Origin: Octopus vulgaris | Taxonomy: Eukaryota | DNA: 64,000 bases | Reading direction: 5' to 3' | Assembly: GCA_951406725.2 (NCBI GenBank) | Contig: OX597821.1 | Span: 5,704,001 to 5,768,000 of the forward strand | Shown: positions 1 through 64,000 of the stretch, in pieces | How positions within the stretch are numbered: the first letter of the stretch is position 1 | Layout: each line of letters begins with the position of its first letter | Notes under the pieces: generated by a model | What the model was told of the DNA's origin: nothing | Seen by the model: the letters and a program-made list of their open reading frames with translations, nothing else | Databases searched by the model: none | Program-made: the position numbers and the translations under genes

Positions 1-465
1 TGCTTGCTTGCTTGCCGGATACTGGATTGTAAACGACTTCCGTCAATATGGCTTTTCTTCATATAACAGTTGTTACCTACTACGCAATTTTTGCCACGTC
101 GTTTGCAATTTACTTCAGAAGACAGCCTACATTCTTTTTTTATGTTTTCTTTTATTTTTTTTTTGTTAGTTTCATGTTGTTGTTGTTGTTGTTTGGTGTT
201 TTTGTGAAATCTTTCTGACAAAGGACTTGAGATTGAAATAGGATTTTGTGCTAATAGGTGTTATATTGTTGAAAATTTATAGTTCTGTGTTCAGTGGGAG
301 AGCGGCTTCTGTCTGTTCTACGTGGATGTATGGCTCATCGTGGACAGATCTATTTTTGTAAGTATGTATGTACGTGTCCCTTCGTATGAGCTTGTGTGTG
401 CGCGCGTAATTATATACGAGCGTCTATTTGCCTGTGTGTGTTTTTCTATGTATGTTTGTATATGA

Positions 466-949
<484 letters not shown>

Positions 950-955
950 TGGGGG

Positions 956-966
956 GTGTGTGTGTG

Positions 967-1014
<48 letters not shown>

Positions 1015-2095
1015 TATGATATTTTGTATAGTATATGTATATGTAGCTCGTGGATTTGTGTATGAGTATTTGTATAAGACTGGGTTAATTTGTGTCTGTG
1101 GCGTACGTATATGTATGTGCGGTTCTGTGTCTGTTTATGTGTGCGGGTATGTACGTGCTTCTATCTGTGAGTATGTGTGTGTTTGGATTATGTTGTGCAT
1201 ATGTATGAGTGTATTATTTGATGAGTGTGTGTGCGTGCTATTGTATGAGTTTGCGTGTGTATGGTTCTTTGTAAGAGTGTGTGTGATTTTGTTATCGTGT
1301 GTGCGTGGTTTTGTCTGTCTACACATATGTGTGTATGTGTTATTTTGTCATGTGTACGTGTGTGTGTATGTGTTTGTGTGTGTGTGTGTGCGTGTGTGTG
1401 TGTGTGTGTGTGCGTGTGTGTGTCTGTGTGTGTATGCGTGTTTGTATGTTGTCTATGCGCGTGTATCTGCAAATCTGTGTGTATTTGTATGTGTGGATAC
1501 CGCGAGTGGGTGATCGCCTGTATGAGAGTGTGTGCTTGTACGCATGCGTGTTCGTGTGGGGGTGGGGTGGGGGTGCGTGTGTGTGTGTGTGTGTGTTTCT
1601 GTGTATGCGTGTATGTCTGTGTATGTTATGCTGTGTATCTGTATATGCGACGAAAGAGCTTGAGTGTATATATGTAAAAAAGGGTGTTTATGGCGTCGAG
1701 TCTGTAAAAAGAGCTAAGTTCGTGCGTTCGTGCATGTGTGTATGCTTCCATATATGAATGTGAATGTGTGTGTGTGAACGTGTGCTTCGCTGTGCAGTTA
1801 ACTTATGTTGGAGACTGCATGTCTGTTTGTAGATACAAGTATGAAATTTCGTGTGAGTGCGTGCGTGTGTGTGTGTGTATGTGCACACGCACGCGTGTGT
1901 GTGTGTGTTTGTGTGGTGCTGTGGGCTTGTGGAGAAAATTTTGAAGGCAACTGCTTGTGTATTTAGAAACATATGCATCAGTATATGTCTATTTAGAGTG
2001 TTCTTATGAAGTTTACTTGTGTTTATGTATATGTGCGTGTGTGTGTGTTTCTATGTAAGTGGGTGTATGTGTGTGTGTCTATGAGTGTGCGTATG
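956..2095. repeat. Degenerate (TG)n-rich low-complexity tract
   Basis: Interrupted TG/TATG repeats. Confidence 0.9.
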
Positions 2096-2194
2096 CTCCA
2101 TTTGTATTTAGCATATGATTTTCAAGGTTTCGATTTGGACACATAGAATGTGTTCGGTTCTCATTGCTGTTGTTGTTGCTGCTGCTGCTGTTGT

Positions 2195-2229
<35 letters not shown>

Positions 2230-3214
2230 TTGTTGCTGTTGTTGTTGTTGTTGTTTAACCCCGGGTCAACCTTTGCTAAACAGCTCTGTGATGATAATCA
2301 TTCCAACCATAATACTCTGATAGTCTCTCACTGGACTGCGTCGTCCAATTTATCCCACTTTTTAAAGGCAATAAAACATGTTTCGAAGGAAATTTGACTG
2401 CTATTTCTAGTATGTTGATCCACCACTTTAAGGCAGCCTCATTGGCTAGTTGTATCCGATAGTAGTCATAACAGTGGTGAAGGCGGTGGTGTGGTGGCAG
2501 TGGTGTTGGCGGTTGTAGTGGTAGTGGTGATGGTGGCAGTGACAGTGTTGGTTGTAGAGGTAATGGTGATGGTGTTAATGGTGGTGGTGCTATTGGTGCT
2601 TGCAGTGATGTGGTGGTAGTGGTGGTTGCAGCGGCGGCGGCGGCGGCGGCGGCGGCGGCAGTGATAGTTCTTTCATTAAACATTTTCTCCTTGAACGTAG
2701 ACAGTAAAACGAAATCGTATTGAAGTGTGTTTTTTAAGGTTACCTATCGCGTAGGCGGTAGCATAGAAGTATTTCTAAAACGTTATACTGACTAGTGATT
2801 TGTTCTTATATAAACAAATCTTACACATGGTATATTTTTATATGTTTATATACTGTCTGAGAGAGAAACAATAAATCTACAAAATTGATGATATAAAAAT
2901 CAATTCACACCATTCTTGCTTGCCAGACAAACTTGATAACATTTTCTCCACAAGAAGCTTGACATGTATTCATCTCACCGATTAAGCTACAAAGATCAAT
3001 GTCCAATCACTCAACAGTTTTCGCAAACACGGATATCTTACATGTCTCAGTTTCATTATTTGAACTTACTTTGAGTACAGGTGTTTATTTGTATGTTTGT
3101 TGGAGTATAAGTATGTTGTACGTATACATGCATGTGTAAATATATATGTAGTACATATATATATAGAGAGAGAGAGTGTGTGTGTGTGTGTGGCAGGAGA
3201 CAGCGAGGGGGATG

Positions 3215-3268
<54 letters not shown>

Positions 3269-3439
3269 TGTATGTATGTATGTATGTATACACACAAATA
3301 TATATAAAGTTGTGTTTATTCTGTTCGCCTGCAAAACCTATGTATATGTATTTACGTGATTGTATGTATGTATATATATGTGTGCGTGTGTATGTGTGTG
3401 TGTATGAATGTATGTATGTATTATGTATATATGAATTAG

Positions 3440-3647
3440 TGTGTCTGTGATTGCCCCCCCCCCCCACTATAACTTGACAAGCGATGTTGGCGTGTTTACG
3501 TCCCTGTCAATTTGCGGTTCGGCAAAAAGAACCGATAGAATAAGTACTACGCTTACAAAGAATAAGTCCTGGGATCGATTTGTTCGACTACAGGCGGTGC
3601 CTCAGCATGGCCGCAGTCCAGTAACTGAAAAAATAAAAGAATAAAAG
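3440..3647 (+). mobile_element. SINE family C, 3' half
   Basis: GCGGTTCGGCAAAA..ACCGATAGAATAAGTAC..CAGCATGGCCGCAGTC..TAAAAGA tail shared with the 37080-37492 copy. Confidence 0.8.
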
Positions 3648-3731
3648 TATATATATCAATGTGTGTGTGCGTACGCGCGCTTGTGTGTAAATATATGCGC
3701 ATGGATGTATGTATGTATGTATGTGTGTATG

Positions 3732-3790
<59 letters not shown>

Positions 3791-4009
3791 GTATATATAT
3801 ATATTTTCATATACATATATATATATGTGTGTGTGTGTATATTTAAAGAGCTAAAAAGCCACTAAGTGGTCAGCCGTATACTAGAAGTAGATCACCTACG
3901 ATCAAACTACAAAGAAAAGAATGCTCTCTAGAGGAAAATTCAGTGGACACCAGAACAAAATGCGGGCAAGACAGATGAAAATTATATAAAAAACAAGAAT
4001 TACTCGCAG

Positions 4010-4074
<65 letters not shown>

Positions 4075-4259
4075 CGTTATATAATTAGAGTTCAGCAAAA
4101 AAAAATTACTTTACCACACACCGAACTTTTAGAAATAGCAGCCAAAGAATTTAGCAATTTCCTCTACTATAAGAAGAGTCTCCCAGACAATGTATACTCA
4201 AAAACAATTCACGTAGGCATAGAGGGAAAAATAACAAAAGATCACACTTACATCGATTA

Positions 4260-4343
4260 CTTGAGAACACCGTTTCTGGGTTAGTTAGATATAGAGATGC
4301 TAGAAATACATCCCTATATCAACATTCCTGTCATCAGCCCAAG
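4260..4343 (-). ncRNA. Type-I hammerhead ribozyme-like motif with long stem II (partly decayed)
   Basis: Minus strand: CUUGGG-CUGAUGA-[GAUAUAGGGAUG/CAUCUCUAUAUC stem]-GAAA-CGGUG-UU-CUCAAG; stem I 6 bp; base of stem II mispaired. Confidence 0.55.
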
Positions 4344-4561
4344 ATTTCGTTAAGTTTAAATTTGAGAGCACTAAAAACCGAACACACCCGTCTGATATGA
4401 GTAACCATATCATTTACCATATTTTAGTAATTTTGAAGTAAGTCGACATTTTTATTTGCTGCCAACAAAAACTGCGCTTGCGGGGTGGATTTGAAAAATT
4501 ATGATGCATAAAGATGAGACATGTGCTTTTTTCCCTCATAATTATATGCTAATGTTTGGCG

Positions 4562-4616
4562 TACCCGCTGATGAGAACTTCGCCTAGCAAATTATTTTTT
4601 TGAAAGTTCGAAACCA
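4562..4616 (+). ncRNA. Truncated hammerhead motif (core + stem II + GAAA; 3' half replaced by (TA)n)
   Basis: CTGATGA(4568-4574)-GAACTT...AAGTTC-GAAA(4610-4613); same stem II base as the 38403 HHR. Confidence 0.5.
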
Positions 4617-4640
4617 TATATATATATATGTGTATATATA

Positions 4641-4792
<152 letters not shown>

Positions 4793-4899
4793 ACAGAAAA
4801 GAGGAATTTCGGTTGTCCCCACGTGGTGGATTGTAATGTATATAAGAAATTAAAAAAGAAAATACGCACACTTACATGGTTATAATATAATTTTCAATG

Positions 4900-4932
4900 T
4901 ATCGACCGGTTTCGCAACCGCTATTCATGATA
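4900..4932 (-). ncRNA. Minimal hammerhead, A3-U8 core variant, in the PLE 3' pLTR
   Basis: UAUC-AUGAAUA-GC(GGUU)GC-GAAA-CCGG-UC-GAUA; palindromic stem III ACCGGU, GUC site. Confidence 0.65.
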
Positions 4933-6715
4933 TAATGTTTAATTTATATGAATATATATTTTTTCGTAAGAAGAAATTTGGTCCATATTGTTTGTATTGA
5001 AATTCACGAGTGAATGACTTTATAAGTTGACAAGTAAAGGGAGGTAATTGGTTGTTATTGTTGTTATTGTTGTGTGTAAGGGAGATAACTGTTTAGGTTT
5101 TGGGTGGGGAATAAATATGTGTACAGAAAGGAGACAGGTTTAAAAAAAGGGACCTTGTTTAGCAGGGGATTTATGTACAGTGATGTAATATGTAAAAATA
5201 TAAAAGTTGGTTATGCGTGCATATTAAGTTGCGTTTTGTATCTTTCAATGAAAAAAGTTTCTTTATTTAAGCGTTCTAGTTGGGAGATTGTGTCTTTGCA
5301 CTGGTAGAAAGGAAAGACTGTAAAATTTGGTTTGATGTTACCTGCACATTTTTCTATGTGTTCACTAAGAGGAATTTGTCTGTATTGCGGGAAACGGATT
5401 TGCTCCTTATGCAGAGTGATTCTCTTCCTCAAAGTTAAACTCGTTTGTTCAATGTACTGATGACTGAAACCCGAGCAGGTTATTACATAAATTAGGTTCT
5501 CAGAGGCACAGGTGAAATTAGTTTTAATTGTGAACCTCTGTCCTTGTTTGAAAAGGAAATCCGAGCCTTCAAGCAGATTGGGGCAGGTTCCATAGTTCGG
5601 GCGTCCACATTTTTCAACCGTTGGTTTCGTTGTTGTTTTGTAAAGCTTCGCATTTGTTAGTAGTCTCTTTAGCGATTTGTCTTGTTTTTTGCATTTGATG
5701 AGTTTGTGTGTTTTCAGGATGTCGTTCATTTTTGGATGTCTAGTTAGTAAAGGGGGAGTTTGCACAATAGTGTTGAATGCCTCACTGTTTCTGGGGTTGT
5801 GTGTTGATATAAAAAGAAAATTTTTTGGTTTGAGGTGTGGTGCTATGGTTTTTTGTTCTTAGTGTTTTTGTGTCTAATTGTTTGGCACGTTTAATTCCCT
5901 CGTCGATAAGAGAGGGTGGATATTGTCTTTCAATAAGTGTTGTTTTAAGGTCTTGATGACGAAGGTTCCAAGTTGTTCTATCAGATACTATTGTGCAGAT
6001 CCTTTTTGGCTAAGTTAAAAGGGATGTTTATTTTTATGTGTTTCGGATGGCATGAGTTAAAAAGAAGATATTGTTTTGAATCAGTTGGTTTATAATAAAT
6101 GTCAGTTATGATTTCATTAAATTTAATTTATCATGATGTCTAAAAATGGAAGTTGTTCTTTATTATATTCCATTGTGAATTGAATGTTACTATTTATGTC
6201 ATTTAGTGTTGTTTTGAAATCCAAAAGTTTGCCGATGTTCTCCTTCCAGATGATAAAACAGTCATCCAGGTATCGCTTCCAATTTTCTCTTATGTAGAGG
6301 TAAAATGGGTAACCATATTTCTGAAGTGATACTTCATATAAGGTGAATTCAAAATAATCCATTATTAGGCTCGTAAGAACAGGAGCTGCTTTCGTCCCCA
6401 TCGCAATTCCGCATTTCTGACGATAGTATGTGTCATCAAATAGGAAATAATTGTTCTGAAGTATAAATTTTAAGGATTCAATAATAAAGATCTGGTTTAT
6501 GCGTTCCGGGAGGACTTCGGGGTACTTTTCCAAACAGAATTTAATTGCTTTTATTCCATAGTCATGGGAGATGTTGGTGTAAAGATTGATAACATCGAGG
6601 GTGACCAATACTGCCTCTTCATTAGTCGTTTTTGGTAGGTGTTCTAACATGTCTAAATGAAGCTTTTGATGTATTTCAGCGAGGGTTTCAGTAAGATGTC
6701 TAAAAAATTGCTCAT

Positions 6716-6752
6716 TATATCATGAATAGCGATTGCGAAACCGGTCAATATA
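6716..6752 (+). ncRNA. Second (inverted pLTR) copy of the A3-U8 hammerhead variant
   Basis: TATC-ATGAATA-GC(GATT)GC-GAAA-CCGG-TC-AATA; first stem I pair mismatched. Confidence 0.55.
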
Positions 6753-7279
6753 TTAAAAATTATATTAAAACCATGTAAGTGTGCGTATTTTCCTTTTTTA
6801 ATTTCTTATATATATATACATATTGTTCTGGAAGTGTAGAAAGAGTTTTAGACAATCTACTCTCGCGGATTATATAAGTAAGATCGAAATTTTTCAGGTT
6901 TAGAAAACCTAGCTGTAAAACCGTTGTGTGGGTTTAGCAAAGAGTAAAATACAATCCAGATAAGAAGACAAAGAAATATTTTATCCCATCTTCATTGACC
7001 AATTGCAATTGTTTCTGTAGCAACTCCTTTTTCAACACCAATTTACGCAAAAGATCATGTGGAGACTTATGTAATATTTGCGATTTTAAACGTTGGAGTG
7101 ACGCTTTGTCAGACTTGTATCATAGGTGAACTCTTATGTCATACGTTTGCCAAGCTTTGAGTTTTGCTGGTATCGGGAGGAAACAAAAGGTGTAAATAAA
7201 CTTACGAATGAAAAAAATTATGATACGACGGGCAGAGCAAAAATAAAATTGATACCAAAGCTGGTTAAAAAAAATATGG

Positions 7280-7615
7280 TTAGAAGAAGGAGGAGAAGGA
7301 AAAGAAGGGAGAAGAAGAAGAAGAAGAAGAAGAAGAGGGAGAAGGAGGAGGAGAAAGAAAAGAAGGGAGGAGAAGAAGAGGGAAGAAGAAGAAGAAGGAG
7401 AAGGGGAAGGAGAAGGAGGAGAAGAAGAACAAGAAGGAGGAGGAGAAAAAGAAGGAGAAGATGAGGGAGGTGGAGAAGAAGAAGAAGAAGAAGAAGAAGA
7501 AGAAGGAGAAGAAGAAGAGGAGGAAGAAGAAGAAGAGAAAGAAGGACGTGGGGAGAACAGGGGTGGAGAAGTTTTGGTGGCTTTGCGATGGTTGTGGTGG
7601 TGGTGGTGGTGGTGG

Positions 7616-7670
<55 letters not shown>

Positions 7671-7690
7671 ACTGGTGGTGGGTGGGTTAT
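7280..7690. repeat. (AAG/GAG)n purine tract followed by GGT/GCT/GAT triplet repeats
   Basis: Direct reading. Confidence 0.93.
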
Positions 7691-8129
7691 GGTCAGTCAA
7701 ATTGAGAAATGCCAAAATGGCAGCGAATTAAGGCTGCCATAGTAATGTCTCAAATCTAAGAAACCAAATAGCCTCGACGGTCAAGTGGTCAGTGACACAT
7801 ATGGCTGTCAGTAACCATCTCATTCAGCTTGACCATATGACTGTAGAAAGCTGGTCAGATACACGTCACGACGCTGATTAACAGTGGACTTAGCAACGGA
7901 CAGTGAGACGATTAAATTGATAAATAGATGCAGTGGCTGGCTGGCTGGCTGGCTGGCTGGCCAGTTGAATGGTTGGTGAGATGAACAGCTGGAGGGGGGG
8001 GAGAAAGGGAGGGAGGGTATTTAGGAAATAATAGAGAATGGAAGACTGGGATTTTGGAGAGTATGGGAGTGGAGTCCTGTCGGGGTGATTGGAGAGATGG
8101 CGTAGATGCAAGTATGTAGATAGCTGTGT

Positions 8130-8130
8130 G

Positions 8131-8212
<82 letters not shown>

Positions 8213-8223
8213 TAGATAGATTG

Positions 8224-8254
<31 letters not shown>

Positions 8255-8465
8255 ACATAACTAGAGAAAGGAAGAGAGAAATATACGCATAGATGTAGAC
8301 AGATAGATAAATAGAAAGAGAAGAAGAAGAAGAAGAAGAAGAAGAAGAAGAAGAAGAAGAAGAAGAAGAAGAAGAAGAAGAAGAAGAAGAGGAGGAGGAG
8401 GAGGAGGAGGAGGAGGAAGAGAAAGAGAGAGAGATGAAGAGACACAGAGAGAGAGAGAGAGAGGA
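8130..8465. repeat. (GATA)n/(GA)n/(GAA)n compound microsatellite
   Basis: Direct reading. Confidence 0.93.
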
Positions 8466-8724
8466 AATCCATTAAACTGTGTGTATGCATTAAACTTTTG
8501 AATACTTGCACGTAACTAACTTTGAATGAAGCACCATTGAAGCCAACTGATATATATGTCAAAATGGAAATAGCTAAACGTCAACAGAGCACAAAGGTTT
8601 TGACTTTTACTGACCACTAACCGATTAAATGTTTGCTTTCGGTGCGTATCTTTGCTGCTCTCGCGCCAGTAAGGACAACAGTAAAACGATATGAAGAAAA
8701 TTATTGCTGTTGGTATTATCATTG

Positions 8725-9078
8725 TCTTCTTCATCTTCTCTTTCTTCTTCTTCTTTTTCTTCTTCTTTTTCTTCTTCTTCTTCTACTTCTTCTTCTTCTC
8801 CTTCTTCTTCTTCTCCTTCTTCTCCTTCTCCTTCTTCTCCTTCTTCTTCTTCTTCTTCTTCTTCTTCTTCTTCTTCTTCTTCTTCTTCTTCTTCTTCTTC
8901 TTCTTCTTCTTCTTCTTCTTCTTCTTCTTCTTCTTCTTCTTCTTCTTCTTCTTCTTCTTCTTTTTCTTCTTCTTCTTCTTCTTCTTCTTCTTCTTCTCCT
9001 TCTTCTCCTTCTCTTTCTTCACTTTCTTCTTCTTTTTCTTCTTCTTCTTCTTCGTCTTCTTCTTCTTCTCCTTCTTCT
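8725..9078. repeat. (TTC)n microsatellite, ~350 bp
   Basis: Direct reading. Confidence 0.96.
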
Positions 9079-9647
9079 AATCAGGACTCACGCCATTGGC
9101 CACAAAGAATAATTTCTAGTTCGAGCCTACTCTAAGCTACCAAAAATGCGTGTGGCAACTTGAAGATCCACCCACCACACGCGATAGACTGGCAGTTGCA
9201 CGGGTGCGAAAGCTACGTTGTTATCCTCATTCCGTAAACGGTGGCTTTTTAACGAGTGGAGGGCTGATCCATCCTGGAGTACAGAGGATTCGCAATCTAG
9301 ACTAGGGTCTGAAAGTTTACCAAACCATAGTGGGTTGCACTATGGTTCCTCTGCTTTGTGGAAGAAGTAGGAAGAAAGAGTGAGACAAAGTTGTGGTAAA
9401 AGAGTACAGCGGGGTTCTGTTCTGTGAAAACTCAAAACAGATGATATTAACAAACAACAAATAATATATCGATATATTTGCTTAATCGCTCGTTGAGCAG
9501 AGTGAGGCAATGGAATCGTGATGGACCTATACCCAGGGGGTACGTGGGTCAAAACTAAGCTCTGCGAAGAAATGGATACTATTTTTGATAATTATACTTT
9601 GCAGCTGTGTTATCGACAAATATACCAACCACACGCACATATATATA

Positions 9648-9738
<91 letters not shown>

Positions 9739-10008
9739 ATATATGTATATGTGTGTGTGAATATGTATATATATATATATGTACATATATATACGTGTGT
9801 ATGTATGTATATATATATATATATGTATGCATGTATATATATATATATATATGTATGTATGCATGTATATATGTACATGTATATATGTATATATATATAT
9901 GTATGTATGAATGTACGGGAATGAGTGGACAAAAGAAGGAAGAAAAAAGATCTCAACACATTTAGTACGAGTTACATTATTACCTAAAACAATTTTATTC
10001 GGTTAAAA

Positions 10009-10092
<84 letters not shown>

Positions 10093-10979
10093 GCGGCAGA
10101 TAGAAATTATATTATGCAATAGAAATTTATACATGGTCAAGAGGTCACAGACTGACCGGGTTAAACCAAAACCCAAACAGTGTAGTGAGTAGAAAAAGCA
10201 ACACCACATTTTGCTTAGTATATAGGATAACATAAAATGGAAAACTACAACAAAATCGGTCTTCATTACATATTTTGTTTGTGGAAACTATATTTTCTAT
10301 ATATATATTATTTTTTTTTTTTGTGGAAACTACGCCAGGTAAAGTCTCGAAGGTAAGAAGCGATTGTCTGATGTTTCTTGATGTATGTCGCGATACTTAC
10401 TTTTGATAAACCAACATATTCCTTCTGTTTTGTGGACAGGTGAGATCTACAAAATGAAGGCCGTGGTTTGCCGCGTAACTGTTAAGTGTTTTCTTTTCCA
10501 TTTCCGCATGGTTGTCCGCCATTATATGTGCATAAACCCAAAAAAACAAAGAATCTCCACTTATTGTATTTCTTCTTCAGTATTTTCCTTCTTCCCTTCC
10601 TTCCTGTAATTTTTCCCATCATTCATCTATTTATCCACTCAATCTTCTTCTTGTTGATTTATTTAATAATTTATTTATTTATTTATTTATCTCCTTATAT
10701 CCTTCCCATAATCCCATTTTCTGTGCAACCGTCGCCTCCTCCTCCATCCCTTCCTCCTTATGCTCTCCTTCTTTTCCTTCTTCCCCTCCACCTCCTCCCT
10801 ATCCCCCTTCCCTTTATACAATCCCTCCTCTTCCTCCTCCTCTTCTTCTTCTTTGTGTATTTTTCTGCCATTTATCAATCTTTACATAAATGAAACCATC
10901 CATCATACTTCCACAGTTCACCATTTCAGCATTATACACAGATGAGCACTTCCTTTCAGCTTGGTTGGGCATGCTTACT

Positions 10980-11680
10980 TTCTTTGTTGTCGTTGTTGTT
11001 ATTGTTATTGTCCTCGTCAGAATCGTTGTTATTGTTGTTCTTGCTCTTCTTCTTGTCGTCGTCGATGTTATTATTGATGTCTTTCCTGCTGTCGTTATTA
11101 CTGTTGTTGTCGTTATTGGGGTTCCACTCGTCGTCGCCGATGATGTTATTGTAGCTCTCTTCTTCTCCTTCTTCTTCTTCTTCTTCTTCGTCTTCTTCTT
11201 CTTTTCCTTCTTCGTCTTCTTTTTCTTCTTCTTTTTCTTCTTCTTTCTCTTTTTCTTCTTCGTCTTCTACTTCGTCTTCTTCTTCTTTCTCTTTTTCTTC
11301 TTCTTTTTCTTCTTCTTCGTCTTCTTTTTCTTCTTCGTCTCCGTCTTCTTTTTCTTCTTCTTCTTCGTCTTTTTCCTTTTCTTCTTCTCCTTCTTCGTCT
11401 TGTCTTCCTCCTCTTCCTTGTTTTCATTCTTGTTCTTTTTCTCTTCTTTTCTTTCTAGTTCGTCTACTACAACCACCACCACTTCTTCTTCTACTACTAC
11501 TACTACTACTACTACTACACCCGCAACTACAACTACTACTACCACCACCACCACCACCTCTACTCTTTCTACTTCTACTGCTGCCACCACCACCTTTACT
11601 ACTACTACTACTACTGCTGCTGCTGTACTACTACTACTACTACTACTACTACTCTGTTGTTGTTCTTGCTGTTGTTGCTA
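10980..11680. repeat. Degenerate GTT/TTC/CTA triplet tract
   Basis: Direct reading; explains the 263-aa poly-V/F/T ORF. Confidence 0.9.
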
Positions 11681-11811
11681 ATGCGGTGTTGAAGTCGTCG
11701 CCCTCGCCAATGTTGTTGCTCTTCGTATTATCGTTGTTGTTTGTTGCTAATAAATGTTGTTGATGTCAATGATGCCATATTGTTGTATTCCTTGTAAGCA
11801 TCTTCAGCAAG

Positions 11812-12142
11812 CATCTTCTACTATAACCCCCAATTGATCAATGCCTTGTGAATGAATTTAGTAAGCGGAAACTGTGTGGAAGCCCGTCGAATATATGTAC
11901 ATGTATGTATGTGTGCGTCAGTGTTTGTGTGCAGCTCTTTGTGTTTGCTCCAACCACTTGACAATCGGTGTTCATTTACATCCTCGTAAATTAGCGGTTC
12001 GGCAAAAGTGAACGATACATCGATAGAGTTATTCCAAAGCTTTAAAAATATATACTGGGGTCGATTTACTCGACTAAAACCGTTCAAGACAGTACCCCAG
12101 CATGGCCGCAGTTCAATGATTGAAACAAGTAAAATATAAAAG
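11812..12142 (+). mobile_element. SINE family C, 5'-truncated
   Basis: GCCTTGTGAATGAATTTAGTAAGCGGAAACTG..GAAGCCCGTCG..TTAGCGGTTCGGCAAAAG..CAGCATGGCCGCAG..GAAACAAGTAAAA. Confidence 0.75.
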
Positions 12143-12959
12143 ATAAATGATACTACCTTTACAATATAAATAATTGAACAAACTGGGTTTTTTTTAGGAA
12201 GATCATCATTAACAAAGCCTATCAACACACCTGTCGTTGTTTGTCTACATTTCCCCTCTACTTTGTTTTCAAAAGTGATGATGTTTGTTTATACCCGAAG
12301 AAATATCTTTCCCCACACCAATCTGAGGCTCTAACAATGGATGCACATTTCATCTTCTAAATGAAATATAGTCAAGCAACAACCGGTGAACGTGTTTACA
12401 GTCTTTATCACTGGAAGAAATTTTCTTTTTCTTTTTATTTTTGGTCAGTGAGTGTTATTTCCTCTCTTTTTTTCTTTTATCTAGAAATCAAAGCAAATGA
12501 CAACTATTCCTTTCGAACTTTGCTTTTATGACCTGGGCATCAATGGTTTTAAACTGACCTATTTTCCACTACATTTCAGAGAGATTCAGCACTGTGTTAC
12601 TGAAGGAGAAATATAGTTAAAGTAAATATTCTGCTCAATACCACAGATCTGCTTCTCAGTTGCTTGACTTTAACCACTTGAGCATGTCCCTTAGTGGCTG
12701 ACAATATGTGCATCTTTGATCCTGAACAGGTGCGAGGTGTACCTCTCATCAGGTGTCAAAGTGACCGCATGGCAACGCGCGATGAAGTGTTTTGCTCAAG
12801 AGCAACGCATCACCCGGTCCAGGAATCGAAATCCCATTCTCGCCGTAGTGAGCGCAACACTGTAACCAGTAGACCGTGCGTAACCCTACGACTAAATAAC
12901 ATTAGTATTGCTGTACGAATAAGTATAATAGTTAATAGCACAAAATGTATTCAAATGTA

Positions 12960-13400
12960 GGTTTCCAATTTTGACACACAGGACCAGCGCGTTCACGGGA
13001 TAGCGATGGGTAAGTCGATTATATTGACCCCAGTACTCAACTGGTACTTATTTTATCGAGTCCGGAAAGATGAAAGGCAAAGTGAACCTTGACGGAATTT
13101 GAACTCAAAACGTAAAGACAGAAGAAATGTTGCTAAGCATTTCGCCCGGCGTGCTAAAGATTCTGCCAGTTCGCCGCCTTTAATAATTTCCAGTAATAAT
13201 CCTTTCTATTATAGGCACAAGGCCTGAAATTTGGTAGGGGTTGGGGTGAGTCGATTACATCGATCCCAGTATGTAACTGGTACTCATTTAATCGATCCTG
13301 AAAAGATGAAAAGCAAAGTCGACCTAGGCAGAATTTGAACTCAGAACGTAAGAACGGATGAAATGCCGTTAAGCATTTTGCAAACAATTCTACCGCCCTT
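12960..13400 (-). mobile_element. Two adjacent SINE family B copies
   Basis: Reverse complement of GGCGGCGAACTGGCAGAATC..TTAGCACGCCGGGCGAAATGC..GAGTTCAAATTC..GACTTTGCCTTTCATC (12960-13180, 13195-13400). Confidence 0.85.
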
Positions 13401-14367
13401 AATAATTTGCAGTAAAAATGAGAGTGAATGTCTTCTTGTTTTGTTTGTAGCAAGTTGTTTGTGCTGTTTAGCTCCCTGCCATGTCTATGATCACCGGTAT
13501 TCCATAGACCTATGCTCAATGGAATTTCAACCACATAAGTATAGACATATGTTTATAGAATGTTTCGTAATTTGGTAGCTTCGATAGTTAGAAGCTCATA
13601 TTATATTCAATCGTTGACCATATATGTAGATGAACACACATACGTATACACAGATATAACACACATAATATACATACGAAGATGCATAGTAACGTATTCT
13701 GTCTGGGATATTGATGGTTAAAATGGTTAGTAGTATAAAATATATTTAAATATTAATCACATATTCAGACAAATACGTACGTTAACTTACAATTCATACA
13801 TATACGGACATAGAACACAGTATGTTTTAGGAACAACTGTCGTATAAAATGTAATTAAATATTAACCTATTATGCTGACAAATACGATTTTAGAGAGTAC
13901 ATATTCAGTAGCAGAATACTTCTAAAATATTGGTGGCTGTCATAGTTAGTAGTATATAATATATCTAAATTCTAAGCGGTAGTATATTTTATTTGCAGAT
14001 AATTTGTAGATACAAGTACTACCAGTTGAAAGCTTCGAATACCGGACGCATCAGGAGAAAATCCACGCCGTTTCGGGGGGTCTTCCTTTCGACAGTATTA
14101 TTGCGTACTGCCTCACCCCATCAGTGACATAAGTCTCCACTCGTTAGATCAACTGGTTACTAGACTTCACTCAATGCTCTTCTAGCCATTGCCCATCGTC
14201 TCTTTTTAACCAAATCCAGTAACTTGACTTTCTCACTGTAGCCTGGATGTCACTCACGATGGTATTTGCTTTACGCTGAGTCAGCCCTAGCAATAACAAA
14301 CATCCCTCATATTTAAATACTTCCCACATATATAGACAAAGGTATTGACACACGAAGAGTTAAATAA

Positions 14368-14742
14368 TCTTTTCTATTATAGGAACAAGGCCTGAAATTT
14401 GCGGAGGGGACTAGTCGATTAGATCGACCCCAGTGTTTCGCTGGTACTTAATTTAGTGACCTCGAAAGGATGAAAGGCAAAGTCGACCTTGGCGGCAAAG
14501 AGTTAAATAATAATGTTATTTATTTCAAACACTGGAATCTATTAATATTCTTTTCTACTCTAGGCACAAGGCCCGAAATTTTTGGGGAGGGACCAGTCAA
14601 TTAGATCGACCCCAGTACGCAACTAGTACTTAACTTATCGACCCTGCAAGGATGAAAGGCAAAGTCGACCTCGGCGGAATTTGAACTCAGACCGTAAAGA
14701 CAGACGAAATGTTGCTAAGCATTTCGCCCGGCGTGCTAACGT
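14368..14742 (-). mobile_element. SINE family B copies (partial 14368-14497, 14550-14742)
   Basis: Same family B motifs on the minus strand. Confidence 0.85.
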
Positions 14743-14774
14743 TGGAGTCTATTAAGATTAAAGAGATCACTAAG

Positions 14775-15000
14775 GCAGGAATGTTAGCACGCCGGGCGAG
14801 GTGCTTGGTGGTGTTTCATCTGTCTTTATATTCTGAGTTCAAATTCCGCCAAAGTCGACTTTGCCTTTCATACTTTCGGGGTCGATAAATTAAGTACCAG
14901 TGACGCACTGGGGTCGATGTAATCGACTTAATTCTTTTGTCTGTCTTTGTTTGTCCCCTCTATGTTTAGCTCCTTGTGGGCAATAAAGAAATAAGAAATG
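14775..15000 (+). mobile_element. SINE family B
   Basis: TTAGCACGCCGGGCG..GAGTTCAAATTCCGCC..GGGGTCGATAAATTAAGTACCAG..AATAAAGAAATAAGAAA. Confidence 0.85.
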
Positions 15001-15185
15001 TTAGCCGACTGAAATGGTAGTCGACTGGATCGATTCCCAGGACTAAATTTTGTTTTTTTAAAAGCCTGGAACTTTTGCTGAACCGCTAGGTGACGGTGCC
15101 GTAAACACATCAACACCAGTTGACAATCGTTGGTAGAGGACAGACACAGACACAACAAAGATACACACAAACAAACATATATATA

Positions 15186-15648
15186 TAGAGGTTGGACAAA
15201 ATAATGGAAACACCTTAAAATTTCAAACAAATTAATTTTAATATAGGGTAGGACCGCCTTTGACAATAATTACAGCTTGAGTTCTACGAGGTATGGACTA
15301 GTTGTAAAGTTTGAATTGTTTCCAAAGGAATTTTTGTCCATTCTTCAACTGGAACAGTCTCCAGTTCTTGTAGTGATAATGGTGAAGGATATCGACTCCT
15401 TACTGGTTTTTCTAAAATGCACGATAAATGTTCAATAATATCGAGATCTGGGACTGTGGTGGCCAGACAAGATGTTCAAATTCATTAGAATGTTTCTAGA
15501 AGAAGAAGCAACAATTTTAACAAAACATATTAAGCAACGCTTATAATGAATAAAAAGAAACAAAAAGAAACAAGCTTTTGACGGTTTTATAGACATTTCA
15601 AAATTATATGCTATGATGCAAGGTGTTTCCATTATTTTGTCAAACACC

Positions 15649-15650
<2 letters not shown>
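15186..15650 (-). mobile_element. Internally deleted Tc1-family DNA transposon
   Basis: ~30-bp TIRs (TAGAGGTTGGACAAAATAATGGAAACACCTT / AAGGTGTTTCCATTATTTTGTCAAACACCTG); minus strand encodes WPPQSPDLDIIE...EEWTKIP...SIPRR...KGGPTLY (DD34E C-terminus). Confidence 0.85.
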
Positions 15651-15736
<86 letters not shown>

Positions 15737-15855
15737 TTTGTATAATCTAAAATTTACAAAATGTGTTTATTATGGTTGTTTTGACTTTAAGAGCCCCTCC
15801 TAGCGTGAGGCATTTATGTATAGTAATGCCCTTAATATAAATAACATACATATAT

Positions 15856-15914
<59 letters not shown>

Positions 15915-15982
15915 CGTAAGCAATCTTAAAGCTTATAAGTGACCTTCGTGCATTGACTAAAGTAAATAGTCTAATATTGGGG

Positions 15983-16051
<69 letters not shown>

Positions 16052-17575
16052 GTGCGTGTGTGTGTGTGTCGGACTTCTTTCAGTTTCCGTCTACCAAACC
16101 CGCTCCCAAGGCTTTGTTCGACCCGAAGCTATAACAGAAGACACTTGCCCAAGGTGCCCTGTAATGGAACTGAACCCGAACCATGTGGTTGGGAAGCAAG
16201 CTTCTTACCACACAGCGACTCCTGCACATTTCTCTATATAACTTCAATAGATAAATTTATATCATATTGAATATTATACTATATTATGTAATAAATAAAA
16301 GATATATTTTATACTAGAATTATGTGAAAGAAATTGTGTTGTTATGTGCATACGTGTGTATGTGAATATATTATAATAAATCTTCAAGAACATATTTTGG
16401 TAGAAACGAGTTCTTTATTGATATTCTACTATTAAAAAAAATAAATAAGGAAGACTACTTACGCCAGCAAAGTGTGAGAGAGTCAATGTTGCTTGAAATA
16501 CACTATTCCAGAAGAAAGGAATGCATTGTCATTTGTGTCTAGAACTGTCTTTGATCATCGGTTTTGTCTGATCTATCAGTACTGACCCTAGGTTAAGCAA
16601 CAACAATAACAACAACAACAGCAATAATAACAGCAGCAGCAGCAGCAGCAGAAATATTAATGTGGGTTTTGTTTTATAGGTCTCTGCTGATAGGTCTTTC
16701 CGAAAGACATTTCACAATCGTGACTCCTTCATTAAAGAGTTTCATTACATTTCTCAACAGAACTTTTTTTTTTCTACATTATCACCCAACTAACTTATAA
16801 AAAAAAAGAACCCGTTCCCCCCCATCACCACCACCTACAAATGTTATTGACAATCTTCAAAGCTTTGTTGAAACCCACAATGGAGTGTCACGTTTAGATG
16901 GGATGTTGATGCAGCTAAAACTGACAGTCCTCCTGGACTACATCTAGAAAAGGGCCACACTCCCTCACTGACACGCTCAAGCCACTAGCCCTAAATTACG
17001 ATCTTTCCCCCTCTTTCTCTCCCTCTCACCACCTCTCTCTCCACCTCTCTCTCTCTCTCTCTCATTTTTCTACCAGTCTATATTGGCTGCTGCTCCTCAG
17101 AACCAGGTGGACTCATGTCACATTCTCCCTGGCACTTTCAACTCACTCGTCTCTCCCCTTCCCGCTCCTCAAGCATGAAATAACATCATCACCGAAATCC
17201 CTCATCCAGTGGCACCCACAGCAGAATATTGTTTGAGAGGACAGCCTCCCTCTCCTGTCGCAGCTAAGGATTAAAGAAGATGAAGAAAATATTCAACCCA
17301 CCTCTAGGCCTCGCACTAATCATTATGTCCAGCCCTTCACTCCCATAGCATCTGGAATTTCCTCACATCTTTTCTATGGCATTTATTTACGAATGTTCAA
17401 GAGGAACATTATATCATAAATGTCACTGGTCTAGGAAGGATTATGAAAGTCATGAACACTGCCCATTTACTACAGTCATAGCAAGTAAAAAAGATGTGGT
17501 ATTTTTAAACTGGGATAAAAATTCTTATTAATGGCCCAGTAAGAGACGGGCCTTCACTATATAAATATTTAAATA

Positions 17576-18004
17576 TATATATTTGCCAACTAAATGTAGC
17601 GGTCCCATAGAGGACGATGCTACTGTTGTTTTTAGCTCCAAGAAGACATTTCCTCCAGCTGGCTAACGTTACACTGTCTATGTCCGATTCGAATTTGCGA
17701 GAGGAGGTCATCGCTCCCATCTCTAGCCTTACATGATACACACAGACCCTGATTTCTGGGTAGTTACCCGCCTTCGGTGTGTGATAATGACCACACACCA
17801 GCGATGGAAACTCATTCCACTTGCAAAACATTAAATGCTTTTTCCAACGACAGACTATCGCTGATCTCGGGCCTGTGTGACCTCCCCTCGCAAATACTAA
17901 TCGGGCTCAGACAGTGTTTCGTTAGCCAGCTGGAGGAGATGTCTTCCTGGGGCTAAAACAACAGTAACATCGTCCTCTATGGGACCGCCACATTTAGTTG
18001 TCAA

Positions 18005-18012
<8 letters not shown>
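17576..18012. mobile_element. Fold-back / MITE-like element with ~100-bp inverted arms
   Basis: 17576-17679 is the reverse complement of 17909-18012 with scattered mismatches; TA-rich flanks. Confidence 0.75.
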
Positions 18013-18049
<37 letters not shown>

Positions 18050-18051
18050 GG

Positions 18052-18292
18052 TGAAGGCGCGTGGCTGAGTGGTTAGGGAAGTCGGCTCACGGTCATAAAA
18101 TCGTGAGCATTATGCCCTTGAGCAAGGCACTTTATTTCCCCTGGTTCCAATTCACTCAGCTGGAAAATGTGAGTGTGTAACTGTTATTCAAAGGGCCATC
18201 CTTATCATATTCTGTGTCACGCTGACTCTCCAGGAGAACAACGTTAAGGGGTACGCGTGTCTGTGTAGAACTCAGCCACTTACACATTAATA
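18052..18292 (+). mobile_element. tRNA-derived SINE, family A variant
   Basis: GGCGCGTGGCTGAGTGGTTAGGG..CCCTTGAGCAAGGCACTT..CACTCAGCTGG. Confidence 0.7.
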
Positions 18293-18367
18293 TCAGGAGT
18301 ATGCACTTCCGATGATAGGATCAGCTGGAACGCTCATCGTCGAAACCGACGGAGAGCCAAAAGTAAT

Positions 18368-18558
<191 letters not shown>

Positions 18559-18559
18559 C

Positions 18560-18955
18560 CCTTTTACTTGTTTCAGTTATTTGACTGCGGCCATGCTGGA
18601 GCACCGCCTTTAGTCGAGCAAATCGACCCCAGGACTTATTCCTTGAAAGCCTAGAACTTATTCTATCAGTCTCTTTTGCCGAACCGCTAAGTTACGGGGA
18701 CGTAAACACACCAGCATCGGTTGTCAAACGATGTTGGGGGGACAAACGCAAACACACAAACATATACACGCACATACATATATACATATATACGACGGGC
18801 TTTTTCCAGTTTCCGTCAACCAAATCCACTCACAAGGCTTTGGTCGGCCTGAGGCTATACTAGAAGATACTTGCCCAAGGTTGCCACACAGTGGGACTGA
18901 ACCCGAAGCCAGTCGATTGCAAATCAAGTGTCTTAACTACAAAGCTATGGCTGAC
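18560..18955 (-). mobile_element. SINE family C, near full length
   Basis: Matches the 37080-37492 copy over its length. Confidence 0.85.
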
Positions 18956-19369
18956 CCTATACATATGCGTATACGCCTAGGAAAAAAAAGTTACACATCC
19001 CGAAAAGGCCATGTTATAAGATCGAACTTGGGCCGTTCTGGTTGCGAAACAAACTCGTCGACCAGTTTTGGTATACTGCACCTACGAAAGAGATTAAACG
19101 TAAATGTTGACAAAAATTCATATAAAACAACTAAAAAAAGGTAATGAGAAAATACGAAAATAAATAAAATAAGAAAGTAAATAAGAAAGAAAGAAAGAAA
19201 GAAGGCGTAAAAGGGTATTGATGGAGGTCGAATAAAGAGCAGATTCTGAAGAAAAAAATATTTCTAAAACTGAGACATAAGATGTAGAACAAGGAGAAGA
19301 GGGAAATGGTGGGGGGGTCAATGAAGGAATGACGCAGGGAAATGGGCGTCCGGGAATGTGTGTAGCTAA

Positions 19370-19415
<46 letters not shown>

Positions 19416-19764
19416 AGGAAAGAAAGAAAGAAGGAAAGAAAGAAAGAAAGAAAAACTAAAGATATACGAAAGAAAGAAAGAGAGAGAGAGAGAAGACAGA
19501 CGAGACCATCTTCAAAGAGTCTGAAATGTCTTTGGAAAAAACGTATCAGCAATGACCTATAAAAACCGACAAAGAATTAGACAATGGTGGCGTGAATTTT
19601 ATTTCCATTTTTTATAGGAGAATATCAATAAAGAATTACTTTCAACTCCACCCGACAATTATCTTGACTGCTTTATAAATGTGTGTGTAAGTGTGTGTAT
19701 GTAAGTTTGTTTAAGTATGTGTGCGTGTGTGTGTGTATGTCTACATATATTTGTGCGTGCATAT

Positions 19765-19797
<33 letters not shown>

Positions 19798-20077
19798 GTT
19801 TTTGCTTACAAAGTCTACATGTGTGTGTGTGTGTGTGCGCGCGCGTCCCTGCGTGTGTATATGTGTATGAGTGTACGCATGCACACATCTATATGTATGT
19901 ATAAAGATATATGATATAACTGTGTACTTTTAAGAGTGTCTGTATGGAATATACGCGTATACATATGTAAATTTGTTTACATATGCATACACAAAGAAAA
20001 TATATGAATGACTATATATATACATATATATATATATACATATATTTTATATAAATATATATACATATATTTATACA

Positions 20078-20117
<40 letters not shown>

Positions 20118-20864
20118 TATATACATATATTTGTACATCTATATATATATACATATATTATATATATATTTATTTATATATATATATATGCATGTATGTA
20201 TATGTAAATGTATGTATGTATGTATGAGAGAGAAAGAGAGAAAAGAGATGATAAATTATGGCAACCGAAATAATCACTGGCAAAGTCATAGTTATTTAAA
20301 CCTAACCAAAACGAAACCCTATCCATACGGAAAACTTCATGAAAACCCATTATATACATACATGCATACATACATACATACATACATACATACATACATA
20401 CATACATACATACATACATACATACATACACACATACATAGAAACCTAAATCCAGGCATCTTCAATGATAATAATATCTAGTCAGAATCATTGTAAGGAG
20501 CTGCGCGATATCTTCCAATGAAATGATTTTCGCTCAAAATGCATCATTCTGCAATGAAACCTTTAAAAGAGACGGATTTAATGAAACAGTCCATTCACAA
20601 TGCTGAGCAAACAAAGCTGGAAAGCTATTAGGAAAAAGAATGACCACCTGGTTCCATTCAGTTTAAATATAGCGGCGAATGTGGCGGAATATTTCCTTTA
20701 GCTAACTGCTAAGAATTTTCCATCCGGCCATAAATGCTATAAGTTATTTAACAGGAATAATACAAAAGATAGCTAAGCCTGCACTTGGAAAATAATGAAG
20801 TATCAAGATTATTAATAAGTATTGAACCAGTATTCCATAAACTACAGTCAAAAGTAATTATAAC

Positions 20865-21008
20865 TCATTTCTACTCTAGGCACAAGGCCTGATATCTTGG
20901 AGGGGGCCAGTCGATTAGATTGACCCCAGTACGCAACTGTTACTTAATTTATCGACCCCGAAAAGATAAAAGGCAAAGTCGACCTTCGACGGAATTTGAA
21001 CTCAGAAC
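20865..21008 (-). mobile_element. SINE family B fragment
   Basis: CTACTCTAGGCACAAGGCC..GACCCCAGTACGCAACTG..AAGGCAAAGTCGACC..GAATTTGAACTCAGAAC. Confidence 0.8.
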
Positions 21009-21589
21009 AAAAGTAATTATAACTGCAACAGTTGAAGGCCATGCTCGATACATGGTAATTGTTTTTTTTTTAAATAGTAATTTATAGAGCAATTGCTGTG
21101 AAAGTAAGAACGCTGATCACAAACTGTATGTATAAAAAAACCTCCAGAAAATTGTATTCAAATCACATACAATTGTTCTGCAACATTTATAGAAGGAAAG
21201 TAAGCCCTTTACTACGACAAAATCTGAGCCTAAAGGAGAAATGCATTTACATTACATATAAACTGAGCATTAAGAGATAGGACTAACGTCCATTTGTATG
21301 CTTTTAGAAAGTGGCCACATTATCCCGTGATAACTATACAAGGAATATTGAGTTGTAACATTAATTCGATGTTACAGAAAATTTAAGTAGAAAATTTGTC
21401 CCTATTGCAGACGAGGAGTGCGCCATAGTGACAATGTGGAGCGGTAGCAGCGTATTGTAAAATTGAATTGCTAATTCAATAAAAATCATTGTAATTATTT
21501 CCATCCTTACCAGACCAATACATGCTCCGATCAAAAAGAACTGACCAATGAAAAACTCACTGACGAGTAGATTGATTTTAATCAATCTT

Positions 21590-22052
<463 letters not shown>

Positions 22053-22276
22053 AGAACGTAATAATATATAACATATATACATAAATTTTAAAATCCAGAA
22101 CGGTGTAGAAAAGTATTTTTGTTTTGTTTTTAATAGTACAATCAATATGGCAGAAATTCAGAATGGTTCTACGCAGTCTTATTCTACAAAAACAACAAAT
22201 ATATGCCTGTATATATGTATATGTATGTCTGAGGGTGTTCAATGTTATCTTATACAAGCACACATACATACATACA

Positions 22277-22332
<56 letters not shown>

Positions 22333-22562
22333 TATACATAAATATACATATATATACATATATATACATATATATACATGTGTGTGTGAGTGTGTGTGTG
22401 CATGCTTGCATTTATGTATGTGTGTATGTATGTATGCATGTATGTATGTGTCTATGTATGTGTGTATGTATGTGTGTGTGTATGTATGTGTGTATGTATG
22501 TATGTATGTATGATTCTATAAGATAGCATTGAACACCCTCATATATATACATATATATTTAA

Positions 22563-22636
<74 letters not shown>

Positions 22637-23009
22637 AATATATATGTATATATATAAATATATATACATATATTTCTCCGTGTCACCATATTTTCTCTTC
22701 GTTGTCTAAATATATGCCACTGGCCTCTCTGAATTATATTTCGTAGGTAATTTTCACTTCTCTATACAAACCAACTACACGATAAATATGTTCCTCTCAT
22801 TTTTCTACGTGTCTGCAGGAGATAAAGTAGGACGCCCTCTATGTTGATCTACGTTCTTGTGACAAAAACACCTGTCTATAGTTTTTGTCGTGTCTGCAGA
22901 TATTCAGACTGTTTCGTTTTGTTTATTGTTTTTGTTTTGGGTTTTTTTTTATTAATGATATGTCAATTTAGGTAAAAATTCTTTATACTTGACATTTTCT
23001 CCTATTTTC

Positions 23010-24640
23010 TTTTAAAATAAGGTCTTTCTTTGTGCTGGGAATGATCCCTTTGAGTGAAATACTACAGAAAACAAAGTTGGGGTACGATCTAGGAAGAAGT
23101 TAGGGAAAACTAAACCACTTGCTTTTCATGGACGACCTGAGGCTATACAAAAAAACTGAGGCAGAACTTGGACAGCTTAGTCCAGTCTGTGTGGATTTTC
23201 TCCAATGATATTAAGATGAAGTTTGGACTTTCAAAATGAGCTACGATGGTGATAAGGCGAGGAAAGCTTGCCAGGACAGAAGGCATATGGTTGCCAAGTG
23301 GTGAAATGATGAAGGCAATTCAACTTCACTCCAGCTATAAATACCTGGGAATACCTGAGGCAGATGAAATCAAACACAACGACATGAAAGAACAGACATA
23401 AAGAGAGTACCTGCGGCGAGTGAGAAAAATATTGGCTTCAAAGCTAAATACCAGAAGCATAAACTCGCGCGCAGTAGCACTAGTTCGACATGGCACTGGA
23501 ATCCTGAAGTGGACAGAGAAGGAGCTAAAGGAGATGGACAGGAAGTCGAGAAAGCCCCTAATGATGCATGGAGCCCATTATCCACATGCAGACACTGCTC
23601 GCCTATACATGAGGAGAGCAAATGTAGGAAGAGCACTGATAAATGTAGAAGACTGCGAACGTATCGAACTCGAGAGCTTCTAGCCCAAAATAAGGAAACC
23701 TTGCCAGTGATATTTAGGAACGAAGGAGTATTGAAAGCAGAGGAAAAAGAAAAAAATAAAGGAAAAAGTACAAAAAGGACATGAAGAATTACGCAACAAG
23801 GGATTAAGCAATCAATTCCATGTAGCCGAAACAGAACTTACAGGAAAAGGTAGGTGGGATTGGCCGAAGAAAGAAACACAAAAAAAAGAGTGCGAGAGCA
23901 CTATACTGGCAGCGTAAGATCAAGCTTTGGCCACGAAGTGGAGACCTTTGGAATGAGCAAGTGTCTCCGCTGTGCCACATCTGTAATAGAATGGATGAAA
24001 TCATTGCCCATATCACAAACGAATGCCCTAGACTTGCCCAAAACTACAAGCCGTAGCGTCACGGTCAGGTAGCGAAAGCGCTACATGGGAAACTGTGCGA
24101 AAAGTAAGGGAAAGAGAGAGGTAAGACGTGGTATGAGCACAAGTCGCAGAGAGTGGCAGAGTCGGAGACTACCAAAATCCTCTGGGATTTCCCAATCCAA
24201 ACAGATCAAGTGCTAGAGCATAATAGACCGGACCTAGTGGTGGTCGACAAGATGTACTACATGTGCTATATTGTTGATGTTCACCACGAATAGTCAAGAA
24301 CAATCAAGAATGAAGGTGAGAAAATAGATAAATACAACTCTCATAAGTACAAAATAGCCCGGTTATGGAAAATGAAGAAGGTGAAGTTAGTACCAATTAT
24401 TGTTGTGCCCTTGGGGACAGTATCAGAAGGCATCAAGAGGAATATAAAGGAAATTGGAATAAGGTGCCCAGTAGAATTGTTACAAAAGGTTTGCCTCCGT
24501 GGCACAGCCACGATAATCAAGAAAGTATTGGATAGCTGAAAAGCACGGATACCGTAGACTGCAGATAGCAAGCCCGCCACTCATGCAAGACTCCAGGAAT
24601 TAAAACAAATGTGATAAAAATAAATAAATAAATAATAATG
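23010..24640 (+). mobile_element. R4/Dong-like (RLE) non-LTR retrotransposon, degenerate 3' portion
   Basis: Frameshifted NHLLFMDDL, FSNDIKMKFGLSK, YKYLGI, YLRRVRKILASKLN, ILWDFPIQTDQVLEHNRPDLVVVDK (restriction-like endonuclease), (TAAA/TAA) tail. Confidence 0.85.
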
Positions 24641-24703
24641 AGAAGGAGGAGGAGGACAATGCATGGTGCCCTCGACCCTAAGGTGACACAGGCTCTATAT
24701 GAA

Positions 24704-25082
24704 GAGGCGGCGAGCTGGCAGAATTGTTAGCAGGACGGGCGAAATGCTTAACGGTGTTTCGTCTGTTGCTACGTTCCGAGTTCAAATTCCGCCAAAGTCG
24801 ACTTTGCCTCTCATCCTTTCGGGGTCGATTAAATAAGTACCAGTTACGCACTGGGGTCGATGTAATCGACTTCATCTGTTTGTCTGTCCTTGTTTGTCCC
24901 CTCTGTGTTTAGCCCCTTGTGGGTAGTAAAGAATAGATATTTTGTCTAGCGTTACGTTCTGAGTTCACACTTCGCCACGGTTGACTTTGCTTTTATCATT
25001 TCGGGGTCGATTAAATAAGTACCTGTTACGTACTGGGGTCTATGTAATCGACTGAAACCCTTTGTATGTCCTTGTTTGTTCC
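24704..25082 (+). mobile_element. SINE family B, full copy plus a tandem partial copy
   Basis: GGCGGCGAGCTGGCAGAATTGTTAGC head; second partial copy from ~24940. Confidence 0.88.
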
Positions 25083-25084
25083 AC

Positions 25085-25363
25085 TGAAAGCTATTTGAAA
25101 ATGATACCAGGCTTACCATCCCTACAGGAAGTGCAAAAAATCGTGTTAACTGGAACGACTCATGTACTGAGAAGAGCATTATCGCTGTGAAAACAACATC
25201 TATTCATGAATTTATTTATTTATTGATTTTTCTTAAATACATATTTAACCTGTGAATTTGCGTGTGTAATCTGAGAATGCATACAATGAGCTTCTCTACC
25301 CTAGGTGTATGGAAAACACTTGACCAGAAACGAAAGAAAATTTGAAGAAAGAAGGGAAAATAT

Positions 25364-25447
<84 letters not shown>
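25085..25447 (+). mobile_element. 3' end of a second R4/Dong-like LINE with (TAA)n tail
   Basis: LKMIPGLPSLQEVQKIVLTGTTHVLRRALSL-stop, 3' UTR, long TAA tail. Confidence 0.7.
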
Positions 25448-25662
25448 CATTTCTACTAAAGGCACAAGGTCTGAAATTTGGAGTGGGGGCTAAGTCGATT
25501 ACATCGACCCCAGTGTTCAACTGATACTTGTTTTATCCACCCTGAAAGGATGAAAGGCAAAGTCGACCTCGGTGGCGTATGAACTCAGACCGCAAAATGG
25601 ATGAAGTGTCTCTAAGCATTTTATAACAGTGCTGTAAGGGTTCTGCCAGTTCAGTAAGTTTT

Positions 25663-25750
<88 letters not shown>

Positions 25751-25950
25751 GTTTCAAATTTTGGTACAAGGTTAGCAATTTTTGGGAGAGCGGACAGGTC
25801 GATTACATTAACCCCAGAGCTCAACTAGTACTTAATTTATCGATCTCGAAAGGATAAGAAAAAAATTAAGTCAACCTTGGTGGAGGAAACTGAACTCAGA
25901 GCGCAATGGCCGAAGGAAATGCTGCGCTAAGCATTTTGTCCGACGCAGTT
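25447..25950 (-). mobile_element. Two SINE family B copies separated by (TAA)n
   Basis: Family B motifs at 25447-25632 and 25750-25950. Confidence 0.75.
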
Positions 25951-26090
25951 AAGATTCCACTAGAATAATAATACACCATTTCAGAGAATGTAGACAAACT
26001 TTTGAGGCTAACATTGTATATAAGTTTGTTGATGCAACGTGAAAATTTCTTGTTTTCTTATCGAATTTATTCTCATTAGCATTATTACAT

Positions 26091-26169
<79 letters not shown>

Positions 26170-26422
26170 GGGAGGAGGGATTGTGTTTGCTGTTGTTGTT
26201 GTTGTTGTTGTTGTTGTAGTGGTTAGTCATGTTCTTGTTAAACTTAAACGTCTATAAAAGCCACGTCCGGAACTATAGTAAAATTCTAATAAGTGCATTC
26301 GACCGATGGATAGATTCTTTATGAAGTTATAATTAATACACATGTTTGACCTATCATTGTCGTTTTATTGCTGCTCACAACGTATGTACGTATACATGTA
26401 TGTATGTATGTATACATGTATG

Positions 26423-26456
<34 letters not shown>

Positions 26457-26643
26457 TATATATATATATAGAAGAATTTGTGGAAACACGCTTCTTCACC
26501 CCATATATATATATATATTTTATATATGTATGTGCGTGTATATATATTTTTTTTTTATATGTATGTGTGTGTATATATATATGTATGAATATATAAATAC
26601 ATATATAAGTATATATATATATGTATATGAATATATCTTTATA

Positions 26644-26682
<39 letters not shown>

Positions 26683-26984
26683 GCACCATACATATATCTA
26701 AAGATATACATCTCCATATATACATACGTAATTATTATATAAATATATATGTATGTACATATATGTATATAATTGCAGCATTGCAGTATGGTTATACATA
26801 AGTGGCTGATTACATCTCTGTATATGACGGCGTACAAAGGAACATACGTAATTTTATATATGCGTGTATTTGCGTGCGTCTGTGTGTGTCCGTGTCTATA
26901 TATTTCGCATATATGCATATATTATTTCATAAGTATAAAATATATGCCTATTTCCAGAATAGCTGTTGTTGTTGTTGCTGTTGT

Positions 26985-26986
26985 TA

Positions 26987-27053
<67 letters not shown>

Positions 27054-27055
27054 CG

Positions 27056-27125
<70 letters not shown>

Positions 27126-27190
27126 CATCATTATTATTATTATTATCATTATTATTATTATTATCATTATTATTATCGTCATTATTACTA
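26985..27190. repeat. (ATT)n microsatellite
   Basis: Direct reading. Confidence 0.96.
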
Positions 27191-27312
27191 TTCTGCGTGT
27201 TCTTGCTAGATATTCGTACGTATGTTACAGTGTATGTTCAGACCTCTTTATCCGGATATATACTTACAGCTATGTCTATACATATGCAAATACATACATA
27301 CACACACACACT

Positions 27313-27346
<34 letters not shown>

Positions 27347-27473
27347 CACATACATATCCATATACATATATATATATATTTATATATATATATGTATGTA
27401 TATATGTACATACCTATTTATACATGTATGTGTGTGTATGTATATATATATACATATATATATGCATACATAC

Positions 27474-27543
<70 letters not shown>

Positions 27544-28085
27544 ATTTATACATAAATGCGTCTGTCTATAGGGCTGTATTACTTACTTGACATTCAATGT
27601 AGTCGGTCTCTGCATATTTATGATTCCTTTTCAAGCGGCCGTGTGAAACGCTAGACCGCTTTTAACCTGGACAGTAACTTGTGTTAATAAAAGTAATATT
27701 ACAGCAAGACGGAGACAGTATAACCACAACAAAAACAACAACCACAACATGGTGGTCAACTGGTTGAAACGTATGAGCGTCTGTCTAAATGCTTTTCCGC
27801 CGAAATTGTCCTAGCTTGCTGCTTTCTTATTTCAAATCCAGCCGAAGTCTGGTTTTCCTTTCATCTTTCCAAAGCCTATAAAATAAAGTGCCTGTCTACA
27901 GTAATTGGTTAATGAAATTGTTTGAAAGTTGAATGAAATGCTTTGTAGTATTTGTTCCGACTCTTTACGTTTTGAGTTCAAATCCAACCGATGACAGGTT
28001 TGTCTTTCGTTTTTCCAGTGTCTATAAATTTATGAGCAATATCATACAGAATAAGACACTGACTTCCTTGCAAAAAATGCGAACG

Positions 28086-28305
28086 TGTCAGTCAGGAGAT
28101 TAAAGCACTTTATTCAAATACTAAAATACTCCACGGAGACATCAACTAAAGAAGTTATGAGCCAATCCGGGCATAATGAAGAGGTGTGTTGAGCCACGAA
28201 ACTGAACACTATAAACATGTATACTGGAACAGAAGGCTCGGAGGTACAAGAGAAAATGATCACCTCAAGCTTAGTCAACCATAACCGACAATGTGCACAG
28301 TGACA
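28086..28305 (-). mobile_element. Possible solo LTR (220 bp)
   Basis: TGTCA...TGACA inverted termini; AATAAA near the 3' end on the minus strand; no TSD visible. Confidence 0.3.
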
Positions 28306-28693
28306 CATTTAGAACTGCTAGCAAATAGACTTGACCAGTTCCCTTATCCCTGGCTGAAGCAACAGACTGGTAACCAGGAATATATGGAAACAACATTTAC
28401 TGAAGTTAAAAGCAGACTAGAATCAACAGTCCGTTGGAAGTTGACTGAGAAAAAATGCTTTAATCCCAAACGAAAAATAGCAGAGCCTGCAAAAGTGTGA
28501 CTTGTAAATCCATGCGAACAAGATACAAGACATGTCTCTTCTCGTAATGTTATTACAAGGGATATAATCGTTTCTGCACAATATATGGCGGAAATAGAAG
28601 TCTAAGTTTGAAATTAAGGTAAGAATATAAAAGAAAAGATATCTATTTATTGGTTACTTATTACGAAGTTCTGAAAATTACTAGGCATTGGTC

Positions 28694-28740
28694 ATCATGT
28701 ATAGCACTTTTTCATTCATTTATAAAATCGTCAGCATGAT
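28694..28740 (-). ncRNA. Minimal type-I hammerhead motif (slightly decayed)
   Basis: AUCAUG-CUGACGA-UUUU(AUAAAU)GAAU-GAAA-AAGUGCUA-UA-CAUGAU; perfect 6-bp stem I, weak stems II and III. Confidence 0.55.
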
Positions 28741-28859
28741 ATAACTTGCGATTTTTTAATTAAATATTTTGTAAAAAGTGAGACATTTCATTACTGATGG
28801 AATATAATTACATTCTGGGAAAGATTCCTGAAATGCGTAGGATTTTTTCGTGAGAGAAT

Positions 28860-29540
28860 GTTAGTAGTTTAGCAATCGCGAGAGAGAAAAAAATTACATC
28901 CTGTTACACTTGGAGAAAATCAAAATATCAAAGGAACAAAACGGATTCTTGCGAGAGTAGTGAATGAATAACCGATCGATCATAGAAGCGATTAAAAAAA
29001 CTGAAGCAAACAACAGCAGGGATTCAATTGACTCCCAAAAGATATTTTAAAGCATTCCACACTCATAGATACTAGCAATGATTTATATAAACAAATCCCC
29101 TCGAATAGTAATGACATGCATCTACCATGCCATGACAAAAATGAAAAACTACTATATCATTACAAAACAAAAAGGGGACAATTCAAACAAACTATGTCCC
29201 CATAAGAAGAGGTATCTTCTAAGAGAACTAATTGTTGTCGCTATCTTTTTGCCTAGCACAGACTCCCATTAGCAAAAGTGTTGAACGAAACTCTTAAGAG
29301 TATAGATGCAATGAACAAACTATGACCTATATTCTCCAGAAGTCTTGAATATATTTACAAGGGAACGAAAATATCGAGCTGGAAAGCCTGTTAAAATCGC
29401 TCAAAAATTCCAGCCAAGAGATAAGAATAAGTAAACTTAATCAAATGTGCCAAAGCTATAATAAAAAGCAAATTCACTAGAATTGGGATTATTGAAATAG
29501 ACATAGACACTGAAATCAGACAATTAAAAAAGACCCCCCT
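28860..29540 (+). pseudogene. Highly decayed R4/Dong-like RT remnant
   Basis: Scattered similarity to the RT region (KGD.., FQPRDK/SQEI.., KCAKA.I); many stops. Confidence 0.35.
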
Positions 29541-29569
29541 CCACTACATTAATAATGCACACCTGCCAT

Positions 29570-29808
<239 letters not shown>

Positions 29809-29869
29809 CTAACAGTACCGAACAGTAAATTCTATTTGCCAACACAATGTGGCAGTCCTACACAAGACA

Positions 29870-29944
<75 letters not shown>

Positions 29945-30086
29945 GTACTGTTCAGTGATAGAAAATTCAACGAAACACTTTTCCATCTGGTGAGACATAA
30001 ATATTATTTATTTAAAGGTCACAGTACATTATTAAAGCACTACTAATAGTTTCATACACATAATCACACACACACACACACACACA

Positions 30087-30164
<78 letters not shown>

Positions 30165-30167
<3 letters not shown>

Positions 30168-30545
30168 GCGTTGCTGTTTGGTAAGAAGCTTGCATTCCCA
30201 ACCACACTGTTCAGGGTTCAGTCCCACTACGTTGAACTTGGGGAAATTGTCTTCTGCCATAACCTCGAGTCGATCAAATTTTATAAGTGTCTTTCATAAA
30301 CAGAAACTGAAAGAAGCCCGTCGTATATATGTATGAGTGTGTGTGATATATATATGTGTGTGTGTGTGATATATATATGTGTGTGTGTGTGTGTATGTGT
30401 GTGTAATATATGTGCGTGTGTGTATCTTTGTATCTTTGTTTGTCCCATGCCACCGCTTGACAACCGGTACTCGTGTGTTTACGTACCTGAAACTTAGCAG
30501 TTCGGCAAGAGAAGCCGTTATGTTAAGTACCAGGCTATAAAAAAT
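30165..30545 (+). mobile_element. SINE family C, diverged
   Basis: TGGTAAGAAGCTTGC..GGGTTCAGTCCCACT..GAAACTGAAAGAAGCCCGTCG, internal TG/TA SSR, CGCTTGACAACCG. Confidence 0.78.
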
Positions 30546-31045
30546 GAATACTTCGAGTTTTCAGAAAAGACGAAGATAGGTGAAGAAACAACAAGCAGGT
30601 GTATTAGTTTGACGCTCGGGAAGAATGGAAAAGATCCTTAGCTCTTCAACAGAAAGGGTTGAGAGGAAAAAAAAGGGGAGAGAACAAAGAGAAAACGGAG
30701 AGAGATAAAATATTGTAGGGGTTAATGATTCAATGTGATAAAATGGCCAGAAGAAAGAGGTTGAGTGAAACGGAGAAAAGTAACGGTGACCCGGCCGAAC
30801 TAGGGTGCGCAAGCGTATGTGTGTAATGAGAGATTGACAAGGACATCTGATTTCATGTAATTCAATCTAAAATTTAGCTACGTAACGAATGGTAGAAATA
30901 GTACAAAATCGTAGATATCCCGATCAGGAAGGCCTTTTGTTTTAAATATATATCATTTCTAACCAAGAACGGTACTAAGTCCTCACTAAAAAACTAGTGT
31001 CTTTTCGGATTCTAGATTTTTTTAGCTTCATATTGTGCATATTCA

Positions 31046-31430
31046 GTGGTAAGAAGCTTGCTTCCCGACCACATGGGTCCCGGTTCAGTCCCACTGCATG
31101 GAACTTTGGGCAAGCGTCTCCTACTATAGCCTCAGGCTGACCAAAGCCTTGTGAGTGGATTTGGTAAACCGAAACTGAAAGAAGCCTGTCGTATATCGTA
31201 TGTATGAATGTATTTGTTATTTATGTCTGTTTTTTGTACCCGCACCATCGCTTGACAACCGATGTTGCTGTGTTTATGTCCCCGTGACATAGCGGTTCAG
31301 CAAAAAAGCGACCTATATAATAAGTACTAGGCTAACAAAGAATAAGTCCTAGGGTCGATTTGATCGACTAAACGCGGTGCTCCAGCATGGCCGCAGTTAA
31401 GTAATTGAAACAAATAAAGGAATAAAAAGA
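31046..31430 (+). mobile_element. SINE family C, near full length
   Basis: All family C modules present. Confidence 0.85.
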
Positions 31431-31585
31431 TACATGTTTATTACACAATTACGAGTACGCAAACATACACAAACGTATACACACACAGACACATACATGC
31501 ATGCACACACACTAATACGCACGCTATATGTGTGTACTATAATATGTGTGTGTATGTATCCATGTGTGCATGGATATGACATGTG

Positions 31586-31830
31586 AAAGGTAGGAGAGTC
31601 CAGTTTGCTGGACATTGTTGTAGAGCTGAAAAAGAGGTAATTTCTACTCTTCTCCTCTGGAAGCCATCTACTCGCAATACCAGAGGGAGCACACTCTCCT
31701 ACCCTGATGTAATCTCCAGGGATACAGGCATCCAGCAACAGGACCTCCGTAATGCCATGATGGACCCTGAAGTCTGGCGTAGCATGGTAAGTTCCATTGT
31801 CTCGATCACGGTCGAACAATGATGATGATG
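31586..31830 (+). mobile_element. 5'-truncated RTE-like LINE 3' end with (GAT)n tail and 10-bp TSD
   Basis: [11 protein letters not shown]...LLWKP...[10 protein letters not shown]-terminus; ATGACATGTG at 31576-31585 and 31831-31840. Confidence 0.8.
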
Positions 31831-31992
31831 ATGACATGTGTGCGTGAATGTATATATACATATGTATATAATACATACGTATATATAATGCATATATACA
31901 ATATCTATACCTATGTATAGATATTATGTACACATACATAGATATACGTACGTATGTATATATGTATGTATCAATGATTATATGTATGTATG

Positions 31993-32060
<68 letters not shown>

Positions 32061-32144
32061 ATATATATAGTAGCTCGGAATTCGAATCAAACACTTTTGG
32101 ATTATATCTATATATATACACACGCACATATATATATATATCTA

Positions 32145-32180
<36 letters not shown>

Positions 32181-33029
32181 TGTATGTATGTATGTATGTA
32201 TGCATGTATGTATGCATGTATGTATATATGTATGTATGTATATCGACATTATATGGAAACAAATACAAATCACAATTTACGAAAGTAATACAAATATTAT
32301 AATTCACTTACATGTATAGATACATTGATGTACATACTCTACACACACACGCACACATACACACACACAAGCACACACACACAGATAGCAGTTTTCGTGA
32401 TACATGGGAATGAGCGATGTGGCGACGACGACGTCGTTGTCGTCTGCTTGCCTCCATTTGCTGACCAATTTTTGCGTCCGACGTTTTCGAATTGGAAAGC
32501 TAAAGGCGAAAGTTTGTATGGAATGGAATTATTTTTCCATTGATGACTTTCATTGAATGAGATTTTATGCCAATCATTAATTATAGTAGAAAAGGAAATT
32601 AGTTACAACCCATCAATTATCTATCAATGATATTCGTTCAAGAAGCAACCATATGTGCCGTCTGCTCTGATTCTGGCTGTGATTGTGGTTATATTTGTTG
32701 CTATTACTGTTGTTGTTATTGTTGGAGCTGTGGTCGGTTGTTCTGATTGTGGTTATAGCTGGTTTGTAGCTGTGGCTTTTCTATGGTGTAATTATTATGC
32801 CATGGACAATTGGAAATCTGCTGGAAACGGTGCGTTTTATTATAACTGCTTTTCAAAATCTAACTACAATGTTCCGTCAATACGAAGAACGTAAAGTACA
32901 ATATATACATATATGCATATATGTATGTAAGCGCTTGTATACACACAACGTGTGTATGTTTGTGTGTGCGTATACACATACATATGCATATATATAAATA
33001 TACGTATATATGTAAATATATATGTAACT

Positions 33030-33091
<62 letters not shown>

Positions 33092-33440
33092 TGGCGCTCT
33101 GTGTATGCATGTGTAGTTATTCAAAGAGATAAAGACGTAGAGCGAAAGACACAGAAAGAGACAGTGACAGCAGAGGGGTTGGTGTAGGGAGAGATGTGTA
33201 GATTAAGAGACGGATGCGGAAGAGCAGGATGAAGGGCGTGGCAGTAGAGAATGGGGCGCAGAGGGGAGTTTAGTGATAGTCAAGAGCGGCAGCCGGTTCT
33301 TTTAGTATCATATGTGCATGTCAGTATCTGTGTTAGATGATTCAAGATGTTTATGTACATGCATGAGATTATATATGTGTCTATAAATATAGATAGACAG
33401 ACAGACAGACAGGTTGATAGACAGATACATCCATGTATGC

Positions 33441-33472
<32 letters not shown>

Positions 33473-33714
33473 GCATATATTTATATATATATAGTTATTT
33501 ATATATATATTTCCATGTATAAATATATATAAATATATAGTTATATATATATTCATATATACATGCAGACATACATAACTACATATATATGTGCATGCAT
33601 TCATATATACACATACATGCATGAACACATACATACCGACATACTTATATTCATACATGCTGACATATTTACATTCATACATACATAGTTTCATGCATAC
33701 ATGCATATATACAT

Positions 33715-33757
<43 letters not shown>

Positions 33758-34732
33758 CAATACACGTATACAAGCTTACGTACATGCATACATTCATAGA
33801 TAAATGTATATATGTATATATATATATGTATGTATAATACACATATCACTGCACAAATAGATACGTGTACACATACATATATATATATATATATATACAA
33901 TATAATACTATGTAATAATATACATTTCATATATACACGCATGCTACATTCATTCAATGCGTACATACATGCATGTATATAGAGATATACAATTCAGTAA
34001 AATAAAGCAATACATTACATAGAAAATAGGCTTTTGATTGCTTCTTTATATCAGTAAGAATAGGGAAGTTGTCTTCTAGTCCTGAATTCGGTGAAACTAG
34101 CAACAATGGAATATATTCCATCAACAGCAATGGCTACACTGTGTCTGTGTGTCCTGGGTTATTATCATTATTACAAAATTTAAAGAGCTGGTCGGAAATC
34201 ACACAGTTAATTATATATGAGAGTTTATCATTGATGAGACACTGAGATAATTGCTCAAGGTTCTCAACAGTAATAAATTGAAATAATAGTGTTCGTTTAA
34301 ACGCTTCGACGTCTATTATACTGGCATGGAAGGAAACCACTTTACATAGGAACAACAATGGACTGGATCTGTCTGACTGGCGGTGATAATGATGATGATG
34401 ATTAGGTGAAGGAGGAAGAGGAGGAGGAGAGTGCTCCGTTGGCCACGTCTCAGCCCAGTTGTGGCATGGAGTGGCATGGCACGGCACACGCACGCACGCA
34501 CACGCATACATAAACACATACTCGCGAACGTACATTACACACAAGGTTGGGAATGTTGCTTTCAGGTTGTTATAGAAACTACAGGGAACGTAGATGATGC
34601 GGATGGTGATGATGATGACGATGATGATGTTCCGTTGGCCACGTCCCAACGCAGTTACGACATGGCATGGCACACGCATACACACACACACACAGAGGCA
34701 CACATACATACACACACACGCATGCACGCACG

Positions 34733-34775
<43 letters not shown>

Positions 34776-34916
34776 GAGTCTGGAAATGTTCCTTTCAAGT
34801 CGCTAAGTCGCTATAAAAACGATAGGGAACGTATATGATGAGGATGAAGAAGAAGAAGATGCTGATGATAATGATGATGATGATGATTCCGACGACGACG
34901 ACGATGACGATGATGG

Positions 34917-34955
<39 letters not shown>

Positions 34956-35238
34956 GGAGGAGGAGGAGGAGGAGGAGGAGGATAATGATGACGACGACGA
35001 CTATCGTATTGATGATGAGGATGATGGTGATGATGACGATGAGAAAGATGCGGTATCTGAAGGAATATTGAAGTGGTGATGATGATGCTGCTTTTAATGG
35101 AGATGGTATTAATAACAATAGTTGCAGCGCTTTTGGTGGTCATTTTTGGCGGCGTTGTAGTGAGGGTGATAGTGTAGAAATGATAGAAGTAATACACTGT
35201 AATACGCTGTCCTACAGTATCACAAGATCATTCAATGA

Positions 35239-35459
35239 ATGATGGGGAGCTGAAAAGTACCTGGCTTTTGGGTTAAAGAAAATATAGGGGCACCAGTTAA
35301 TTGTGATTTTACTGAACATATTCCCCTCTCAGGTTCACACACTTATTGTAGCGGTTCATCAGTTTTTCTAAGCCCGGGAAAGAAACTCGGAAGGTTGGGC
35401 CTCAAGCCAGGCTTTTCGGGATATCCTTAAAGACAGGCCGTTTTCAGTAGCCCCTCGTG
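35239..35459. mobile_element. mariner-derived MITE
   Basis: Degenerate TIRs GATGGGGAGCTGAAAAGTACCTGGCTTT / AAAGACAGGCCGTTTTCAGTAGCCCCTCGT. Confidence 0.55.
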
Positions 35460-35583
35460 ATAATGTAGGCTTTACTTACAATATAATATGGTGAAACAGT
35501 ATATACAGAGAGAGAGAGAGAGAGATATACACATACATACGTGTGTATGTGTGCGTATGTATGTATGCATGTGTGTGTGCATA

Positions 35584-35630
<47 letters not shown>

Positions 35631-35660
35631 TCAAAATAAAAACATGATGCCAAGGATTCA

Positions 35661-35738
35661 GCGGTACATATGTTTCGGGCCTTTATTAGACGGATTTATA
35701 ACAATGCATAATGTGTGTCTATGGCCTTCTTCAGCCGC
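35661..35738 (-). ncRNA. Type-I hammerhead motif, left arm of the palindrome
   Basis: Mirror image of 36012-36089. Confidence 0.7.
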
Positions 35739-36011
35739 GCACAACTACTACCTCAAGGACCTCTATTACATCAAAAATTCTACGTTGGGGATGCAAATCC
35801 TCTCATTCGCGTACGACATAATGCGGCAACAGCACAAAAATGAAGCGTCCATCTCGTCCTTCTCTCAATGTAGAATCTACATTGAGAGAAGGACGAGATG
35901 GACGCTTCATTTTTGTGCTGTTGCCGCATTATGTCGTACGCGAATGAGAGGATTTGCATCCCCAACGTAGAATTTTTGATGTAATAGAGGTCCTTGAGGT
36001 AGTAGTTGTGC

Positions 36012-36089
36012 GCGGCTGAAGAAGGCCATAGACATACATTATGCATTGTTATAAATCCGTCTAATAAAGGCCCGAAACATATGTACCGC
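36012..36089 (+). ncRNA. Type-I hammerhead motif, right arm of the palindrome
   Basis: GCGG-CTGAAGA-A-GGCC..TAGAC...GTCTA..GGCC-C-GAAA-CATATG-TA-CCGC; palindromic stem III ACATATGT; GUA site after 36085. Confidence 0.72.
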
Positions 36090-36196
36090 TGAATCCTTGG
36101 CATCATGTTTTTATTTTGATTAATTTACTCCACCACCTACACCACCAAACGGTATATACAGGTGCTTACAATTATCAAGTACTCACCCTGAATTTC

Positions 36197-36250
<54 letters not shown>

Positions 36251-36495
36251 TGTATGTTTGTATATACATATCGATTTTTAATCACATTTGTTGCAACTCT
36301 AGTTGCTAACCATGAGCCATACAGAAACCAGCTGATCGAAATTCCTCGTAACTTTGATAAGGGTAAAAGTTTGTAACTTTTGATGCCAATAAATGGTTAG
36401 TGTTCCTCACCGCAAACTGTCCACTTTGTTTTCTATACCTGCCACGGACTACTTGAAGCTTCCAAGCCTCCTACAGTTAAATCCATGGATCTTAC

Positions 36496-36540
<45 letters not shown>

Positions 36541-36544
<4 letters not shown>

Positions 36545-36898
36545 GAGGCGTGCTACTTGTAGCACCAGCATGCTAAAAATAGCAGTCAAAACGATTCAAA
36601 ACTTTCACTTGTGCACAAGGGCGAAATTGGGGGAACGGACAGTAAAATTCTAAGACCCAGTACCATAGACAAAAAGAATCGAATTTTCTCGTCAGTATGT
36701 ATTACTGACCCAGGGCCAAAACCATGCTCGCTTCGTCCATGTGTTCGATAATCATTTTTAATGGCACGGCAAATTTAAAAAAAGATGACCGAAGTGAATA
36801 AACATTTTAAATATATAAGAATATTATTGTTAATAATTTACAATATCCGTGGCTAGTATGTGTGACAGAACCGTAAAAGGAAAACCATTAATTAATAA
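36541..36898 (-). mobile_element. Non-coding HHR-bearing repeat unit, copy 1 (HHR internally deleted)
   Basis: 36541-36720 is inverted-homologous to 38385-38625, and 36811-36898 to 38625-38710; only CTGACGA remains of the ribozyme. Confidence 0.7.
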
Positions 36899-38384
36899 CA
36901 CTGGTGTGCATGATTTAATTCATTGGCTGTATGGTATCTTTTGCTGAATATATATGAAAAATAATGAGTCATTGTGTTTTTTATCCATCTCTATCACATC
37001 AGGTTGTCAAGTTATACGGAGACGTTAATTTTCTCTTTTCGTATAACAAGTAAATGATAAATTAAAACGCTTACCTTATACTCTTTACTCTTTTACTTGT
37101 TTCAGTCATTTGACTGCGGCCATGCTGGAGCACCGCCTTCAGTCGAGCAAATCGACCCCGGGACTTATTCTTTGTAAGCCCAGTACTTATTCTATCGGTC
37201 TCTTTTGCCGAACCGCTAAGTGACGGCGACGTAAACACACCAGCATCGGTTGTCAAGCAATGTTAGGGGACAAACACAGACACACAAACACACACACACA
37301 CATACATATATATATCTATACATATATACGACAGGCTTCTTTCAGTTTCCGTCTACCAAATCCACTCACAAGGCATTGGTCGGCCCGGGGCTATAGTAGA
37401 AGACACTTGCCCAAGATGCCACGCAGTGGGACTGAACCCGGAACCATGTGGTTGGTTAGCAAGCTACTTACCACACGGCCACTCCTGCGCCTATATTGAC
37501 TTAAACGTTAAATCTAATATATTTTTCTTTATTTTCGGTCTGTGAATATGTCTAGAGGCTGCATCAATTCACCAGATATTTCTTGCTATGTCTGCGGGCA
37601 ATTCACCCCTTCAGACTCCCGGAGCAATATTACTCCTTTGCTGAAGCGCAGCTATTTAGCTTATTTTGGCTGCAAACTGGGAGACCAGGACAAGCCATTT
37701 GCACCTCACAAAGCTTGCAAGAGTTGCATCAGTAAGCTTTCAAATGTGGTCAGTCGGAAAACTTGAATGTATGCCCATTGGAGTACCAATGGTGTGGCGG
37801 GAGCAGATGAACCACTATGATGACTGCTACTTTTGTATAACTAAAGTAACCGGATTCAACAAAAATACTAAAGTTCGCATGATATACCCAAATATTCCTT
37901 CAGCAATAAGGCATGTTCCACACTCAGATGATATTCCTGATATTCCTATACCTGTGTCACCTGAGACATGGGAAATTTCATCAGAGTCTGATACTTGTGA
38001 TACTAATGAGATGGAAGTGGTCTATGATCCACCAACAAATGGCGATCCTAAATTCTTCAACCAAGTTGAGCTCAATGACTTGGTTAGAGACCTTAACCTT
38101 CCAAAAGAACGTGCAGTTACTTGGCTGTAGACTGCAGAAACACACTTATAGCTCCTGGAACAACATTCGCTTGGTACCGTCATTGTGAAGTGGGATTCAC
38201 TCAGTTCTTTAAGAAAGAGTATTCTTTAGTTTTCTGTTCAAAATTTTCTGGACTTATTGAACATATGGGGATGTCGTACAAAATAGATGAATGGGATAGT
38301 AGGGCAGACGGCCAGCACTATGAACAAAAAGCTGGTCACCAAGAACCAGGTTCTTACCCGGAAATCACAACGTGAAAGCTACTA
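36899..38384 (+). mobile_element. Chapaev3-like (CMC) DNA transposon, 5' part, frameshifted and internally deleted transposase
   Basis: Starts TAA|CACTGG. ORFs 37542-38375: CINSPDISCYVCG, YLAYFGCKLGDQDKPFAPHKACKSC, PMVWREQMNHYDDCYFC, ELNDLVRDLNLPKE, WDSRA..QHY. Superfamily assignment is from recalled motifs. Confidence 0.65.
37080..37492 (-). mobile_element. SINE family C, full length, nested in the Chapaev3-like element
   Basis: tRNA-like head GGCGCAGGAGTGGCCGTGTGGTAAG..GGGTTCAGTCCC, CORE-like CTTGGGCAAGTGTCTT, internal SSR, (TAAAAGAG) tail. Confidence 0.9.
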
Positions 38385-38710
38385 GTTGGCCCTGGTCAGT
38401 ATTACTCACTGATGAGAACTAAGTGATCGTTCTCAAAGTTCGAAATCACTGTGATATGGGTATGTCTGATTTTCATTTTCGATTCTTTTCGTCTATGCTA
38501 CGGGAGTCTTAAAATTTTACTGCTCGTTCCCTCGATTTCGTCCCTGTGCATAACTGAAAACTGTGGGTGAGTCGTTTTGACTGGTATTTTTATGATGCTG
38601 GGGCTACAAGTAGCACGCTTCATTATTAATTGATAATTTTACTATTATGGTTCTTTTACACATGCTGGCCACTAATATTATTGTAAATTATTAACAATAT
38701 CCTTATATAC
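38385..38710 (+). mobile_element. Non-coding HHR-bearing repeat unit, copy 2
   Basis: Homologous to 36541-36898 in circularly permuted order. Confidence 0.7.
38403..38462 (+). ncRNA. Complete type-I hammerhead ribozyme motif
   Basis: TACTCA-CTGATGA-GAACT(16 nt)AGTTC-GAAA-TCAC-T-GTGA-TA-TGGGTA; stems I (6 bp), II (5 bp) and III all pair; AUA site after 38456. Confidence 0.85.
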
Positions 38711-38739
38711 ATATATATATGTATATATATACATACATA

Positions 38740-38777
<38 letters not shown>

Positions 38778-38797
38778 CATACATATATGTATGTTTG

Positions 38798-38825
<28 letters not shown>

Positions 38826-38828
<3 letters not shown>

Positions 38829-39043
38829 CAATTTAAATACACAACCGAATAGCTACTAGTAGTTTCAGGCTATTATGATATTTGAACAGGCATATTTATA
38901 AAATACCGCGTGTATCTTAAAGCAATCATTCAGGCTCTGTTTATGCATGGCTCTTTCAGTTGTGTATTTAAATATTCCTGTTTAAGTATCATAATAGCAT
39001 GAAACTATTAGTAGCTTTTTCGGTTGTGTATTTAAATTGATAT
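38826..39043. repeat. Inverted repeat with ~70-bp arms
   Basis: ATATCAATTTAAATACACAACCGAA..GCTATTATGATA..ACAGG mirrored at ~38970-39043. Confidence 0.8.
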
Positions 39044-39641
39044 TTACCTCTCACTGGATAGAGCATTTTTTTCTGTTTATTCTACATCTATTGGATCTTT
39101 AAGCTATATATATGCAGGGAATGGCATCGACCATTTTTGAGATCTGCTTGCTCGCGCTTGAGATCATTGTGCGCCTATATTCCTGAAACTGCAATCCATA
39201 TTGGTCCCAAATATCTTACTCTGGCTCGTCTCTAGGATGGAGAGACTCCGTGAGGTGTTGTTGCGCAACCCTTATTGGACATACATTTTTACGTTGTGCA
39301 ATTGCTTCCAAAGCAACTTCTGGTGCTCGGTCAAGTACGGAAGCCGCGAACGCGAACCTGGGCGAAACCGACTGCTGGTGCAGTAATATCACGCAGTCGC
39401 ATTTCATTTTTCGATATCCTCAAGAATATTTGTCTGTATGCATTGTCACGTTACTTCTATTCTTCCGGAGTGTATATAATGCCTAGCGTGAAACACAGAG
39501 TCACGATTTCAGGCGTTTCAGCTTCTGATGAAATATAAATACTGTGGTTATTTCTTCTTTAACTATTGATTAACCTCCCTTCCCTTTTAAACAGAAATAT
39601 TCATCGATACACATAGTCACACACTCACACACAAACACTCA

Positions 39642-39683
<42 letters not shown>

Positions 39684-39963
39684 CTCTCTCTCTCTCTCTC
39701 TCTCTCACTCACACACACACATATGAGTATACATAGAAATATATGTATATATTCACACAAATACACACACACATATATGTCAGTTACTGTTTGTACTTAT
39801 GTAACTGATAATATATATATATATATGCATATATATGTGTGTGTGAATATATATATTTATTAAACTAATATATTTGTGTGTTATGTGCGTATGTACGTAT
39901 GTGTCGTTTGTATATATGTCTATAAATATGTATCCATATACACAAACATATTTACATACACCG

Positions 39964-40010
<47 letters not shown>

Positions 40011-40140
40011 TTTATTTCATGAGTTAATTTCATTATCTCGCACAAATAAATATTTATGTCTGTCTACTTTCACTATCTCTTTTCCATTACACGCCCTTTC
40101 TCCACCACTTTCTCTCTTTGTCTCTATCTCTATCTCCCTG

Positions 40141-40178
<38 letters not shown>

Positions 40179-40667
40179 ACCCTCTATCAACCTTTGATTT
40201 AGGGTTCACACTGCATCTCTAAAAGTGGAACATAGGTCAGAATGCTTGCAAAGTTACTCTGTTCATTTCCTTTGACGCCGTTCATACATACTTTATAACA
40301 AAATACACATAAATAAATACGTGCGCCCAGTGTCAAACTTACACACACACACACACACATACACACTCACACGCACACCCATTCACACATATACGTGTGT
40401 GTATATGTGTATGTCTGTGTAGGTGTACGTGTGTGTATGAGGCGGCCATATTTCTTTTGGTTTATGATTATTCTTTCGATCAGAACTCTCCCTCCTTAAA
40501 GTTACTATATATTACCGTAGATGTTTATATTATTATATATATATATTATATTTTCTTTTATATTTGTATACGTGCGTGTGCGTGTGTGTGCGCGTGTATG
40601 AGAAAATAAGAAATACATACGTAAATGCATGTGTCTATGTGTGTGTGTATATATATATATATATATA

Positions 40668-41718
40668 CATTGGGTTGTCCGGAAAGTTCGTGCCGATTTT
40701 TAAAGGAAAGAAAAAGGTCAATGAATACTTGCCATTACATTTTTAATCAACCAAATATGAACCATCTTGTTGCACAATGCGTCTCCATCTTTCCTTTAAC
40801 TTGAAAATACCCTCTTCCCAGAATCGAGGTGGTTTCATGGCAAAGAATTCATCAAAGTATCTTTTTACGTCATCCAAGTCATTGAAATTCTTATCATTAA
40901 CACTATTAAGACCATTCTGCAGAACCTGAATAAGTGGAAATCTGAAGGAGCAAGATCTGGTGAATAGGGAGAATTGAGTAACACATCCCTGCCGAGCTTC
41001 AGCAATTTTTGTCTGGTTCTCAAAGAAACGTGCGGTCTTGCATTATCATGGTGGAAAACAACACCCTTCCTGTTGGCCAATTCTTGACATTTCTCTTGAA
41101 TTGCTGCTTTTAACTCTTCCAGTTGTGTGCAGTATTTCTCAGAATCAATTGTCTGGTTACTTGGGAGAAGCTCATAGTACAGAATTCCTTTCCAATCCCA
41201 CCAGATACAAAGCAAAATTTTTTAGGGAGAAGACCCGCTTGTGGGGTGGTTAAGGGTGGCTCATGTCGCTTACTCCAGGATCGCTTTCTCTGAACATTTC
41301 GGTAGACATTCCATTTCTCATCACCTGTCATAATTTGCTTTAAAAAAGGTGCGTTTTCATTCCGTTTATAAAGCGAATCACAGATGGAAATGCGATCCAA
41401 AAGGTTCTTCTCACTCAACTCATGTGGTACCCAAACATCGTAGCGAGTTGTGTACCCAAGCTTTACCAGGTGCTCATGAACGACGGATTTTGATAGGTTG
41501 AGGCTTTCTGCCAATTCTCAGGTTGTGCAATGTAGTTGAACAATGACTTAGTGGATGGTCTGTCTGATCGCTCTTTATCAATAAGGCTACAATCTCCAGC
41601 TCGGAACCTTGCGAACCACTTCCGTGCAGTTCTTTCGGATAAAGAAGCATCACTGTAAACTGCGCATATTTCTTTGGTTGCTTGTGAGGCATTTTTCCCT
41701 TTACGGAAAAAGAAATTT
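40668..41718 (-). mobile_element. mariner (DD34D) transposon, frameshifted, one TIR, 5' end truncated
   Basis: WVPHELSEKN, MTGDEKW, HHDNARPH, SPYSPDLAPSDFHLF; TIR TTGGGTTGTCCGGAAAGTTCGTGCCG next to TA repeats. Confidence 0.92.
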
Positions 41719-42572
41719 CCCGTGCTACCGATATAGTCTTTCTGGCAGCCCGAGCATCTGATTACGTAGATCAGATCTTCGGATGAACAAGTGAAATTTG
41801 ATTTAATTGTAAAGTGTTGCCTTTGTTTAAAATTGCTTTCTGATCTTGCAAATGGTTGGGGCATGTAACATTTTGGGGTGATTACATTTTTTTGGCTTTG
41901 GAACTTGTGGAGGGGAATAATTTTGCATTAGTTAGCAGTTGTTTTAATGACTCAGGTTGTTTGTTGATTTTGACAATTTTAATGTCGCGTAAAATTATTT
42001 TTAGTTTTGGGTCCTTGTGTAGTATTGGCAGGTTTTGTATGATTGTTCTGAATGCTTCTTTGTTTCTGGGGTTGTCTGTGTTGTATATGTAGGGTAGTGT
42101 TTTAAGAAGAGTTTTGTTAATGTCTTTGGTTTTTCTTAATGTCTCCAGGTTGATAGATTTGGCACGTTTTATTCCTTCATTAATGAGTTGGATTGGGTAG
42201 CATCTATCCAGGAGGGCGTTTTTCACTTCTTGTAGTCTTAAATCTCTAGTTTTTTTTCTCTCATATTAACTTATTGATTCTTCTCTTCCTGCAAGTTTGA
42301 AGGGGATGTTTGTTTTTGTGTGTCTAGGATGGCAAGAGCTAAAGAAAAGGTATTGTTTTGCATCTGTTGTTTTATAAAATATGTCTATTTCGATTTTGTT
42401 GTTGTTTGTTTTTTTAATTAGATGCCTAGGAATAGAAGTGTCTGCTGGTTGTATTCCATTGTGGATTGAATGCTTGTGTGGATGCTGTTCAGAAGTGTTT
42501 TAAATTCTAGGAGTTTGTTTAAGTTGTTATTCCAGAGTATGAAACAGTCATCCAGGAATCTCTTCCGATTCA
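41719..42572 (-). mobile_element. Penelope-like element fragment (RT C-terminus to GIY-YIG N-terminus)
   Basis: RRFLDDCF, YKTTDAKQYLFFSSCHPRHTKTNIPF, YPIQLINEGIKRAK, DLIYVIRCSGCQKDYIGST; same family type as 5211-6650. Confidence 0.88.
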
Positions 42573-42619
42573 CTTTATATATATACAATTCTCTTTATAT
42601 ACATATATATATACAATAA

Positions 42620-42817
42620 GGGCCGGTTTCTTGGTTTCATGACGTATATATTCCCCACCTGAACGGGACGCCAATCCATCACTGGTCTTTTGCCAGCTGA
42701 GTGAATTCGAGCAACATGAAATGAAGTGTTTTGCTCAAGAACACCACGCGTCGCCCGGTCCAGGAATCGAAACGGCAATCTTACGATCTTGAGTAATACA
42801 ACTTAACCACTTAAGCC
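42620..42817 (-). mobile_element. SINE family A
   Basis: Reverse complement of the 696-949 motifs. Confidence 0.82.
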
Positions 42818-43485
42818 AAACACTCTCCCCCCACACACACGCACACTGAAACACGGACTCACACAGAAACAGGCAGACACAGATAGAACGATAGATATTG
42901 ATATAAATATATACTAGAGTGTTATCTGTCACGTGACGGGTATCTTTGGGACTATAATTTTGCTATCATGGGTAATATCATAAATTACAATTTAACATTT
43001 ATCAAATTTCTTGGTGCTTATAAAAAATAAAAATTTTGATGAAATGTATACTAATTTTCAAAAGTAAGATGGTTATTAACTTGAAATAAAATCAAACAAA
43101 ACAAATTTTTCATTTGTATATTTGCAATAAATATATATTATTTTTCTAAATTTTATCAACATAATCGAAAAGTTATCTCTGCAAAATTTAATAAATTAAT
43201 GAATATTTCTCAGAAAGTTATAAGACGCTCGTTCTGTTTCTCTTCTGCTAATTCTTTTTCAATCTGTCTTTCGTTCTTTCTTTCCATTATTGAATACGAT
43301 TCCAAGAGCGATGGGAGAAATCAACACAGCAACGTCTATATCTACTTTTATTAAATAGGAATATATATGCATGAATGCGCACATATATGAGTGTGTATAT
43401 ATATATGTGTGTGTATGTGTGTGTATGTGTGTGTATGTGTACGTGTATGCATGTATGTATATGTGTATATATATATATAAGATAT

Positions 43486-43616
<131 letters not shown>

Positions 43617-43783
43617 TAAAACTGTTAATCGTTTACGTAATATAACAATATATATATACATTTATATGTAAAAACACATATATATATAAACACGCACATA
43701 TAGATAGACAGACTGACAGAGAAAGAAACAGAGACAGACAGACAGAAAGACAAACAGACAGAAAGACAAACAGACAGGCAGAC

Positions 43784-43873
<90 letters not shown>

Positions 43874-43896
43874 GTAGGTAGATCGATAGATAGATC

Positions 43897-43980
<84 letters not shown>

Positions 43981-44966
43981 TGATATCTTTATTATTAGCC
44001 ACACAGGGCTGCACACAGATAGAACAAATTACAAGGTAGAGCTTTTCTTTTGAAGGTTTTTAAAAAAAAAAAAAAAAGGAAGGGGGAGTTTCGATCAAAA
44101 GGGATCGTAAAAGGAGAGAAAGAGGACAAAAAAGGGGGTTAAAAAAAGGGGGAGAGGAAAAAAAAAATTGATCAATAGGGATCGTTATCACAGAAATGTC
44201 AATATGAAGTGTAAAGGGGAGGACAGGTGAGGTTTACCCGTGGAAAGAAAAGCCTACGGAAAAGACCACGGTAACCTCGGTCAATGGAGTCACATGTTAT
44301 ATTTCTTTTTTTTTTTTTTTTTGAATAAGCAACTCTCTGTTTTCAATTTCTGGGTTCATAGGATCATGCTCAAGGTGGCTTCGTCATTCATACGTGCCAT
44401 TCTTGCTACATTCACCCATCTTTTTTTAAAACATTCGCTAGACAAAACTTGCCTCTCTACTCTCACTTTCCTTTTCAAGTGGTACTTGAAGAAGTTGATG
44501 AGAGATTGACCAGAGAGGAAAGTGTTTGTCTCCAATCCTTTCAGACGCGTCCACCAGATACATTCTTTCGCCATAGCCACAAGGATGATGAAAATAGCTC
44601 TTCCTTCCCGTTTGAAGGAGGGAGGCGTGACAATATTGACGATAGACTCAGCTGATAAACCGACTCGTCCCACACGTGACAGCAGTTGTTCGACATAAGC
44701 CCACAGGTCGGAAATTGTTGGACACTGCACGAGTGCGTGCACAACGGTTTCGTCGCTCTGACCGCATCTCGGGCAGGTCGGCCCCGTGTTTCTCGAGCCG
44801 TGTCTGTAGAGCTTATCCCGAACGGGTAGCGCTTCTCGGTAGCACTGCCAGGCCAGGGATCTCTGGAAGTTGTCCATGGGCCCTGGCCCGAAAGTCGTCC
44901 TGAACAGGTGGGTCAGGTACTCCTCGTCGACGTCCAGGTTCGCCCCGAGCTCGTCGTCGTACCAAC
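43981..44966 (-). mobile_element. Tx1/L1-clade LINE 3' end inserted in (GATA)n
   Basis: Open frame 44356-44966 with LAWQCYREALPVRDKL..CPRCGQSDETVVHALVQC (CCHC zf-RVT); AATAAAG at the 3' end; GATA arrays on both sides. Confidence 0.82.
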
Positions 44967-45049
<83 letters not shown>

Positions 45050-45056
45050 TTAGATT

Positions 45057-45162
<106 letters not shown>

Positions 45163-45733
45163 AACAAACAAACAAAGAAACAAAGATTGGTTGATCGGTT
45201 GATTGATTGATTGAATGCTTGATTGATTGATGAACAGACAAACTGCTAGAAACAGCCAAATCTACATCAACTTGCTCCCTATGAAGGTATCAACAAAAAA
45301 GAAAGATAGATTAGAGTGTTTTTGGCCCAGAAATTTAGAAAAATGGGATGCTCAAGGCCAGAACCACCTCTACTCATAAATCTACTCGTTTGCGGCTGAC
45401 CTTGGGTTAAACAATAACAACAAAGATACACCAACATCAGTCTCTGACCTTGTATCATGTCAAAAAGTAACTGTTTGATATTTCGTTATAACTAATGAGA
45501 TCGCGTGAAACTGTTGCAGGCGGCGGGGAATATAGGATGACGTAGTCCTCATCAACATATACAAGTATGTGTATATATATCTGTGTGTGTGGGGGGGGGT
45601 GCTTGTTATGCCTGTGTATGTATGGTGAGTGTAGTAACACGCACATTAATATATATACATTCAGATTTGTCAATGTCTATGTGTACGTATATAAACATGT
45701 GTGTGTGTGTACATGTAAGCTTATGTATGTTTG

Positions 45734-45804
<71 letters not shown>

Positions 45805-45928
45805 GCAGGCAGACAGGCAGACAGACAGGAAACAGATAGATAAATGGATATAGAGAGATAGGCATACAATTGCATATATATACATACATATATGTGTTTG
45901 TGTGTGTGTAGACATATAAATATACGGT

Positions 45929-45966
<38 letters not shown>

Positions 45967-45986
45967 TATTTTTATATAGATGTATA

Positions 45987-46021
<35 letters not shown>

Positions 46022-46180
46022 CCGCATATATATATGTAGATGTTTATATGCACGTATGTGTTTGTGTATGTTTGTATGGTATAGATACATGTATGTCTGT
46101 GTATATGTGTGTTCCTATGTACACAGAGAAACAGTATACGTGTGCGTGTGCATCTGTGTATATACATATATATACATACA

Positions 46181-46298
<118 letters not shown>

Positions 46299-46677
46299 GG
46301 AACATAATTTTCTGCACCATCATCATCATCATCATGTATTTCCCTGCGCGCTACAGTTTTCCTCTGATCTCATTAGTTATAATGAAGTAACAAATATAGT
46401 TTTTTCCATTCGAAATAAGGTCAAGCTAGATTTGACACTGTGTCGTTGTTGTCATTATTGTTGCTATTTATGCCCACGTAAACATTAATCAAGTAAACTT
46501 ACTATCAAAGGTGATTCCAGCTGTGACCATCCCGCGTTTTTATGCATACTTACATACAGCCATGCACGTTTCTCTCGCTTTCACTCACGCTGTCTGTCTA
46601 GCTGTCTGCGTGTATCTCACTCTCTCCCTCTATCTATCTATCTATTTATCTCTCTCTTTCTCTCTCTCTCTCTCTAA

Positions 46678-46710
<33 letters not shown>

Positions 46711-46860
46711 AAGAAAGAGAGAGAGAGAAAGAAAGAGAGAGAGAGGGAGAGAGATAGGAAGGGAGAGAGGGAGGAGGGGAGAGAGATGCATACATAATTA
46801 GATGTATGTGTATACACACTCACACAGACACACACTCATATATATATATTACTATATTTA

Positions 46861-47090
46861 AGGCGGCGAGCTGGTAGAAACGTTAGCACGCCGGGCGAAA
46901 TTCGTAGCCGTATTTCGTCTGTCGTTACGTTCGAGTTCAAATTCCGCCGAGGTCGACTTTGCCTTTCATCCTTTCGGGGTCGATAAATTAAGTACCAGTT
47001 ACGCACTGGGGTCGATGTAGTCGACTTAATCCCTTTGTCTGTCCTTGTTTGTCCCCTCTGTGTTTAGCCCCTTGTGGGTAGTAAAGAAAT
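46861..47090 (+). mobile_element. SINE family B, full length, young-looking
   Basis: GGCGGCGAGCTGGTAGAAACGTTAGC (A box), GTTCGAGTTCAAATTCC (B box), full body. Confidence 0.9.
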
Positions 47091-47207
47091 ATATATATAT
47101 TACTCAAAGAAATTACAACTTTGATTTTCACGTATTATTTACAATCTTACAATAACAAATAAAAGATAATATAATGAAATGACAGAATATTAAATGTCCA
47201 TTCTGAT

Positions 47208-47252
47208 TGAACTAGTACTTTCATGCATTAAACAATGCAATCTTCAGGTTCA
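47208..47252 (-). ncRNA. Minimal type-I hammerhead ribozyme motif
   Basis: UGAAC-CUGAAGA-U-UGCAUU(GUUU)AAUGCA-U-GAAA-GUAC-UA-GUUCA; perfect stem I, palindromic stem III AGUACU. Confidence 0.8.
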
Positions 47253-47450
47253 TGTAGTAGTGCTGACAGTTATGTCTTACGATTTACAACTGTAGCATGG
47301 TGGCTAAACTGTGTGCCTAAAATACATTTGTATAGGCTCCAGAACGTATTCTGACCAGTCAGTGCGTGATTTTACTAAATTACTTAAGTTGATTGATGTT
47401 TCGTTTAGGCATCATGGTTTGTTGAACATTGAAACAATGTCAAAGGTAAA

Positions 47451-47513
<63 letters not shown>

Positions 47514-47524
47514 CAATACATATC

Positions 47525-47569
<45 letters not shown>

Positions 47570-48008
47570 ATATATATATATAGAACAATCTTACTTAGAA
47601 ATGGATGCGTGCGTTCCGTCATATAATAAATTAATAAATAAAACATATGCATATATACATATATGTACGTACCTACCTCTACATGTATATATACACGCAT
47701 ATATGGGTACAGGACACCAAAAAAACGTCGAACACAATAAGAAACGAAAACATAAACACAAAACCAAGGAACTGGACATTTTTCCTAAACAACGAAAAAA
47801 TAGAGTACAGGATAAATAACACAAGGAAAATTCCCCTTCTTCATGGTTTCATCTACTCTGCGTTTCGAAGGTGAAGGCGATACGCATCTTCGATAGAAAC
47901 TTTCCTTCTGGCGAAAAGCAAATTAAATAAAATTTGAGATCTTTTTGCGGAGGGATAAAAATGGTAACAAAAACAGGACAGTAACGTCGTATATGTTTTA
48001 TTTATTAT

Positions 48009-48058
<50 letters not shown>

Positions 48059-48084
48059 ATACATATGTATATATGTTTATGTGT

Positions 48085-48296
48085 TTTACCTTTGACATTG
48101 TTTCCGTGGTTAGATTGTAGTCATGCTGGGACACCACCCTGAAGAATTTTAGTCGAATGAATCGACTCCAGTACTTTTTTTTAAGTCTGCTACTTATTTT
48201 ATCGATCACATTTGTCGAACTGCTAAGTTACAGGAACGTAAACACACCACAGGTTTTTAAGCGATGTTGTGGGGGACAAACACAGCCACACAAACA
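48085..48296 (-). mobile_element. SINE family C 3' half
   Basis: CATGCTGGGACACCACC..GAACTGCTAAGTTACAGGAACGTAAACACACC. Confidence 0.7.
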
Positions 48297-48351
48297 TATA
48301 TATATGTATGTATGTGTATATATATATATATATATGTCATAATTTAGGCTA

Positions 48352-49095
48352 GTCACATATTTCAACTGCTAAAGGCAAATACACTGCAGTTACCGTGCAG
48401 AAAAATCTTTCTTATGGTAAAAAGGTGTGAAAACACCCAGTTCGTTCAGTGTCGCCATCTCTCGGGAATCTCAGACAACGATGTTTCGGGATTATTGACT
48501 CTTGTCGATGAGATATACCAAAGAGAGACAACTCTGAACGAACTAAATAAAACTTGTAGCTTTATATATAATTCAGTCAACATGTTGCCTGATCTGCCCT
48601 AATAGATCGCCCGATTGAAATGAATAACAAAGTAAAGGTGCAGTTGGTTCAGACAAATATATTTCAACTAACCTAAATTCCGAATATACGTAAACACTGC
48701 TTTGCGCCATTACTTCGTTATTTATTTCGATCGGTCAATCTACTAGAGCAAATCAACATGTTGACTGAATTATATATAAAGCTACATGCTTTATTTAGTT
48801 CGTTCAGAGTTGTCTCTCTTAGTTACAGCTCATTGACAAAAGTCAATAAACTCGAAACATCGATGTTTAAGATTCTCGAGAGATGACAACACTGAACGAA
48901 TTGGGTGTTTTCATACTTTTTTAACATAAGAGAGATTTTTCTCCACAGTAACTGCAGTATACTTGCCTTTAGCAGTTGAAATATGTGATAAACATATTTC
49001 AAAAAACCTAAATTGGTGCTATACGTAGACACTGCTTTGCACCATTACTTCGTTATATATATATATATTTCAACTTACCTAATTCTGCGAAGATA
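48352..49095. mobile_element. Non-coding fold-back element: ~290-bp inverted arms plus partial tandem repeat (~337-bp unit), U3-A8 hammerhead variant in each arm
   Basis: 48352-48642 vs 48702-48989 inverted; 48655-48720 repeated directly at 48991-49056; HHR-like motifs at 48470-48512(-) and 48829-48871(+). Confidence 0.8.
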
Positions 49096-49111
49096 TATAT
49101 CTCAATATGTA

Positions 49112-49150
<39 letters not shown>

Positions 49151-49206
49151 ACATGATATATCCATACGTACATACTCCAAATGTGAATATGTCTGTGTTA
49201 ACTACA

Positions 49207-49920
49207 GTGACGCTCTTGTAATCCATTGGTCTAACCGCATGTGTAGTCTCTGTCATGTTTCTCTGGAAGACATCGCGCATATGATTAACAAGTGTTCTAA
49301 AATGTCGTCACGGTACTACCTCCCTATGTGGCACGATGTTGTTGCTAAAGTACAATGCCATCTGCAAAAAAGACTGTCCTCAAATAATCTTAGAATATCC
49401 ATCCCTGTAATGGAATACATTCATAAACACCAACTCAAGGAAAACTGGTGGAATATTCCCATCAAAACTTCTGTCAAATGTAAACATAACAGGCCAGATA
49501 TTGTTCTTTGGAACAGAGGGGCAAAAGTATATGCCGTCATAGAGGTCAGCTGCCATGCAGTTATAAATATCTCTTTTAAAATCCAAGGAAAAGAGGATAT
49601 CTATGGACAACTGCTTCGAAACTGCCAGCTTCTATATTGAGACTATAAATTCATATTTATACCAATAACAATTGGAGCGCTAAATTTTGTTAGTAAATGC
49701 TTAAAGGAAAATCTGGATCACCTGGGATTTTCAGAAAAAGAAATTGACCGGCTGATTCATATATTAAAAGTGCAATCTGTGAGCGGAACAGTAAAAATAT
49801 TCAAGATTTTTCCAAATGTGAATTTGTCTGTGTTAACTACATCCCAAAGATAGAGCTTTGTATCTTTGTTGGAAACCAGCTCCCTCCTCAGTGGAAGATT
49901 TGTAATAATTAAAAAATAGA
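49207..49920 (+). mobile_element. R4/Dong-like RLE LINE 3' fragment
   Basis: CSLCHVSLEDIAHMINKC (CCHC), HDVVAK, WWNIPIKT..KHNRPDIVLW..VIEVSC (RLE PD..E motif). Confidence 0.82.
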
Positions 49921-50414
49921 AAAAACATACATACACACATACATACATACATACATACATACATATTTGCATGTATGTATACATATGATTATATTCATGT
50001 GTGTGTATGTGTGCGTAACAATGGGGAGTAACTTAAATGGGAACCACCTGCTATTTCTAGCAGCTACAGCAACCCTGTAGAGTCTGTGCCCTTGCCTCTA
50101 CTACAGTGAACCGGCAGAGAACCAGCATGTTCCGATTTCGAATCCCACGAGGTCGCCTCTACCCCTTTATGTCTTTTCTGAATGTAGGATCTACAAACAT
50201 AGATACGTTGAGTGGACAATGAAGTGAAGATAGAAGAAAATGAAACTACAGTACTGCCCTAGTGTACTACAGACCGTATGTCAGAATATGCAGTAGAGGG
50301 CTCAACTGACATACAGAAATATAGTGGACCCGTGGGCTGTAGAGAGAGAGTATAACATGCTCAAGGAATCACAAATCGCTTCCCTTGTTTCCATGGTGAC
50401 AACATACCCCTCGA

Positions 50415-50645
50415 ACAGGACGCTGGTCCGATACTGGGTTCATGGTTTCCCTAGTGTATATATTTTCCCCTTGAATGGGACGCCGGTCCGTCACAGGTTT
50501 ATTGATTTTTGCCAGCTGACTTCAATGGAGCACCGTAAAATAAAGTGCTTTGCTCAAGAACACAATGCGTCGCCCGGTCCAGGAATTGAAACAAGAATCT
50601 TACGATCATGAGTCCAACACCCTTAACCACTAAACCACTCGTCCC
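50415..50645 (-). mobile_element. SINE family A
   Basis: GCTTTGCTCAAGAACACAATGCGTCGCCCGGTCCAGGAATTGAAAC..TTACGATCATGAG. Confidence 0.82.
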
Positions 50646-50654
50646 CACAGCAAT

Positions 50655-50988
50655 TTTGAGGGGAAGATACTCGTTGATTACGTTGACTCAAGTACTTAAC
50701 CGCTACCTTATCTTGTCCACTTCGAAAGAATAAAAAGCTAAGTTGACCGTGGCTGGATTTGATCTCAGAACGTAAAGCGCCGGAAGAAATGTCGCCTTTT
50801 CCACTCAGTATTGATATTAGTAAGTACTTGTGTAAGGCAGCAAGCTGGCAGAGTCCTTAGCGCGCCGGGTAAAAATGTTTAGCATTTTCCTCCGTCTTTA
50901 CGTTCCGAATTCAAATTCCACTGAGGTCGACTTGGCTTTCATCATTTCGGGGTCGATAAAATAAGTTCTAGTTGAATAACTGGTGTAG
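50655..50988. mobile_element. Two SINE family B copies in opposite orientation
   Basis: 50655-50790 (-), 50835-50988 (+). Confidence 0.72.
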
Positions 50989-51449
50989 CATCTGAGTGAT
51001 AATAACCTGGCTGGAAAATATTTCAAAAATACAAAATGGCGACCCATTGTAATTTTGTAGGTGACAAGTAACTTTGACATTTTCAATTCAGGAGTAAAGC
51101 TGTAAGAAAATACTCAAGGTTTTTGGCGGGATGCATAAAGGCAATCAATCGTATTTCCTGTGTTACGGTATAATGTTTGCAAATGTTTGGTATCTTTGTG
51201 ACTTCAGCACAAAATCCTCCACGGAGATCTCTGCACATTTTAGAATGTTCGAGAATATTAGATAATTCTAAAGAACCACACACAGACACACACACACACA
51301 CATACACGCACTAACATACTCACACACACGCGCACACACTTTGTAGCTCTTTGTTTCTCTAACCCTCTCTCTCACTTTCTTTCTGTTCATATCTTTGTCT
51401 TTACACACATACATGACTATTTATATACTTATAAACACACTCATATATA

Positions 51450-51505
<56 letters not shown>

Positions 51506-51676
51506 CATAAGTGTGCTTGCATATGTGTTTATGCATAAATGAATGTGTGTGGGCATGTATATATATATATATTAAATACGTAAATATATATCTTAAATTT
51601 CTATAAAAAGCAATTTTATATATATATTAATACAAACATATATATGTACATAATACACATACATATGTATATATGT

Positions 51677-51761
<85 letters not shown>

Positions 51762-51784
51762 TATAGATAGATATATAGATACAT

Positions 51785-51826
<42 letters not shown>

Positions 51827-52325
51827 GGGCGTATATATACACGCACATACACACACAGAGTATGTGTATGCTTGCGTGTGTAAACGTGTATATATGCGTG
51901 TGACCATATTTATCTGTGTGCCTCTGTGTGTGCGCACACATACCCGGATGTGTTATCAATTTTCCACAGACACCATAAATAAAGAATATAGATATTGTTA
52001 TAAATAAAATAAATAGAATCATAATAATAATTTTCTCTTCACTTTTTCATGTTTTGCGCTTTTTCATTGATGTTATATTTATCTCCATATTTCATTGTTT
52101 TGGGGTTTTTTTTTCTTTTCTCATTTTCATATTCCGTTCTGTTGATAATTTCAAAAATATCCTCTGAACCACTTCTCTCTCTCCCCCTTTCTTTCTTTCT
52201 CCCTCTCTCCCCTCTCTCTCTCTCTCTCTCCCTCTCTCTCTCCGCCACCTTTCTTCATTTGTTTTCTTATATGCAGTCTCCCTGACACTAGAACCTATAT
52301 TAGTCAATATTCCAGGTGTTCATGT

Positions 52326-52835
<510 letters not shown>

Positions 52836-53129
52836 CATTCTTTTTTCTTTCTTGTAATGTTTTCTGCTACCAATAACGATAATTACTCTTCCATCTACAG
52901 ATCAGTCAGATGGTGACGCGCATGCGTGTCTTAGTATTCGCAAAATGTTATCTCGAAGCATATCTCGATAAACGCCTACGTATAGTGATATTGCAAATAT
53001 GTGAATGTGTATGCATGTATATGCATGTGTGTATGCGTATATACGTATACAAATATATATGCGTATATAGATGCATATATGTCTCTAAATACCTATGTGT
53101 ATGCTAATATATTAAGGTATATACATAAA

Positions 53130-53196
<67 letters not shown>

Positions 53197-53350
53197 TCCT
53201 ACATACATATATATGTGCGTTTATGTATGTATATATATGCATGTATATATATGCGTATATTTATATATATGTATTTATGCAAATATGTATGCATGAATAC
53301 ATATTTATATACACGTGTATATATGCTATATATGTGTGTGTGCATGCATG

Positions 53351-53415
<65 letters not shown>

Positions 53416-53424
53416 GTGTGTGTG

Positions 53425-53735
53425 TGAAGGCGCAATGGCCCAGTGGTTAGGGCAGCGGACTCACGGTCGTAGAATCGTGGTTTCGATTCCCAGACCGGGC
53501 GTTGTGAGTGTTTATTGAGCGAAAACACCTAAAGCTCCACAAGGCTCCGGCAGGGGATGGTGGCGATCCCCGCTGTACTCTTTCACTACAATTTTCTCTC
53601 ACTCTTTCTTCTGTTGGCCTGCTCGCTTAGCCAGCGGGGTGGCGTCATTTGAAGGCTAAAACAAATCGAAGCGCATTGTGACCAGCGATGTGTAGCAACA
53701 TCTGATAGCCTGATCGATCACGGTGATCACGGTGA
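53425..53735 (+). mobile_element. tRNA-derived SINE (family A-type head, different body; related copy at 60580-60880)
   Basis: GGCGCAATGGCCCAGTGGTTAGGGCAGCGGACTC..GGTTTCGATTCCC; (CACGGTGAT) tail repeat. Confidence 0.8.
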
Positions 53736-53784
53736 TATATATATCCCTAATTGCATAATTGCATATATATATATATATATATAT

Positions 53785-54420
53785 ATACCGGGTGCGGTGA
53801 ATAAACAGTCGTCTAAATTACGCAAAAAGGAAAATAACTCTGACATCTCATTTTAACAGATATATTTACCAAAATTACATAAAAATATCTTGAAATACTA
53901 AAGACTAACTTTATTCAGCAAAATTGCCATTGGCTTGAACCACGGCCTCCAGATGACTTCAGAATCTCTTGCAACTCTTCTGGACATTCTTCTTGTCTAA
54001 TTTGCTGAATGCTGCCATAATCCTTGCCTGCAGTTCATCTTTGGTGTTACAAGGAGTTTTGTTGGTCACTCGTTCAACTACGCCCCACACTTAATAATCA
54101 AGGGTGTTGCAGTCTGGGGAATTAGTTGGCCAGATGTTAGGGGTGGTGTAGCCGCAGGAATTGTCTGACAGCCATGACTGGGTTCTTCTTCTTGTGTGGC
54201 ATGGTGCAGTCCTGTTGCCAGACATAGGGTTTTCCAGCAGCCACCCTCTTGACCCAGCGTAGCACTACCTCCTCCAGGCACTTGATGTAGGCTTCCGTGT
54301 TGAATATGAAACCCGTGTGGGAAGATGAATGGAGGAATAACGTCGCCATCACTAGTGAAAATTCCAAACACCATGATGTTGATTGGATGTCTGATTTTTA
54401 TCAATCTCGGTACGTATCCT
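53785..54420 (-). mobile_element. Tc1/mariner-superfamily (DD37D/maT-like) transposase 3' fragment with TIR
   Basis: IMVFGIFTSDGDVIPPFIF, YIKCLEEVV, YVWQQD, WPANSPDCNTLDY..WG; TA-CCGGGTGCGGTG terminus. Confidence 0.78.
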
Positions 54421-54499
54421 CAAATTGCACTGTCCTCCTATTGACACCCAGTATTGGAGCTTCCAGCATGTCGATTACCAAATTACTGGCAAGGTGAAT

Positions 54500-56140
54500 T
54501 TAGTTAGTTAGTTAGTTAATTTGGCTCAAAAGCAAGTAGCAAGGCCATGTAGGGGGACATGGAGTTAAGTACAGGGTGGTGTTCATGTAAAGAGTTCAGG
54601 CCACTTGAGGTCCAGGAAGGCTTTGAACAAAGCGGTCGTCGGCATCTTCACCATCTCGTCTGGCAGCTTGTTCCACGGATCCGCAACCCGGACGGAGAAA
54701 GCTCCTCTCCTTCGATTGAGATGAAATCGTCGCAGGTAGAGCTTTTCGGAATGACCCCGCAGCCGACGCTCTGGAGCAGGAGTGAAGAACAGCTCTTTCG
54801 AGAGGTTACACTTTCCGCTTATGATGTTGTGGGCGAGAATGAGATCACCACGGCGGCGGCGTTTTTCAAGAGAATAAAGGTCGAGCGTCCTCAGCCTTTC
54901 TTCGTAGGACACATTTTTGAGACCATGAACCATGCGGGTAGCCAGCTTCTGGACTCTTTCGAGATGCTGTATGTCTTTGAGGAGATAAGGAGAAGAGGCT
55001 TGAATCCCATACTCCAATATGGGTCTCACCAGCGTGACATAGAGTGGTAGGAATATGGCTGCTGTGAGCATTCCGAATGACCGTCGAATCAAGAACAGAA
55101 TTCCGCGTGCTTTGTTGGCAGCATGGACGCACTGGGCCGAAGGCGAAAAGGAGGAATCCACCGAGATACCCAGGTCCTTTACCTGATCGGTCCTCTCCAG
55201 CAGCAGACGACCCGGCTCGAAATCAAGTTGAGTTGCAGGAGTAGAGCCGACAGGCAGATGACAGCACTTTGACACGTTCAGACACAGGTCCCAATCGTTA
55301 GACCACTTCCAAATTTGGTGGAGGCATCGACGAAGGTCCTCTATATTACCGCGAGGAGCGACCAGTTTGATATCGTCGGCAAATAGAAGGGTGTGTTGCG
55401 TAAGGTCGTCGGGCAAGTCATTTATGAAGACTAAGAACAACAAGGGCCCAAGCACTGAACCTTGAGGCACGCCACTGCTCGCACTGGAGACGTCGGACCG
55501 CGAACCATTAACTTGGACTTGGAAGGAGCGATCTGAGAGGAAGGCACCAACCCATCGTATAATATCCGGATGGAAACTATATGCTTGAAGCTTTGCAAGT
55601 AATAGGCGGTGGTTTACCGAGTCAAAAGCTTTGGCAAAGTCCAATAAAACGATGTCAACAGCATCACTATCATCGAGGATGCGCGTCACCAATTCTTCCA
55701 TTACTAGTAAGTTGGTCAAGCATGATCTCTTCGGCACGAAGCCGTGTTGGGGATCAGAGATAGAGGCTGTGTTTAGGAGGTGGAGCATCATATTTTTCTT
55801 AAGGATGGTTTCGAACATCTTGCTGATTATTGATGTAAGGGAAACCGGTCGGTAGTTAAGCGGGTCTTCGCGGCTCCCTTTCTTGAAAATTGGGCAGATT
55901 ATCGCTGTTCTCCAGTCTGCAGGTATAACACCCGTCGCCAATGACATATTGAATAGTCGTGTTAAGGGCTCGCAGATGACCGGAGCCAACGCTTTGATAA
56001 CCCGTGGGTGTATGCCGTCAGGGCCGTGACCCTTGTTGACATCGAGGCCTTGAATAACACGTTTGACTTCGTCCCGCGTGATGACCTATCGAAGCATTGG
56101 AGGTACCGATCTATCAAATGGAATTGTATCATGATGGTGT
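54500..56140 (-). mobile_element. CR1-clade LINE, 5'-truncated, with (TAAC)n tail
   Basis: RT ORF open ~56085-54583; 3' TAAC repeats at 54500-54520. Confidence 0.92.
54583..55989 (-). CDS. Non-LTR reverse transcriptase (CR1 clade ORF2, N-terminally truncated)
   Basis: PIFKKG..NYRPVSLTS, QHGF, LDFAKAFDSV, GVPQGSVLGPLLF, LFADD, DLGI, RPILEY, LERVQK, RLRGH; the frame extends upstream (GPDGIHPRVIK). Confidence 0.93.
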   Translation of the reverse strand: MAPVICEPLTRLFNMSLATGVIPADWRTAIICPIFKKGSREDPLNYRPVSLTSIISKMFETILKKNMMLHLLNTASISDPQHGFVPKRSCLTNLLVMEELVTRILDDSDAVDIVLLDFAKAFDSVNHRLLLAKLQAYSFHPDIIRWVGAFLSDRSFQVQVNGSRSDVSSASSGVPQGSVLGPLLFLVFINDLPDDLTQHTLLFADDIKLVAPRGNIEDLRRCLHQIWKWSNDWDLCLNVSKCCHLPVGSTPATQLDFEPGRLLLERTDQVKDLGISVDSSFSPSAQCVHAANKARGILFLIRRSFGMLTAAIFLPLYVTLVRPILEYGIQASSPYLLKDIQHLERVQKLATRMVHGLKNVSYEERLRTLDLYSLEKRRRRGDLILAHNIISGKCNLSKELFFTPAPERRLRGHSEKLYLRRFHLNRRRGAFSVRVADPWNKLPDEMVKMPTTALFKAFLDLKWPELFT

Positions 56141-56278
56141 TTTTCTCACAGGCGGTGCCCAACTGACCCTACTATACTGTGTAGTCAACAAAATGAAAAA
56201 CAAGCAATGCGCAAGCGCGAAATTAAAAATACACAATCGCAACAACTTACCCATCGCACCCTGTGTGTGTGTTTTTAT

Positions 56279-56325
<47 letters not shown>

Positions 56326-56540
56326 CTTATATTCTTTTATTTATTTCAGTTAAGGGACAGCGGCCATCATGGAGCACCGCCCTGAAGAATTTTGGTCGAA
56401 TGAATTGACCCAGTACTTTTTATTTCAATCTGGTACTCATTCTACCAACCTCTTTAGCCGAACCGCTAAGTTACAGTTATCAAGTGGTGGTGGGCAACAA
56501 ACACCGACACAAAGACACACACATAGATATACACATATAC

Positions 56541-56611
<71 letters not shown>

Positions 56612-56614
<3 letters not shown>

Positions 56615-58448
56615 TTTATTTAAAGCAGCAGAAAATTCAACAAAATCTGTTACTCTGAGTTTCTCGTTGCCGTTCATCAGACAGTTTTTGCTAGAATGGA
56701 ACCGATATATCAATTCAATCTAGACTCTTACAAACGCTACACCTTTAAAAAGAAATGGACTTGTTTGATTGGCCCTTTAGAAAAAACGGTCAATCTTCGA
56801 GCGATAAACAAAAAGGTCAAAAATATATGTATATATATATAAAAACTTATAAAAATTATAAAATTCGAGGAAAAAACCTTACATTGAATAAAATACATAA
56901 TGACATTAATGAAGAAAGTATAATTAAAGCTTAGAAATTAAACCTATTATAAATATTACACTGCAATACATATTTAAGTTAAAGCGTACATATATATATC
57001 AACATACACAGAAGGATGCGTGCAAAACGCCATACATATACAGACGTATAAATATAAATCTGAAATATACACATAAATGCATGCGTATATATATTTACAC
57101 AATCCATCTCGCACGCAATTTAAAATCATCTATGTAGCGATTCTCATATACTGAGTAAGGGAGGGCGAAAGAAAGGAAGAGAGAGAAAAAGGAACGAAGA
57201 AAGGGGAAGGAAAAAAGAAAAAAGAAAAGGAGGGGTGGGGAAAAAAACGAAATAAGAAAAAATTATGTATAAAAGCTATGTAACGGCATTATTGACATGT
57301 ATGGAGACATGTATACAAATACACAAGCTCGAATGGATACATACACATACAGTCGTGTATATGTGTGCTTAAGCACAAACATACGTCCACTTACACATAC
57401 ACAGATACGCATGCTTACAAATACATATCCATGGCTATACACATACTTATATAAAAATTCTAATTTTTGACAACATTGCTTTTTTTAAAGAAATGGGTGC
57501 AATAATAAAAAATATAAGACATATAAAATAAAATATAACACCCTATTTTGGATCATCTATAAAAAATCAAGGTAATCCTATACAATACAATAACTTGAAA
57601 TAAAAAGTCGGAGGTTTTTCCTAATGTATATGTCGAAACATAAGACTTTGCTATACGGATTAAAATCTGTATAACGCGGAACAAAATCAATTGTAGCGCT
57701 CACAGCTCAAGAGTCAAAATCAAAATTTCAAAAATCAAAAATACAAAATATATACTCTATCCATATGGTATATTTATATTCGACATTTTAAATTTAGCCG
57801 CGTGCCTACATAAGTTCATGAGCTCACTTCTTTGATTCAAAGAATTATTGTCTTTGAATAAGATGTACATTTTTTCTAATAGACAAAGTTTGCACTTGAA
57901 ATTATTTTTGTATGCTCCATGCCTGTATGGTGCCGCCCTGTCCAGAATGCGTTGAAAGGTGGGGTTTCCTTTTCTTTTAGTTCCCAGACATATTTTGCTA
58001 GGCTGGTCCTCTTCCTATTCTCTGGGTATTTAAATGAATCTTTATGAGAATAAAATCTTGTTTTAAATGAATTCTCTGAAGCCCCTGTGTATGTCTTGTA
58101 TTACGATGAGCCTTCTACTTGCACCTTGGCTTTATAAACTACTCCTTTCACTAGACATTTCCCTTCTAACGGACAGGAGCTTTCGTTTTTGAAATTGCAT
58201 TTCTTAATGGGCTCGGCACCATGTCTAATCTCAATTAGCTTTCTATTATGCTGGCTAATGTAAGAGGCAAAATTTCTGCAACAAGAATAGCTAACCTTCA
58301 GGGTTCTTCTATTAAATATCCTATAGAATTTATGACCCTGCTTAAAATGCTTAGAGACTAATCTCAAAAATTCCTTACCTGTATTAGTCTTTACGGCCAA
58401 ATTGAAAGCCGGGTTGAACCACAAAACTTTCCTGGTCCTAGTTTTTCA
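56612..58448 (-). mobile_element. Penelope-like element 3' end (GIY-YIG region plus long 3' UTR)
   Basis: WFNPAFNLAVKTNTGKEFL..IFNRRTLKVSYSC..CPLEGKCLVKGVVYKAKV, then YTGASENSFKTRFYSHK, CKLCLLEK, LNQRSELMNLCRH. Confidence 0.85.
56641..56690 (-). ncRNA. Type-I hammerhead motif at the PLE 3' end
   Basis: CAAAAACUGU-CUGAUGA-ACG(GCAA)CGA-GAAA-CUC-A-GAG-UA-ACAGAUUUUG; 9/10-bp stem I, GUA site. Confidence 0.8.
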
Positions 58449-58502
58449 TATATATATGTACATGTAATATGTACACATATATATATACACATATATACAT
58501 GC

Positions 58503-58547
58503 ACTAGCACTATGACCCGGCAACGACGGGTCTTTAATGCTTATTCC

Positions 58548-58633
<86 letters not shown>

Positions 58634-58800
58634 GTAGGGTTATTCGAAACGTAAAAATTATTTTTACATAGGGTCAACGGAAAATTTTATTAAAAAACGA
58701 GATGTAAACCATGAGTACACCTTTAGGAATAGAGATAGGTTTGGAGTAAACTAATTTGGAAATTGAAGGATAGTAAGAAATTATATGACATAAATTGGAA
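58503..58800 (+). mobile_element. Possible Helentron/HINE-type non-autonomous element
   Basis: ACTAGC..GACCCGGCAACGACGGGTC hairpin head followed by (TG)n; similar head at 42912 (ACTAGAG..CTGTCACGTGACGGG). Confidence 0.4.
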
Positions 58801-59417
58801 AATACTTAGCCATGCTTGATCGTACATAATTAATGATGCTAGATGCAACCGATGTGCAGATGAATTATGTCAGATATCAACATGTAGGAAGAAATTGCTT
58901 AATGAAACATCTAAAAGTGTTCTGTCTTGTAAACACTATTCTAAATATGTGTTTAGAAAATCTTATTAATTGTTTATGTGTTTGTACTTGTATGTATCTA
59001 TTTATATGTGTGCATGTATATGTATATATAAATGATCGTATATTTGTATATATATATATGTATGTATGTATGTATGTATTTGTATAGATGGGTTTGTGTT
59101 GTTTGTATTTATATCTGATATGATATATATATGTCGTTATGCATATGTATATGCATATATACGTATATGTGTGGATATATGTATATATATGCATGTGCAT
59201 ACATATGTACGTGTGCATGTATGTGTATATATGTCTCTATATTTACATGTATGTGTATATAAGTTATCGTAAATTCGAGTATGTATATGTATGTAATTAT
59301 GTATGTTTATGTATGTTTATGTGGATGTATATGTATGCATCTATGTGCATTACTATGCATACATATGTACTCATATGTTTATGTATGTGTGTAAATGTCT
59401 ACATATGTGTATATATG

Positions 59418-59461
<44 letters not shown>

Positions 59462-59538
59462 TATATACGTATATGTTTGTATGTAGGTTTGTATATCTTC
59501 GTGTATATTTTGGTAGAATACTTCTATTTAATTTTTCT

Positions 59539-59581
<43 letters not shown>

Positions 59582-59900
59582 GTGTATATGTATATAGATG
59601 TAGAAATATGTGTATAAGTATATGTATTTGAATATGTGAATATATATATATGTATATCTTTAAGTTTTGTCATCTTAATCTATATAATAATGCTGAATTT
59701 GGAAAAATAATTTTTTAGTGGATAAATTCAGAATTTTGAGTCCTTTTAGTGCAAATTGTTGTAGTTACTGTAAAATATATCATTATATTAGTAATTTAAT
59801 ATTAACTACATATTACAAATAAGAAGTCTTCATTGTACTAAATAATTATATGTATAATACATTCATTTTATTTATCAATTAATTGATAATAATATTTTTA

Positions 59901-59961
<61 letters not shown>

Positions 59962-60579
59962 CTTAATTATTATTATTGCATTGTTTTATTTGATTTACTA
60001 ACTAAATTTATTAACCACAATAATAATTATTATAGTATTGTGTAGTTTATAACTTGTATTCTTATTACAGCAATATTGTTTTGTTACTTCTGAAAGAATT
60101 AATAAAATTTGCATATATACTATTTATAGTCCTTTATATAAAGGAATAATAATATTAATTATATTCATCCAGGATCGGTACTCAATCCTTGTTTTTGCTC
60201 ATATTACTTAATTTATATTTATTGAGTTCTCCCTTCCATAATATACGAATAATAATCCTTATTTAAGTAACTTCAAACCTGGTTACTTCTGAAAAACTAG
60301 TGATATTTTGACATCAATTATTATAGCCTAACTCTATATCTGTGGGATAATATAAGTTGGAGTTATTGTCGCTCTAAGTTTATCTTCATATTTATTACGG
60401 AATTCTTCCTGCGATAAATTAAGAAAAGAACATTTTTGTTTGGTATTTCTTCATATTTATTACGGAATTATCCCTCCGATAAACCAAATACATAATGACA
60501 TTTTTGTTAGCTACTTTAAACTATCATTTTTATATCAACAACTTTAAATAAACAGAAGAGTTCTTATATATTACCAATA

Positions 60580-60880
60580 TGTGGAGACACATGGCCTAGT
60601 GGTTAGAGCAGTGGACTCGCGGTCGAGGCCTCGCGGGTTCGAATCTCAGAGCGGACGACGTGTGTGTTTGTGAGCGAAACACCTAAGTTCCACGCGGCTC
60701 CGGCAGAAGGTAATGGTGAAACTTCTGCTGACTCTTTCGCCACAACTTTCTCTCACTCCTTCCTTCTGCATCTTGCAGCTCACCTACGATGGAGCGGCGT
60801 CTCGTCCGAGTGAGGAACCTATACGCCAAGAAACCGGGAAACCGGCCCTTATGAGCCAGGCATGGCTCGAGAAGGAACAA
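60580..60880 (+). mobile_element. tRNA-derived SINE related to 53425-53735
   Basis: TGGCCTAGTGGTTAGAGCAGTGGACTCGCGGTCG..GGGTTCGAATCTC..GAGCGAAACACCTAAG. Confidence 0.8.
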
Positions 60881-61143
60881 ACATATTACCAATATAATTA
60901 TCATTTATACTTTTTACACGCTATATTACAGTTTTTAGATTAAGTAAAACCCTAATACTTAATTTAGATACCTATATATTGTTTTTGCATATTAATATAA
61001 TAGCAAAAGATTGTCTTCGACCTAAACAAGTTTGGATTAATATTATTTGAGATATATAAATATGTATTTCGATAGGCACATGAATTATTTGTTTGTACGA
61101 TCCAGCTGTCCTTTCACACGGAATTTCGTCTATCTTTAAACCT

Positions 61144-61225
61144 TAGCTCTGATGAGACTTATATAAGTGAATTGAATTGTTTGTATATCAAATAATGTAT
61201 ATAAGTCGAAACAAATTGTTGGCTG
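61144..61225 (+). ncRNA. Type-I hammerhead ribozyme motif
   Basis: TAGCT-CTGATGA-GACTTATATA(32 nt)TATATAAGTC-GAAA-CAA-A-TTG-TT-GGCTG; perfect 10-bp stem II. Confidence 0.8.
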
Positions 61226-61659
61226 TTTTGGTTTTTAATGATTTTGTTAGGTCATATTATATTATATTATGAATATGATATAATTATGTTATATTATAAT
61301 ATAAAAAAAATTATTCGATTGTCAGTTGTATCTCTCTATTTAATTTATTGCTGATATATATATACATAGTACGAGTGAGTACTTGTAAATATATATTATT
61401 TACTTTGTGAGTGAATAGCTCTGTAAGAGTATACATATGTTTTGAATGCACAGTCGATGTATTAAAATGCGCATATATTTATTCATATTTATTATATCTG
61501 TAGAACAGCTTCAGTAAGTTGGCTATCGAAAGTTTCGTACAGTCAGACGGAACAGTAATTATATATTTTGCAAATTAGTCAGTTTTTAGTATGGTGTACT
61601 CAAAGCCCTGTTGCAACCGTCTCTGGAATAATAATTTGGCAGGTCAGCTAATTAAAAGT

Positions 61660-62220
<561 letters not shown>

Positions 62221-62316
62221 TTTGTGCCTAATAATAATATATTGAAATTACAATGAGTGCAACAATTACCTCTCCTAAAAAAGTCTCAAAACTTCTGGGA
62301 TGTCTATTGTAAATAG

Positions 62317-62418
<102 letters not shown>

Positions 62419-63142
62419 GGGGAGAATTCACAAAAGCAAAAGACGAAGACAGGTGGTGTAGACAACAAACAGGCGTATTAGTTTAACGCTCAGGAAGTGA
62501 AAAAGTATTTTACGTTTCGAGCCTACGCTTTTCCACAGAAAGGAACACGCAAAAGAAACAAGGAGAGAAAATAAAGAATGTGTAGTGGCTAGCGATCTAT
62601 CGTGGCGAATGCCGGACAGAGGGGTCACACAGGAGAGTTAGGAAGAGGTGGAGATAATAAAGAAGTAGAGATAATATAGTAGTGATGACCCCAAAACGAA
62701 GGTGCGCGTGCATGTGTATAAGAGAGCTTTATGTGCCTGTGGAAGAAAGCTGGTAACCGTGACGTGTGTATGTTTAGGTGCGTGGATGATTGTGTGGGGC
62801 TGGGAAGTGGTTAGTGCTAGTGTGTGCGTGGTGGTGTGACGTGATGTGTGGTATGGTAGTGTATGGTATGGTGGTGTGGGGGAGGCGAGAGTGTGGAAAG
62901 AAAAGGTGGGGGTGAGCTAGGGTGAGATAGGTGGGATATGTGGGAATACATACATGAGAATACATACATAAAACAAAACATACAAATCTGCACATATACA
63001 CACATTCCTGCAAAAATGCTTCTTTGATGGTGCTAAAATTCCAATGAGGAAGCGCTGGACCTAGGCTAGAAACCGGCTCTCTCTATTCGCAAGAAATTTT
63101 GAAATAAAACTGAATAATGACATACATAGAGACATTATTAAA

Positions 63143-63320
63143 TATTCTTTTCTACTCTAGGCACAAGGCCCGAAATTGTGGAGGAGGTGACCAGACAATT
63201 AGATCGAACCCAGTACGCAACTGTTTCGTAATTTATCGATCCCGAAAGGATGAAAGGCAAAGTCGATCTCGGCGGAATTTGAACTCAGAACATAAAGACA
63301 GGCGAAATACCGCTTAGCAT
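63143..63320 (-). mobile_element. SINE family B
   Basis: CTACTCTAGGCACAAGGCCCGAAAT..GGCGGAATTTGAACTCAGAAC. Confidence 0.85.
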
Positions 63321-63343
63321 ATTTATATATACGTATATATATG

Positions 63344-63399
<56 letters not shown>

Positions 63400-63504
63400 A
63401 TAGGTTTCGCATTATTGGCCAGGATGTCTAACTTAATAGCACCACCTGGTGAAGTCTTTCAAGTCAGAATTTGGGCACTATGCCCATCAAGTAGAGATGT
63501 TATT

Positions 63505-63544
<40 letters not shown>

Positions 63545-63680
63545 CCTATATACATATATATAGAAAATAGTAAAAAGTGAAAAAACTACAGAAGGCTTGT
63601 TTTAAAGGTTAAAAATATATATTTGAGTCAATATGTCTGAAGAATGTTATAATTTTTTTCCTTACAATGACATAGTTTAG

Positions 63681-63720
63681 AAGAAATGACCGGTTCCGCG
63701 TTCAGCTTTTCAAATTTCTT
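63681..63720 (-). ncRNA. Minimal hammerhead, U3-A8 variant (GAAA mutated to GGAA)
   Basis: AAGAAAU-UUGAAAA-GC(UGAAC)GC-GGAA-CCGG-UC-AUUUCUU; perfect 7-bp stem I, stem III ACCGGU, GUC site. Confidence 0.6.
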
Positions 63721-64000
63721 ACATCGTTATGTTTATGTTGAGAAGAGTTATACATACATACATACATAATACATACATACATACATACATACATACATAC
63801 ATACATACATACATACATACATACATACATACATGCATACATATGCACATCGATAAAATAAATACTTACATGCGTGTCTATGCTGATGTGTGAATATGAG
63901 CGGGGTGGGTGTATGCCTGTGTATGATGTATCACTAGAAATTTTTCCAGTGACATGTTGCTAGTTCACCTTTTATTTATATAAAGGTGCTTCATACTCTG

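What the first reader, a model, noticed from the sequence alone, without database searches (positions are those of the whole stretch)
4900..4932. Natural A3-U8 compensatory variant of the hammerhead core in a Penelope pLTR
Seen: both pLTR copies (4900-4932 -, 6716-6752 +) read AUGAAUA where CUGANGA is expected, in an otherwise proper context (stem I UAUC/GAUA, stem II GC/GC, GAAA, ACCGGU, GUC). Established: positions 3 and 8 form a Watson-Crick tertiary pair (C3-G8) in the active hammerhead, and compensatory pairs can rescue activity. Inference: A3-U8 is a double change that keeps this pair, which implies selection on ribozyme function. Standard CUGANGA searches would miss it.
Basis: partly seen in the sequence, partly recalled or inferred. 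Interest (0 to 1): 0.8.

Follow-up and report, generated by a model that had tools for sequence, protein, structure and literature searches.

The report
Transposon hammerheads swapping core base pair
A family of jumping genes carries, in over a thousand genomic matches, a small RNA motif shaped like a self-cutting hammerhead ribozyme whose textbook C-G core pair is replaced by A-U, while its sister families use U-A, G-C, C-G or U-G, which likely means evolution keeps the pairing rather than the letters, though cutting itself is untested.

Summary
Confirmed and extended. Window 4900-4932(-) is a minimal type I hammerhead motif with A3-U8 in the 3' pLTR of a decayed, 5'-truncated Penelope-like element. 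The second copy is the same insertion's inverted pLTR, so it is not independent, and its stem I closing pair is broken. A3-U8 is the family state: 97 of 100 listed pattern matches, and 18 of 18 motif-bearing copies picked by endonuclease alone. Three A3-U8 families with unalignable flanks keep the fold through fully covarying stems. With the same palindromic stem III the genome holds U-A (5444 matches), A-U (1210), U.G (238), C-G (114) and G-C (110). A3-U8 probably came from U-A, and separately from G-C, not directly from C-G. Against: wobble and C.A subfamilies also spread; a published all-double-mutant scan rescued only G3-C8; no cleavage data. Natural U3-A8 is in print, and the scan noted it before in another genome. 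I found no natural A3-U8 or G3-C8 in 10 searches, but the key paper (Lunse et al.) was not held. New variant of a known kind.

The parts
4900..4932 (-). Minimal type I hammerhead motif, A3-U8 variant (A3 4928, U8 4923, C17 4904; predicted cut between 4904 and 4903). This copy has GGUU in loop II where 22 of 25 subfamily copies have GAUU.
4905..4910 (-). Palindromic ACCGGU (15.1-16.1). It cannot close as a monomer hairpin and is the predicted intermolecular stem III.
   Evidence: sequence; (monomer not evaluable, dimer model foldable)
4832..4937 (-). Part of the 3' pLTR that is shared with the inverted copy
   Evidence: 100 of 108 identical
4790..4838 (-). 3' 'tail' of about 48 nt, absent from the inverted copy; abuts a microsatellite
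   Evidence: present or absent among 25 subfamily copies
5211..5858 (-). C-terminal ORF piece with GIY-YIG endonuclease
   Evidence: PF01541 E 9e-4, 19.9 bits, below the 22.6 cut-off; 43% identity to full-length homologue P0005
6123..6719 (-). Reverse transcriptase piece. It is 5'-truncated and separated from the EN piece by stops and frameshifts.
   Evidence: (PF00078, 30.3 bits, cut-off 29.6)
6713..6820 (+). Inverted 5' pLTR copy with the second A3-U8 motif (A3 6722, U8 6727, C17 6746); stem I closing pair broken

Best explanation
This is the minimal type I hammerhead motif in the pLTR of a Penelope-like retrotransposon family, and its family-wide A3-U8 likely re-forms the 3-8 core pair of a ribozyme that is predicted to cut after C17 only as a dimer. 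Shown: position in the pLTR about 290 nt after the endonuclease; A3-U8 fixed in the family; covarying stems I and II; a palindromic ACCGGU; and U-A, G-C, C-G and U.G at the same two positions in sister families. Inferred: two pLTR copies of a tandem transcript, or two RNAs, pair through ACCGGU and swap stem I strands. A3 then pairs with U8 and places the 2'-OH of nucleotide 8, which with G12 does the catalysis (passage), so the base at 8 can vary if the pair holds. Cutting is probably slow and helped by the element's own protein, as reported for another PLE, and would process the element's RNA. Selection acted on the source elements; the window copy itself is a decayed insertion.
For: Family state: 34 of 34 aligned copies from 30 loci, 97 of 100 listed matches out of 551 with control 0, and 18 of 18 motif-bearing copies among 20 picked by endonuclease rank only. 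Three A3-U8 families have stem I UAUC/GAUA, UGUC/GACA and AAGCA/UGCUU, N7 = A or U, H17 = C or A, and stem II GC/GC or GU/AC, while their flanks are only 42-60% alike. Genome-wide, in one context: U-A 5444, A-U 1210, C-G 114, G-C 110, U.G 238, against 296 for the other eleven combinations together. In family C, A-U and G-C copies differ by one change on a tree built without the core (25 of 52 copies, SH-aLRT 76). 17 hand-picked copies give 92.5% paired cells and covariation 0.805, against 0.177 shuffled and at most 0.223 slid. The dimeric hammerhead is the lowest-energy dimer for a family C A-U copy and within 2.5 kcal/mol of it for a family A copy.
Against: No cleavage data. Roberts 2023 (PMC9901934, passage): in an all-double-mutant scan of a type III hammerhead only G3-C8 was rescued and all other doubles in that region were low, which includes A3-U8. 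Strict Watson-Crick pairing is not required for spread: a young U3.G8 subfamily with long, near-intact ORFs and a C3.A8 retrozyme-like subfamily (24 identical of 69) amplified. Frangieh 2024: hammerhead cleavage was not needed for insertion in vitro, and no RNA-seq reads began or ended at the site. Stem II is only 2 bp, with no visible loop I-loop II contact. The invariance of UGA, A9, G10.1 and CGAAACCGGU across families is imposed by my patterns. Matches are copies, not independent events; the protein tree needs a minimum of only 5 changes over 12 family tips. The window copy folds 8.6 kcal/mol better into a non-hammerhead dimer.
Confidence: 0.7

Rival explanations
1. The fold and the 3-8 pair are selected as a structural element, such as a binding site for the PLE protein, a dimerisation signal or a template-positioning element, and A3-U8 copies cleave little or not at all.
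For: Cleavage was dispensable for insertion in vitro, and the ribozyme needed protein. Metazoan PLE minimal hammerheads cleave poorly, and the authors do not rule out other functions. A3-U8 was not rescued in one scan. U.G and C.A states spread.
Against: Position 17 takes C, A or U in every family consensus and N7 is free, as cleavage rules predict, although H17 was fixed by most of my patterns. The 3-8 pair belongs to the active conformation (passage), so covariation there points to the active fold.
Confidence: 0.2
2. A3-U8 is a dead-ribozyme founder state that hitch-hiked with one successful master element, so the pairing is coincidence.
For: Copies share ancestry. A3-U8 subfamilies look older (median nearest-copy identity 87-97%) than the youngest U-A and U.G ones (98%).
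Against: A3-U8 persists across families A and B, whose endonucleases are about 77-80% identical and whose stems covary, and it appears again in family C from G-C by a double change. In the endonuclease-picked sample the core differs at 3 of 306 cells against 113 of 1618 in the flanks (not independent).
Confidence: 0.06
3. A3 was fixed because A3-U4-G5 makes an AUG start codon, and U8 followed as compensation.
For: In PAc the ORF starts inside the hammerhead. A GTAAGT donor-like site lies about 50 nt downstream in family A, and no full-length family A copy was found to exclude splicing.
Against: The AUG frame most often closes after 18, 18, 16 and 11 codons in the four subfamilies. In a full-length sister element ORF1 starts about 210 nt downstream of the motif. 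G3, U3 and C3 families have no such AUG.
Confidence: 0.04

Closest known systems
Minimal hammerheads of Penelope-like elements (Cervera & De la Pena 2014, PMC4209133; read parts 1-2 of 4 of the text and parts 1-2 of 3 of the supplement)
   Same: Type I topology, location in the pLTR, short stem I, G10.1-C11.1, palindromic 15.2-16.2/loop 3, inverted second copy, predicted dimer; U3-A8 covariation reported in Schistosoma (about 1,300 hits).
   Different: Purine at 3 (A3-U8, and G3-C8 in a sister family) is not in the 56-motif alignment I read; stem II is only 2 bp; no extra nucleotide between 9 and 10.1.
Natural core variants of Perreault et al. 2011 (PMC3088659, section 8 read)
   Same: Covariation of the 3-8 pair in nature, taken as compensatory.
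   Different: Only U3-A8 is described there.
PAc (Poseidon, Anolis) hammerhead, Frangieh et al. 2024 (PMC11167929, passages)
   Same: PLE hammerhead in which C3G/G8C partly rescues the single mutants; protein-assisted cleavage.
   Different: The swap is engineered, whereas here G3-C8 and A3-U8 are natural family states; the PAc ORF starts within the motif.
Small dimeric PLE hammerhead variants, Lunse, Weinberg & Breaker (RNA Biol 14:1499; seen only as a citation; not held)
   Same: By its title, numerous small PLE-associated variants that cleave as dimers.
   Different: Unknown; it may already list purine-3 cores.

Membership tests
Hammerhead ribozyme, minimal type I (PLE) | Stems I and II in register around the core, with covariation | tested here: met
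   (6 of 6 stem I pairs change on both sides; rows hand-picked)
Hammerhead ribozyme, minimal type I (PLE) | U4 G5 A6, A9, G12 A13 A14, A15.1-U16.1, H17, G10.1-C11.1 | tested here: met
   window sequence; endonuclease-picked copies differ at 3 of 306 core cells
Hammerhead ribozyme, minimal type I (PLE) | Canonical letters C3 and G8 | tested here: not met
   A3/U8 in 97 of 100 listed, C3-G8 in 0
Hammerhead ribozyme, minimal type I (PLE) | Complementarity between positions 3 and 8 | tested here: met
   6878 of 7412 matches Watson-Crick, 7116 with U.G (tally); exceptions exist
Hammerhead ribozyme, minimal type I (PLE) | Palindromic stem III permitting a dimer | tested here: met
   ACCGGU; cofold model
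Hammerhead ribozyme, minimal type I (PLE) | Unpaired nucleotide between 9 and 10.1 (Cervera consensus) | tested here: not met
   A9 is followed directly by G10.1
Hammerhead ribozyme, minimal type I (PLE) | Match to an Rfam hammerhead model | tested here: not met
   no hammerhead hit in window 1-16000 at E<=5; none in 4 loci at gathering score, including a U3-A8 copy
Hammerhead ribozyme, minimal type I (PLE) | Site-specific self-cleavage after H17 | not testable with these tools
   only assembled contigs were available
Penelope-like element, C-terminal EN+ | [quoted passage not shown] | tested here: met
   (GIY-YIG below the Pfam cut-off; full-length homologues carry both domains)
Penelope-like element, C-terminal EN+ | pLTR, inverted 5'-truncated copy, tail on one end only | tested here: met
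   described as typical passages
Penelope-like element, C-terminal EN+ | Assignment to a named clade (Penelope/Poseidon, Neptune, Nematis) | not tested
   no named reference RTs in the tree; a CxxxxCxxC linker motif before the EN is only a lead towards Neptune/Nematis

The most novel reading that the evidence does not exclude
One clade of Penelope-like elements in a single (probably octopus) genome has run through all four Watson-Crick pairs plus the U.G wobble at the hammerhead 3-8 position. It reached A3-U8 twice by different routes (from U-A and from G-C). These purine-3 cores are active, previously unreported natural ribozymes whose relaxed core is made possible by help from the element's own protein.
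Probability: 0.35. Interest if true: 0.68.

Novelty: new variant of a known kind. Interest (0 to 1): 0.52.

Why it matters
It is a natural covariation test of a tertiary pair known from crystal structures. Among elements that were transposing, the letters at 3 and 8 changed repeatedly while pairing was nearly always kept. That suggests PLE hammerheads are selected in the active conformation, which bears on the open question of whether these weak motifs really cut. It supplies matched natural constructs: family C differs at 3 and 8 (A-U versus G-C) in an almost identical pLTR. It also shows that CUGANGA-based searches would find under 2% (114 of 7412) of the matches in this context in this genome, so reports of PLEs that lack a hammerhead deserve a re-scan with a free 3-8 pair.

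Tried and rejected
Rfam gave no hammerhead hit. Single-strand folding of 5 copies gave z from -0.16 to 1.18, uninformative for a dimer-dependent motif. Sequencing runs: no RNA holder listed on record. Four runs under four organism labels were laid; all are contigs and cover the motif, and no difference at 4923 or 4928 is among the 40 rows shown, but 111 rows were hidden and contigs cannot show RNA ends. The metagenome scan gave 1 match without stem I, rejected as chance. The first tree run timed out and was redone on 40 of 54 rows. One origin of purine-3 cores is neither shown nor rejected (p-AU 0.094). The young outgroup family has a long microsatellite-rich 3' region and its motif was not reached in the stretches fetched; one older copy (L260) shows a U3-A8-like core. 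A search for a full-length family A copy found none. An independence expectation printed used guessed marginals and is not used. Alternative registers for the core were rejected by inspection, because stem I closes directly on A3. Papers sought but not held: Lunse et al., Przybilski & Hammann 2007, Martick & Scott 2006, Scott 2013, Seehafer 2011 and a recalled review id. The supplement of Roberts 2023 was listed but not read.

Full report
Observation. On the minus strand, window 4932-4900 reads UAUC AUGAAUA GC GGUU GC GAAA CCGG UC GAUA. This is a type I hammerhead layout with A at position 3 (4928) and U at position 8 (4923). Stem I closes directly on A3, so the register is not in doubt. A second copy lies on the plus strand (A3 6722, C17 6746), with the closing pair of stem I broken. 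The pattern occurs twice in the window and never in 100 shuffles. The two copies are arms of one inverted repeat, 100 of 108 identical.

Context. Between the arms, on the minus strand, lie an RT piece (6123-6719, PF00078 above cut-off) and a GIY-YIG piece (5211-5858, below the Pfam cut-off, E 9e-4), broken by stops and frameshifts. Full-length homologues of about 750 aa carry both domains. The closest named proteins are from Octopus species, one of which groups with this family, so the host is probably an octopus (inference). A tail of about 48 nt ends the 3' pLTR only. An inverted 5'-truncated copy and a one-sided tail are described as typical of Penelope-like elements (passages). The window therefore holds one decayed insertion, and its two motifs count once.

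Family state. All 34 aligned motif copies from the 30 most similar loci, the window's own included, have A3 and U8. A pattern with 3, 7 and 8 left free has 551 matches (control 0); of the 100 listed, 97 are A3-U8, three are single changes and none is C3-G8. To avoid choosing by the motif, I took 20 copies at steps down an endonuclease ranking of 150. 18 carry the motif and all 18 are A3-U8; 2 lack the pLTR. In these 18 the core differs at 3 of 306 cells and the flanks at 113 of 1618 (subfamily differences are included, so cells are not independent).

Selection on the fold. Looser patterns found further A3-U8 families linked to homologous endonucleases. Family A has stem I UAUC/GAUA, family B UGUC/GACA with N7 = U, and family C AAGCA/UGCUU with stem II GU/AC and A17. 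Outside stem I the flanks of these three are only 42-60% alike in global alignments, yet the stems still pair. On 17 real copies that I picked by hand, one or two per subfamily, leaving out family F and the C.A subfamily, 92.5% of cells pair. The covariation score is 0.805, against 0.177 for shuffles and at most 0.223 for slid controls, and the 3-8 pair reads AU 6, UA 5, GC 4, CG 1, UG 1. The invariance of the other core letters across families is imposed by my patterns and is not evidence.

All pairs at 3-8. In the context N-UGA-N-N-A-(N)-G..C-GAAA-CCGG-UH the genome has U-A 5444 matches, A-U 1210, U.G 238, C-G 114 (pattern without the last H; mostly a 359-360 bp tandem retrozyme-like repeat) and G-C 110. 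The reversed-pattern controls were 1-3. The other combinations give A with A/C/G 108, C.A 69, G with A/G/U 65 (minus) and pyrimidine-pyrimidine 54. Watson-Crick states are 6878 of 7412. The mismatch lists are mixtures of single changes from the big families, with exceptions that tell against a strict rule. Most listed U.G matches are two near-identical sequences, from young elements with 98-99% identical inverted copies and long, near-intact ORFs. Family F is mostly U.G (7 of 10 held copies). 24 of 69 C.A matches are one retrozyme-like sequence. So wobble-type intermediates can spread. These are copy counts, not events.

History. Protein trees (40 of 54 rows, 20 rows, LG+G4, several rows under 40% filled) give (E U-A, ((F U.G/C-G, D U-A/U.G), (C G-C/A-U, (H U-A, B A-U, A A-U)))). 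At least 5 changes are needed over 12 family tips. H falls with A and B at 98/98, but one origin of purine-3 cores is not rejected (p-AU 0.094). Within family C, a DNA tree without the core columns (25 of 52 copies) puts the A-U copies on one side of a branch (support 76), inside G-C copies under a midpoint root. The likeliest reading is that U-A is ancestral here, that the window's A-U came from U-A, and that A-U arose again from G-C by two transitions. A direct C-G to A-U change is not indicated.

Mechanism. ACCGGU cannot close as a hairpin. In a two-strand model the dimeric hammerhead is the lowest-energy fold for a family C A-U copy and a U-A copy, 2.5 kcal/mol above the minimum for a family A copy, and 8.6 above for the window copy, whose loop II change favours another hairpin. 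Catalysis is attributed to G12 and the 2'-OH of nucleotide 8 (PMC6155905, passage), which explains why the base at 8 can change if the pair holds (inference). Metazoan PLE motifs cleave weakly and as multimers (PMC4209133). In PAc, C3G/G8C partly rescues, cleavage needs the element's protein, and cleavage is not needed for insertion in vitro (PMC11167929, passages). Against activity of A3-U8: a scan of all double mutants of a type III hammerhead rescued only G3-C8 (PMC9901934, passage). From recall only, Przybilski & Hammann 2007 found any Watson-Crick pair tolerated in a context-dependent way; I could not read it. The AUG formed by A3-U4-G5 most often opens only 11-18 codons, and in a full-length sister element ORF1 starts about 210 nt downstream, so a start-codon explanation is weak, though untested for family A.

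What is known. Natural U3-A8 is in print (PMC3088659 section 8; PMC4209133). Ten full-text searches showed no report of natural A3-U8 or G3-C8. The library lacks the most relevant paper (Lunse et al.) and cannot search figures or colon-written pairs, so absence from print is not established. The scan's index holds one U-A note from another genome and nothing on this sequence or genome.

Verdict. The feature is real, fixed in the family and backed by covariation. It is best read as a selected hammerhead variant whose cutting is unproven. The wider result, all four Watson-Crick pairs plus a wobble in one transposon clade, is more interesting than the single variant. New variant of a known kind; interest 0.52.

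Noticed in passing
window 4568-4615 (+), 38409-38450 (+), 61149-61215 (+): Three canonical CUGAUGA hammerhead-like motifs with longer stem II, apparently from other families; the first runs into an (AT)n microsatellite.
   Followed up: no
window 41718-42573 (-): A second, more distant PLE RT/EN fragment (49-53% identity to P0005).
   Followed up: no
L032-L050, L231, L232: A 359-360 bp tandem retrozyme-like repeat with the same ACCGGU palindrome and no linked ORF; held copies show C-G (11), C.A (6) and U-A (2) at 3-8.
   Followed up: partly
L218, L220, L221 (family D3) and L222-L226 (family F): Both U3.G8 families have stem I out of register (a bulged U in D3, a larger shift in F), a possible co-adaptation with the wobble pair.
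   Followed up: no
L221:482-4555 (-): A full-length element with direct pLTRs, an upstream ORF1 starting MPQKT about 210 nt after the motif, and the RT-EN ORF; a family E pLTR sits about 100 nt upstream of it.
   Followed up: partly
L070, L090, L165, L168, L171, L180, L218, L220: A conserved CATTTTTTAG-like motif 30-60 nt before the start of RT-EN homology in several families; possibly a splice acceptor or an ORF1/ORF2 frameshift site.
   Followed up: no
G000, e.g. L257 (C8:9194466): A very young, high-copy related PLE family with many intact 776-aa frames and a long microsatellite-rich 3' region.
   Followed up: partly
L076, L082, L084, L093: Some family C copies carry a short duplication of stem I plus the 5' half of the core just upstream of the motif.
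   Followed up: no

Follow-up and report, generated by a model that had tools for sequence, protein, structure and literature searches.

Permuted, inverted copies of a ~415-nt hammerhead unit in Octopus vulgaris and their likeness to Penelope-like element insertions

Introduction

Animal non-LTR retrozymes have been described as tandem units of 150-450 bp with a GC content below 50%, which carry type I hammerhead ribozymes and are expressed as circular RNAs described as highly self-paired (PMC7229834). Penelope-like elements (PLEs) have been proposed as their movers (PMC7229834), and a 2026 preprint derives retrozymes from pLTRs on the basis of co-occurrence and homology (10.64898/2026.07.22.740005). 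The mechanism of this movement is left open in the available text of both sources (PMC7229834; 10.64898/2026.07.22.740005). For an active element, the criterion adopted in the preprint is a head-to-tail array with two intact hammerheads (10.64898/2026.07.22.740005).

PLE insertions, for their part, comprise partial tandems adjoining an inverted, 5'-truncated copy, with a tail of 30-40 bp at one end and a bias toward microsatellites (10.1101/2021.04.23.441226; PMC3846280). The tail corresponds to the stretch between two internal start sites of the reverse transcriptase (RT) downstream of the hammerhead, and cleavage by the PLE enzyme favours AT-rich DNA (PMC11167929). Moreover, pairs of hammerheads on opposite strands, at distances of 100-700 bp, have been recorded, and a U3/A8-type variant of the motif has been described (PMC4209133). 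We found no cephalopod retrozyme in the literature searched; a 2026 octopus repeat annotation lists many PLE families, and the word "ribozyme" is absent from its main text as available (PMC13282606).

Here we analysed a stretch of 64,000 nt from Octopus vulgaris (contig OX597821.1, positions 5,704,001 to 5,768,000), hereafter the window, with emphasis on two opposite-strand, hammerhead-related repeat copies at positions 36541-38710.

Results

Two copies of one unit in rotated order

The two copies belong to a non-coding repeat of ~415 nt and contain the same blocks in a rotated order. Read in ribozyme sense, copy 2 (right arm; 38386-38709, + strand) runs hammerhead-A-B, and copy 1 (left arm; 36544-36898, - strand), which amounts to one unit minus about 60 nt, runs B-X-hammerhead remnant-A; this order, claimed in an earlier note on the locus, was borne out by BLAST and by alignment to a doubled copy. 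Block A of copy 1 (36544-36683, -) is about 82% identical to its counterpart (BLAST: 38478-38622 versus 36683-36544(-), 82.6% identity, E 1e-37), and block B of copy 1 (36812-36898, -) is 78.9% identical to block B of copy 2 (38623-38709, +; BLAST against 36898-36812(-), E 2e-15), where these 87 nt form a one-sided tail past the 3' end of the left arm. Within the window, block X (36720-36811, -; 92 nt) was found in copy 1 only, the B-X junction at this one locus only, and blocks A and B in just two copies each. The 5' half of the copy 2 hammerhead (38386-38417) pairs in the alignment with 36719-36687(-), and the remnant in copy 1 (36684-36719, -) keeps the 5' strand of helix I and the core (C3 at 36695); its catalytic half is gone, the helix II loop, helix III and the cleavage site all being deleted.

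Rotation was assessed by a script that aligned copy 2 to copy 1 written twice, as a circle. The alignment score was 313.6 with the doubled copy versus 215.4 with the single one, with 221 of 259 columns identical (~85%), and the alignment was unbroken once copy 1 had been circularised. The A-to-B passage of copy 2, where this junction of the unit is visible, falls exactly at the wrap point of copy 1 (38622/38623 = 36544/36898). The 38 differing columns comprise 24 transitions and 14 transversions, to which indels are added, and a TAA (+ strand) lies at either end of copy 1 (36541-36543 and 36896-36898). Summing the 324 nt of copy 2 and the 92 nt of block X gives a unit of 416 nt, in agreement with a previous estimate of ~415 nt for the monomer. 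The unit has a GC content of 36% and a longest stop-free frame of 62 codons; it has no ORF, no ORF remnant was detected in A, B or X, and TRF revealed no tandem array at the locus.

An assembly artefact might be suspected in a window full of microsatellites that also holds a near-perfect palindrome (35625-36125), but, indels aside, the arms are mismatched in 38 of 259 aligned columns, and a 386-nt contig of read run X1 spans 36565-36950, copy 1 order included, with one difference, which makes such an origin hardly credible. Since run X1 may be the source of the window itself, this contig guards against assembler error only. Further copies of all blocks of the unit exist elsewhere, as the contig depth summed over the bins of the unit (144-3882, versus 38 for the contig of the locus) indicates, this depth not being a copy number. 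The locus itself is a fossil, decayed repeat that shows no sign of host function.

A canonical hammerhead in copy 2

Copy 2 contains a predicted type I hammerhead with extended helix I (38395-38470, +; core C3 at 38409; cleavage predicted at 38456/38457), and the motif noted earlier at 38403-38462 proved to be complete. It passed a strict descriptor, for which the core, helices I to III and an NUH triplet must all be present. Two core motifs of the window, at 38409 and at 61149, satisfied this descriptor, and 200 block-wise dinucleotide shuffles gave no match of any kind. Helix I consists of 6 bp, a 3x3 internal loop and 5 further bp, and helix II of 5 bp closed by a 16-nt loop. Helix III has 3 bp plus an A-U pair (4 pairs); being palindromic, it could pair either intramolecularly or across two molecules. 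The predicted cleavage site follows A38456, at the triplet AUA; this is a natural triplet, found in a viroid hammerhead, and was the slowest among four triplets assayed (PMC1636495). An Rfam search of 38330-38700 returned no hammerhead, its single match being an unrelated snoRNA (E 0.31), and no hammerhead was among the matches listed for the window (150 of 318).

The hammerhead fold is not the one of minimum energy (-7.5 kcal/mol when constrained versus -11.9 kcal/mol; z -0.61). In its 76-nt context, pairing reaches 0.45-0.47 for helix II, 0.26-0.39 for helix III and 0.75-0.99 for the extended helix I; within 38386-38623, a rival hairpin (38413-38435) reaches 0.96 and the ribozyme helices II and III do not exceed 0.02. 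The copy 2 ribozyme is thus predicted to misfold in a longer context. At position 38429, which lies in the top pair of the rival hairpin, the locus has G and most contigs of the family have A (18 contigs, depth 1302/1422), and therefore the misfold may be private decay of this copy.

A second motif, near 4562 (core at 4568), had been said to share sequence with that at 38409. The common pattern indeed has two matches in the window, and none of 100 shuffles contained two, the pattern having been drawn from these same two places. The 4568 motif is interrupted by (TA)n ahead of helices III and I. Positions 4075-4567 did not align with B plus X better than shuffles did (20 of 300 as good), and the frame upstream of the motif had no protein relative among 83 candidates; because of these null results, the tie between both sites is confined to 21 letters of core and helix II. 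No match to a 23-nt block A motif was found in the metagenome contigs scanned, nor to the core/helix II pattern in the viral contigs scanned. A single metagenome contig (L001) matched the latter pattern and was set aside as a chance match, with no other likeness to the window. By translation, it resembles what is presumably a eukaryotic cytidylyltransferase gene.

Geometry of the insertion

In ribozyme sense both copies point outward, with facing 5' ends and with (TA)n at either 3' end: a tract at 36499-36542 (TRF period 2, 22 copies) adjoins the left arm and a (TA)n-rich tract at 38704-38828 (TRF) the right arm, both taken as the target. These 3' ends lie 166 nt (left arm) and 253 nt (right arm) past the cleavage site, a difference of 87 nt. 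Outward arms and a one-sided tail in (TA)n, overlooked in the earlier note, are the published inverted-arm-plus-tail signature of PLEs. Indeed, the head-to-head arms, the one-sided tail, the microsatellite target and the hammerhead near the 3' end were all found, with a tail longer than those published. Two separate copies with free ends had been implied before; their opposite orientation is explained better if each is one arm of a single inverted insertion of PLE type that carries its tail on one side.

Two independent non-LTR retrozyme insertions from circular RNA, brought close by chance or by (TA)n hot spots, could likewise explain the permuted ends and the 15% difference between the copies, the more so as (TA)n tracts are dense here and other copies of the family exist. 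However, the 64-kb window holds only two copies, and these lie 1.5 kb apart with facing 5' ends and with 3' ends in (TA)n. The chance of an independent inverted neighbour within 2 kb is 0.8-2% if 10,000 copies in 1-2.5 Gb are assumed, and 8-18% at an assumed 100,000. Moreover, pairs of the same geometry occur for other families in the window, and we regard independent insertions as quite improbable.

This recurrence emerged from seven inverted pairs of the window, picked from 19 rows of a masked self-comparison, the window being microsatellite-rich and repeat-laden, with broken RT, GIY-YIG and mariner-type ORFs. Among the six pairs other than the one under study, four fit a PLE-type insertion partly or wholly, one was unclear and one did not fit. 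The palindrome at 35625-36125 (99.4%) bears a minimal, outward hammerhead in each arm and a tail of ~70 nt, and lies between (TA)n tracts. The pair at 48353-49073 (arms 48353-48988, 87.8%) has an 87-nt tail that recurs at 48652-48738, ahead of the right arm, with a period of 335; it is therefore read as a second short permuted unit (335 nt). Its arms show by eye a decayed hammerhead core of the U3/A8 type, and singly they fail the strict descriptor (0 matches). Another pair, at 38829-39039, has a tail of ~65 nt and no descriptor match, and that at 4836-4945/6705-6815 frames an ORF with RT and GIY-YIG. The remaining pairs lie within (TA)n (17577-18010; no tail and no convincing hammerhead) and outside it (14595-14928; apparently unrelated).

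The enclosed transposon

Between the arms lies the 5' part of a Chapaev3-type DNA transposon (36899-38393, +), whose terminus, CAC, follows TAA and whose 3' part is missing. The ends of Chapaev3 begin with CAC next to a TWA triplet target (PMC3014272). By tblastn, the broken transposase (37548-38377) covers residues ~1-250 and ~330-360 of ~560; it has 43 homologues (best E 5.6e-32; ~560 aa), uncharacterised in their source records, and no Pfam match. We take these homologous proteins to be members of the Chapaev3 family. Upstream of the transposase ORF, a SINE-like high-copy repeat (37084-37496), with 13 further matches in the window, has been inserted. Contig depth climbs tenfold at the 36899 boundary (144 to 1436), and neither a matching 3' terminus nor the C-terminal part of the transposase was found near the locus. 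At the other end, 8 nt (38386-38393, +) read both as transposase and as the start of copy 2, and this overlap is likely the microhomology of a deletion.

In this context, the copies could be taken for long terminal inverted repeats (TIRs) of the transposon, or for a rearrangement of it, with the hammerhead as an incidental feature: they are inverted and flank a transposase, the wrap point TAA is the target triplet of the transposon, and the contig depth at 38366-38511 (1269-1541) resembles that of the transposase (761-2027). Against this stand the transposon's own CAC terminus, which directly adjoins the left arm on its inner side at 36899 and coincides with the depth jump, the right copy, at which the transposase breaks off near residue 360 of 560, and the lack of a 3' end nearby, for which reasons the arms are not its TIRs. 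Furthermore, block B breaks the symmetry, being inside on the left and outside on the right, and the hammerhead passes a descriptor that none of 200 shuffles passed. The earlier rejection of the TIR origin is thus upheld, and we consider that origin very improbable.

The arms differ by 14.7 +/- 2.2%, and seven other contigs of the transposon differ from the copy at the locus by 15.6% (pooled), a figure capped by the 80% identity cut-off of the contig matching. These values are close, and therefore the ages allow, and do not prove, that the transposon was nested in the pair, even though the transposon, expected to be younger, shows a slightly higher divergence than the arms, by a non-significant margin. 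Against this reading, the TAA occupied by the transposon is also where the 3' end of the left arm falls, which would be a coincidence of ~1 in 15 to 1 in 24 (~4-7%), the unit holding 24 TWA triplets, 15 of them as TAA on the + strand. That the left arm spans one unit is not a remote coincidence, since the transposon targets TWA (inner end) and likeness to (TA)n sets the outer end.

Folding and reads

The folds of the unit as a circle were no more stable than those of 60 shuffles (z -0.57 for the copy 1 circle and -0.75 for copy 2 plus X), a comparison weakened by the ~15% decay of the copies. Four of 24 runs were compared at the read level, where the SINE-like repeat dominated the matches (15 of 1075 joints listed, all SINE). 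In two runs guessed to be RNA (X15 and X17; shares 0.18 and 0.14), the hammerhead/A bins had contig depths of 25.5 and 12.9, with little elsewhere in the unit, and such contigs cannot show ends or circles. In the raw-read run X22, 51 of 12.9 million reads matched, all to the SINE and none to the unit, a number too low even for the SINE. None of these four runs yielded evidence for transcription, cleavage or circles of the unit. A TATA-like run with an initiator-like word, noted by eye where B meets X in copy 1, was discarded, the spacing being short and the region AT-rich.

Discussion

A single old insertion with two arms, made in trans by a PLE RT/endonuclease from more-than-unit RNA of a ~415-nt hammerhead unit, is in our judgement the probable origin of this locus. 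The ORF-less unit (B-X-hammerhead-A) occurs here in two registers. Its transcript, in tandem or circularised form, would have provided continuity from A to B and from B through X to the hammerhead. As suggested by PLE biochemistry, the enzyme would then have nicked the (TA)n tract on both strands (PMC11167929), and would have started reverse transcription internally at two points that lie 166 and 253 nt beyond the cleavage site, with the 87 nt between them becoming the tail. This would leave the arms as they are observed, head-to-head and each with its 3' end in (TA)n. Later, a Chapaev3-type transposon would have entered the inner TAA and a SINE the transposon, and microhomology deletions may have taken the 3' part of the transposon along with the right arm's inner end, as well as the catalytic half of the left hammerhead.

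As for the template, the earlier note had argued for tandem or circular RNA. The permutation does need a more-than-unit template, and that part stands; a preference for a circle over a linear tandem is not supported, because there are two copies only and both templates explain the permutation equally well. It is doubtful, in our opinion, that copy 1 represents exactly one turn of a circular RNA and that the genome thus holds direct footprints of PLE enzymes inserting retrozyme circles. Such a reading has both ends of copy 1 joining at one TAA that lies apart from the cleavage site, with a Penelope enzyme that starts inside a retrozyme circle and stops at its own start. The 335-nt unit with its U3/A8-type core, which leaves the same inverted-arm-plus-tail footprint, would join it. 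If true, it would bear on a link argued so far from co-occurrence and pLTR likeness.

Another explanation dispenses with a mobile 415-nt unit: X-hammerhead-A would be the pLTR of an autonomous PLE and B its tail or the start of its body, and B and X would have come into contact in copy 1 through deletion of the ORF or through a template jump during insertion. A layout of pLTR-body-pLTR plus tail plus inverted pLTR, as well as internal microhomology deletions, has been reported (PMC3846280), and other such deletions occur at the locus. As in the Poseidon element of Anolis (PMC11167929), ~100-250 nt separate the hammerhead from the 3' ends downstream of it, and PLE RT and GIY-YIG ORFs are present in the window. 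However, A, B and X retain no ORF remnant, the ORF between the arms encodes a DNA transposase, and the hammerhead is of a canonical, retrozyme-like class. Furthermore, another short permuted unit, of 335 nt and unrelated to this one, occurs in the window, which makes a chance local deletion less likely. No autonomous partner of the unit was found within the window, and its comparison with eight further stretches of the window, repeats or pLTRs, gave no significant likeness (best result, 1 of 60 shuffles in 2 of 32 tests). Overall, we see the ends of an autonomous PLE as an unlikely origin, though one that deserves attention, and retain the insertion in trans of a short unit as the preferred reading.

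The unit can be classified, from its sequence, as a putative retrozyme or pLTR derivative, and the "retrozyme" of this locus may simply derive from the pLTR of a Penelope-like element. Its length of 416 nt, its GC content of 0.36 and its lack of ORF and LTR fall within the retrozyme range (150-450 bp, GC below 50%); membership is nevertheless not proven, among other reasons because the circular folds did not show excess self-pairing. A short ORF-less hammerhead unit with the insertion signature of a PLE fits the idea that PLEs move retrozymes, and the unit offers a cheap genome-wide test of this idea, in the positions of copy ends on the circular unit.

When compared with described systems, the enclosed fragment resembles Chapaev3 in opening with CAC after TWA and in the size of its homologues (~560 aa versus the 485 and 561 aa reported), and differs in being a 3'-truncated passenger, Chapaev3 TIRs measuring 11-19 bp and the arms here 300-400 nt (PMC3014272). 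Likeness to animal retrozymes resides in the short ORF-less unit with GC below 50% and one canonical type I hammerhead, in the more-than-unit copies, in the presence of PLEs in the same genome, and in the length, mussel units having 350-390 bp (PMC7229834; 10.64898/2026.07.22.740005). In contrast to them, the copies here are head-to-head with a tail, and the locus has no head-to-tail array with two intact hammerheads.

The unit, which is no autonomous PLE, differs from PLEs in having no RT or GIY-YIG ORF, in its tail of 87 nt against the 30-40 bp published (tails of 65-87 nt recur in the window), and in block B lying only ~92 nt ahead of the hammerhead. Its hammerhead is canonical and not minimal, with helix II lacking an additional base at its foot and with a stable helix III, unlike most animal PLE hammerheads (PMC4209133). 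With PLE insertions the locus shares the head-to-head arms, the one-sided tail, the AT-rich or microsatellite target, the hammerhead shortly before the 3' end and the microhomology junctions (PMC3846280; 10.1101/2021.04.23.441226; PMC11167929). In brief, this is a known PLE pattern, and no new kind of element.

Inverted arms in (TA)n tracts

Inverted arms at 48353-49073, set in (TA)n and identical in 251 of 286 aligned columns, carry an 87-nt one-sided extension, or tail (48987-49073), which is repeated at 48652-48738. The recurrence of this tail at a period of 335 nt indicates a second short permuted unit in the window. Read by eye, each arm holds a hammerhead-like motif that has decayed, its core being of U3/A8 type and its helix III palindromic; when the strict type I hammerhead descriptor (core, three helices, and NUH triplet) was run on each arm singly, neither passed.

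Similar surroundings were found at 35625-36196, where (TA)n tracts flank a near-perfect palindrome (250 bp, 99.4%) with a tail of ~70 nt. A minimal hammerhead with a 50-nt loop II lies in either arm, with C3 at 36016 (+) and 35734 (-). This palindrome is either a very young insertion of Penelope-like element (PLE) type or, in part, an assembly artefact.

Immediately past the (TA)n tract that adjoins the right-hand copy of the ~415-nt hammerhead unit, further inverted arms (38829-39105, ~74%) bear an extension of ~65 nt on one side only, and an outward-pointing GAAAC motif is present in both; no full hammerhead was found in these arms. Moreover, (TA)n tracts flank the inverted arms at 17577-18010 (128 bp, 88%), which have neither a tail nor a convincing hammerhead.

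Further hammerhead motifs

Two more matches to a type I hammerhead descriptor lie at 61144-61225 (+; helices 5/10/2) and at 47252-47208 (-; helices 5/7/1); helix II of the latter is mismatched at its foot. An element at 4075-4616, bounded by two (TA)n tracts, has a terminal hammerhead truncated at helix III, and no protein relative of its 70-codon frame was found.

In a raw-read run bearing the same species label (X22), only 51 of 12.9 million reads matched the window despite the very abundant SINE-like repeat it contains, a shortfall that may lie in the label, content, or filtering of the run.

LINE-type and PLE coding sequences

A LINE-type reverse transcriptase (RT) frame of 500 uninterrupted codons (54586-56085, -; PF00078, E 2.8e-33; GC 49%) is likely a young insertion. 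PLE-like remnants were recognized at 57760-58445 (-), by eye only, and at 40868-42265 (-), where the ORF is split by a mariner-type transposase (PF01359, PF17906). The broken PLE at 4836-6820 (-) retains RT (6126-6719) and GIY-YIG (5214-5858) segments. At its 5' end lies an inverted 110-bp piece of the PLE terminal repeat (pLTR), and in each of its two pLTR pieces there is a hammerhead-like motif whose core is altered. Its Cys-rich linker suggests the Neptune group, a label that we infer.

Follow-up and report, generated by a model that had tools for sequence, protein, structure and literature searches.

Insertions of Penelope-like elements have a characteristic layout, described in the accessible text of two studies (PMC8557442; PMC3846280) as a partial tandem, an adjacent head-to-head inverted 5'-truncated copy, a tail of 30-40 bp and a bias toward microsatellites. 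According to the available part of a third study, a Poseidon protein cuts AT-rich DNA and starts reverse transcription at two internal sites, which makes the tail, and it inserts RNA with or without ribozyme cleavage (PMC11167929). In Mytilus, non-LTR retrozymes that measure 350-390 bp and have circular RNA forms have been described (PMC7229834, as far as its open text goes). In the accessible sections of a recent report, an origin of retrozymes from Penelope-like repeats is argued, and the link between the two has so far been drawn mainly from co-occurrence and sequence trees (10.64898/2026.07.22.740005). Hammerhead cores with a U3-A8 pair are known in Schistosoma Penelope-like elements (PMC4209133) and among natural hammerheads generally (PMC3088659), both sources being available in part.

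Here, we describe a locus in a 64-kb stretch of Octopus vulgaris DNA (the whole stretch that was analyzed, referred to below as the window). The window is animal DNA rich in microsatellites and repeats. The locus is probably a decayed insertion of an abundant, protein-free type I hammerhead repeat of 335-340 nt that resembles non-LTR retrozymes and was copied into a TA microsatellite by a Penelope-like reverse transcriptase with a GIY-YIG endonuclease acting in trans. Its parts are as follows, with positions in the repeat unit counted from +1 at the unit start.

48336-48352, - strand: tail (3' extension) of the inverted copy, corresponding to about +18 to +33 of the unit after a 14-nt deletion of one hairpin arm and ending in (TA)n, from alignment to 48956-49040 and other unit starts
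48353-48642, - strand: inverted 5'-truncated unit copy, head-to-head with the central copy and equivalent to 48703-48988
48468-48514, - strand: hammerhead motif of the left arm, with C at core position 4 and two mismatches in stem II
48643-48651, no strand: inversion junction, 9 bases of unclear origin that are absent from related contigs
48652-48986, + strand: full 335-nt unit, 33% GC, with a largest ATG frame of at most 45 codons
48792-48907, + strand: interrupted 30-bp stem prolonging hammerhead stem I, from folding z scores and the pairing of both arms
48827-48873, + strand: type I hammerhead motif of the right arm, from a descriptor on the combined arms and the majority letters of related contigs
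48968-49012, + strand: hairpin across the head-to-tail junction, with an 11-bp stem, a 5-nt loop (48987-48991) and 5 more pairs; the deepest-covered part of the family
48987-49056, + strand: start of a second unit, 70 nt, direct (3' extension), ending in a TA run
49062-49091, + strand: third short unit-start piece, about +5 to +33, ending in (TA)n

Read along the + strand, the locus consists of (TA)n, the inverted copy with its tail (48336-48642), 9 bases, the full unit (48652-48986), the second unit start (48987-49056), a short TA run, the third piece (49062-49091) and again (TA)n. The inverted arms pair without a gap over 235 nt (48353-48587 with 48754-48988) at 89% complementarity (210/235), and a single 4-nt gap extends them to 48353-48642 and 48703-48988, which agrees with the diverged arms of about 290 bp recognized in a first-pass annotation made from the sequence. 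The left arm goes on outward to about 48336 as more of the unit start, with the 14-nt deletion. In the inverted copy the first 50 bases of the unit are missing, and the outer end of this copy crosses the unit junction into about 17 bases more. The locus is thus bounded on either side by a 3' end, with the 5' ends turned toward each other inside. An inverted 5'-truncated copy placed head-to-head with a partial tandem, a tail of 30-40 nt and an AT-rich or microsatellite target are all present, which is the layout given for Penelope-like insertions in the accessible text of PMC8557442 and PMC3846280 and bears out the Penelope-type inverted 5' copy proposed in that annotation. The direct repeat and its third piece also lie where they had been placed: 48652-48725 recurs at 48987-49060 with 84% identity, and a further unit start lies at about 49062-49091. 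The proposed period of about 337 bp did not stand, since the spacing is 335 in this copy, and near 48752 there are 4 additional bases in the left arm and in some related contigs; 335-340 is a fair range for the period of the family. The three 3' ends at the locus fall at about +33, +33 and +70, each running into a TA run. Because both ends of the locus lie in TA runs, a target-site duplication is unreadable. A search for further unit copies within the 64-kb window found none.

The unit contains no coding frame, with no ATG frame of more than 45 codons and no frame for a reverse transcriptase and GIY-YIG endonuclease. It is predicted to fold strongly, both as a linear molecule (z -5.9) and as a circle (z -5.4). 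Its two ends pair with each other along about 45 nt, in the manner of imperfect terminal inverted repeats, and the 11-bp stem of the junction hairpin has a z score of -4.6. The unit thus shares with non-LTR retrozymes its lack of coding capacity, a length within 150-450 bp, low GC and self-pairing.

Part of the stretch was found in 20 of 24 sequencing runs, and half of it in none; no RNA run containing it was among the 24 listed. Contigs from four runs were aligned to 48630-49062 at 80% likeness. Three DNA runs with three organism labels yielded 957, 1108 and 1103 matching contigs, and the fourth run (X20), which was guessed to be RNA and may be DNA, yielded 43 contigs at low depth and says nothing on expression. 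Depth is the summed depth of contigs, is biased to the reference and does not represent copy number, and the majority letters reported below are unphased. Joints, loose ends and the like are those among the items listed, which comprised 40 of 131 variant rows, 15 of 100 joints, 12 of 53 joint inserts, 24 of 701 loose ends and 32 of 3502 contig pieces. Exact pattern scans of metagenome contigs and viral contigs gave 0 matches.

Head-to-tail joining is seen at this locus and in related copies. Eight of the nine go-back joints among those listed give a period of 333-338, and one gives 276. Position 48989, just beyond the inverted terminus, is a single letter in 95-96% of the depth, and the next bin retains 56-61%, indicating that copies run through the unit junction; listed loose ends at 49002-49015 in the DNA runs carry on into the unit start. 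The earlier description of a non-coding unit, joined head-to-tail in other copies, is therefore upheld at a length of about 335-340 nt. Two or more consecutive units with complete hammerheads, by which retrozymes count as active in 10.64898/2026.07.22.740005, are absent at this locus, and no contig piece among the 32 of 3502 listed spans two units. Depth is highest over the junction hairpin (59-99 thousand) and drops from 16-26 thousand at +9 to +23 to 2-2.5 thousand at +69 to +83. The fall across +38 to +83 fits 3' ends in this region, and the three 3' ends of the locus match it, as does one loose end in X20 that likewise breaks off at +70, ahead of a microsatellite. The trough at +69 to +100 is due in part to the 4-nt deletion in the reference. 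Judged by depth over the unit, most copies seem not to reach the length of one unit plus tail.

The fold-back itself is particular to this locus, as its junction had a depth of 0 at 48630-48644 in four of four runs, and with this absence the locus is without confirmation by independent reads. The four strand-change joints listed all differ between contigs, and one of them again starts at 48659. A fold-back created during assembly would be in keeping with the lack of the junction (48630-48651) from the four runs and with the finding that no run contains half of the sampled words. Against this, the two arms disagree at 25 of 235 positions, besides the 4-nt gap, and the left arm carries the family majority letter at 13 of these positions, from which it follows that the arms are two separately aged copies; we therefore consider an assembly artefact hardly credible.

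A type I hammerhead descriptor was passed by neither arm alone. When letters were accepted from either arm, column by column, one descriptor match was obtained, at 48833 on the + strand, at all four descriptor settings, with none on the other strand. Shuffling the columns produced 1, 0, 2 and 0 matches per 5000 at the four settings, a rate that applies to these columns and not to a scan of 64 kb. The hammerhead motif is beyond chance. It has a 6-bp stem I, the core UUGACAA with a U3-A8 pair, a 4-bp stem II with a 6-nt loop, closed by G10.1-C11.1, then GAAA, and a palindromic stem III, CAUCGAUG, in the combined motif. The cut site is predicted between 48867 and 48868. The order of a type I hammerhead (core 3-9, G12-A14, A15.1-U16.1, H17 and stems I-III) is present in the two arms jointly and in neither singly. 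The right arm is damaged at 48828, 48840 and 48869 and has U in place of C at 48867. At these four positions the majority letters of related contigs complete the motif (95-97% of depth at 48828, 84-91% at 48840, 89-91% at 48867 and 82-91% at 48869), and the reconstruction from the two arms thus agrees with the family. The complete U3-A8 hammerhead with palindromic stem III that the first-pass annotation had assembled from the two arms is therefore sustained. Rfam at the gathering score gave 0 hammerhead matches in the whole window, and none was among 33 matches at E up to 10; each arm carries damage, and the core is of a variant type.

Stem I is prolonged by an interrupted 30-bp stem with z scores of -7.2 and -6.0 for the two arms, in which 59 of 60 cells are paired across the arms. 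No compensatory changes were seen in stems I-III between the two arms. A two-sided change was seen only in the prolonging stem, at the pair 48813:48886, which from unphased majority letters is C-G (70-79% and 79-90% of depth); the right arm has U-A there and the left arm U-G. Among the listed variant rows, pairing is kept at seven of eight variable stem positions, several as G-U, and is broken at 48796, near the end. The motif also has a competing fold, a 6-bp hairpin of 48832-48837 with 48842-48847 that is the minimum free energy form of the right arm and is built from the U3-C7-A8 core and the stem II loop. A C at position 4 breaks one pair of this competing hairpin and lets 48831-48836 pair with the stem III palindrome. 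The locus carries a dead hammerhead copy, and self-cleavage of the motif is a prediction from the reconstructed structure.

The palindromes of the unit could also belong to a non-autonomous element that moves as DNA, such as a MITE, a fold-back or a Helitron-type element, and resemble a hammerhead by chance or capture. Such an element could have inverted unit ends like those seen here, which are imperfect over about 45 nt with a perfect 12-nt core, as well as the many short palindromes, the hairpin shortly upstream of the 3' ends and the folding back of the whole locus as DNA. The 5 bases between units are fixed, whereas a target duplication would vary, other copies do not share the long fold-back junction, the stems keep G-U pairs, and all hammerhead core bases are present at the right spacing, which makes a DNA-level element very unlikely. 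Fixed MITE termini without conservation of the stems, named in the first-pass annotation as the pattern contrary to its reading, were not found: sequence continues past the inverted terminus at 48989, and the majority letters complete the stems.

In the origin that we favor, an RNA longer than one unit would be transcribed, with a 5' end lying at the junction hairpin or close to it. A Penelope protein would nick AT-rich DNA, and cDNA synthesis would begin inside the RNA, about 30 or 70 nt beyond the junction hairpin, so that internal priming would leave the short 3' extensions. The cDNA would pass the uncut ribozyme site and reach the hairpin loop, a second priming on the opposite strand would add the inverted 5'-truncated copy, and each arm would then have decayed on its own, by about 4-6%. 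The ribozyme would work on surplus transcripts, in dimeric form because the palindromic stem III is weak, and would probably be dispensable for insertion. No insertion end lies at the ribozyme cut site, which points to uncut RNA longer than one unit as the likely insertion template; a circle is possible and unneeded.

Circular RNA is the main rival to a linear uncut template. In size, low GC and strong self-pairing the unit resembles the mussel and coral retrozymes in the available part of PMC7229834, and its helix sizes are those of the canonical metazoan hammerheads that work as dimers, in the accessible text of PMC4209133. The cDNA spans both the cut site and the unit junction, as a circle would permit. 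However, a circle does not predict 5' ends at the junction hairpin, of which there are two here and one at a joint in related contigs, unless the hairpin stops the enzyme; these ends suit a circle no better than a linear template longer than one unit. In addition, no contig piece among those listed (32/3502) holds two ribozymes, the depth profile suggests mostly shorter copies, and of 9 retrozyme dimers from Xenopus, just 1 showed cleavage in vitro (10.64898/2026.07.22.740005, from its open sections). We consider a circular template possible, though somewhat doubtful.

Alternatively, the pieces could come from an autonomous Penelope-like element and represent 5'-truncated copies of its terminal repeat, with no independent ORF-free unit. 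Most Penelope-like elements are 5'-truncated, leaving single ribozymes or opposite-strand ribozymes 100-700 bp apart (PMC4209133, accessible text), and the depth trough at +70 to +100 could mark the position of the ORF in the parent element. This is unlikely, given that contigs cover the unit start and the ribozyme without interruption (for example, 48659-48875, 48660-48875 and 48655-48865), that listed loose ends at 48753 proceed in the unit's own sequence, and that the unit has no coding frame. The window has remnants with a reverse transcriptase domain and a sub-threshold GIY-YIG match, one of them with its own inverted 5' copy. No similarity was detected between the unit and the 3' regions of the Penelope-like remnants within the window, with best local scores of 18-25.

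One of these remnants, at 4795-6820 on the - strand, has a reverse transcriptase, a weak GIY-YIG match and an inverted 5' copy of its own 3' repeat, and from its linker motif we take it to be Neptune-type. Both copies of this repeat carry, near 4897-4932 (-) and 6717-6752 (+), minimal hammerhead-like motifs with A3/U8, a 2-bp stem II, a palindromic CCGG and GUC; their folding z scores of -0.3 and 0.2 lend nil support. No mention of an A3-U8 hammerhead core was found in the accessible text of the literature searched, and the motif is possibly more novel than the 335-nt unit, as a lead only. A second Penelope-like remnant (41466-42265, -) is split by a mariner transposon with an HTH_48 match. 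A minimal C3-G8 hammerhead at 56645-56684 (-) lies about 30 bases ahead of (TA)n, downstream of the frame 58104-58445 (-), which had no Pfam match and presumably resembles Penelope/Poseidon proteins. Motifs of the form CUGAUGA...GAAA with a GAAC/GUUC stem II and long loops occur at 4564-4615 (+), cut off by (TA)n, and at 38405-38455 (+), adjoining a transposase-like remnant, where the motif may be due to chance. Beside the locus, 49146-49841 holds a 3' LINE fragment with a restriction-like endonuclease motif, presumably R4/Dong-like; a 31-nt direct repeat frames it, with copies at 49176 and 49811. The LINE-like fragment (49146-49830) had no Pfam match and seems unrelated to the 335-nt unit. 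For a neighboring retroelement frame, the only named match among 10 was an Octopus bimaculoides protein, with 79% identity over 40% of the query.

Core position 4 of the hammerhead varies within the family. It is C in 33, 29 and 27% of the depth in the DNA runs (24-29 contigs per run), as in the left arm. We rejected C4 as an ancestral state lost via CpG decay, as this decay is too weak to make about 70% U. In three repeat segments of the window, transitions affect 12-13% of CpG positions compared to 10-11% of other C or G, and with CpG decay this weak, U4 and C4 are better read as sub-populations; they are probably two sub-populations of one family. In the accessible text of PMC3088659, U4C considerably lowers activity in vitro and still allows viroid infectivity, and in that of PMC9901934, a mutational scan found low activity for single changes in this turn of the core. 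Since a single family naturally contains U4 and C4 forms of one U3-A8 hammerhead, it lends itself to testing whether spreading depends on cleavage. A bolder and rather unlikely proposal is that this is a cephalopod retrozyme with the full Penelope signature, inserted from uncut RNA primed past the junction hairpin, in which the U3-C7-A8 core forms a built-in switch: the competing hairpin would keep RNA uncut for copying, and the C4 subfamily would break the hairpin and still cleave. If true, this would be direct structural evidence that Penelope enzymes move retrozymes.

In the literature searched, most subscription papers being outside its reach, no report of a cephalopod retrozyme was found. 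The main text of the O. vulgaris repeat annotation (PMC13282606) does not contain the words ribozyme or hammerhead, and its single supplement contains no ribozyme, retrozyme or pLTR, nor the one 14-base stretch of the unit that was looked for. The unit family may already be in the O. vulgaris repeat library under another label.

Compared to metazoan non-LTR retrozymes, as described in the accessible parts of PMC7229834 and 10.64898/2026.07.22.740005, and above all to the 350-390 bp Mytilus repeats, the octopus unit is alike in being an ORF-free unit of 150-450 bp with GC below 45% and one type I hammerhead, in its high self-pairing and in its head-to-tail junctions, and Penelope-like elements are the proposed means of mobilization for those retrozymes. 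It differs in the core, which is C3-G8 in those retrozymes and U3-A8 with a C4 sub-population here, and in that it occurs as dispersed, partial, inverted insertions, known so far from sequence, whereas metazoan retrozymes form long arrays. With the pLTR hammerhead of Schistosoma mansoni Cercyon, going by the open text of PMC4209133, the octopus motif shares the U3-A8 covariation, G10.1-C11.1, a palindromic helix III and opposite-strand pairs 100-700 bp apart. In contrast to Cercyon, its helix I has 6 bp, its helix II has 4 bp and position 9 is not followed by an additional base, which makes it canonical rather than minimal, and its stem I is prolonged by the 30-bp stem. Insertions of Penelope, Poseidon and Neptune, in the available text of PMC8557442, PMC3846280 and PMC11167929, share with this locus the head-to-head inverted 5'-truncated copy, the partial tandem, the tail of 30-40 nt, the AT-rich microsatellite target and the palindrome at the 5' junction. 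The octopus locus differs in its extensions of about 33 and 70 nt and in the lack of an ORF in its unit. Each feature of a Penelope-mobilized retrozyme is already in print; this locus reveals no new element class and likely adds a case of a known one. It likely brings cephalopods among the animals with retrozyme-like repeats, and it displays, at a single locus, the marks of insertion that mobilization of retrozymes by Penelope-like enzymes should leave.
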